The translations under genes and the position numbers were made by a program. Shown one piece after another: positions 1 through 32,000 of a stretch of DNA of 32,000 bases. This stretch comes from Vibrio alginolyticus NBRC 15630 = ATCC 17749. Lineage in GTDB: Bacteria; Pseudomonadota; Gammaproteobacteria; Enterobacterales; Vibrionaceae. The notes below the pieces were generated by a model. It saw nothing but the letters and a program-made list of their open reading frames with translations, searched no databases and was not told the origin of the DNA. The DNA lies in NCBI RefSeq assembly GCF_000354175.2, contig NC_022349.1, forward strand, positions 1,110,001-1,142,000, read 5' to 3'. Position 1 is the first letter of the stretch; the number at the start of each line of letters is the position of its first letter.

Positions 1-732
1 CCTTCTCCACTGGCGGCTTACAAAGAACTGAAACAAAGTAACCCAAGCCCTTACATGTTCTACATGCAAGATGAGCTGTTCACTCTGTTTGGCGCATCAC
101 CTGAAAGCGCGCTTAAGTATGAAACCGATACCAACCAAATTGAAATCTACCCAATTGCAGGCACACGTCGCCGCGGTAAGCGCCCGAATGGAGAGATCGA
201 TTTCGACCTAGATAGCCGCATCGAACTTGAACTACGCACCGACATGAAAGAAAACGCAGAACACATGATGTTGGTTGACTTGGCACGTAACGACGTCGCT
301 CGTATTGCTCAAGCTGGCACTCGCCACGTAGCAGACCTTCTAAAAGTCGACCGTTACAGCCACGTGATGCACTTGGTATCACGCGTGGTTGGTCAACTGC
401 GTGAAGACCTAGACGCGCTGCACGCATACCAAGCTTGTATGAACATGGGCACGCTCACTGGTGCACCAAAGATTCGCGCAATGCAGTTGATTCGCGATGT
501 GGAAGGCGCACGTCGCGGTAGCTACGGCGGTGCGGTTGGTTACCTAACTGGTGAAGGCACACTCGACACGTGTATCGTCATTCGCTCAGCGTACGTTGAG
601 AACGGCATTGCTCAAGTTCAAGCTGGTGCTGGCGTGGTGTTCGATTCTGATCCACAAGCAGAAGCAGACGAAACGCGCGGCAAAGCACAAGCGGTAATCT
701 CTGCTATCCAAGCAGCGCATAAATCACAATAA
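1..732 (+). CDS. trpE: Anthranilate synthase component I, C-terminal part (5' end outside the window)
   Basis: Frame 1 is open from nt 1 ([23 protein letters not shown]...), so the listed Met at 55 is internal. It has chorismate-utilising-enzyme C-terminal motifs ([22 protein letters not shown]). It is followed by trpG-D-CF-B-A in operon order. Stop TAA is at 730-732. Confidence 0.95.
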
Positions 733-748
733 GGAATAGGGTTCAGAG

Positions 749-1357
749 ATGGCTAATATCATTTTTATCGACAACTTTGACTCGTTCACCTACAACCTTG
801 TGGATCAATTCCGCTCGCTAGGTCACTCAGTCAAGATTTACCGAAACAACATCCCAGCAGAAACCATTGAACAAGCGGTAAACGAGCTTGAAAACCCAGT
901 GGTTCTGCTATCGCCAGGCCCAGGCGCACCGTCAGAGGCAGGCTCAATGCCAGAGCTTATCCAACGCATGAAAGGCAAAGTGCCGATGATCGGGATTTGT
1001 CTTGGTCACCAAGCGATTGTTGAAGCATACGGCGGCACCGTTGCTGGCGCAGGCGAAATCATTCACGGTAAGGTCTCTATGATGGAGCACCAAAACCATG
1101 CGATTTACCAAAACCTACCATCACCACTTGCGATTGCACGTTACCACTCGCTGGTTGCGACCAAGGTTCCTGAGAGCCTAACCATCACAGCAGAAGTGGA
1201 TGACTTGGTAATGTCTGTTGTACATGAAGAAGATAAAGTTTGCGGGTTCCAGTTCCACCCGGAATCTATTATGACGACCTACGGAGCAACACTGTTGGCC
1301 AATGCCATTGAATGGGCACTTGAAGAACAAACTTCAGCTAACCCACTCACTGCTTAA
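749..1357 (+). CDS. trpG: Anthranilate synthase component II (class I glutamine amidotransferase), separate from trpD
   Basis: 202 aa. The GATase nucleophile context is GICLGHQ and the His/Glu region is FQFHPES. It starts 16 nt after the trpE stop. Confidence 0.95.
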   Translation: MANIIFIDNFDSFTYNLVDQFRSLGHSVKIYRNNIPAETIEQAVNELENPVVLLSPGPGAPSEAGSMPELIQRMKGKVPMIGICLGHQAIVEAYGGTVAGAGEIIHGKVSMMEHQNHAIYQNLPSPLAIARYHSLVATKVPESLTITAEVDDLVMSVVHEEDKVCGFQFHPESIMTTYGATLLANAIEWALEEQTSANPLTA

Positions 1358-1393
1358 AAAGCACTGGCACATAAGAAATTTAGGAGAGGAAAT

Positions 1394-2404
1394 ATGGAAG
1401 CAATCATCAACCCTATTATTACCAAACTGTACGAGCAAGAATCGCTTACTCAAGAAGAGAGCCAACAGCTATTCGACATCATTATCCGTGGTGAGCTAGA
1501 CCCAATTTTGATGGCATCAGCGCTGACTGCACTAAAAATCAAAGGCGAAACACCAGATGAAATAGCAGGCGCGGCAAAAGCGCTGCTGGCAAATGCAAAC
1601 CCATTCCCTCGTCCAGATTATGATTTCGCGGATATCGTAGGTACTGGCGGCGACGGTCACAACACCATCAACATTTCAACCACTGCGGCGTTTGTTGCTG
1701 CAGCATGTGGTCTAAAAGTAGCGAAACACGGTAACCGCAGCGTTTCAAGCAAATCGGGTTCTTCTGACCTTCTTGATTCATTTGGTATCAACCTAGCTAT
1801 GAGCGCAGACGATACGCGCAAAGCGGTCGACGATATCGGTGTTGCTTTCCTATTTGCACCTCAGTACCACGGTGGTGTGCGCCATGCGATGCCAGTGCGT
1901 CAAACCATGAAAACGCGCACCATCTTTAACATTCTTGGCCCACTGATTAACCCTGCTCGTCCTAACATCGAATTGATGGGCGTTTACAGTGAAGAACTGG
2001 TTCGTCCTATCGCAGAAACCATGCTACAAATGGGTATGAAGCGCGCCGCTGTAGTACACGGTAGTGGTTTGGATGAAGTGGCGATTCACGGCGAAACAAC
2101 CATTGCTGAAATCAAAGACGGTAAGATCACAGAATATAAACTAACGCCTGCAGACTTCGGTCTAGAAGCGCACCCACTAGAAGCGATCAAAGGTGGCGAT
2201 CCTGAAGAAAACAAGGCGATCATTACCAATATTCTGACGGGTAAAGGTACAGACGCACAATTGGGTGCAGTGGCGGTGAACGTTGCTCTGCTAATGCGTC
2301 TATTCGGCCACGAAGATTTAAAAGCCAACACGCAACAAGCGATTGAGGCAATGAATTCAGGCAAGGCGTACCAATTGGTACAACAACTTGCCGCACACGC
2401 TTAA
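1394..2404 (+). CDS. trpD: Anthranilate phosphoribosyltransferase
   Basis: 336 aa. It has the GTGGDG and KHGNRSVSSKSGSSD motifs typical of TrpD. A strong SD (TAGGAGAGGA) lies upstream of the ATG. Confidence 0.95.
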   Translation: MEAIINPIITKLYEQESLTQEESQQLFDIIIRGELDPILMASALTALKIKGETPDEIAGAAKALLANANPFPRPDYDFADIVGTGGDGHNTINISTTAAFVAAACGLKVAKHGNRSVSSKSGSSDLLDSFGINLAMSADDTRKAVDDIGVAFLFAPQYHGGVRHAMPVRQTMKTRTIFNILGPLINPARPNIELMGVYSEELVRPIAETMLQMGMKRAAVVHGSGLDEVAIHGETTIAEIKDGKITEYKLTPADFGLEAHPLEAIKGGDPEENKAIITNILTGKGTDAQLGAVAVNVALLMRLFGHEDLKANTQQAIEAMNSGKAYQLVQQLAAHA

Positions 2405-2417
2405 GGAATTGAAGAAG

Positions 2418-3857
2418 ATGACTGACTTCAACACTCAGCAAGCTGACAACCTGTCTGAGCACGTTTCTAAAAAAGAAGCAGAAATGGCAGAAGTACTGGC
2501 GAAAATTGTCCGCGATAAATATCAATGGGTAGCAGACCGTAAGGTGTCTCAACCGCTAAGCACATTTCAGTCTGATTTGCTGCCATCGGACCGCAGCTTC
2601 TACGACGCTCTGAGTGGTGAAAAGACGGCGTTCATCACCGAATGTAAGAAGGCATCTCCTTCTAAAGGTTTGATTCGTGATCACTTCGACTTGGATTACA
2701 TTGCATCGGTTTATAACAACCATGCTGATGCAATTTCAGTATTAACAGACGAAAAATACTTCCAAGGTAACTTTGACTTTCTTCCTCAAGTGCGCGGTCA
2801 AGTCAAACAACCCGTTCTGTGCAAAGACTTCATGGTAGATACCTACCAAGTTTACCTAGCACGTCATTACAGTGCTGATGCTGTGCTACTGATGCTTTCT
2901 GTCCTGAATGACGAAGAGTATAAAGCCTTAGAAGAAGCAGCACACAGCCTGAACATGGGTATCCTGACCGAAGTCAGCAACGAAGAAGAGCTTCATCGTG
3001 CAGTTAAGCTAGGCGCACACGTTATCGGCATCAATAACCGTAACCTTCGCGACCTAAGTACTGATTTGAATCGTACAAAAGAACTGGCACCGACAATTCG
3101 CGAACTGGCTCCTAACGCAACAGTAATCTCAGAATCTGGCATTTATACCCATCAACAAGTTCGTGATTTAGCAGAATTCGCAGACGGCTTCTTGATTGGT
3201 AGTTCGCTGATGGCGGAAGACAACCTTGAACTTGCAGTACGTAAAGTGACGCTGGGTGAAAACAAAGTCTGTGGTCTTACTCATCCAGATGACGCAGCGA
3301 AAGCGTATCAAGCTGGTGCGGTATTTGGTGGCCTGATTTTTGTCGAGAAGTCGAAGCGTGCGGTTGACCTTGAAGGTGCTCGCTTAACCATGAGCGGTGC
3401 TCCTCTGAATTATGTAGGCGTTTTCCAAAATCACGATATCGATTTTGTTGCTTCTGTCGTGACCTCTTTGGGTTTAAAAGCGGTGCAACTGCACGGTCAA
3501 GAAGACCAAGCTTACGTAAACCAACTCAAAGCCGAACTACCAGCAGCGGTAGAAATTTGGAAAGCTTACGGCGTGACTGATGCCAAGCCAGAACTGCTAG
3601 CAGACAACATTGATCGCCATTTATTAGATGCGCAAGTTGGCACTCAAACTGGTGGAACTGGTCAAGTGTTCGACTGGTCACTGATCGGCGACCCAAGTCA
3701 AATTATGCTAGCGGGCGGACTGTCGCCAGAAAATGCTCAACAAGCAGCGACACTAGGTTGCTTGGGATTAGATTTAAACTCTGGTGTAGAAAGCGCACCA
3801 GGCAAAAAAGATTCACAGAAGTTGCTCGCGGCATTCACTGCTATTCGCAACTACTAA
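2418..3857 (+). CDS. trpC: Bifunctional indole-3-glycerol-phosphate synthase / phosphoribosylanthranilate isomerase
   Basis: The IGPS half ([21 protein letters not shown]) is fused to the PRAI half (KVCGLT...LAGGL). The start is ambiguous. The ORF opens at 2388, overlapping trpD. ATG 2418 follows AAGGA/GAAGAAG just after the trpD stop. ATG 2484 (MAEVLAKIV) aligns with the E. coli TrpC N-terminus as I recall it. The 3' end is firm. Confidence 0.9.
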
Positions 3858-3921
3858 AGCTGGATATCAGCTAAAAAATTTAAAGCTATTCGTAGCGAAA
3901 AATACGAGAAGGAATATAACG

Positions 3922-5112
3922 ATGGCAAAACTGAATGCCTACTTTGGCGAATACGGCGGTCAGTACGTTCCGCAAATTCTAGTTCCAGCACTGGAGCAAC
4001 TAGAGCAAGCGTTTATCGACGCGCAAGAAGATCCAGAATTCCGCAGCGAATTCATGACGCTTCTTCAAGAGTATGCGGGCCGTCCAACGGCTTTGACTCT
4101 AACTCGTAACCTAACCAAAGGTACGAAAACCAAACTGTACCTAAAACGTGAAGACCTACTTCACGGTGGCGCGCACAAGACCAACCAAGTGTTGGGTCAA
4201 GCGCTGCTTGCAAAACGCATGGGTAAAAACGAAATCATCGCAGAAACAGGCGCAGGCCAACACGGTGTAGCAACTGCACTAGCGTGTGCGCTGCTTGGCC
4301 TTAAGTGTCGCGTTTACATGGGTGCAAAAGACGTTGAGCGTCAAAGCCCGAACGTATTCCGTATGAAACTAATGGGCGCAGAAGTTATCCCTGTCCACTC
4401 GGGCTCTGCGACACTTAAAGATGCATGTAACGAAGCGCTACGCGACTGGTCTGCAACTTATGAAGACGCGCACTACCTACTAGGTACAGCGGCAGGTCCT
4501 CACCCATTCCCAACCATCGTGCGTGACTTCCAACGCATGATTGGTGAAGAAACGAAGAATCAGATTTTGGCACGTGAAGGTCGTCTTCCTGATGCGGTTA
4601 TCGCATGTGTGGGCGGTGGTTCAAACGCTATCGGCATGTTTGCTGACTTCATCGAAGAAGAAAGTGTTCGCCTAATTGGTGTTGAACCAGCAGGTAAAGG
4701 TATCGATACTGACCAGCACGGTGCACCACTTAAGCATGGTAAAACAGGCATCTTCTTCGGTATGAAAGCGCCATTGATGCAAGATCCAAACGGTCAAGTA
4801 GAAGAGTCTTACTCGGTATCTGCTGGCCTTGATTTCCCTTCAGTTGGCCCACAACACGCACACCTAAACGCAATTGGCCGTGCTGAATACGACAACGTGA
4901 CAGACGATGAAGCGCTAGAAGCATTCCAAGAGATTGCACGTCACGAAGGTATCATCCCTGCTCTTGAATCTTCTCACGCCGTGGCACACGCACTAAGTAT
5001 GGCACGTGAGAATCCAGAAAAAGAGCAATTGTTGGTTGTTAACCTATCAGGTCGTGGTGATAAAGATATCTTCACTGTACATGCCATCCTAGAAGAAAAA
5101 GGAGCAATCTAA
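3922..5112 (+). CDS. trpB: Tryptophan synthase beta chain
   Basis: 396 aa. It has the PLP-lysine context [11 protein letters not shown] and the GGGSNAIG loop. An SD (GAAGGA) lies upstream. Confidence 0.97.
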
Positions 5113-5918
5113 TGAGCCGTTATGAGAAGATGTTTGCGCGCCTAAACGAAAAGAGCCAAGGCGCATTTGTACCGTTCGTAACGGTTTGCGATCCAAACGC
5201 AGAGCAATCTTACAAAATCATGGAAACACTGGTTGAGTCTGGCGCAGATGCCCTTGAACTTGGTATTCCATTCTCAGATCCACTAGCCGATGGCCCAACC
5301 ATCCAAGGCGCTAACATTCGCGCGTTAGAGTCAGGTGCAACACCAGATATCTGCTTCGAGCAAATCGGTAAGATCCGAGCTAAGTACCCAGAGTTGCCTA
5401 TTGGTCTTCTGATGTACGCGAACCTTGTTTACTCTCGTGGTATCGAGAACTTCTATGAGCGTTGTGCAAAAGCAGGCATCGATTCTGTTTTGATTGCAGA
5501 TGTGCCAACTAATGAAAGTGCCGAATTTGTTGCTGCTGCAGAAAAGTTTGGTATTCACCCAATCTTCATCGCACCACCAACGGCAAGTGATGAAACACTG
5601 AAGCAAGTATCAGAGTTAGGTGGCGGCTACACTTACCTACTCTCTCGTGCAGGTGTTACTGGCGCAGAAACCAAAGCAAACATGCCTGTAGGTCATATGC
5701 TGGATAGACTGAACCAATTTGATGCACCACCAGCGCTACTTGGTTTTGGCATCTCTGAGCCAGCACAGGTGAAACAAGCACTAGAATCTGGCGCCGCTGG
5801 TGCAATTTCTGGTTCAGCCGTGGTCAAAATCATTGAAGCGAACGTTGAGCAGCCACAAATTATGCTCGACAAGCTAGGTGAATTCGTTTCTGCAATGAAA
5901 GCTGCCACTCAAAAATAA
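5112..5918 (+). CDS. trpA: Tryptophan synthase alpha chain
   Basis: 268 aa. It contains [18 protein letters not shown]. The start overlaps the trpB stop as TAATG (5110-5114), which indicates translational coupling. Confidence 0.97.
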
Positions 5919-5940
5919 TTTCAGTTTGATATGACACAAC

Positions 5941-5980
5941 AACGCCCGCTTAACATTATGTTTAGTGGGCGTTTTCTTAC
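5941..5980 (+). terminator. Rho-independent terminator of the trp operon
   Basis: AACGCCCGCT (5941-5950) pairs with AGTGGGCGTT (5964-5973) with one G-U pair. It is followed by TTTCTT. Confidence 0.7.
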
Positions 5981-6114
5981 TATCGCGTTTATACCACGTC
6001 ATTTTTTGTTCAACGCCCGCACTTTCCAAATCTATCTCAAGCAGAGCACTCCAAGAGTGTTAAGCTTGGGTAACTTAACTAACTCAATAAAGCAATGTGC
6101 AGTAAGGTTGCTAC

Positions 6115-6810
6115 ATGGAAGAAGTCAAAACACTGCTAGCCAAATGTCCTGTACTATCAGGGCTGCCAGATAAAGGGCTTAGTGAAGCAGCGCAAATGAC
6201 TAAGGTTCGCTGCTTCGACGAAAAAGCACTGATTTGCAATAAAGGTGCGCTTCAATCTTCTCTTATGGTCATAGCTCAAGGTGCAGTGAGAGTGAACTCA
6301 ATTAGTTCAAAAGGCAAAGAAGTCACACTGATGATTTTCGAAGCTGGTGGCTGGTTTGGAGACAATGTTTTTTCTCCCGGTATGCCTCGTATTTTTGGTG
6401 CGACCGCGCATTCGGACGTGACTGTAATGGAGCTTCCTGGAGATAAATTTCGCCAATTACTCGCCAAATACCCTCAAAGTTACCCCACTATACTCGACTT
6501 ACTTAGCCGCCGCTTGTGGTCTGCTATTTCTGTTATCGAAGATGACGCGATTAGAGGAATTGAAGAACGAGTCGCCAAAAGGTTGCTGCTACTTGCTGAA
6601 TACCAACTTAATCAAGCGATCGATACTCGACCATGCGTTGTCAGGGTAACAAGAGAACATATCGCTAACATGATGGGGCTAACTCGTCAAAGCGTACACA
6701 AGATACTAAAACGATTAGAAAGTATCGGGATGCTAGAGCTAAACTATGGCTCAGTAACCATTACCAATCCGAAACGCTTAGAAGAATACTTTAAAGAACT
6801 CGAGCAATAG
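6115..6810 (+). CDS. Crp/Fnr-family transcriptional regulator (cNMP-binding-like domain plus C-terminal HTH)
   Basis: 231 aa. It has a beta-barrel-type region (FEAGGWFGD...ATA) and an HTH (REHIANMMGLTRQSVHKILKRLE). There is no N-terminal Cys cluster, so it is not an FNR-type Fe-S sensor. An SD (TAAGG) lies upstream. Confidence 0.85.
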   Translation: MEEVKTLLAKCPVLSGLPDKGLSEAAQMTKVRCFDEKALICNKGALQSSLMVIAQGAVRVNSISSKGKEVTLMIFEAGGWFGDNVFSPGMPRIFGATAHSDVTVMELPGDKFRQLLAKYPQSYPTILDLLSRRLWSAISVIEDDAIRGIEERVAKRLLLLAEYQLNQAIDTRPCVVRVTREHIANMMGLTRQSVHKILKRLESIGMLELNYGSVTITNPKRLEEYFKELEQ

Positions 6811-6936
6811 ATCCATTCAACAAACGGTAAGTATTGTCTAACGATATCTAAAAAACTTATGCATCTAATTGGTCAAGAGCACAACACCATTTGCACTTAG
6901 GCAAGTGGCGCTGTGACACAAAAACCATTGAATTGA

Positions 6937-8478
6937 CTAAGCTATATTCAATTCAGATTTCAACTCACGTTTCAAAATCTTTCCTGTCGCACTCATCGGG
7001 AGGTGTTCACGAATTTCGACATAACGAGGATATTTAAACGAGGCTAATTGCTCTTTACCCCACTTTTGTAATGAATCGGCGTCAATGTATTCTTTTGGTT
7101 TAAGTACAACGTAGGCTTTTATCTCTTCGCCATACTCTTCATTTGGAATCCCTATCACCGCGACCATTGAAACTGCAGGATGAGTCATGAAAACTTCTTC
7201 AATTTCTCTGGGATAAACATTAAATCCACCTCGAATGATCAGATCTTTCATTCTATCGACAATAAATAAATTACCTGAACTGTCAAAGCGGCCCACATCA
7301 CCAGTATGGAACCAACCATTTTGTAGCGCAGATTCAGTAACTTCTGGGCGATCAAGATATCCCTTCATAACATTATGACCACGCACAACAATCTCACCTT
7401 CTTCGCCTATCGGTAGTGCATTGCCTTCAATGTCGATAACTCTTACTTCGACGCCTTGAACCGGTTGACCTACCGAGCCTGGTATACGCTCCTGATCCAA
7501 ATGATTAAAACATGCAATAGGACTTGTCTCCGACAAGCCGTACCCTTCTAAGATCGGCACATTAAATGTTTCTTCAAAGGTTCGAAAGATTTCGGTTGGT
7601 AATGGCGCACCACCGCTTACTGCAACACGCAATGACGAGGTATCAAATTGATGCTGCACATGAAGCAGACCGATGTACATCGTTGGTACACCAGCAAATA
7701 TCGTCACCCTACGTTTTTCCACCAGCTCAAGAACATGTTTAGGCTCAAACCTAGGCACTAACACCAATGTTGCCCCGCCCAAAACACTAGCATTTAAGTG
7801 GACGGTTTGACCAAATGTATGAAATAAAGGCAAAGTTACTAAGTGAATATCATCGGCCTGGCTGCCCATAATGTTTTGTGCCACCAGAGCGTTCATTATG
7901 ATGTTCTGCTGAGTCAGCTCAGCGCCTTTTGGTAAGCCTGTCGTCCCTGATGTATACAAAATCACACAAGTATCATCCGCATTACGCGGTATATAATCCG
8001 GCAACGGTTGGACATCGGCTATAAACGCATTGAGAGTTATTACACCATTCCAATAGCTTTCATCTTGAGATTGAGTCAGTACGACTATGCCTTCGCATGT
8101 ATCGACTTGTTCAAAGGCTTTGACGCCCTCTTTTGCCATTGGCAGTTCTTTCGTCCCTTCAAAGCAGAAATAAAACTTCGCTTTTGAATCTTCTAAGTGA
8201 TACTTAATTTCTCGCGCTTTCAAAAGCACATTTAATGGGACTGCAACCGCGCCGGCTTTTTGTATTGCATAATAAACAAACGCGAAAAAAGGATTGTTTG
8301 GGCATGAAATCGCAACGCGGTCACCTGGCTTTACGCCTTTATTGATTAAAGACGCTGCGATCTTACCGGCGACCGCATCAAACTGCTCATAATTTATCTT
8401 TTCAGCGCCACATATCAACGCCGTTTTATCTGGTTTACTCGCAGCATTTCTTTGTAACGCAGCAGCAAGATTCATCAT
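6937..8478 (-). CDS. AMP-dependent synthetase / long-chain-fatty-acid--CoA ligase family
   Basis: It has the AMP-binding signature YTSGTTGLPKG, plus EGYGLSETS, TGD and a C-terminal GKILKR. The ORF opens at 8553, but the ATGATG at 8478-8473 is preceded by AAGAGG at good spacing and gives the N-terminus MMNLAAALQRNA. Confidence 0.85.
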   Translation of the reverse strand: MMNLAAALQRNAASKPDKTALICGAEKINYEQFDAVAGKIAASLINKGVKPGDRVAISCPNNPFFAFVYYAIQKAGAVAVPLNVLLKAREIKYHLEDSKAKFYFCFEGTKELPMAKEGVKAFEQVDTCEGIVVLTQSQDESYWNGVITLNAFIADVQPLPDYIPRNADDTCVILYTSGTTGLPKGAELTQQNIIMNALVAQNIMGSQADDIHLVTLPLFHTFGQTVHLNASVLGGATLVLVPRFEPKHVLELVEKRRVTIFAGVPTMYIGLLHVQHQFDTSSLRVAVSGGAPLPTEIFRTFEETFNVPILEGYGLSETSPIACFNHLDQERIPGSVGQPVQGVEVRVIDIEGNALPIGEEGEIVVRGHNVMKGYLDRPEVTESALQNGWFHTGDVGRFDSSGNLFIVDRMKDLIIRGGFNVYPREIEEVFMTHPAVSMVAVIGIPNEEYGEEIKAYVVLKPKEYIDADSLQKWGKEQLASFKYPRYVEIREHLPMSATGKILKRELKSELNIA

Positions 8479-9021
8479 AGTATCTTTACCTCTTACTTGT
8501 CTTTCTCGTCTAATCAGCTCAGGAGCATTAACTAAGCAAGTTATCCTTAACACTGGATCGTCAGCATTTGAGTCTCACCAGTCATTGTCATTTAACATTA
8601 TGTTTACAACGCAATCAGGACTAAGAATGTAAAGCAATTAACATTTCAGAAGGCAAATTAATAAAAGTGTGAGCTTGAAAGAGATGAATTGTTATAAATA
8701 TCAACCCAAGTCACTAAAAACTCTGACTGCAATAGCAAATACAAAAGCGGTTAAAATTAACAAAAAGAAAACAAATAAAGAAAAATAAACTTGAACAATC
8801 CTAAGCGCGACCCTTATAAGAAAAATCAATAGCAAACGTTTGCCATTGAACAAAACTTTATCGTTCGTCAATAAAATATCGATTAATCCATCAATAATAC
8901 CTTGCTGCATATTGCCAATTGTAAACGATAAGTGTAAAAAGCAAGGCGAGATAATTATCCGTAAATCCATTTATGGTTAGTGGGTAATTTTAGGATTTTA
9001 CATTTTATTAGCACAGAGGTT

Positions 9022-10281
9022 ATGGAAGTGTTAAAAGAAAAGAGTTTGCTAAACAACATTGGCGTACAAGTCGTAATCGCCATGATCGTGGGCACAGCCG
9101 TTGGTGCCATGATGGGTCATGATGCGACGGTGTTCGCTCCTTTAGGTGCTATCTTTATCAACTTAATCAAAATGTTGGTTATTCCTTTGGTCGCTGTAGC
9201 CTTGATTTCTGGCGCCGCTGGTCTTGGGAACAGCCAGTCAGCAGGTAAAGTTGGTATCGTCACTCTAGGTTATTTTGGTTTAACATCCGCCCTAGCCGTT
9301 GCGCTTGCACTATTTATGGGTGAAGTATTCCAACCAGGCATGGGTATCGACGTCTCTGGCGTTGAAGGCATGTTCTCAGCAGAATACGCTTCAAAAGGTG
9401 AACTACCTACTTTCTGGGCAACCATCACTGGTATGATCCCAACCAACGTTTTCCAATCACTAAATGAAGCAAACATCCTACAGATCCTCGTTTTCTGTAT
9501 GTTCTTTGGTATTGCGATTTCTAAGCAAGCAAAAGAGCGTCGTGAACCAATCATCAATGGTGTTAACTGCATCGTTGACGCAATGGTTTGGATGATCAAC
9601 AAAGTAATGATCATTGCACCTATCGGTGTATTTGGTCTGATGGCAGAAGCCGTCGGTACGTTCGGTTTTGGTGCGCTAATGGTGGTGTTTAAACTGTTCG
9701 TTGTTTACGTTGCCGCCATCCTAATCTTCGGTTTCGTTGTTTACCCAGCAATGGTGCATGTTTTCACGAAGACATCTGCGAAGAAATTCCTGTCTTCAAT
9801 GAAGAAACCGCAAGCAGTTGCGCTTTCAACAGCGTCTTCTATGGCAACACTGCCTGTTACAATGGACACCTGTGAAAAAGAGCTGGGCGTAAAAAATTCA
9901 ACTGCATCATTTGTTCTGCCTCTAGGCGCAACGATCAACATGTCAGGTAATGCGATTTACTATGGCTTGGTTGCTATCTTCTTTGCTCAACTGTTCAATA
10001 TCGATCTAGGCATGGGCGCTTACATTGCAATTATCGTAACGTCTACATTGGGTGCGGTTGGTCAAGCGGGTGTTCCTGGCCCTTCTTTCCTAGTGGTTGC
10101 CGTGCTTCTTGCCGCTGGCATTCCAATTGAAGGTCTACCGCTGCTATTCGCTCTTGACCGTATTTTCGATATGATTCGTACAGCACTGAACATCACAGGT
10201 GATGCTGCATGTGCAGTTATCGTTGATGCGCTAATTGAAGAAGAAACGGCAGAAGCTGAGCTAAAAAAGCAAGAAGCCTAA
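9022..10281 (+). CDS. Dicarboxylate/amino acid:cation symporter (DAACS family)
   Basis: It is a multi-pass hydrophobic protein with DAACS-like motifs (SSMATLPVT, GATINMSGNA, ALNITGDA). I prefer ATG 9022, preceded by AGAGG, over the GTG at 8980. Confidence 0.85.
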   Translation: MEVLKEKSLLNNIGVQVVIAMIVGTAVGAMMGHDATVFAPLGAIFINLIKMLVIPLVAVALISGAAGLGNSQSAGKVGIVTLGYFGLTSALAVALALFMGEVFQPGMGIDVSGVEGMFSAEYASKGELPTFWATITGMIPTNVFQSLNEANILQILVFCMFFGIAISKQAKERREPIINGVNCIVDAMVWMINKVMIIAPIGVFGLMAEAVGTFGFGALMVVFKLFVVYVAAILIFGFVVYPAMVHVFTKTSAKKFLSSMKKPQAVALSTASSMATLPVTMDTCEKELGVKNSTASFVLPLGATINMSGNAIYYGLVAIFFAQLFNIDLGMGAYIAIIVTSTLGAVGQAGVPGPSFLVVAVLLAAGIPIEGLPLLFALDRIFDMIRTALNITGDAACAVIVDALIEEETAEAELKKQEA

Positions 10282-10299
10282 CCCTTTCTTGAATAGACC

Positions 10300-10329
10300 A
10301 AAAACCGCTCATAATGAGCGGTTTTTTTG
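10300..10329 (+). terminator. Rho-independent terminator after the symporter
   Basis: ACCGCTC (10304-10310) pairs with GAGCGGT (10316-10322), followed by T7. An A-run upstream gives it bidirectional potential. Confidence 0.75.
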
Positions 10330-10437
10330 TCTTTTCTTGCATTACGTAACTATACAAATAGAAACCGATGGCATAAATTTTTCAAAATGATATAAACCAT
10401 TACAAAATATAACAAAACGTTAGAGCTAGGTTATATC

Positions 10438-11622
10438 ATGAGTCTTGAGCAATCTTTGGACTATCTCACCAAAACAAATTTGCCGATCGAATCAAAGCAG
10501 CAGGCCTTGGTTGACTCAGTTATTCTTACCCTAACGAAACAAAAACGAGATGCTCTTTTTCAACCGGTTGCTCTGTATCGAATAAAACTGCTTAAATCTC
10601 TCTTTCCTAAACACGCATCAAAAAGTCTTTCTGCACTATTTGAGTTAATGGATTATCGAGATTTAGTGCAACAGTATCCGACAGGTTTCTCCAAAGAGAT
10701 TCGTTTACTTGAACAACTTGCCGCAGATTGTTACCCGCATTGGATGGTTTTCTGGTGTCAATGCGAGATCGAAGCAATCAAGCAAAAATATCCTTCAAAC
10801 GAAGCTGCGATTCCTACTCCGCTTCCGTTTGACGACCACAGCTATACTAGCGTGTTAATTGAAGATATCGCAGATTGCGATCTTGAGGTAATGCTGCCAA
10901 ATCATGCAGCGTTAATGCCGATTTCCGAAGCGATCACACTGAGTAATCTTGAGCTTTTCGTCCAAACTGAACAATGGTTTGAAATCTTGCCTCTTTTATC
11001 ACTCTCGCAAAAAGGGCAGCACTTTGCCCTCTTGCTCAAATCGTCATCTTCACCAATCATGGTCTCCTCCGCTTTAGTGCAAAGCTGGCATCAACGAAAT
11101 AACTGGCTCAGTTACTCACCACAGTTTAGTAACGAACAATGGCAGTTTTGCTTTCCTAATCATGGGTATAGTGTTCTCAATCAACTGGGTATTTTGGAGT
11201 GTCGTGCTCTAACTCATGAGCACACTCTTATTGAGTTTGATGCTCAGTTTCAATCTCGTGTAAAGAACAGTGAAGCGGTTTGCGAAGTACTGCGTCTTAC
11301 GGTGGGAGGCAACATTCAACAAAAGCTGTATTTTTTGTATCTGGCGCAAAAAACTATGATGAGCGAGCTCTATAAAGCAGGCTATAAGCTCGGCTTTACC
11401 ATTATTGAGCAAGTGTTTATGTTAAATTTCTATCAATCTATTGATTTAAGTGCCTACTTTCACTCAGGATACCGCGACATTAACAGTGACGGTACCAAGA
11501 CATACCGCGGTTTCTGGAATTTAGGTATGATGGTTGAAGCATTTCAAGACATACAATTTCGCGACTACAAACATTGCGTACGAACAAAAAGAATGGATAA
11601 AAAGGTGAATGAGCATGCTTGA
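10438..11622 (+). CDS. luxM: LuxM/AinS-family acyl-homoserine-lactone synthase (candidate)
   Basis: 394 aa, the size of LuxM/VanM/OpaM. It sits immediately upstream of a LuxN-type kinase and overlaps it by 14 nt, which is the canonical luxMN arrangement. The call rests on synteny and size. I did not verify catalytic motifs. Confidence 0.65.
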   Translation: MSLEQSLDYLTKTNLPIESKQQALVDSVILTLTKQKRDALFQPVALYRIKLLKSLFPKHASKSLSALFELMDYRDLVQQYPTGFSKEIRLLEQLAADCYPHWMVFWCQCEIEAIKQKYPSNEAAIPTPLPFDDHSYTSVLIEDIADCDLEVMLPNHAALMPISEAITLSNLELFVQTEQWFEILPLLSLSQKGQHFALLLKSSSSPIMVSSALVQSWHQRNNWLSYSPQFSNEQWQFCFPNHGYSVLNQLGILECRALTHEHTLIEFDAQFQSRVKNSEAVCEVLRLTVGGNIQQKLYFLYLAQKTMMSELYKAGYKLGFTIIEQVFMLNFYQSIDLSAYFHSGYRDINSDGTKTYRGFWNLGMMVEAFQDIQFRDYKHCVRTKRMDKKVNEHA

Positions 11623-14155
11623 TGTTCATTTGCACGGTATCTTTTACCCAAAAGCATTGGCATTGTACGCGACTGTACTAATAGTATTCGCTTGGTTACT
11701 GTATTACTGCTATCGCCTAAAACAGAAGAGTGAATCAATCTTAGGCTCGCATCACGCGCCTTACATCGCTTATTCCAGCTGTATCATTGTTTGGATAAGC
11801 AGCAACGCCTATTTCCATACCGATTTATTGCCAGAATTAGGCTCTGTTGGTGGCATTTTTATGGCTAAGTTAGCGAACTTAGCGTCTTTTTTCGCCTTTG
11901 CGTTTGCATTCTATTTTTCTTGCCAGTTAACCGCAGATGTTAAAAAAACAGCGGTCAAAGTCTGGCAAAAAGTCGTCTTTGTCGCACTAGCAACGTATTC
12001 ACTGTACATCAACTTAGTGCCGAATCTTACTGTCGAAAATGTCACCATTAGTGGTCCAAGCCAGTTCGTCATTGAATTTGGCTCACATACCTCATATTTT
12101 TTCATTAGTTTGCTAGCTTTCGTGGTACTAACGCTGCTTAACTTGATTGCCATGCGCGCGAACAGCAGCAAGCTCACGCTAGCAAAAAGCAACTATATGA
12201 TAGCTGGCATTTTGGTATTCATGTTATCTACGGCAGTGATACACCTTGGAATGACGTATTTCCTTGGCGACTTCTCCCTAACTTGGTTACCACCAGCACT
12301 TTCAATCAGCGAAATGTTGTTTGTGGGCTATGCCCTACTTACCTCTCGCTTCTACAGCGCTAAATATCTCACGTACTTAACGGTAAGCGCGCTCTTAGTC
12401 TGCGCCATTTTTGTTCTGCCGCTAGGGGCGATATTTATTCCTATCTCTGAAGATAACCAATGGCTTGTTGCGGTACCTTTATGTGCGCTTATCGGTATCA
12501 CTTGGCACTTGCTTTTTAAGCGAGTCAGTCGTTACGCTTCGTATTTTATTTATGGGAAACGACACACTCCCGTTCAGCAAATCCTTGGGTTAGAGGAAGA
12601 GTTTAAACGCTCAATAGATGATGCTATGCATCAGTTGGCATCGTTACTTAACATACCAAACAACAAGCTGCAGCTAGTCACTAGCAATTACACAGAAACG
12701 TTTTACGAAGAGTACCTGCCGTCAAGCAAGTCAGTTCTCGTGCTAGATGAGTTGTCTGAAGAAATTGATTATGCCTCCTCTTCTAAAGGGTCGATGAGAA
12801 AGCTCTACGAGCGCATGCGCTCAAGCAATACTGCGCTCGTTATGCCTCTCTTCGGTCGTGGAAAGTCAGTTACTCACTTACTAATTTCTTCACATAAAAT
12901 AGATAATAAGCTGTTTTCTAATGAAGAAATCTCAGCTCTGCAAACGTTATTAGTTCGCATCCAGAGCACCATTGAAGCCGATAGAAAGGTACGCCAAAGC
13001 CGTGCGCTGGCTAACTCCATTGCACATGAAATGCGTAACCCTCTCGCTCAAGTACAATTACAATTTGAAGCTTTAAAACAGCATATAGAGTCAAACGCCT
13101 CACTGGATACGCTAAAAAGAGAAATTGATAAAGGTGAAGCCGCTATACAACGCGGTAGACAACTTATCGATATTATTTTACGAGAAGTTAGCGACAGTTC
13201 ACCAGAGCATGAGCCTTTAGCTCTCACTTCCATACATAAAGCCATCGACCAAGCAGTAAGCCGTTATGGTTTTGAAAACGATCAAATAATAGAGAGAATT
13301 AACCTGCCACAGGCACACGATTTTGTCGCGAAGTTAAATGAGACCCTGTTTAACTTTGTCATTTTCAATTTGATTCGTAACGCTATCTACTATTTTGATT
13401 CTTATCCCGACAGTCAAATTGAGATTCGTACCCAGACGGGGGCTTACGAAAACATTCTGATCTTCCGAGATAGTGGGCCAGGTATAGATAGCAGTATCTT
13501 ACACAAGATATTTGATGACTTTTTCTCGTATCAAAAAAGCGGAGGCAGTGGCTTAGGTTTGGGCTATTGCCAACGTGTTATGCGCTCCTTCGGAGGACGA
13601 ATAGAGTGCCAGTCTGAATTGAACGAGTTCACAGAATTCTACTTGTATTTCCCAGTCGTACCAAACGCACCAAAACCAGAGACATTAAGAGCACCGGACT
13701 TTGATAGCTGGAAAGCAACTGCATCACATTTTGAAAATCATTCAGCTCAACACGTACAAGTATCTAAAGATGCACCAACAGTGCTCATTGTTGATGACAA
13801 AGAGGTGCAACGCACCTTGGTACAGATGTATTTAAAAAGGCTGGGAGTCAACAGCTTACAAGCAAATAATGGAGCCTCTGCGGTAGAACTATTCCACTCT
13901 CATAAGATTGATCTCGTTCTTATGGATGTCCAAATGCCGGTAATGAATGGATTTGACGCAAGCCAACGGATTAAGCAAATCACATCCTCCGTTCCAATCA
14001 TTGCCTTATCTGGTGAGTCTGGAGCTAGAGAGTTGGAGCTAATTTCGAAACTCATGGATGACAGACTCGAAAAGCCCACCACGTTAAATGCACTTCAAGT
14101 CGTCATCCAAAGATGGTTACAGAACGAGAATTCTGCGCCTTCCAACACTTTTTAA
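11609..14155 (+). CDS. luxN: Hybrid sensor histidine kinase, LuxN-type AHL receptor
   Basis: 848 aa; V. harveyi LuxN is 849 aa as I recall. The N-terminal ~300 aa hold many hydrophobic helices. The H-box is SIAHEMRNPL with His at residue 473. The ATPase G-boxes are DSGPGI and GGSGLGLGYC. The receiver is LVLMDVQMP with Asp at residue 773. These positions are 2 residues off the H471/D771 reported for LuxN. Confidence 0.85.
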   Translation: MSMLDVHLHGIFYPKALALYATVLIVFAWLLYYCYRLKQKSESILGSHHAPYIAYSSCIIVWISSNAYFHTDLLPELGSVGGIFMAKLANLASFFAFAFAFYFSCQLTADVKKTAVKVWQKVVFVALATYSLYINLVPNLTVENVTISGPSQFVIEFGSHTSYFFISLLAFVVLTLLNLIAMRANSSKLTLAKSNYMIAGILVFMLSTAVIHLGMTYFLGDFSLTWLPPALSISEMLFVGYALLTSRFYSAKYLTYLTVSALLVCAIFVLPLGAIFIPISEDNQWLVAVPLCALIGITWHLLFKRVSRYASYFIYGKRHTPVQQILGLEEEFKRSIDDAMHQLASLLNIPNNKLQLVTSNYTETFYEEYLPSSKSVLVLDELSEEIDYASSSKGSMRKLYERMRSSNTALVMPLFGRGKSVTHLLISSHKIDNKLFSNEEISALQTLLVRIQSTIEADRKVRQSRALANSIAHEMRNPLAQVQLQFEALKQHIESNASLDTLKREIDKGEAAIQRGRQLIDIILREVSDSSPEHEPLALTSIHKAIDQAVSRYGFENDQIIERINLPQAHDFVAKLNETLFNFVIFNLIRNAIYYFDSYPDSQIEIRTQTGAYENILIFRDSGPGIDSSILHKIFDDFFSYQKSGGSGLGLGYCQRVMRSFGGRIECQSELNEFTEFYLYFPVVPNAPKPETLRAPDFDSWKATASHFENHSAQHVQVSKDAPTVLIVDDKEVQRTLVQMYLKRLGVNSLQANNGASAVELFHSHKIDLVLMDVQMPVMNGFDASQRIKQITSSVPIIALSGESGARELELISKLMDDRLEKPTTLNALQVVIQRWLQNENSAPSNTF

Positions 14156-14266
14156 TCTGCAAATATAGAATTGGCACTAGATGTGCATTATTGGAGTAAA
14201 TCGAATTATCCAGAAGGTCAAGCAGGCTGCAAAAGAGTAGCGTATGAGCTTGATAAGGAGATCGCC

Positions 14267-14509
14267 ATGTTACTTCATCGACATACATACTACGGCTTGA
14301 TTCATCATGGAATCAAAACACTGTTACTTGATCGCTTAGGCCACTATACAGAAGAAGAGTATCATCAATATCTGAGCCTGATGACTGGTAAATCCACTTG
14401 CTTCACGATGTCTCTCGAAGAGCTAGAAGCAACGGTCGATAACTTACTACGGGAAGGCTATTTAGAAGATGTAAAAACGCTTATTTCCCAATATCAACGT
14501 GTTGCTTAA
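14267..14509 (+). CDS. Small hypothetical protein, GemA/Mu-gp16-like (DUF1018-like) fragment
   Basis: The ATG at 14267 is preceded by AAGGAG with a 7-nt spacer; the listed TTG start at 14171 has no such support. 80 aa. YHQYLSLMTGKSTCFTMSLEELEATVDNLLREGY resembles the conserved core of Mu GemA-family proteins as I recall it. A terminator follows. Confidence 0.45.
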   Translation: MLLHRHTYYGLIHHGIKTLLLDRLGHYTEEEYHQYLSLMTGKSTCFTMSLEELEATVDNLLREGYLEDVKTLISQYQRVA

Positions 14510-14529
14510 GGTTTAAAACTCTCAACTCT

Positions 14530-14557
14530 ATTGCCGCTTCACGCGGCAATTTTTATT
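14530..14557 (+). terminator. Rho-independent terminator
   Basis: ATTGCCGC (14530-14537) pairs with GCGGCAAT (14543-14550) around a 5-nt loop, followed by TTTTTATT. Confidence 0.7.
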
Positions 14558-14707
14558 CCTTCCATTTGCTGTTTCGACGTGGAAGAAGCTTGCGGGCTGT
14601 ACGATATACTAAGCGTTACTATTCTTACCTTAACTTCCTCAGTATTCACATCTTGTCAGATTCCGTTAGACTGTCTTCAATTCAATAATTAGGTAGATTT
14701 TGCCATC

Positions 14708-15271
14708 ATGAAGCAGATCCTAGACTTTATACCACTCATCGTTTTCTTCGCTTTATACAAGCTGTACGACATCTACGTGGCGACAGGTGCACTGATCGTA
14801 GCAACAGCCATTCAGCTTGTCGTCACCTATGCGCTATATAAGAAAGTCGAAAAGATACAGCTAATAACATTTGTTATCGTCACTATCTTCGGCGGCATGA
14901 CCCTTTTCTTCCACGACGACAATTTTATAAAGTGGAAAGTCACCATCATTTACGCGATTCTGGCGATTGGCTTAGCAGTGAGCCACGCATTGGGAAAATC
15001 AGCCATCAAAGGTATGCTAGGCAAGGAAATTACGTTACCTGACGCTGTTTGGGCAAAGATTAACTGGGCTTGGGTTGGCTTCTTCTCATTCTTCGCTGGC
15101 CTAAACATTTATATTGCTTACGAATTGCCGTTGGATGTTTGGGTTAACTTCAAAGTATTTGGAATGTTGATCGCGACATTTGCCTACATGATTGCGACTG
15201 GCTTTTACATTTATAAACACATGCCAAAAGAACAAAAAAATAACTCATCCGATGTGTCCACTGATGATTAA
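14708..15271 (+). CDS. yciB: Inner-membrane intracellular septation protein A
   Basis: 187 aa. It is near-collinear with E. coli YciB ([28 protein letters not shown]..., [24 protein letters not shown]). Confidence 0.95.
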
Positions 15272-15301
15272 AAACTCAGTTTTGCTATAATCCGCGACTT
15301 C

Positions 15302-15327
15302 ACAGCGACCTTAGGGTCGCTGTTTTG
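15302..15327 (+). terminator. Rho-independent terminator after yciB
   Basis: ACAGCGACC (15302-15310) pairs with GGTCGCTGT (15315-15323), followed by TTTT. Confidence 0.7.
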
Positions 15328-15496
15328 CTCCATGTATCAGTAAACCGCTCAAACAACGTACCGTTTTCAGACCATTCTTGCTGCTGTAAATCAACTTTCT
15401 CTGGTCCGGTATCTGCGGTTTTTTAAGGACCTTTGGTTCTAGGTATTTACTATGTTGGCGCTTAGTTTGAGCGCCTTTAAGATTTAGGATGTCACA

Positions 15497-15892
15497 ATGA
15501 GTCAAGAAATTAGCTCTCCGAAAGGTCAAATGCTGCTTCGTACCCTTGCAATGCCTGCAGATACAAACGCCAATGGCGATATTTTTGGCGGTTGGATAAT
15601 GTCTCAGCTCGACTTAGCGGGCGCGATTCTGGCAAAAGAGATCTCTTGTGGTCGCGTTGTCACCGTTTCGGTATCAAGCATTACGTTCAAAAAACCTGTT
15701 GGTGTGGGCGATGTCGTATGCTGCTACGGCGAATGCACTAAGATCGGCCGCACATCCATGAGTGTCGATTTGGAAGTATGGGTCAAACCCGTCAAAGCTC
15801 ACGGTGTTGGCGAACGCTTCATGGTTTGTGATGCGACCTTCAACTACGTAGCCATTGACAGTGAAGGTAAACCACGTCCGGTTCAGAATTAG
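15497..15892 (+). CDS. yciA: Acyl-CoA thioester hydrolase (hotdog fold)
   Basis: 131 aa. LRTLAMPADTNANGDIFGGW.MSQ.D..GAILAKEI..GRVVTV and VGDVVCCY match E. coli YciA almost residue for residue. Confidence 0.95.
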   Translation: MSQEISSPKGQMLLRTLAMPADTNANGDIFGGWIMSQLDLAGAILAKEISCGRVVTVSVSSITFKKPVGVGDVVCCYGECTKIGRTSMSVDLEVWVKPVKAHGVGERFMVCDATFNYVAIDSEGKPRPVQN

Positions 15893-16007
15893 TCAACCTA
15901 CAACGCTAACAGTTAGAAAGGATCTCACATTTTCTGTTGTTCACTTGTGAGAGACACAAAAAAGGCGTTAAATTAACACTTTACCCTACCAATTAAGGAA
16001 CTATGCT

Positions 16008-16304
16008 ATGTGGTATGTCATCTTTTCACAGGACGTTGAGAACTCGTTGGAAAAACGCATGAGCGTTCGCCCACAACACTTGGATCGCTTACAAAAGCTA
16101 CAAGACGAAGGCCGCCTTCTTACAGCTGGTCCGATGCCTGCGATAGATTCTGACAATCCTGGTGAAGCTGGATTTACGGGCTCAACTGTCATCGCTGAAT
16201 TCGCCTCTCTAGAGGATGCTAAAGCGTGGGCAGAAGCCGATCCTTATGTAGCGGCTGGTGTTTACGATCATGTAATCGTGAAACCGTTCAAAAAAGTGTT
16301 TTAA
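16008..16304 (+). CDS. yciI: YciI-family protein
   Basis: 98 aa. [71 protein letters not shown] matches E. coli YciI. Confidence 0.95.
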
Positions 16305-16307
16305 TTT

Positions 16308-16700
16308 ATGAAAAAATTACTGTGTCTTTTCTTGGTATTTGGTGCTCTGGCTGGCTGTTCATCAACCGATGATAAGCAGCGCCAACTTGAGCTTATGGCA
16401 TCAAACCGAGCAGGAGTTTTGTCTGCGGGTCTCCCTTTAGAGTACGGTCCACTGCAAATAATGCGTGTCTCATCCAACAAAAATGTTGTAGAGATGATGA
16501 TGATTTATAACGATGGCGCACTCGGTGCAAAGCCGTTAAATCAAGTACTGAATACCAGTATCTATACCTACTGCAGCAACCCAGAAGTTCGCAAGCAAAT
16601 TGATATGGGCTTGATGTATCGTATTAAGGTACGTAATTCTCGCGGTCAGTTGATGGCAGATGAGTTGGTTTCCGCACAGACTTGTACTCAGGTGAAGTAG
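16308..16700 (+). CDS. Hypothetical lipoprotein
   Basis: 130 aa. It has a signal peptide with the lipobox LAGC (MKKLLCLFLVFGALAGCSS). It starts 3 nt after the yciI stop. Function unknown. Confidence 0.7.
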   Translation: MKKLLCLFLVFGALAGCSSTDDKQRQLELMASNRAGVLSAGLPLEYGPLQIMRVSSNKNVVEMMMIYNDGALGAKPLNQVLNTSIYTYCSNPEVRKQIDMGLMYRIKVRNSRGQLMADELVSAQTCTQVK

Positions 16701-16787
16701 CTACAGTAATTTTTGTTGCTTTCGGCACGAGACGATGATTCGCTATTATTGAATAATCTGAAAACGAAAGTTAACAATTAAGAATAG

Positions 16788-16816
16788 AAAAACGGAGACC
16801 ACAGTCTCCGTTTTTA
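16788..16816. terminator. Bidirectional rho-independent terminator between the lipoprotein gene and metE
   Basis: CGGAGAC (16793-16799) pairs with GTCTCCG (16804-16810). It is flanked by an A-run upstream and T5 downstream, so it can serve both convergent transcripts. Confidence 0.75.
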
Positions 16817-16833
16817 TTTGCTGTAACGATGTG

Positions 16834-19116
16834 TTACGCCAGCTCAGCACGGAGCTTCTTCGCCGCTGAAACCAGATTTGCCAATGCGGCTTCTGTCTCC
16901 TTCCAGTTTCGTGTTTTCAGACCACAATCTGGGTTTACCCACAAACGTTGAGCCGGAATTTTTTCTGCCGCTTTCTTGATTAAACCTTCAATCCATTCTT
17001 CCGTAGGAATGTTTGGTGAGTGAATGTCATAAACACCAGGGCCAATTTCGTTCGGGTAATTGAACTCTTCAAATGCTTTCAGCAGCTCCATATTTGAGCG
17101 AGATGTTTCAATGGTAATGACGTCCGCATCGAGTGCCGCAACCGAATCAATGATTTCATTGAACTCGCTGTAACACATATGAGTGTGAATCTGAGTTTCT
17201 GGTTTTGCACTTGCCGCAGAGACCTTAAACGCATTTACGGCCCATTCTAAGTACGCTTTGTGATCGCGTTTTTTGAGTGGTAAACCTTCTCGAATGGCTG
17301 GCTCATCAATTTGAATGATATTGATGCCTGCATCTTGCAGGTCAGACACCTCATCACGTAGTGCCAAAGCAAGTTGCTGCGCAATTTCTTGACGTGTGAT
17401 GTCTTCACGTGGGAACGTCCAACATAAAATCGTTACTGGTCCAGTCAACATGCCTTTCATCTGTTTGCTGGTTAGCGACTGGGCGTACGTCGACCATTCA
17501 ACTGTGATCGGTTTTTCACGTTCAATGTCAGCAACTACAATGGCAGGTTTCACACAGCGAGAACCATAACTCTGTACCCAACCAAATTTGGTCGTTTGAA
17601 AACCCGCCAAGTTCTCAGCGAAGTATTCCACCATGTCGTTACGCTCTGCTTCACCATGAACTAGCACATCTAGGTCGAGCGCCTCTTGACGTTTTACTGC
17701 GTCAGCAATATGTCCTTTAAGTGCTTGGATATATTCAGACTCAGATAATTGACCTGTACGATAAGCGCTGCGCTGCACCCGGATTTCACCCGTTTGAGGA
17801 AAAGAGCCGATTGTCGTTGTTGGCAACAAAGGCAAGCCCAATACTTCAGCTTGATGCGCAGCACGCTCTGCATAAGGTGCGCTGCGCTCGGCAAGTGACG
17901 CGGTAATGTTGTTTAAACGCGCTTGTACTTGAGGTTTATTCACATGTGTTGCTGTCTTGCGCGCTTTGATTGTCTGGCTATAGGTATCACAAGCGAGAAT
18001 CGCATTTTGATCACCATCGAGCGCTCGGCCAAGCAAGGCGACTTCTGCCACTTTTTGTTTTGCAAAGGCAAACCAACTTTTTACTTCTTCGCTCAGTTCT
18101 GTTTCCAGTGCTAAATCAACAGGGCTATGTAGAAGAGAACATGAACTGGCAACCCAAAGTTTGTCGCCCAGTTTCTCTTTGACTGGCTGTAGACGCTCGA
18201 GTTGGGCACTTAAATCCGAACGCCACACGTTACGACCATTCACAACGCCAGCAGAAAGCACCCACCCCTCCGGTAACTTGGCAACCACATCGTCAAGCTG
18301 CTGAGGGACGGCAGATAAATCGATATGCAAACCATCCACCGGTAGCTCTACAATTTTGTCTAGCGTATCGCTTACGGAGTCAAAGTACGTCGTTAGCAGC
18401 ACTTTTACATCGCTTCGAATCACTTGGTAGGCCAGCTTAAACGAATCAGCCCATTTGCTTTCTAGCTCCAGTGACAAAGTTGGCTCATCAATCTGAACCC
18501 ACTCAACACCTTGACTTGCTAGCTTTGCCAAAATAGCTTGGTAAGCAGTAAGTAAGCGTGGTAGCAGGGTTAAGCGGTCAAACCCTTCTTCGACCTCTTT
18601 GCCCAAGTAAAGGTAACTGACTGGGCCAAGCAAAACAGGCTTCACTTGGTGGCCAGCTTGAAGCGCTTCGTTGACTTCTTCAAACAGTTGCGGCCAGCTC
18701 ACTTCAAACGTATCGTCCTTGCTGAATTCAGGGACAATGTAATGGTAGTTTGTGTTGAACCATTTGGTCATATCCGATGCCGCAGCGCCCGCACAGCTGC
18801 AACCCGCCTGAGATTGACCGCGACCCACTTTGAACAACGTATCCAGGTTAGGGAAACCATCAGCGTGACGCTTTGGCACATGACCCAATAGCAACGTGGT
18901 CGTCAGTACATGATCGTACCAAGCGAAGTCGCCAGCGGTGGCAAAACTCAAGCCAGCATCTGTTTGCGTTTGCCAGTTTTTAGCGCGCAGATCTGCTCCA
19001 ACCTTTTTAAGCTCTGCTTGATCAATTTCTCCGCGCCAGTATTTTTCCTGAGCGAATTTTAATTCTCGTTTTTCACCGATGCGTGGATAACCTAATATGT
19101 GAGTCGTTGTCGCCAT
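16834..19116 (-). CDS. metE: Cobalamin-independent methionine synthase (5-methyltetrahydropteroyltriglutamate--homocysteine methyltransferase)
   Basis: 760 aa. It has the N-terminus [15 protein letters not shown] and the C-terminal Zn-site region HMCYSEF...PDCGLKTR. It is collinear with E. coli MetE. An SD (AAGGAA) lies upstream. Confidence 0.97.
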
Positions 19117-19180
19117 GTCCCTATTCCTTTCTCAATTTTGTTCAATTTGTTTGGATCAGAGCATCTTTCGGTAAAGAATA

Positions 19181-19196
19181 AGATGTCTGGATGGCT
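19181..19196. promoter_or_regulatory. Candidate MetJ operator (two tandem met-box-like octamers) proximal to metE
   Basis: AGATGTCT matches the AGACGTCT consensus at 7/8 and GGATGGCT at 5/8. The site lies ~65-80 bp upstream of the metE ATG. Confidence 0.45.
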
Positions 19197-19301
19197 AAAC
19201 TATCGCTCTCATCTGATATTAGAACAACGTCCATTTATTCAACTTGTTTATTAAAAAAATTCATCATGAAGCGACATGATTCGCAAATAAAAACAACAAA
19301 T

Positions 19302-19317
19302 AGACGTCTAGACGTTT
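19302..19317. promoter_or_regulatory. MetJ operator: two tandem met boxes
   Basis: AGACGTCT (8/8) is immediately followed by AGACGTTT (7/8). The second box overlaps a -35-like TTTACA (19315-19320). The site lies ~80 bp upstream of the metR ATG in the metE-metR divergent spacer. Confidence 0.7.
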
Positions 19318-19397
19318 ACATATCCATTTTTTGTCGTTAAGTTATTTACACGATTGCTATTCTGTTCATAGCGAGCAACAAAGGATGAAAGGAATTC

Positions 19398-20279
19398 ATG
19401 ATAGAGCTAAAACATTTGCGGACACTCACTTCGCTTCGAGACACTGGCTCTCTAACGGCGACAGCGACCGCTTTGCATCTCACTCAGTCGGCACTGTCTC
19501 ATCAGATCAAAGATTTGGAGGCGCGAATTGGAGGGCAACTGTTCCTGAGAAAGACTCGTCCGGTGAAGTTCACTTCAGAGGGAGAAATCCTATTGCGTCT
19601 TGCAGAAGATATCCTTCCGAAACTCGCAAGAGCAGAAAATGATTTAGCGAGCTTGAAAGAGGACGTCAATGGCCGATTACATATGGCCATTGAATGTCAC
19701 TCTTGCTTCCAATGGCTAATGCCTGCACTTAGGGAGTACCAACTTGCTTGGCCAAGCGTAACATTGGACTTTTCCTCTGGTTTTGGCTTTGAACCACTCC
19801 CAGCTCTATTGGCAGGCGAACTCGATCTTGTTATTACTTCCGATATCCAACCTCGATCCGAAGTCCACTACGAGCCTCTATTCGACTTTGAAATGCGTTT
19901 AATTACCGCAACCAACCACCCATTGGCGGAAAAAGAAATTATTGATCCGCAAGATCTCGCAGATCAAACCATGCTCTCTTATCCTGTTCAAAAACAACGG
20001 CTAGACGTCGTAAAACACTTTCTTCAGCCAGCAGGAATAGAACCTGCGAAATGGAAGCAAGCCGACAACACTCTCATGTTAGTTCAGATGGTCTCTGCTG
20101 GATTGGGGGTGGCGGCACTACCCAATTGGGCGATTTCTGAATTTTCTCGCCAAGGTCTTATTACCAGTAAACCTTTCGGCCAAGGCTTATGGCGTCGCTT
20201 GTTTGCAGCAACGCGTCACTCAGAGAAAGAGAAGCGTTACTTACAAGCTTTTTTTCGCAACCGCGAGGCTACAATGTAA
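19398..20279 (+). CDS. metR: LysR-family transcriptional activator of methionine synthase genes
   Basis: 293 aa. MIE.KHL.TL..LR..GSL.A.A..LH.TQSALSHQ, IECHSC.QWL.PAL and YPVQ..RLDV..HFLQPAG match E. coli MetR. It is divergent from metE as in enterics. Confidence 0.95.
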   Translation: MIELKHLRTLTSLRDTGSLTATATALHLTQSALSHQIKDLEARIGGQLFLRKTRPVKFTSEGEILLRLAEDILPKLARAENDLASLKEDVNGRLHMAIECHSCFQWLMPALREYQLAWPSVTLDFSSGFGFEPLPALLAGELDLVITSDIQPRSEVHYEPLFDFEMRLITATNHPLAEKEIIDPQDLADQTMLSYPVQKQRLDVVKHFLQPAGIEPAKWKQADNTLMLVQMVSAGLGVAALPNWAISEFSRQGLITSKPFGQGLWRRLFAATRHSEKEKRYLQAFFRNREATM

Positions 20280-20312
20280 AAGCCACCTTGACGGAATCAA
20301 GGTGGCTTAAAA
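20279..20312. terminator. Hairpin terminator between metR and the convergent small gene
   Basis: AGCCACCTTG (20281-20290) pairs perfectly with CAAGGTGGCT (20298-20307). The U-run is better on the minus-strand reading (TTTTA) than on the plus strand. Confidence 0.65.
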
Positions 20313-20331
20313 GATTTGGGTTATGAAAGGC

Positions 20332-20532
20332 TTAGCGTTGATATGCTTTAAATTGGTTAGTCAATGGATCGTACTGATAACCGAGCATATCAAGCTTGCC
20401 GACTACAGACTCTACATCCATCTCATACACTGATACTAACTCGTCAAAACTGTCGCACTCTAAACGTAGCTTTTCGTTGACGATACCTAGCAAAATAGTG
20501 CTGTCCAGATTACCTACATTGCTTAAATCCAT
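20332..20532 (-). CDS. Small conserved hypothetical protein (DUF4250-like)
   Basis: ATG 20532 is preceded by GAGGAGA with a ~7-nt spacer; the listed start at 20553 is a TTG. 66 aa. MDLSN...LLGIVNEKLR...YQYDP.TNQF resembles DUF4250 proteins as I recall them. Confidence 0.5.
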   Translation of the reverse strand: MDLSNVGNLDSTILLGIVNEKLRLECDSFDELVSVYEMDVESVVGKLDMLGYQYDPLTNQFKAYQR

Positions 20533-20684
20533 CGCGACTCTCCTCTTCGACAAGGTATATAAACAAGCGTAGTAGTAATCACGCGAATTTAAAGTGAGTG
20601 CGATCTAAAACGTGATCACCTTATACCCAAGCACCAAGAAAGCACTTGGATATAAGCTGTCTAGCTTTGTCTTTAGAATAGAGG

Positions 20685-21395
20685 TTAAGCCGCGAGAGAG
20701 AATAAACCTTGCAGGCTCGTCATCGACGCGAGTGCTAGAAGCAAGGCAACGCTCAGTTGCACCTTTTCTGGTTTCTTATGCGTAAAAATATGCCAACACC
20801 ACACAATAATTGAAGAAATTAGCATAGCTAAAGACAGCAAGATCGGCTGTGTCGCAGCGTTTAGTGTGGCTTCATTTAACTGGTAAGAAGCAAACAACGT
20901 TGCGATGACTAATAGCATTCCAGACACAATGCCCGTAACTGGTAAAATACGGTGAAATGCCTGTAATCTGCTGCGAGCTATCGTAAGCAGCAATTGAGAA
21001 AATGACGCCCCAAGGAAAAATATCATTAGCGCCATCGCTATCGATGCTGGCCAGCTTGATTGCTCAAATACTTGAATACTCACATACGCAAAGGCCAAAC
21101 CATTCGCTAAATGCATCGCCCATAGTGGCCCTTTCTCACGCGTTTTCTTGGTTTGAACCTGAGAATAAAAGTAGAAAATAGCAAACACGATCATAAATGC
21201 TTCAATGCGAAGTGACGCAACAGCGAGCCACAATACAGCTACTGCTGGCAACATTTTATGAAGACGTCCTCGCTGACCAGGACAAATATCGCCCTTTATT
21301 AGAAGCAAAGTCAGTAGCGCTTGTGCGCCAAATAGCATCGGAGGGAAAGTAACCAGCAATTGTTGAATCATGTTGAATGCACGCTCAAAAGTCAT
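20685..21395 (-). CDS. Hypothetical multi-pass inner-membrane protein
   Basis: It has six or more hydrophobic segments and no family I can name. The start is uncertain: TTG 21431, ATG 21395 and ATG 21371 all lack a strong SD. It lies 50-110 nt downstream of the EAL gene on the same strand, so it is probably co-transcribed. Confidence 0.6.
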   Translation of the reverse strand: MTFERAFNMIQQLLVTFPPMLFGAQALLTLLLIKGDICPGQRGRLHKMLPAVAVLWLAVASLRIEAFMIVFAIFYFYSQVQTKKTREKGPLWAMHLANGLAFAYVSIQVFEQSSWPASIAMALMIFFLGASFSQLLLTIARSRLQAFHRILPVTGIVSGMLLVIATLFASYQLNEATLNAATQPILLSLAMLISSIIVWCWHIFTHKKPEKVQLSVALLLALASMTSLQGLFSLAA

Positions 21396-21481
21396 TTTGG
21401 GGGGCGATAATATCAAATCAACTATCGCCAAACCACCGAAAGTCGGCCCCCAAATGAGCTAAAACGGTAAGACAATTTTAT

Positions 21482-23938
21482 TCACAGAGAGGCAAGATAC
21501 TTCAACGCGTCTTCCTGCGTTAAAACTCCACGGTACTCTTCTTTGGTATTACACAGTACCCAAGGGAAACGAATGCCGGTTTTAACCAACTCTCGAATAA
21601 CAGAGACAGGTAAACCCTCATCAACCAACACAAATTCGGTGCTCATTATCTGATTAACAGGACGTTTCCAAATTCTGCTTTCTCGTTCAGTTTCTCGCTC
21701 TGTGCCCATCGAGGGCGTTAGGTGTAAATTCACCGTCTCTTTCGTAATTAACCCAACACAACGATTTTCATTGAGAACAACTAAAGGCAAGCTTGGATTC
21801 AAATTCATGTACTCCACTGCCAAGGAGAGCGGTTCTCCAGGGTCCATAGACCTGACTTGTTCATGGCTCACAGATTGCAACACATCACTTTGCTTAGACT
21901 CAATCGCGATGTCAGAGAACAGATGCCCATAACTGTTCGCTTTATCCATCAAATCGACAGGCACGGCAGCAGAAAATAGAAAGCCCTGCATGTAATCGAC
22001 ACCGATTTCTGCCAATACTTGAAGTTCTTGCTTAGATTCCACGCCTTCAGCAACCACTTTTACATTCATTTGCTGTGCAAGCTCGGTGACCATTTTCACA
22101 ATGTTATAGCTGGTGCTCCCTTTATGAATGTTCTTGATGAATTTTCGGTCTATTTTCAGTAAATCAAACTGCCCTTTTTCTAGATAAGAAAAAGAAGAAT
22201 ACCCAGTACCGAAGTCATCAATCGCGATCTCAATGCCCTCTTTCCGCACTTCCTCTAGAGCTCGAGTATGCTCCTCATCTTGTTCAAAATACGCGGTTTC
22301 TGTTAGCTCGATAGTTACTCGCTTAGGGTCTACACCACTGGCTTTAATCAAATCATGCGACCGCTGAAGGATCTGAAGAGAATCCAATTTCGTATTGAGG
22401 GAGCGATTGATGGTCACGCCCACTTCCTCGCCATAAATTTCTTGTAAGCGCGGAAAGTGCTTCAACGCAGCTTGGCAGACCACATCATCAAGTGCCGCTA
22501 TGAGTTCTAGATCTTCAATAATAGCGATCATCTTCTGCGTACAATACGCATCATTTTCATCATAGAAGCGTGCGAGGGCCTCGAACTTAACCACTCTTCC
22601 GGTTTGAACGTCGATAATCGGTTGAAAGTAAACGTCCACTAGCCCACTCTCTATTTGTGCCTCCAAAAACGCCTCGAGATGTTGGCGCTTCACTAATTCA
22701 GAGTGAAGTTCACTGTCGTAAAAGTTGAAATAGCTGCCTTCACCGGAAATAGAGGACAACATCGCTTGCGCTGCATGTGCTAGCGCTTGTCTTGGTCGGT
22801 TCGTATCATAGCCAAGGATTGACACACCAGTTTGGCCTTTAACGATAGTGGCATGCATTTTTGTGCCCATTTCATTTCTAAGCTCATTAAAGAACCCTTT
22901 CATGGCAATTTGGATCAAACGAACCGGGCTCAACCATTGACAATGAGGGGTCTGCAAGCATACGACAAACACATCCCGAGATAACTGCCCCGCAATACTG
23001 GTGTAGCGACTTCGCATAATAAAATCTGCAAAACCTAATTGCTGTTCAAGCAAGTATCTCTCCGAAAACTTGGGTCTGAGTGTCATAACAATGTTGAGTT
23101 CTTTATTTCTGCTTTCATTCGCTAAGTTCGCTAATTGGAGTTCAAATTCTTTCCTCGCTGGTAAAAAGGCAGCCCAATCATGCTGTTGTTCACAACGATT
23201 TTTCATCCACAACAACGAAGCAGAAATATCCGTAGAAAATCCGAGATAGAGAATTCGTCCAGAATGAAACGTAAGTCGGTAAATACAAAGATGATGAGCT
23301 TGGTTGCTACCGTTTGCTGTTTTGCTCAGCAAGTTACCACACCAACATCCTTCATCATTAATTTGCTGCCACAGCTGATCATAAAACGCTTGGCTATGGT
23401 GAGAGGTACTGAAAATATGAGTTTTAAGCCCAACCAGATCTCGGTTTTGATAGCCCATTTGTAACTCAAAGGCACGGTTACAACCTAAGATGCGCGTATC
23501 TTCATCGGCAACTAAAACGCCTACATTTGGCAAATCAAAAATCGTTTCGAGAATTTTCGCTAACTCCTCGCAACCAGTGATTGTTAATTGTGGAATGATA
23601 GTGCCTTGGATAATGCGCTTATTGAGCCTTTCAAAACTAATAGTAACGTGCACTAAGTTAACGTTTTTTAGCATCATGCAACAAGAAAACCGCCCCCGTC
23701 CGCCAAAGAGTTCCACTTCTAGAATTCGTTGTTTTAGCGTTTCTTGTTGCCCCATCAGCATATGATCAAACAAGTTATTTAGGCTGGTTATTGGCGTACT
23801 TATCCCAAATGCCTTTGCCATTCCTTGCTGATCACATTCGAACTCGCGAGTATCAATATCGTAAGACCACTCTATAACAGGAGTTAGACTGGAAGTCGTT
23901 TGCATTTTTGGATGCACTGTTGTCGTAGATTCACTCAT
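21482..23938 (-). CDS. c-di-GMP phosphodiesterase: PAS - degenerate GGDEF - EAL - CBS pair
   Basis: 818 aa. The EAL-domain residues are intact (FEALARF, TINRSLN, IELTE, DDFGTGYSS, KIDRKF, AEGVES, QGF). The position expected for GGDEF reads AGQLSRDVF. It has an N-terminal PAS-like region (VLVADEDTRILGCNRAFE) and a C-terminal CBS-like region (LVVLNENRCVGLITKE...). An SD (AAGGGG) lies upstream. Confidence 0.85.
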   Translation of the reverse strand: MSESTTTVHPKMQTTSSLTPVIEWSYDIDTREFECDQQGMAKAFGISTPITSLNNLFDHMLMGQQETLKQRILEVELFGGRGRFSCCMMLKNVNLVHVTISFERLNKRIIQGTIIPQLTITGCEELAKILETIFDLPNVGVLVADEDTRILGCNRAFELQMGYQNRDLVGLKTHIFSTSHHSQAFYDQLWQQINDEGCWCGNLLSKTANGSNQAHHLCIYRLTFHSGRILYLGFSTDISASLLWMKNRCEQQHDWAAFLPARKEFELQLANLANESRNKELNIVMTLRPKFSERYLLEQQLGFADFIMRSRYTSIAGQLSRDVFVVCLQTPHCQWLSPVRLIQIAMKGFFNELRNEMGTKMHATIVKGQTGVSILGYDTNRPRQALAHAAQAMLSSISGEGSYFNFYDSELHSELVKRQHLEAFLEAQIESGLVDVYFQPIIDVQTGRVVKFEALARFYDENDAYCTQKMIAIIEDLELIAALDDVVCQAALKHFPRLQEIYGEEVGVTINRSLNTKLDSLQILQRSHDLIKASGVDPKRVTIELTETAYFEQDEEHTRALEEVRKEGIEIAIDDFGTGYSSFSYLEKGQFDLLKIDRKFIKNIHKGSTSYNIVKMVTELAQQMNVKVVAEGVESKQELQVLAEIGVDYMQGFLFSAAVPVDLMDKANSYGHLFSDIAIESKQSDVLQSVSHEQVRSMDPGEPLSLAVEYMNLNPSLPLVVLNENRCVGLITKETVNLHLTPSMGTERETERESRIWKRPVNQIMSTEFVLVDEGLPVSVIRELVKTGIRFPWVLCNTKEEYRGVLTQEDALKYLASL

Positions 23939-24363
23939 ACCCTAGCCCCTTTTTTTGTAATTAGCCCAAGGCTCAAAATTCACAGTCAATTCGCGACATT
24001 CCAGTTGGGACCTGCCGATCCTCTTTATAGATGGATTGTGTCAACGATAAGCCTATCGACTTAGAACTATTTCCAGAGCAGCTCAGCCTTTTGCATTTAA
24101 TATGCACTAATTTGATTATAGGCTTTACCCCACATAAGCACACCATTGCTTATTCTTTGTATTAAGATTGCGACATTTTTCATGAACCGATCTATAACCA
24201 TGAGGCTTTCAAGGTGAAATTAGACAGAAAATCGCCGATAGAGCATTGATATTTTTACAAACCAAATAAAACTCGATGAACTAAGCTTGAATAGATGAGT
24301 TTGTTATAGATACCTGATAATCAAATCGCTATAATTCGCGCTCCCTGGAACAGAGAGCAAAAT

Positions 24364-26697
24364 ATGACCAATAACATCACTCCTATTCATGAGTACAAAA
24401 AATACTGGGCAGAGTGTTTTGGTACGGCACCTTTCTTGCCGACCAGTCGCAAAGAAATGGATGCCCTAGGATGGGATAGCTGTGACATTATCATTGTAAC
24501 CGGTGACGCTTATGTGGATCACCCAAGCTTTGGTATGGCTATCATTGGCCGCCTGCTAGAAGCACAAGGTTTCCGTGTCGGTATCATTGCTCAACCAGAA
24601 TGGCAAAATAAAGATGCGTTCATGCAACTTGGTAAGCCAAATCTGTTCTTCGGGATCACTGCGGGTAACATGGACTCCATGATCAACCGTTACACCGCGG
24701 ATAAAAAGCTTCGTCACGATGACGCGTACACACCGAATAACGAAGGTGGTAAACGCCCAGACCGAGCAACGTTGGTTTACTCTCAACGTTGTCGTGAGGC
24801 ATACAAAGAAGTACCTATTGTTTTAGGTGGTATCGAAGCTAGCCTACGCCGTGTTGCGCACTACGATTACTGGTCAGATAAAGTTCGCCGTTCTGTACTG
24901 TTTGATGCAAAAGCAGACATCCTACTTTTTGGTAACGCAGAGCGCGCACTTGTCGAAGTAGCACATCGCATCGCAAACGGCGAAGGCATCAGCACCATGA
25001 CCAATATTCGTGGTACTGCCGTGAACTTGCCAGCGGCGCCAGAAGGCTACACGGTTATTGATTCTTCTCGCATTGAAAAACCTCGTAAAGAAGCGTTCGT
25101 ACCAAAGAACCCATACGAAGTAGAAACTCAGTGTGAAACTAAAAAAGATGAGCCTGTTGCACAACCAATCACGATTCGCCCATCACGCCACGATGCTGCG
25201 ACGACTGCGGTCCGTTTACCTTCGTTTGAAAAGCTAAGAAACGATCGTATTCTTTATGCGCATGCAAGCCGTGTATTGCATCTAGAAACGAACCCGTACT
25301 CTGGTCGAGCGTTACTTCAAAGCCATGGTGATCGTGAACTTTGGGTAAACCAAGCTCCAATTCCATTGACGACCGAAGAGATGGACTTTGTGTTTGGCCT
25401 GCCTTACGCGCGTGTCCCTCACCCTATGTACGGGAAAGCAAAAATTCCTGCGTACGACATGATCAAGACGTCTGTAAACATCATGCGTGGTTGCTTTGGT
25501 GGCTGTTCTTTCTGTTCGATTACCGAGCATGAAGGTCGAATCATTCAAAACCGTTCGAAAGAGTCTATCATCAACGAGATTGAAGAAATTCGCGACAAAG
25601 TTCCAGGCTTTACCGGCACAATTTCCGATCTTGGTGGCCCGACTGCAAACATGTACCGCCTGGGCTGTAAAGATCCAAAAGCGGAAGCGAACTGTCGTCG
25701 TCCTTCTTGTGTATTCCCGGGCATCTGTAACAAGCTAAACACAGACCACAAACACACGATCGATTTATACCGCGAAGCGCGTAAAGTTGAAGGCGTGAAG
25801 AAAGTGATGGTTGCATCTGGCGTACGTTACGACCTTGCGATTGAATCACCAGAATACGTGAAAGAGCTCGTGACTCACCACGTAGGCGGTTACTTGAAGA
25901 TTGCACCGGAACATACAGAGAAAGGTCCTCTTGATCTGATGATGAAGCCAGGCATGGGTACGTACGATCGCTTTAAAGAGATGTTCGAGAAATACAGTGC
26001 AGAAGCAGGCAAGAAGCAGTACTTAATCCCTTATTTTATCTCTGCGCACCCAGGCACAGAAGACGAAGACATGCTGAACCTTGCTCTGTGGCTGAAAAAG
26101 AACAACTTCGAATGTGATCAAGTACAAAACTTCTACCCTTCGCCAATGTGTAACGCAACGTCGATGTACTACTCAGAGACAAACCCTCTGAAACGCGTGA
26201 AGTACAAAAAACGTGAAGATGTACCTGTAGCAAAAGGTGAACGTCAACGTCGCCTGCATAAAGCGCTGTTGCGTTATCACGATCCAGCAAACTGGCCAAT
26301 GATCCGTGAAGCCCTAATCAGTATGGGTAAAAAACATTTGATTGGTGACAAACAAGGCTGTCTCGTTCCTGCAGAAGACATTGAAGCACAAACACCTGCG
26401 CAACGTCGTAAATCTGGTCGTCATGGGGCAAACCGCTTTGCAACCAAACATACCAAAAACCAACCAGGCTTCGGTGGTCATTTGAACAAACGTTCTGAAG
26501 GCGGTTCAAAAGATGGTAAACCATCTGGCAACCGTAACGGTTCGGGTAAAGCTACAGGTGGTCAACGCCCTGCAAGCAACGGCCAACGTCCTAGCGGCAA
26601 CGGTGCAAACCGCCCGGCAGGTAGCAAGCCGCAAGGCCAAGGTCGCCCACAAGGACAAAGCAAACCAGCTGGTCAACGTAAACCAAAGCGTCGCTAA
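24364..26697 (+). CDS. ygiQ: YgiQ-family (UPF0313) radical SAM protein with low-complexity basic tail
   Basis: 777 aa. It has the CX3CX2C cluster motif CFGGCSFC and an N-terminal region typical of YgiQ ([22 protein letters not shown]). The C-terminal ~85 aa are rich in G/Q/R/P/N/K. Confidence 0.9.
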
Positions 26698-26720
26698 CTC
26701 TTTAGCACTTAAATACTAGA

Positions 26721-26758
26721 AAGGGCTCCAGAGGTAACTCTGGAGCCCTTTTGTTTTG
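26721..26758 (+). terminator. Strong rho-independent terminator after ygiQ
   Basis: A perfect 13-bp stem: AAGGGCTCCAGAG (26721-26733) pairs with CTCTGGAGCCCTT (26738-26750) around the loop GTAA, followed by TTGTTTTG. Confidence 0.85.
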
Positions 26759-26959
26759 TCGGCTCATTGAGGCATCACTCACAACTAAAACTTTGATTCA
26801 ATCAATACAAAAAATGGTAAACACCAACCAACTTATTGGAAAAACAAACAATTATTTGATTGACGCAAAACCATAAAAATCTAACTCATTGATTTTTAAT
26901 TGCTTTATTTTGGTGCGATATTTGCGTAATAGAATAAAACTCTTAAACATGGGCTAACG

Positions 26960-29900
26960 ATGAATAATCCACTTCCCCCAAAAACTTCTATGTTCTGGTA
27001 TGACAACAGCTATACCTATGAGGAGGCCGTTCAGGCATTTGAAAGCGATGGTACACTGAAATCGCTGAATATCGTTCCAACCACGGAATCCGATGATCTT
27101 GCTGGCTCACCCCCAGAGCGCAGTATGTTTTGGGAGGGAGAAACAAAAAAAATCGATCCGCCACCGCCGTCTGAACCAGAGCCTCTCAATTTAAAAACTG
27201 AGAAAGAAGCAACGGAAGCATCACCTGCGCACTTTATCCCAGTCCGCTATGCCATCGATCAGCTAGAAACAGAAGAGACACAACCTTTTGGTTTGCCTGA
27301 AGAATGGAAAGGGCAAGGCCCAGCCAAACTCAATACCGTTGGTTACACCCTGCGTCAACTGCGCGACGGTTGGCTGTATGTCTATGATGCAATCAACAAA
27401 AGCTTAGACGAATACGAAATCAAAGGAACGCAATTCACGCTCTATAAGTTGGGAGAATCAGAAAGCCCAAAATCAGAGCAGCGTGGGACACCACAAGATG
27501 CAAAGCCCTTCCTTACTTACGTCAACGGAAGCGTACTATCGATTTGCTTCTCTGAGCACCGGTGGACATGGCACACGTTCATGCGCGTACTTAACAATCC
27601 GAGTAATCATATCGATCGCATGCAAACCATTGTTCTGTCCTCAAACGAGAATCAGCACAACATTGCACCAATAGATAAGTTAACCCAAGTCGCTGATATT
27701 GAATCTTCTGCCGTCGATGATGGTCGCTTTGCGGATTCTGGCATCGCCACCAAAGCAGATGAAGATGGTTCTGTCTTTAAACCTGTCGCAGTCGAAAGCG
27801 ATTTAACCTCTGCGATTCCAGAAGAAGAATCAGGCTACTTCGTCGCGATAAAAGATTACGCCGCAGACATTCAAGATATGTCACTGCATTTTGTTGGTGC
27901 CGCAAGCCCTTACCGCCTTTTCACTGACCAGTTTTCAAACCAGTGGAACTTGATGCAGACCGCCATGCAACTGTGTATGTTTGGTGCAAGTGACGAGATA
28001 GACATGCCAGCTAGCGTTAAGCGTAACGGCGAAGAGCTGTCGTTTTATACCGACATGGCTGACTATTATGACTCCTCTCACCAACTTGATTTGGCAGAGC
28101 AGAACAAAAGCTCAGTTCAGTCCGGCTATCCTGCTAAATTTTCCGCTGGAGCGATTGAATCACACCAACATACCCAAAGTGACATTGCTAAAGCGATACA
28201 GGACAAATATCGAATTTCTGCGAGCCGTTTTGGTAAATACGAACAATGGATAGCGACTGAACGCTGGCGTCAGCAGCTCAACTGGAAGCAAATGCTGAGC
28301 GAGATGCAAGAGCTGTCAGAACAAAAAGAAACCATGCTAGCCCAAGTGGTTTCGGTCAAACGCGACTTTATCGCAGTAATGGAGTCCTTAACGCCGCATC
28401 ATCTCGAAAGAACCTTCGACCTATACAGCGAAGACACGCAGTACAGCTTGTATCAACTACACAAGCAAGCGGTTGAGTCATTTACTTTGGTGATACAAGA
28501 AGAAGACCGCCAATGGGCTGAAAGCCAATGGGAGAAACCAACCAGTTTACTTGCTCTCTATGCCTCTGGGTTTAGTCGTAGTTTATTTAAAGTGATGGAG
28601 AAGAATATTACAGAGGCGCTTGATGAACAGTCGATCGTCTCAGGAAATCCTGATCCTGATAATCAGTTGATGGACCAGATATCTGATACCAGCAACCGCG
28701 TGAATATGTACTCTAAGATCATGGACTTTGTTTCCAATCCAAACACTGCGGAAACAGCCTTTCTCAAAGATATCGCCAAAGGTTTCCAAGAGCTGGATAT
28801 TATTTTTAAATCTGCAATAGGTGCGCTTGCAAAAGGCGTTGTAGAGTTTGGTGTTAGCATGACCTCACAAGTATCAATTTCGCTGATGCCTGTTTTCGCT
28901 AAACCTCTGAACCGTCATAGCTATTATTTATTTGCCGTTATTGCAGAACATATGGCACACAACATGCCCGTAACAATAAAAGAAGGTTACGCTCGCGATT
29001 TTAAAAAATGGAAAACACGCGTAAATGATTATCTGATTAAGCTCGAAAAAAACGATGCAATCATTGCTGACTTCCAGAAAAATAACCGCAAAGCTGACTC
29101 TAAATACACAACAGCTTTAAAAAATAAAAAGACTATTAAGAAGGCTCTCGCTGTAGCTACATTGGAGTACCCGCAGTACATTGAGTTACCTGATGATCTA
29201 CCTCAAAGAACCATCGAGCTTAGAACGCGGATCGTGATGAATAAGCTCAATGATTTGAATAAACTGTTCGAGAATGCCGGTGGTCTAGGCTTTCTGGCAT
29301 TAATATTTAACTGCATCGCGCTTGGTGATGCCATGAGCAGTATTCAAGACACGGGGTTAATGTCCTCAGATGAATTTTTGGATATCCAGCAAAAGTTATT
29401 TTACACAGTCAACGCTTGGACAGGTGTTCGTACAGGTAAGTTATGGGAGAAAGTGAAGGGTGAACCTAGGTTAAGGTCACATTCATATAATGTCTTAAAA
29501 AAGTTAGTGAATAGAAACGAAGATACCTTTAAAAACTTAAACCTTGATGACCTAAAGGTATTCAATAAATGGCTAGCAATCACAGGGGCTTTAGGTGCGT
29601 TAGCTTCGGGTATTGAGGCTTACCGTTCTTGGCAGAGTGCTGACAAAGTTTATGGTCAAGAAAAATATCTGCATGTAGCAAATTCCCTAGTATTAACAGC
29701 AATGTCAGCTGTCGGTATATTCCAAGTATACGGAGGGTTAACTGGACAATTTGCATTAAACTTATCCTTTGGCGGGCCTATAACGGCCGGCCTGGTTATT
29801 CTCACGATTGCATACCTAGCCATCAATTATAAGTTGAATAAACTGAAACAAGATGATTTCCAAAAATGGTTAGATAAACTGCCTTGGGGTTATCACCCGA

Positions 29901-30457
29901 CTCGCACTCAGTGGAGCCAATCTTCGAGCTTACCCGAAAGAGAGAAGCATAATTCAGCATTGGTTCAGCAAGCGCTGTTTGACTTACAATCTATTATTCA
30001 ACAGCCTACGGTATACCATCAACCTATTGAAAAAGTACAAGCTTACCCAGGTTACACACATCGTGAGTTAATCGGTTTGGAAGTGCATATTCAACTGCCA
30101 AGGCGTGCTGCAACGAATGGTATTACGTTGAGAACTAACAGCAAGGCAACAGAAGATGATTTGATGTCAGGCTCGTGGCATCAAAACGCAGATTTAGTCA
30201 CGCTACAAACTCAAGATCAAGCGAGCAAAGAATCACTGGTGTACAAAGTAACCTTGCCAATTGAAGAAGCAGATCATTACCTTGCAATGCAAGTAGCTTA
30301 CGATGTGGAAGATGATGCCCCTGCTAAGCGTGAGTATTGGTTCCAAAACGGCATAAAACAGAGTGCAACTTATGGCATTATTTCAGACAATATCAAACAA
30401 GACATAATTAAAAAAACACTCACCCCCGCAGTTGGCACACTAGGTTTTCAGGAGTAA
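26960..30457 (+). CDS. Candidate T6SS MIX-type effector with a C-terminal membrane-inserting (pore-forming-type) region
   Basis: 1165 aa. All three MIX motif elements are present in order in the N-terminal region: FIPVR, LRDGWLYVY, ICFSEHRWT. There are four hydrophobic helices at aa ~774-957 and an unassigned C-terminal ~208 aa. I spotted no enzymatic signatures. The start is fixed by an in-frame TAG at 26930-26932. The SD is weak. Confidence 0.75.
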   Translation: MNNPLPPKTSMFWYDNSYTYEEAVQAFESDGTLKSLNIVPTTESDDLAGSPPERSMFWEGETKKIDPPPPSEPEPLNLKTEKEATEASPAHFIPVRYAIDQLETEETQPFGLPEEWKGQGPAKLNTVGYTLRQLRDGWLYVYDAINKSLDEYEIKGTQFTLYKLGESESPKSEQRGTPQDAKPFLTYVNGSVLSICFSEHRWTWHTFMRVLNNPSNHIDRMQTIVLSSNENQHNIAPIDKLTQVADIESSAVDDGRFADSGIATKADEDGSVFKPVAVESDLTSAIPEEESGYFVAIKDYAADIQDMSLHFVGAASPYRLFTDQFSNQWNLMQTAMQLCMFGASDEIDMPASVKRNGEELSFYTDMADYYDSSHQLDLAEQNKSSVQSGYPAKFSAGAIESHQHTQSDIAKAIQDKYRISASRFGKYEQWIATERWRQQLNWKQMLSEMQELSEQKETMLAQVVSVKRDFIAVMESLTPHHLERTFDLYSEDTQYSLYQLHKQAVESFTLVIQEEDRQWAESQWEKPTSLLALYASGFSRSLFKVMEKNITEALDEQSIVSGNPDPDNQLMDQISDTSNRVNMYSKIMDFVSNPNTAETAFLKDIAKGFQELDIIFKSAIGALAKGVVEFGVSMTSQVSISLMPVFAKPLNRHSYYLFAVIAEHMAHNMPVTIKEGYARDFKKWKTRVNDYLIKLEKNDAIIADFQKNNRKADSKYTTALKNKKTIKKALAVATLEYPQYIELPDDLPQRTIELRTRIVMNKLNDLNKLFENAGGLGFLALIFNCIALGDAMSSIQDTGLMSSDEFLDIQQKLFYTVNAWTGVRTGKLWEKVKGEPRLRSHSYNVLKKLVNRNEDTFKNLNLDDLKVFNKWLAITGALGALASGIEAYRSWQSADKVYGQEKYLHVANSLVLTAMSAVGIFQVYGGLTGQFALNLSFGGPITAGLVILTIAYLAINYKLNKLKQDDFQKWLDKLPWGYHPTRTQWSQSSSLPEREKHNSALVQQALFDLQSIIQQPTVYHQPIEKVQAYPGYTHRELIGLEVHIQLPRRAATNGITLRTNSKATEDDLMSGSWHQNADLVTLQTQDQASKESLVYKVTLPIEEADHYLAMQVAYDVEDDAPAKREYWFQNGIKQSATYGIISDNIKQDIIKKTLTPAVGTLGFQE
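27230..27568 (+). other. MIX (marker for type VI effectors) motif region within the effector ORF
   Basis: shhPhR is F92-R96 FIPVR (27233-27247). hRxGhhYhh is L134-Y142 LRDGWLYVY (27359-27385). hhF/YSxxxWS/T is I195-T203 ICFSEHRWT (27542-27568). Confidence 0.7.
29279..29830 (+). other. Cluster of four predicted transmembrane/hydrophobic helices in the effector C-terminal region
   Basis: The helices are aa 774-795 GGLGFLALIFNCIALGDAMSSI, 871-888 WLAITGALGALASGIEAY, 906-927 VANSLVLTAMSAVGIFQVYGGL and 939-957 GPITAGLVILTIAYLAINY. They are glycine/alanine-rich helices of the kind seen in pore-forming toxins. Confidence 0.6.
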
Positions 30458-30460
30458 CCC

Positions 30461-31405
30461 TTGGCATATTCACCGTTTTATATCACCCCAGAAGAATTGG
30501 CGGTTTATCAAGAAGCACAAGAGCAAGAGATTCTCAAAGGGGACAATTTAACAACATGGCATAAGTATGATGTAGAAGAGCCATTTCGCTACCATTACAA
30601 GTTAACGGCTTTGCCATTTATGAGCTTCTTATTTGTAATTGTATTTTTGACACACTCAAGTGATACGCTTGTCGTGACCTTTTTTGGCCTTATCTTGTCA
30701 GTAATGATGGCCGGGATCTTTTATCTTACGATTGGCCTCGACTATCGCTATGACTATATCTTTTCTGACAAAGGCTTTGTGATGAAGAAGCGTCGCAACA
30801 TGCCTAAGTGGGCGAATACCGCCACACAAGCCGTTGGCTGGATCGGTGCGGTAGTTTGCGTTTTGATGGTAGCGGTAGTTGGCCCGATGGCGTTAGCTGG
30901 AGCGGGCGCTCTTATTTTATTCTCATTTGGTATGTTAAAACGCAAGCCCGATGAACCAACAGAAGTGAGAATTGGAGAGCGTGAAGATTGGTTGTTTGCC
31001 GACTACAACAAAAAGCGCAAAGTGATCCAGTTCTACTTTAAGCAGGATAAGTGTGAATATATCGATATGGAACACAACACTATTGTCCGTTCACATAGTA
31101 GATCTGATTGCTACGTATTTTTCAAAACTGAAACGGACTTAGAATCGATGGTAAATCAGTTAGCTACGGAATATAAGCTGGATTGTACAGAGGTAGATGA
31201 CCACAAAAAGCTGTTTGAATCGAAGCCAGAATCAAGGCTCTTTAGTATTCCGGTTTGTAGTAGAGAATATCAAACCGAAGAGGTATTTGATTTAAGGGCG
31301 TCAAATGCCCCACTTCCTGAGCGTGAATACCTTTACAACGGCAAGTGGCAAACGGAATCTGAGATTGAAAAATCAAAATCTGAACTAACGGCAGCCAAGG
31401 TATAA
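30461..31405 (+). CDS. Candidate cognate immunity protein (four-TM inner-membrane protein with a ~150-aa soluble C-terminal domain)
   Basis: The TTG start lies 6 nt after AGGAG (30450-54), and that SD sits inside the last codons of the effector gene, whose stop is 30455-57. TM segments are at aa ~48-65, 70-92, 124-141 and 143-159. The position immediately 3' of a toxin gene is typical for immunity genes. The ORF call is solid; the function is inferred. Confidence 0.6.
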   Translation: MAYSPFYITPEELAVYQEAQEQEILKGDNLTTWHKYDVEEPFRYHYKLTALPFMSFLFVIVFLTHSSDTLVVTFFGLILSVMMAGIFYLTIGLDYRYDYIFSDKGFVMKKRRNMPKWANTATQAVGWIGAVVCVLMVAVVGPMALAGAGALILFSFGMLKRKPDEPTEVRIGEREDWLFADYNKKRKVIQFYFKQDKCEYIDMEHNTIVRSHSRSDCYVFFKTETDLESMVNQLATEYKLDCTEVDDHKKLFESKPESRLFSIPVCSREYQTEEVFDLRASNAPLPEREYLYNGKWQTESEIEKSKSELTAAKV

Positions 31406-31428
31406 ACCTTGGCTTGTTTACCTTTTTA
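31394..31428 (+). terminator. Putative terminator of the effector-immunity unit
   Basis: GCCAAGG (31394-31400) pairs with CCTTGGC (31407-31413). The stop codon TAA lies in the loop. It is followed by the T-rich TTGTTTACCTTTTTA. The stem is short, so this is a moderate call. Confidence 0.5.
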
Positions 31429-31533
31429 CATCCCCCAAAGCTTTAGGTTTACTCTGATGTACAAAAAGAAAAATTGGTTCAAATAACGAATTTTTAACTC
31501 GAGGATAGGAGAGTAAGCCCGAACCTTCTATCC

Positions 31534-31950
31534 TCAACTAAACACCCATTTTGCACTGAGTAAATAGTTACTCACCATGCCTGCCAATATGCCTAAGATC
31601 AAAGCCAAATAGACCATCACCCCTTGCGTTCCTAGCGCGAGCGTTACGCCTTTGAACACAATAAAGTTCGGCAAAGCACTGATACAGGCACTCGCCATAA
31701 ATTTTTGCCATTGAGCGAAAGGGTTGGTTTTTTCTGCTTGAGAGAAAGTCAGCCAGCGATTGCCAAGCCAAGTCGTGGTTGCTGCAAACAAAAATGCTAT
31801 CCCACGAGCCAGCATCAACTCCAGACCAAACCAATGGAACAACACAGAAAAGATAAGGGTGTCGACCATAAAGCCGACACCACCTACCAGAGCAAACCTT
31901 GTTAACGAAGCAAACCTTTCCAGCGAAGCAAATTTTGGTAATTTGCGCAT
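31534..31950 (-). CDS. GtrA-family membrane protein (polysaccharide/glycosylation-associated)
   Basis: It has four hydrophobic helices with GtrA-like motifs (RFALVGGVGFMVDTLIF, LGNRWLTFS, NYLLSAKWVF). The start is either ATG 31950 or GTG 31968. Confidence 0.85.
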   Translation of the reverse strand: MRKLPKFASLERFASLTRFALVGGVGFMVDTLIFSVLFHWFGLELMLARGIAFLFAATTTWLGNRWLTFSQAEKTNPFAQWQKFMASACISALPNFIVFKGVTLALGTQGVMVYLALILGILAGMVSNYLLSAKWVFS

Positions 31951-32000
31951 TCCGTTATCCAACCACACAGGTGTAGAGTGAGCGTTTCGATTTTGCTGTG

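Follow-up and report, generated by a model that had tools for sequence, protein, structure and literature searches.

[quoted passage not shown] Tke5/Tki5 of P. putida (PDB 9R8G) and Ptx2/Pti2 of P. aeruginosa (PDB 9QPV) belong to one protein family with the effector described below; in Tke5 and Ptx2 a MIX domain is followed by a toxic α-helical region, in which hydrophobic helices are buried, and by a C-terminal β-rich domain, and both effectors use adjacent Tap adaptors. Their partners Tki5 and Pti2 are membrane immunity proteins acting at the membrane level. Membrane depolarisation or ion-channel activity was shown for Tke5, and there are reports of it for VasX and Ptx2. A similar mode of action is found in pore-forming colicins, where a small multi-pass inner-membrane immunity protein recognises the toxin helices within the bilayer. 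VasX is encoded with vgrG2 and the DUF4123 adaptor VasW; an adjacent adaptor of this type and a VgrG are typical of VasX, Tke5 and Ptx2 yet do not define the family, and Bte2 is listed without an adaptor (PMC13133200).

In V. alginolyticus 12G01, Va16152/Va16147 were described as an orphan pair, a "MIX IV, pore-forming" effector with its immunity protein (Salomon et al. 2015, PMC4549250). V12G01_16152 was secreted only with T6SS1 active, mean spectral counts being 0.7 in the T6SS1-inactive and 17 in the T6SS1-active state (PMC4549250 Table 2, dataset). Prey deleted for va16152-47 was killed, and plasmid-borne Va16147 rescued it; that report also notes syntenic homologues in NBRC 15630 (PMC4549250).

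A two-gene cassette between ygiQ and gtrA

In a 32-kb stretch of V. alginolyticus NBRC 15630 DNA (the window), we find two adjoining genes on the forward strand between ygiQ and gtrA. ORF1 (26960..30457, + strand), with an ATG start, encodes a 1165-aa T6SS pore-forming effector of the MIX IV/VasX (BTH_I2691) family, and ORF2 (30461..31405, + strand), with a TTG start 3 nt past the TAA stop of ORF1, encodes a 314-aa inner-membrane immunity protein of the TsiV2 family (PF27447). The block is the V. alginolyticus copy of the characterised Va16152/Va16147 pair and falls within the VasX/TsiV2 families; it is real, but already known, and no new kind of system. With a probability of about 90%, the whole is best explained as a self-contained orphan T6SS effector/immunity cassette, a pore toxin with its TsiV2 immunity protein, that is an allele of Va16152/Va16147.

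The original prediction of an orphan bicistronic MIX-effector/membrane-immunity module was thus borne out. Secretome, competition and complementation experiments like those suggested with it had already succeeded for the 12G01 pair (PMC4549250). We call the cassette orphan because the 32-kb window holds no T6SS structural gene, and the presence of T6SS1 in the NBRC 15630 genome therefore rests on the literature. Unlike VasX, Tke5 and Ptx2, the cassette has no DUF4123/Tap adaptor or VgrG nearby: none lies in the window, and no adaptor, VgrG, PAAR or mobility gene adjoins it in three non-syntenic contexts. The block had also been called the only clearly accessory one in the window. Accessory it is at genus level, but within V. 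alginolyticus it is core, having been found in all genomes then available and assigned to the "core repertoire" (PMC4802749), and the gtrA block downstream is variable between species too.

On the 12G01 scaffold (GCA_000153505.1) the order metR-EAL-ygiQ-effector-TsiV2-gtrA is that of the window, and the flanking genes are 96.5-100% identical. The two strains thus share the ygiQ-gtrA slot, the bicistronic layout, the MIX IV class and both protein families. We took P0261 as Va16152 on the basis of its length of 1169 aa, which is that of V12G01_16152 in the PMC4549250 dataset, its accession (EAS75181.1), its position on the GCA_000153505.1 scaffold, and a synteny and orientation that fit the locus tags. 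Molecular mass did not serve for this identification, the computed 132,095 Da mismatching the 132,356 Da tabulated in PMC4549250. ORF1 is 80% and ORF2 70% identical to this tested pair, and they form a different allele class. The NBRC 15630 allele would be expected to behave as the tested orthologues and relatives do. The first ~890 aa of the effectors are near-identical save for a patch at aa ~341-420 (53%), whereas identity is 36% in aa 891-960, 40% in the β-tail and 32% in TM1-TM2 of the immunity protein. Cross-immunity between the NBRC 15630 and 12G01 alleles would therefore not be expected from their sequences. What the present analysis itself establishes is the assignment to families, the synteny shared with 12G01, the structure of the alleles, the co-variation and the presence of immunity arrays in other strains.

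Domains of the effector and its immunity protein

The 3.5-kb ORF1 was predicted to carry an N-terminal MIX signature, and a profile search agrees: Pfam VasX_N (PF20249) matches aa 92-228 with E = 2e-22 and 80.2 bits, above the curated cut-off of 27 bits. The MIX motif is defined as shhPhR, then hRxGhhYhh, then hhF/YSxxxWS/T, near the N-terminus (PMC12909789), and in ORF1 it is complete, with HFIPVR (aa 91-96), LRDGWLYVY (aa 134-142) and ICFSEHRWT (aa 195-203), the last identified by reading the translation. The resulting MIX/VasX_N domain (27230..27643, + strand; aa 91-228) is the T6SS-loading module, and in a search of the PDB it aligns with the MIX domain of Ptx2 (9qpv). HMMER-detectable similarity to Tke5 and Ptx2 is confined to this region, and sequence and profile searches of the PDB with ORF1 returned nothing beyond it. 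Assignment to the MIX IV clan is taken over from the 12G01 ortholog, which is 98-100% identical in aa 1-340. Preceding the domain is a 90-aa N-terminal extension (26960..27229, + strand; aa 1-90) which VasX lacks and which neither the Pfam nor the NCBIfam model covers. Besides a Pro-rich linker it has two SMFW motifs (at aa 10 and aa 55), and its sequence is 100% conserved in the 12G01 allele.

The NCBIfam model NF041559 (T6SS effector BTH_I2691 family) covers aa 91-1002 with 357.6 bits against a curated cut-off of 150, and the alignment spans positions 12-858 of its 858, with the hydrophobic helices of ORF1 inside. The literature places VasX in this same family. NCBI uses the name "T6SS effector BTH_I2691 family protein" for a protein identical to ORF1 that is found on 48 contigs. 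The NBRC 15630 protein P0176 matches ORF1 with 100% identity over 99% of its length. The C-terminal cluster of hydrophobic helices that had been predicted is seen as hydropathy peaks at about aa 769-792, 910-928 and 932-959. By analogy with the transmembrane region (TMD) of Ptx2 and the α-region of Tke5, aa ~765-960 (29252..29839, + strand), within the NCBIfam model, form a putative membrane-inserting region. Its distal part is a hypervariable hydrophobic hairpin (29630..29839, + strand; aa 891-960) that holds the least conserved bin of ORF1 and is a candidate determinant of immunity specificity. The Pfam scan of ORF1 (E ≤ 1) contained no colicin family, so that ORF1 is not a colicin; the "colicin-like" label came from HHpred on the 12G01 ortholog (PMC4549250). 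Unlike colicins, which use receptor and Tol/Ton import, this far larger toxin is T6SS-delivered.

The β-rich C-terminal tail of ORF1 (29999..30454, + strand; aa ~1014-1165) lies outside the family HMM, and here the β-domain known from Tke5 and Ptx2 is predicted only. AF2 models aa ~291-1013 as helical, though at low confidence (overall pLDDT 35.8), and places strands at aa 1017-1130 with a local pLDDT of only about 50-64. The models therefore give only weak fold-level support for the α and β regions; pLDDT is also low for ORF2 (45.1), in both cases probably because the alignments were shallow (≥78% identity). In a single Foldseek search against the PDB nearly all top matches were Ig-like domains, none with E ≤ 1e-3, and the tail may be an Ig-like sandwich, as the C-terminal domains of Tke5 and Ptx2 are in their solved structures. 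Such a C-terminal β-sandwich is optional in the BTH_I2691 family, some members being without it (PMC12909789). The C-terminal 176 aa used alone as a query gave 6 fragments, a number that reflects a word-index limit and says nothing on rarity.

For ORF2, precomputed annotation places PF27447.1 (TsiV2) on P0001 and P0002, both 100% identical to it, and PF27447 on all 120 homologues listed. ORF2 had no match in the local scans (Pfam, NCBIfam), as the library predates PF27447. The parallel with VasX/TsiV2 is thus stronger than was claimed, being one of homology (VasX_N, NF041559, PF27447) and not just of analogy. The membrane ORF predicted 3 nt past the ORF1 stop is indeed found at 30461-31405. 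Its membrane module (30581..30928, + strand; aa 41-156) has four predicted helices, at aa 48-66, 69-87 and 128-146 and a weaker one at aa 143-156, with a hypervariable TM1-TM2 (aa 46-92). The C-terminal α/β domain (30941..31402, + strand; aa 161-314), predicted to be cytoplasmic, matched no family and no solved structure, and sequence and profile searches of the PDB with ORF2 found nothing. This domain is missing in many of the shorter and more distant TsiV2 relatives. A 1206-aa protein with nine matches to a motif of this domain (P0301) was rejected as a relative, as it looks like an unrelated repeat protein.

With this architecture in mind, a mechanism may be proposed. The MIX domain would load the effector onto the T6SS1 spike, and injection would bring it into the neighbour's periplasm, where the buried hydrophobic helices (aa ~765-960) would insert into the inner membrane, and the ion-conducting pore they form would make the membrane potential collapse. 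The β-rich domain would probably aid membrane binding. ORF2, whose translation may be coupled to that of ORF1 through its TTG start and the AGGAG ribosome-binding site inside the ORF1 end (30450..30454, + strand), would be a four-helix inner-membrane protein with almost no periplasmic exposure, neutralising the toxin at or within the membrane as Tki5 and Pti2 do. The TTG-start layout recurs in related loci.

Co-variation of toxin and immunity types

A TsiV2 gene lies directly downstream of the VasX-family effector in 15/15 independent loci examined, and as many as five TsiV2 genes occur in tandem at the ygiQ-gtrA locus of other strains. Population-wide, the cassette behaves as a T6SS effector/immunity locus: the C-terminus is polymorphic, the immunity types match, and there are arrays of orphan immunity genes. 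Hairpin types (aa 891-960) pair one-to-one with the type of N-module that the first immunity gene encodes. Among 15 effector/immunity pairs, which are phylogenetically non-independent, the hairpin co-varies with TM1-TM2 when the β-domain is controlled for (partial Mantel r = 0.72, p = 2e-4), while the β-domain with the hairpin controlled for does not do so significantly (r = −0.44). The β-domain and linker co-vary with immunity aa 93-160 (r = 0.81-0.94), and the ORF2 C-terminal domain with effector aa 761-890 (r = 0.72). The co-variation of hairpin and TM1-TM2 exceeds simple linkage, and we infer that specificity resides in hairpin aa 891-960 and immunity TM1-TM2. In comparison with Tke5/Tki5 and Ptx2/Pti2, the co-variation here points to the hydrophobic hairpin.

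A serious competitor, quite possible although we do not favour it, is that the co-variation reflects mere linkage and shared ancestry of adjacent DNA and is uninformative on the site of specificity. The 3′ end of the effector gene abuts the 5′ end of the immunity gene, the β-domain and linker too co-vary with the adjoining immunity protein, and the pairs are few and share ancestry. However, the β-domain sits between the hairpin and the immunity gene, and yet the hairpin still predicts TM1-TM2; moreover, β types B1, B3 and B4 are each found with two different immunity types, whereas hairpin types track immunity types.

The pore toxin might also have as its main or additional target the membranes of eukaryotes (grazers or host cells) rather than those of rival bacteria. 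VasX was first identified as needed for killing Dictyostelium (PMC13133200, PMC5666596), and pore formers can be promiscuous. This is unlikely for the present pair, since the dedicated immunity gene that always adjoins the effector and the orphan immunity arrays indicate bacterium-versus-bacterium selection, and the 12G01 ortholog kills bacterial prey lacking the immunity gene (PMC4549250).

Leader, terminators and portability

The cassette was predicted to be preceded by an AT-rich leader of ~200 bp and insulated by a terminator on one side and a hairpin on the other, and all three are present. The leader (26753-26959) has a GC content of 0.31 as against 0.44 for the whole window. To its left, outside the cassette, the intrinsic terminator of ygiQ was placed by our scan at 26719..26752 (+ strand) with a perfect 14-bp stem (AAAGGGCTCCAGAG / CTCTGGAGCCCTTT), a GTAA loop and a T-run, so that the predicted 13-bp stem at 26721-26758 was essentially right. 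The pattern occurs once in the window; a second copy lies downstream of the immunity gene in L005, L006, L015 and L018, and in L006 the cassette is flanked by a 39-nt direct repeat, 92% identical. The downstream hairpin, expected at 31394-31428, was found at 31393..31414 (+ strand), where a 9-bp stem overlapping the ORF2 stop and followed by TGTTTACCTTTTT forms a weak terminator marking the right end of the cassette. In V. vulnificus L017, where the genomic context is different, this hairpin and about 45 bp past the stop codon are conserved.

Within the leader, a σ54-type −24/−12-like promoter motif, TGGTGCGATATTTGC, is found at 26911..26925 (+ strand). TGG-N8-TTGC is unchanged in 14/14 loci, its −12 GC 34-42 nt before the ATG, and is kept where the surrounding leader is hardly alignable. 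Since the bare pattern is not rare in the window (7 matches against 5.5 expected), only the cross-context conservation supports the motif. The leader yielded no σ70-like site. At 26829..26839 (+ strand) there is a conserved distal element, CAACTTATTGG, which lies 72-83 bp upstream of the TGG; its consensus CAAYTTATTRG is matched at 12/14 loci, including all three in unrelated genomic contexts, and the two V. harveyi loci differ from it by one base. Judging by this conservation the element may be an activator-binding site, and the cassette would have its own σ54-type promoter, transcribing it together with T6SS1.

A silent or decaying copy, retained only for immunity against other strains, would fit the repression of VaT6SS1 by H-NS in laboratory conditions, the AT-rich leader and the lack of a nearby adaptor gene; this is very improbable, as neither ORF is disrupted, the 48 contigs carry ORF1 with 100% identity, its homologues are full-length across many species, and the promoter-like elements, ribosome-binding site and terminator are conserved. 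Least credible of all is a new family sharing only its MIX N-terminus with VasX, as originally suggested for the C-terminal ~400 aa and the whole downstream protein. In its favour are the last ~160 aa of ORF1 outside the HMM, the empty local scans of ORF2 and its unmatched C-terminal domain. Against it, the NCBIfam model takes in the hydrophobic helices up to aa 1002, every ORF2 homologue carries PF27447, the tail is predicted β-rich as in Tke5 and Ptx2, and the pair was previously described as MIX IV and pore-forming (PMC4549250).

For the orphan VasX/TsiV2-type cassette, the findings may be combined, tentatively and with some doubt, into a portable, self-regulated unit of ~4.6 kb (roughly 26805-31450). 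According to this speculation, the transmembrane hairpin aa 891-960 would set the specificity of killing and be read by TM1-TM2 in the bilayer, an own σ54-type promoter would tie the unit to the T6SS1 cascade, and loading would proceed without a dedicated adjacent adaptor, possibly via the 90-aa N-terminal extension.

The value of the locus as a discovery is small, as the pair is annotated, its families are named and its ortholog passed experimental validation a decade ago. Some practical value for the VasX/TsiV2 family comes from the fact that recognition of the toxin by the immunity protein is still stated as unresolved (PMC13133200). At least five hairpin/TM1-TM2 classes in at least eight Vibrio species, together with the orphan immunity arrays, make up a natural allele series, a ready-made chimera set for mapping specificity in the VasX/TsiV2 family. 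These classes predict which V. alginolyticus strains would be mutually incompatible. If the combined reading is true, Harveyi-clade vibrios would swap a few trans-specific compatibility classes and stockpile them as immunity arrays.

An allele of a validated T6SS1 effector/immunity pair, of the VasX and TsiV2 families

The two genes of the cassette lie on the forward strand exactly as the original prediction had placed them. ORF1 (26960-30457), with an ATG start, encodes the 1165-aa effector, and ORF2 (30461-31405), encoding the 314-aa immunity protein, begins with a TTG codon 3 nt past the TAA stop of ORF1, its AGGAG ribosome-binding site being placed within the ORF1 3' end. The strong terminator of ygiQ (26719-26752, forward strand; ygiQ ends at 26697) is also present, with a perfect stem of 14 bp rather than the predicted 13 bp, followed by a T-run. 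The expected downstream hairpin is seen on the same strand at 31393-31414, though its 9-bp stem, which covers the ORF2 stop codon, is weaker than the ygiQ terminator; the AT-rich leader, estimated at ~200 bp, measures 207 bp (26753-26959) with a GC content of 0.31, against 0.44 for the whole window.

The MIX signature proposed for the N-terminus of ORF1 is borne out by Pfam VasX_N, which matches aa 92-228 (E = 2e-22), and by the three sub-motifs of the published MIX definition (PMC12909789), which all occur in ORF1: HFIPVR (aa 91-96), LRDGWLYVY (aa 134-142) and ICFSEHRWT (aa 195-203). The NCBIfam model NF041559, "T6SS effector BTH_I2691 family protein", spans aa 91-1002 end to end with 358 bits (cut-off 150 bits). 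The hydrophobic helices (aa 769-792, 910-928 and 932-959) all fall within this span, so that these C-terminal helices, once thought to resemble nothing nameable, lie inside a known family model. The identical 1165-aa protein occurs on 48 contigs and already bears this family name at NCBI, and full-length homologues of 77-100% identity are found in V. alginolyticus, V. diabolicus, V. antiquarius, V. harveyi, V. campbellii, V. owensii, V. jasicida, V. vulnificus and V. coralliilyticus.

NF041559 ends where the predicted β-rich tail of ORF1 starts, which fits the published absence of the β-region from some BTH_I2691-family members (PMC12909789). In a poor AF2 model (pLDDT 35.8), helices extend up to about aa 1013 and strands occupy aa 1017-1130. 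A Foldseek search of the PDB with this model gave no match at E <= 1e-3; the top matches were nearly all ~120-residue Ig-like domains, and the model thus lends weak support to a tail that may be Ig-like. The only solved structure detectable from the ORF1 sequence is Ptx2 (9qpv), via the MIX region. Ahead of MIX, aa 1-90 (26960-27229) form a conserved extension into which no family model reaches; it contains the SMFW motif twice (aa 10 and 55) and a proline-rich linker, PPPPSEPEP. In the V. diabolicus locus L006 (10001-10195) this extension is apparently duplicated or disrupted, because the tblastn match is broken into aa 1-65 and aa 50-1165.

Local Pfam and NCBIfam scans of ORF2 gave no match. 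PF27447, named "TsiV2" in the contig annotation, is precomputed on every ORF2 homologue in a large protein collection, including those 100% identical; the suspicion of an uncharacterised immunity family is therefore not upheld. TsiV2 is the immunity partner of VasX, and its family is a small one, with 93 cluster representatives among 1.84 billion, and many of its members are ~240 aa long and align to the membrane module of ORF2 alone. Helices of ORF2 are predicted at aa 41-63, 70-94, 116-140 and 143-156, with a K/R-rich loop (aa 95-115) and a C-terminal α/β domain predicted to be cytoplasmic, and with predicted periplasmic loops of only 6 and 2 residues. Sequence and profile searches detected no relatives of the C-terminal domain. 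One protein of a representative library (P0301, 1206 aa) contains nine stretches resembling ORF2 aa 245-307; its Pfam matches are weak and unrelated, and P0301 is probably a repeat protein with a spurious resemblance to ORF2.

The original prediction was thus right about a VasX/TsiV2-like system, with ORF1 in the VasX/BTH_I2691 family and ORF2 in the TsiV2 family, and wrong about its novelty: the cassette is an allele of a T6SS1 effector/immunity pair that is already known and validated. In V. alginolyticus 12G01, the effector Va16152, described as "MIX IV, pore-forming", is encoded outside the T6SS1 cluster, directly upstream of the candidate immunity gene Va16147, and was seen by mass spectrometry solely with T6SS1 active (Salomon et al. 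2015, PMC4549250). The wild type inhibited prey that lacked va16152-47, an effect that depended on hcp1, and Va16147 supplied on a plasmid rescued these prey (PMC4549250). V12G01_16152 has 1169 aa in the dataset of that paper (PMC4549250), as does the ORF1-family protein P0261 (EAS75181.1) on scaffold CH902590.1 of GCA_000153505.1, whose computed mass of 132,095 Da is 260 Da off the value tabulated there. The gene order on this scaffold (metE, metR, DUF4250, HI_1241, EAL, ygiQ, effector, 314-aa TsiV2, gtrA, PMT, GT2) is that of the window, with flanking proteins 96.5-100% identical. Homologues of the pair with shared synteny were reported in NBRC 15630 itself (PMC4549250), and the NBRC 15630 protein P0176 is 100% identical to ORF1 across 99% of its length. 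ORF1 and the 12G01 effector differ little over most of aa 1-890 and diverge sharply beyond; by effector hairpin (H) and immunity N-module (n) type, the 12G01 pair is of class H7/n2, whereas the window pair is of class H5/n4.

Genomic setting, immunity arrays and mobility

The remaining window (trpEGDCBA, luxM/luxN, ispZ, yciA, metE/metR, an EAL phosphodiesterase and ygiQ) is core chromosome of Harveyi-clade Vibrio, and no T6SS structural genes occur in the window. The luxM-like gene (394 aa) and luxN (10438-14155), ~13 kb upstream, are an ordinary core quorum-sensing pair of this clade; LuxN matches the LuxN_Vibrio equivalog with 1644 bits and the luxM-like protein has no NCBIfam match. Two small ORFs (14171-14509, 112 aa; 16308-16700, 130 aa) are likewise without match in the NCBIfam scan, and a GC-poor intergenic gap (8554-8979; GC 0.32 in 8501-9000) separates acyl-CoA ligase and transporter genes.

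On the 3' side of the cassette, gtrA lies on the opposite strand. The gtrA-PMT-GT2 block (window 31534-31968 onward, compared with L001 12593-15463, L006 14583-16679 and L005 14578-17383) differs among close species, with a chemoreceptor gene in its place in V. diabolicus and a pyridine-nucleotide oxidoreductase and an SDF transporter in V. harveyi and V. campbellii. Because this block is also variable, the cassette is not, as had been claimed, the sole accessory element hereabouts.

The cassette was described as an "orphan" MIX IV E/I cassette present in all V. alginolyticus genomes then available (PMC4802749), and no homologue was found in V. parahaemolyticus RIMD 2210633 (PMC4549250). In V. 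zhanjiangensis, V. coralliilyticus and V. vulnificus it occurs in unrelated contexts, where no T6SS, adaptor or mobility genes were found nearby. It is therefore accessory at the genus level and fixed within V. alginolyticus.

In other strains, several TsiV2 genes of foreign classes stand in tandem behind the effector in the ygiQ-gtrA slot, and every one of them begins with TTG 3 nt past the preceding stop. These orphan-immunity arrays of different specificity classes comprise two genes each in L016 and L019 and at least five in V. harveyi L013 (7502-11498), and arrays of 2 to 5 or more genes are also found at L017 (7505-10360), L007 (12982-15825) and L014. Behind an effector 100% identical to ORF1, L010 (8053-13747) carries five TsiV2 genes and a fragment, whereas the window carries the cognate gene alone.

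The ygiQ terminator hairpin reads GGCTCCAGAG-N4-CTCTGGAGCC. A second hairpin of this type lies just past the immunity gene in V. diabolicus, V. harveyi, V. campbellii and Vibrio sp. B1ASS3; copies were located in L006 (9758-9796 and 14495-14533), L005 (9753-9776 and 14519-14542), L015 (8502-8525) and L018 (8490-8513), and no downstream copy is present in the window. Thus, a direct repeat (39 nt and 92% identical in L006) brackets the cassette in L005 and L006, and it may be an insertion scar.

Allele classes and recognition of the toxin

[quoted passage not shown] From the periplasm, toxins of this type depolarise the inner membrane; in Tke5 the α-region is toxic by itself and is what the immunity protein neutralises, and the β-region binds membranes. 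The order of ORF1 (90-aa extension, MIX, helices, then predicted β-strands) fits this layout. The cassette differs from VasX, Tke5 and Ptx2, each of which has an adjacent DUF4123 adaptor, in lacking one, in the 90-aa extension of ORF1 and in an ORF2 C-terminal domain without detectable kin. A patch at ORF1 aa 341-420 roughly matches the position of the Ptx2 'sensor region'.

Among 15 independent effector/immunity pairs, the effector is a recombination mosaic whose variable modules (aa 341-420, 551-760, 761-890 and 891-1165) assort semi-independently. Several of the internal modules exist in two or three divergent versions each, which assort without regard to the putative specificity region at the C-terminus; the effectors of L015 and the window, for instance, share 99% identity over aa 891-1165 and only 44% over aa 551-760. 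Conservation is lowest in effector aa 901-950, a bin in the hydrophobic hairpin (aa 891-960), and in immunity aa 51-75, which falls on TM1-TM2. Hairpin type and the N-module type of the first immunity gene correspond one-to-one: H5 occurs with n4 (window, V. crassostreae L008, L010, L015), H7/H8 with n2/n3 (12G01, V. harveyi L005, V. campbellii L018, L016), H1/H2 with n5/n6 (L006, L012, L013, L014, L009), H3/H4 with n7/n8 (L007, L019) and H6 with n6 (L017). In Mantel tests, variation in effector aa 891-1165 follows that in immunity aa 1-160, whereas effector aa 1-760 shows no such co-variation; effector aa 761-890 co-varies with the ORF2 C-terminal domain (r = 0.72). In V. harveyi L005 (13264-13326), the β-domain coding region contains a 9-nt tandem repeat, TTCCTCAGA, in five overlapping copies, which appears to encode a Ser/Asp-rich repeat that could be a length-variable loop.

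Genetic linkage is an obvious confound of such co-variation. On the DNA, however, the β-domain separates the hairpin from the immunity gene, and the hairpin remains predictive of TM1-TM2 once the β-domain is controlled for (r = 0.72, p = 2e-4); the β-domain is not, once the hairpin is controlled for (r = −0.44). Together with the near absence of periplasmic exposure in ORF2, the hairpin/TM1-TM2 co-variation, from 15 non-independent pairs, favours recognition of the toxin by ORF2 inside the membrane, as by the immunity proteins of pore-forming colicins.

A σ54-like element in the leader

A promoter scan found no σ70-like promoter in the leader. In an alignment of eight leaders, TGG-N8-TTGC (window 26911-26925) is invariant and a second, distal block, CAACTTATTGG (window 26829-26839), is shared; when 14 loci are compared, both recur in all or almost all. 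Across these 14, the −12 GC lies 34-42 nt 5' of the ATG and the distal block 72-83 bp 5' of the TGG, a spacing maintained in three foreign contexts despite hardly alignable surroundings. The geometry of the putative promoter is of the σ54 −24/−12 type; since the bare pattern is not rare in the window (7 matches, with 5.5 expected), only its conservation argues for it. VaT6SS1 is repressed by H-NS, and a regulatory cascade leads from TfoY through VP1407 to VP1391, a possible σ54 activator; in V. cholerae, the auxiliary clusters are under RpoN/VasH control. A literature search found nothing on the promoter of this cassette. We hypothesise from the leader sequences that RpoN and an enhancer-binding protein would couple the expression of the orphan cassette to that of T6SS1. 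With the pair itself already known, what retains interest is the hypothesis of allele classes with intramembrane specificity, the σ54-like promoter and the missing adaptor.

Follow-up and report, generated by a model that had tools for sequence, protein, structure and literature searches.

Among the closest described systems are VasX with its immunity protein TsiV2 in V. cholerae, Tke5-Tap3-Tki5 in P. putida (PDB 9r8g) and Ptx2-Tap6 in P. aeruginosa (PDB 9qpv), all of the BTH_I2691/VasX family. The helical region of Tke5 by itself suffices for killing, and both Tke5 and Ptx2 carry a beta-rich domain equivalent to the one discussed below (PMC12909789). VasX is a MIX-effector of clan IV (PMC6267618), a class defined by Salomon et al. 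(2014) through a tripartite motif with its elements in order; the published pattern is shhPhR / hRxGhhYhh / hhF/YSxxxWS/T (quoted in PMC12909789). In V. alginolyticus 12G01, Va16152 and Va16147 form a T6SS1-secreted antibacterial effector-immunity pair (Salomon et al. 2015, PLoS Pathog, PMC4549250). Va16152, which is MIX IV, mediates T6SS1-dependent inhibition of kin without the immunity protein, and was counted as an orphan within the 'core' repertoire of T6SS1 effectors (PMC4549250).

The window, by which we mean the whole 32-kb stretch that was analysed, contains an orphan cassette of two genes, effector and immunity, between ygiQ and gtrA. With a probability of roughly 0.92, its longer gene encodes a MIX clan IV cargo effector of the VasX/BTH_I2691 family, lying in an orphan effector-immunity cassette on chromosome 1 and acting by the mechanism of loading, killing and immunity that is proposed below. 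The gene and its parts are:

26960..30457, + strand: effector gene, 1165 aa, read as a MIX IV, VasX/BTH_I2691-family pore-forming T6SS toxin
26960..27229, + strand: N-terminal extension, aa 1-90, a twin motif followed by a Pro/Glu-rich linker
27233..27643, + strand: MIX region as delimited by Pfam VasX_N, aa 92-228, with all three motifs inside
27857..29998, + strand: central alpha-helical region, aa 300-1013, predicted pore-forming module (AF2; Foldseek match to Ptx2)
29570..29824, + strand: predicted transmembrane helices, aa 871-955; no other block varies as much between alleles
30008..30352, + strand: C-terminal beta-rich domain, aa 1017-1131, with strands from AF2, polymorphic between alleles

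The exact protein has already been annotated and published. An identical protein stands in NCBI as AVF70164.1, "T6SS effector BTH_I2691 family protein", and Dataset S2 of Dar, Salomon and Bosis (2018, Mar Drugs, PMC6267618) has an entry for V. alginolyticus ATCC 17749, WP_031777260.1, at NC_022349.1 1136960-1140457, 1165 aa, with MIX4 at aa 91-213 and in 'Cluster 2'. Length and strand agree, the coordinates are those of the window plus 1,110,000, and no difference was found; from this match and the 100% identity of the NBRC 15630 protein (P0065), the entry is taken to be the very same gene. The assignment to clan IV comes from the same dataset, which gives MIX4 for WP_031777260.1 and its homologues. 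Its C-terminus was placed among those with predicted transmembrane helices and treated as pore-forming, with three such helices predicted for the effector and another three for the immunity protein downstream (PMC6267618). With a close relative already tested as well, the finding is correct and ordinary, and it carries little weight as a discovery because a published, annotated T6SS MIX IV effector was rediscovered from raw sequence; the case does show that the motifs were read accurately here.

Family membership is clear from two curated profiles, both of which score far over threshold. Pfam PF20249 (VasX_N), which describes the MIX-containing region, matches aa 92-228 with 80.2 bits against a cut-off of 27, and NCBIfam NF041559 (BTH_I2691_fam) matches aa 91-1002 with 357.6 bits against a cut-off of 150, a full-length match that spans model positions 12-858 of 858. 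A profile of the family also found the solved toxins Ptx2 (9qpv, E 1.3e-38) and Tke5 (9r8g, E 5e-16), and its alignments to both bring the three motifs into register. Like VasX, Tke5 and Ptx2, the protein combines a MIX domain, a helical region with transmembrane helices and a beta-rich C-terminus, an architecture seen in the AF2 model (pLDDT 77), Foldseek, hydropathy and the published transmembrane prediction. The predicted alpha/beta MIX domain reaches about aa 297 (nt 27850), with pLDDT of about 85-94 in the MIX region, and the only significant Foldseek match of the model against the PDB is Ptx2 (E 1.5e-14), which differs in having just about 13% identity to the effector in that alignment. 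The transmembrane prediction published for WP_031777260.1 is o871-891i903-925o931-955i (PMC6267618), and hydropathy peaks at aa 932-959. The C-terminal domain gave weak immunoglobulin-like matches in Foldseek and is a putative membrane- or receptor-binding module. MIX lies N-terminal to the polymorphic C-terminal toxin region: it is 90-100% conserved in Harveyi-clade homologues, and identity drops to 41-53% at aa 861-965 and 1011-1165.

The effector gene is followed immediately by that for its immunity protein, and the cassette is framed by two hairpins:

26719..26752, + strand: intrinsic-terminator-like hairpin, 15-bp stem with 8 GC pairs, then a T run
30461..31405, + strand: immunity gene, 314 aa, with a TTG start 4 nt past the effector stop
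31393..31414, + strand: terminator-like hairpin at the 3' end of the immunity gene, the right cassette boundary

The first hairpin lies 3' of the upstream radical-SAM gene (ygiQ type), marks the left cassette boundary and is conserved in 12G01. The gene at 30461..31405 is the cognate immunity gene and encodes an inner-membrane protein probably of the TsiV2 family, the orthologue of Va16147; the immunity proteins of the VasX/TsiV2, Tke5 and Ptx2 systems are membrane proteins of the TsiV2 Pfam family. The exact 314-aa protein stands in NCBI as a hypothetical protein, and its hydrophobic segments are at aa 45-95 and 120-159. A local Pfam and NCBIfam scan of this protein gave no match, and membership in TsiV2 comes from annotations of a newer Pfam release, in which PF27447.1 (TsiV2) is precomputed on immunity homologues, namely the 12G01 orthologue and 100%-identical ones. 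The genes of VasX, Tke5 and Ptx2 adjoin vgrG and a DUF4123 adaptor gene, whereas the effector here is an orphan without a T6SS neighbour; such vgrG/DUF4123 neighbours are typical of the family and not obligatory. A Pfam search of all non-nested open reading frames of at least 100 aa found no T6SS structural gene, VgrG, PAAR or DUF4123 adaptor in the window, whose sequence therefore does not name a loading partner. The base composition of the cassette is unremarkable and thus gives no sign of recent foreign origin.

The orthologue in 12G01 (P0136, EAS75181.1, CH902590.1 51252-54761) allows a direct comparison with tested proteins. Gene order is the same at the two loci (EAL, ygiQ, effector, immunity, gtrA); V. 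alginolyticus is not among the five loci from the scan of genome contigs, which served for synteny and not as a census. An attempt to identify Va16152 by mass failed, with 132,356 Da in the proteomics table for V12G01_16152 against 132,095 Da computed for P0136 and with the 1169-aa representatives unmatched; the link between Va16152 and P0136 rests on EAS75181.1, assembly GCA_000153505.1, coordinates and length. The 12G01 effector has 1169 aa as against 1165 aa here and is 80% identical overall. The two are essentially identical over aa 1-236, with the N-terminal extension and the MIX IV domain at 100%, and a 314-aa immunity gene lies immediately downstream in both. The divergence falls in blocks, at aa 346-420 (49% identity), in the transmembrane block at aa 861-965 (53%) and in the C-terminal domain (41%, compared with 80% identity of this domain to V. 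zhanjiangensis), and the immunity proteins are 71% identical, with their divergence in the transmembrane region (55%). The transmembrane and C-terminal segments appear to have been shuffled together with the immunity gene.

These blocks raise the question of how much of the published work carries over to ATCC 17749. The allele here might be functionally distinct, using another T6SS or adaptor or having another pore or immunity specificity, such that the data on Va16152 do not transfer. The low identity of the transmembrane block, the C-terminal domain and the transmembrane region of the immunity protein is what speaks for this, along with the character of the family as a mosaic of exchanged blocks. 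We nonetheless think it unlikely, since the N-terminal extension and MIX, the expected loading determinants, do not differ at all between the strains, the upstream promoter region shows 98% identity, and the loci are syntenic. Another immunity specificity is likely, yet it would amount to allelic variation within one mechanism, and the alleles of the two strains probably belong to different immunity groups. The activity and immunity specificity of the ATCC 17749 allele are accordingly extrapolations from Va16152. With the same loading domains joined to different transmembrane and C-terminal blocks and different immunity proteins, the pair of alleles is a natural system for mapping the determinants of immunity specificity in VasX-type toxins.

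Others have shown that secretion of the 12G01 orthologue depends on T6SS1, that it acts against bacteria and that the immunity protein protects from it; for the clan IV effector here, loading through an adaptor and VgrG, action from the periplasm and depolarisation are inferred by homology to Tke5 and Ptx2 (PMC12909789, bioRxiv 10.1101/2025.04.30.651342). The closest homologues are found in T6SS-bearing vibrios, and for ATCC 17749 itself Dataset S4 of Dar et al. (2018, PMC6267618) lists 9 homologues of T6SS1 components and 10 of T6SS2 components. Together with the profiles and the secreted orthologue, this supports the proposal, made in a preliminary description of the sequence, that the MIX motifs mark a T6SS effector. 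Its action is likely to proceed as follows. Effector and immunity genes would share one transcript, bounded by the terminators of 26719-26752 and 31393-31414. At about aa 89-297, the alpha/beta MIX domain would pack R96, R135, G137, Y140 and W202 against the helical body; by analogy with Tke5-Tap3 and Ptx2-Tap6, it would offer the surface through which a DUF4123-type adaptor loads the toxin onto a VgrG spike of T6SS1. Once the toxin has been fired into an adjacent bacterium, the helical region, which spans aa 300-1013 and includes the hydrophobic helices of aa 871-955, would enter the inner membrane from the periplasm, with membrane binding perhaps aided by the beta-rich C-terminus (aa 1017-1131), and ion-selective pores would then collapse the membrane potential. 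The downstream TsiV2-type membrane protein would shield the producer and its kin.

It is very improbable that the main target is instead eukaryotic, that is, grazers or host cells. The idea draws on VasX, which was first found via amoeba killing, and on the ability of pore formers to act on many membranes. VasX is described as required for amoeba toxicity (PMC6267618). Against this, the effector is followed by a tightly coupled immunity gene, the feature by which published work recognises MIX-effectors as antibacterial, the orthologue gives T6SS1-dependent inhibition of immunity-less kin (PMC4549250), and Dar et al. counted both MIX-effectors of ATCC 17749 as antibacterial (PMC6267618). A dual bacterial and eukaryotic role is possible.

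The motifs from which the MIX effector was originally recognised were found exactly at the residues and in the order reported. The in-frame translation of 27230-27568 runs from HFIPVR to ICFSEHRWT (aa 91-203 of the 1165-aa open reading frame at 26960-30457, + strand), with FIPVR at aa 92-96 (nt 27233-27247), LRDGWLYVY at aa 134-142 (nt 27359-27385) and ICFSEHRWT at aa 195-203 (nt 27542-27568). The preliminary description called all three verbatim; this is accurate at every position of the central and C-terminal elements, and the first agrees at five of six positions, with His91 at the 's' position. It also placed the motifs at the N-terminus, which holds loosely, as a 90-residue extension precedes them and they are not at the extreme end. 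The gaps between the motifs are 37 and 52 residues, close to the 38 and 59 of the solved MIX domain of Tke5 (PMC12909789). The composition of the protein predicts 0.11, 0.0009 and 0.003 chance matches to motifs 1-3 in 1165 aa and about 1e-9 ordered triples per protein, and none of 20,000 shuffles produced an ordered triple, in agreement with the earlier view that the trio is unlikely to arise by chance. When all six frames of the window are searched, motifs 2 and 3 prove unique, and the five-residue first element has 14 other matches. R96, Y97, R132, D136, G137 and Y140 are invariant in 57 family members, down to 17% identity. A chance resemblance in a protein that is neither MIX nor T6SS, which could be argued from the short and degenerate nature of every motif and the recurrence of the first element, runs against the expected and shuffled frequencies and is already refuted by two independent curated HMMs well over cut-off, by the invariance of motif residues among distant relatives and by the match of both sequence and fold to solved MIX toxins.

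The effector departs from VasX, Tke5 and Ptx2 in its 90-aa N-terminal extension with twin PPxxSxxW motifs; Tke5 has merely 19 residues before its first MIX motif, too few for such an extension (PMC12909789), and the distant relatives P0304, P0310 and P0311 are without it. The extension is conserved across all Harveyi-clade homologues, and neither Pfam nor NCBIfam profiles match aa 1-90. Its twin motif consists of PPKTSMFW (aa 6-13) and PPERSMFW (aa 51-58), and more generally of two PPxxS[MV][FYM]W motifs on either side of a short helix, at a spacing of exactly 45 residues; AF2 gives pLDDT 65-84 for aa 1-38 and below 50 for aa 39-84. A RIX domain, the arginine-rich, helical N-terminal motif of about 55 aa described by Kanarek et al. 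(2023), was considered and rejected on composition, as aa 1-90 have only one arginine and are rich in Pro, Glu and Ser. The module is common to the N-termini of several VasX-like subfamilies, and it recurs in the Tle1-like lipases P0388 and P0393 (752-754 aa, without a VasX_N match) at 54% identity over 61 aa (pairwise E 2e-16). A homologue search with the N-terminal module of the Tle1-like proteins alone gave no matches, and the known spread of the module is that within 137 family representatives. Tentatively, and with considerable doubt, the first 65 or so residues upstream of MIX may be regarded as a separate and so far unmodelled T6SS-associated module in Vibrionaceae. Such a module could act alongside MIX or on its own, as a second signal for loading or for recognition by an adaptor; a MIX V domain may lie deeper within the Tle1-like proteins. 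The module, which these lipases share, is an experimental lead.

Two candidate regulatory elements precede the effector gene:

26829..26841, + strand: conserved upstream box CAACTTATTGGAA, containing a CCAA-N4-TTGG inverted repeat, candidate regulator site
26911..26925, + strand: sigma-54-like -24/-12 element TGGTGCGATATTTGC, 34 nt upstream of the ATG, no more than a lead

The box is present in 5/5 aligned upstream regions, including that of V. zhanjiangensis with different upstream genes, and is unique in the window (0.05 matches expected). The pattern TGGYRC-N5-TTGC has TGGTGCGATATTTGC as its single match in the window, which with 0.31 expected by chance is not significant, and a looser sigma-54 pattern (N8 spacing) occurs in the window at the chance rate (7 versus 5.5 expected). 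The search upstream of the effector gave no sigma-70-like promoter. 12G01, V. harveyi and V. diabolicus conserve TGGTGCGATATTTGC, and in V. zhanjiangensis the start codon is preceded at a similar distance by TGGCCTAAAACTTGC. The sigma-54-like promoter and the conserved box may account for the co-regulation of an orphan effector with T6SS1.

The three MIX elements reported in the preliminary description are encoded at 27230-27568, in frame within a single long open reading frame on the plus strand (26960..30457, 1165 aa), and translation of the window places the three peptides at exactly the residues originally given:

27233-27247, plus strand: FIPVR, aa 92-96, first MIX element
27359-27385, plus strand: LRDGWLYVY, aa 134-142, central MIX element
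27542-27568, plus strand: ICFSEHRWT, aa 195-203, third MIX element

Measured against the published pattern (shhPhR, hRxGhhYhh and hhF/YSxxxWS/T, as quoted in PMC12909789), the claim of a verbatim match holds for the second and third elements at all positions; the first matches at 5/6, with His91 at the "small" position. From the composition of the protein itself, 0.11, 0.0009 and 0.003 matches to elements 1, 2 and 3 are expected per 1165 aa. About 1e-9 ordered triples are expected per protein, and none of 20,000 shuffles contained one, in agreement with the earlier argument against chance. The two longer motifs have no second occurrence in any of the window's six frames. The motif observation is therefore real and non-random. 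The gaps between the elements are 37 and 52 residues, compared to 38 and 59 in the solved MIX domain of Tke5 from P. putida, whose elements are PILPVR (20-25), LRPGYVYVF (64-72) and IGYSPHLWT (132-140).

The interpretation of this region as the MIX domain of a T6SS effector is supported by two curated profiles and by matches in sequence and fold to solved relatives. The profile check proposed earlier gave 80.2 bits for Pfam PF20249 (VasX toxin N-terminal region) at aa 92-228, well over the cut-off of 27, and NCBIfam NF041559 ("T6SS effector BTH_I2691 family protein") matched aa 91-1002 with 357.6 bits (cut-off 150). Among 1.84 billion cluster representatives, 137 relatives reached E <= 1e-3, and 57 of these, with identities down to 17%, entered a conservation alignment. 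R96, Y97, R132, D136, G137 and Y140 do not vary among these 57 relatives, and conservation is 90% or higher at P94, V95, Q133, L134, R135 and W138; this makes MIX elements 1 and 2 the most conserved part of the whole family. The profile of this alignment matches Ptx2 of P. aeruginosa (PDB 9qpv, E 1.3e-38) and PDB 9r8g (E 5e-16), a 996-aa "Toxin VasX N-terminal region domain-containing protein" whose quoted residues are those of Tke5, with the three motifs in register in both. An AlphaFold2 model built from the same alignment (mean pLDDT 77, pTM 0.63) predicts the following parts:

aa 1-38: short helical N-terminus
aa 39-84: disordered linker
aa 89-297: alpha/beta domain (pLDDT about 85-94)
aa 300-1013: long helical region
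aa 1017-1131: beta-rich C-terminal domain

This modelled three-part organisation is that reported for Tke5 and Ptx2, and Ptx2 was the sole significant Foldseek match of the model in the PDB (E 1.5e-14). Hydropathy places hydrophobic helices at about aa 773-795 and 932-959; the published transmembrane (TM) prediction covers aa 871-955 (Dar, Salomon & Bosis 2018, Dataset S2, PMC6267618).

The effector and its MIX class are already known. The exact protein is named [quoted passage not shown] in NCBI (e.g. AVF70164.1) and "Toxin VasX N-terminal region domain-containing protein" of V. alginolyticus in UniRef. In Dataset S2 it is listed for V. alginolyticus NBRC 15630 = ATCC 17749 as WP_031777260.1, 1165 aa, on the plus strand of NC_022349.1 at 1136960-1140457 (the window coordinates plus 1,110,000, which would place the window at NC_022349.1:1110001-1142000), and classed as "MIX4" at aa 91-213, Cluster 2. 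The same dataset predicts three TM helices in WP_031777260.1 and three in the downstream protein, and C-termini with predicted TM helices are treated as pore-forming in that study (PMC6267618). For ATCC 17749, Dataset S4 counts two MIX-effectors as antibacterial and records component homologues of two systems, 9 of T6SS1 type and 10 of T6SS2 type (PMC6267618). What this leaves as openings for new work is only the specificity of alleles and immunity, the N-terminal module and the regulation of the orphan cassette.

Functional evidence comes from the orthologue in strain 12G01, Va16152 (EAS75181.1 / WP_005376758.1, CH902590.1 51252-54761, 1169 aa). Its length agrees with that of V12G01_16152 in the 2015 proteomics table; the mass there is 132,356 Da, compared to 132,095 Da computed from the sequence (261 Da apart). 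In Salomon et al. 2015 (PMC4549250), Va16152 was enriched in T6SS1+ supernatants and was assigned to MIX IV, its pore-forming C-terminus being described as colicin-like. A delta-va16152-47 strain was inhibited by the wild type in a manner that needs hcp1 and the effector, and was rescued by plasmid-expressed Va16147 (PMC4549250). The gene order in 12G01 (EAL, ygiQ, effector, immunity, gtrA) is that of the window, and the NBRC 15630 homologues "in the same synteny" were already noted in that work (PMC4549250). Secretion, antibacterial effect and immunity have been demonstrated for the 12G01 orthologue.

The effector lies in a two-gene unit bounded by terminator-like hairpins:

24364-26697: radical-SAM gene of the ygiQ type (Pfam Radical_SAM_N and DUF3362), upstream of the effector
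26719-26752: strong terminator-like hairpin after the radical-SAM gene
26829-26841: conserved box CAACTTATTGGAA, about 70 nt upstream of TGGTGCGATATTTGC
26911-26925: sigma-54-like -24/-12 element TGGTGCGATATTTGC, matching in spacing, 34 nt before the ATG
26960-27229, plus strand: N-terminal extension, aa 1-90, ahead of MIX
30461-31405, plus strand: 314-aa immunity reading frame, TTG start 4 nt past the effector stop
31393-31414: second terminator-like hairpin, at the end of the unit
beyond this hairpin: convergent gtrA-like gene

The position of the TTG start fits translational coupling between the toxin and immunity genes. Two segments of the 314-aa protein are hydrophobic (aa 45-95 and 120-159), and it matched nothing in the local Pfam and NCBIfam copies; homologues, some 100% identical, have a precomputed assignment to PF27447 ("TsiV2"), the family of the VasX immunity protein. 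Pfam scans of the window found neither T6SS structural genes nor VgrG, PAAR or a DUF4123 adaptor; the cassette, of unremarkable base composition, is an orphan. Conservation of TGGTGCGATATTTGC extends to 12G01, V. harveyi and V. diabolicus, V. zhanjiangensis carries TGGCCTAAAACTTGC about as far from its start codon, and CAACTTATTGGAA is kept in 5/5 upstream regions, one of them with different upstream genes. The sigma-54-like pattern is not statistically significant across 32 kb, and neither candidate element is statistically compelling alone.

No Pfam or NCBIfam model matches the N-terminal extension, and a database search with this module alone returned no matches. It carries a twin motif with a spacing of exactly 45 residues: PPKTSMFW (aa 6-13) and PPERSMFW (aa 51-58). 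The motif recurs with equal spacing in several VasX-like subfamilies and in P0388 and P0393, proteins of 752-754 aa with a Tle1-like lipase domain that match aa 1-69 only; more distant VasX relatives lack it. A reading of the extension as a RIX domain was rejected, as aa 1-90 are not arginine-rich. RefSeq and most records start at Met1 (26960, 1165 aa), and the NBRC 15630 record (P0065) starts at Met11 (26990, 1155 aa); cross-species conservation of aa 1-10, a stretch that contains the first PP of the motif, favours Met1. In the representative genome of V. diabolicus, tblastn gives two overlapping effector pieces in different frames (7001-7195 and 7146-10520 of locus L005), near codons 50-65, which points to a frameshift, whether as a pseudogene or through an assembly error.

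By homology with Tke5-Tap3 and Ptx2-Tap6, the MIX domain would act as both scaffold and docking surface, and conserved Arg, Gly, Tyr and Trp residues within it would pack against the toxin body. A DUF4123 adaptor would bind this domain and pass the toxin to a VgrG spike, the beta-rich C-terminus may aid membrane binding, and the TsiV2-type protein would neutralise the toxin in the producer. For the window effector the steps observed here are those at the sequence level alone; adaptor loading and depolarisation we infer from the analogy.

The N-terminal extension and MIX domain show no difference from Va16152 (100% identity) and the promoter region is 98% identical, whereas identity falls to 49% at aa 346-420, 53% in the TM block (aa 861-965) and 41% in the C-terminal domain. 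V. zhanjiangensis lies further away than 12G01 in the N-terminal half (61-69% identity) and nearer in the TM block (76%) and the C-terminal domain (80%). Among 120 Harveyi-clade homologues the variable blocks are aa 351-400, 551-750, 801-950 and 1001-1165. The immunity protein is 71% identical to that of 12G01 overall and 55% in its TM region, a divergence that parallels that of the effector TM block and C-terminal domain. This pattern looks like an exchange of toxin blocks between alleles, as expected of a polymorphic toxin, the candidate segments among the compared loci (L001, 12G01; L004; L006, V. zhanjiangensis) being:

29540-30457: candidate exchanged block in the effector
30590-30955: TM region of the immunity protein, diverging in parallel

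Such exchange hints at distinct immunity groups in V. alginolyticus but is no proof of them. In V. zhanjiangensis (L006 10484-13327) the effector is followed by three tandem TsiV2-like immunity paralogues, and several Vibrio genomes have at least two TsiV2-like genes per contig, which form orphan immunity arrays; one copy is present in the window. Elsewhere the window encodes trp biosynthesis functions, a crp-like regulator, metE/metR, an EAL-PAS-CBS protein, a T2SS pilotin and, about 13 kb ahead of the effector (10438-14155), a quorum-sensing pair comprising a luxM-type AHL synthase (Pfam AHL_synthase) followed by an 848-aa luxN-type hybrid sensor kinase.
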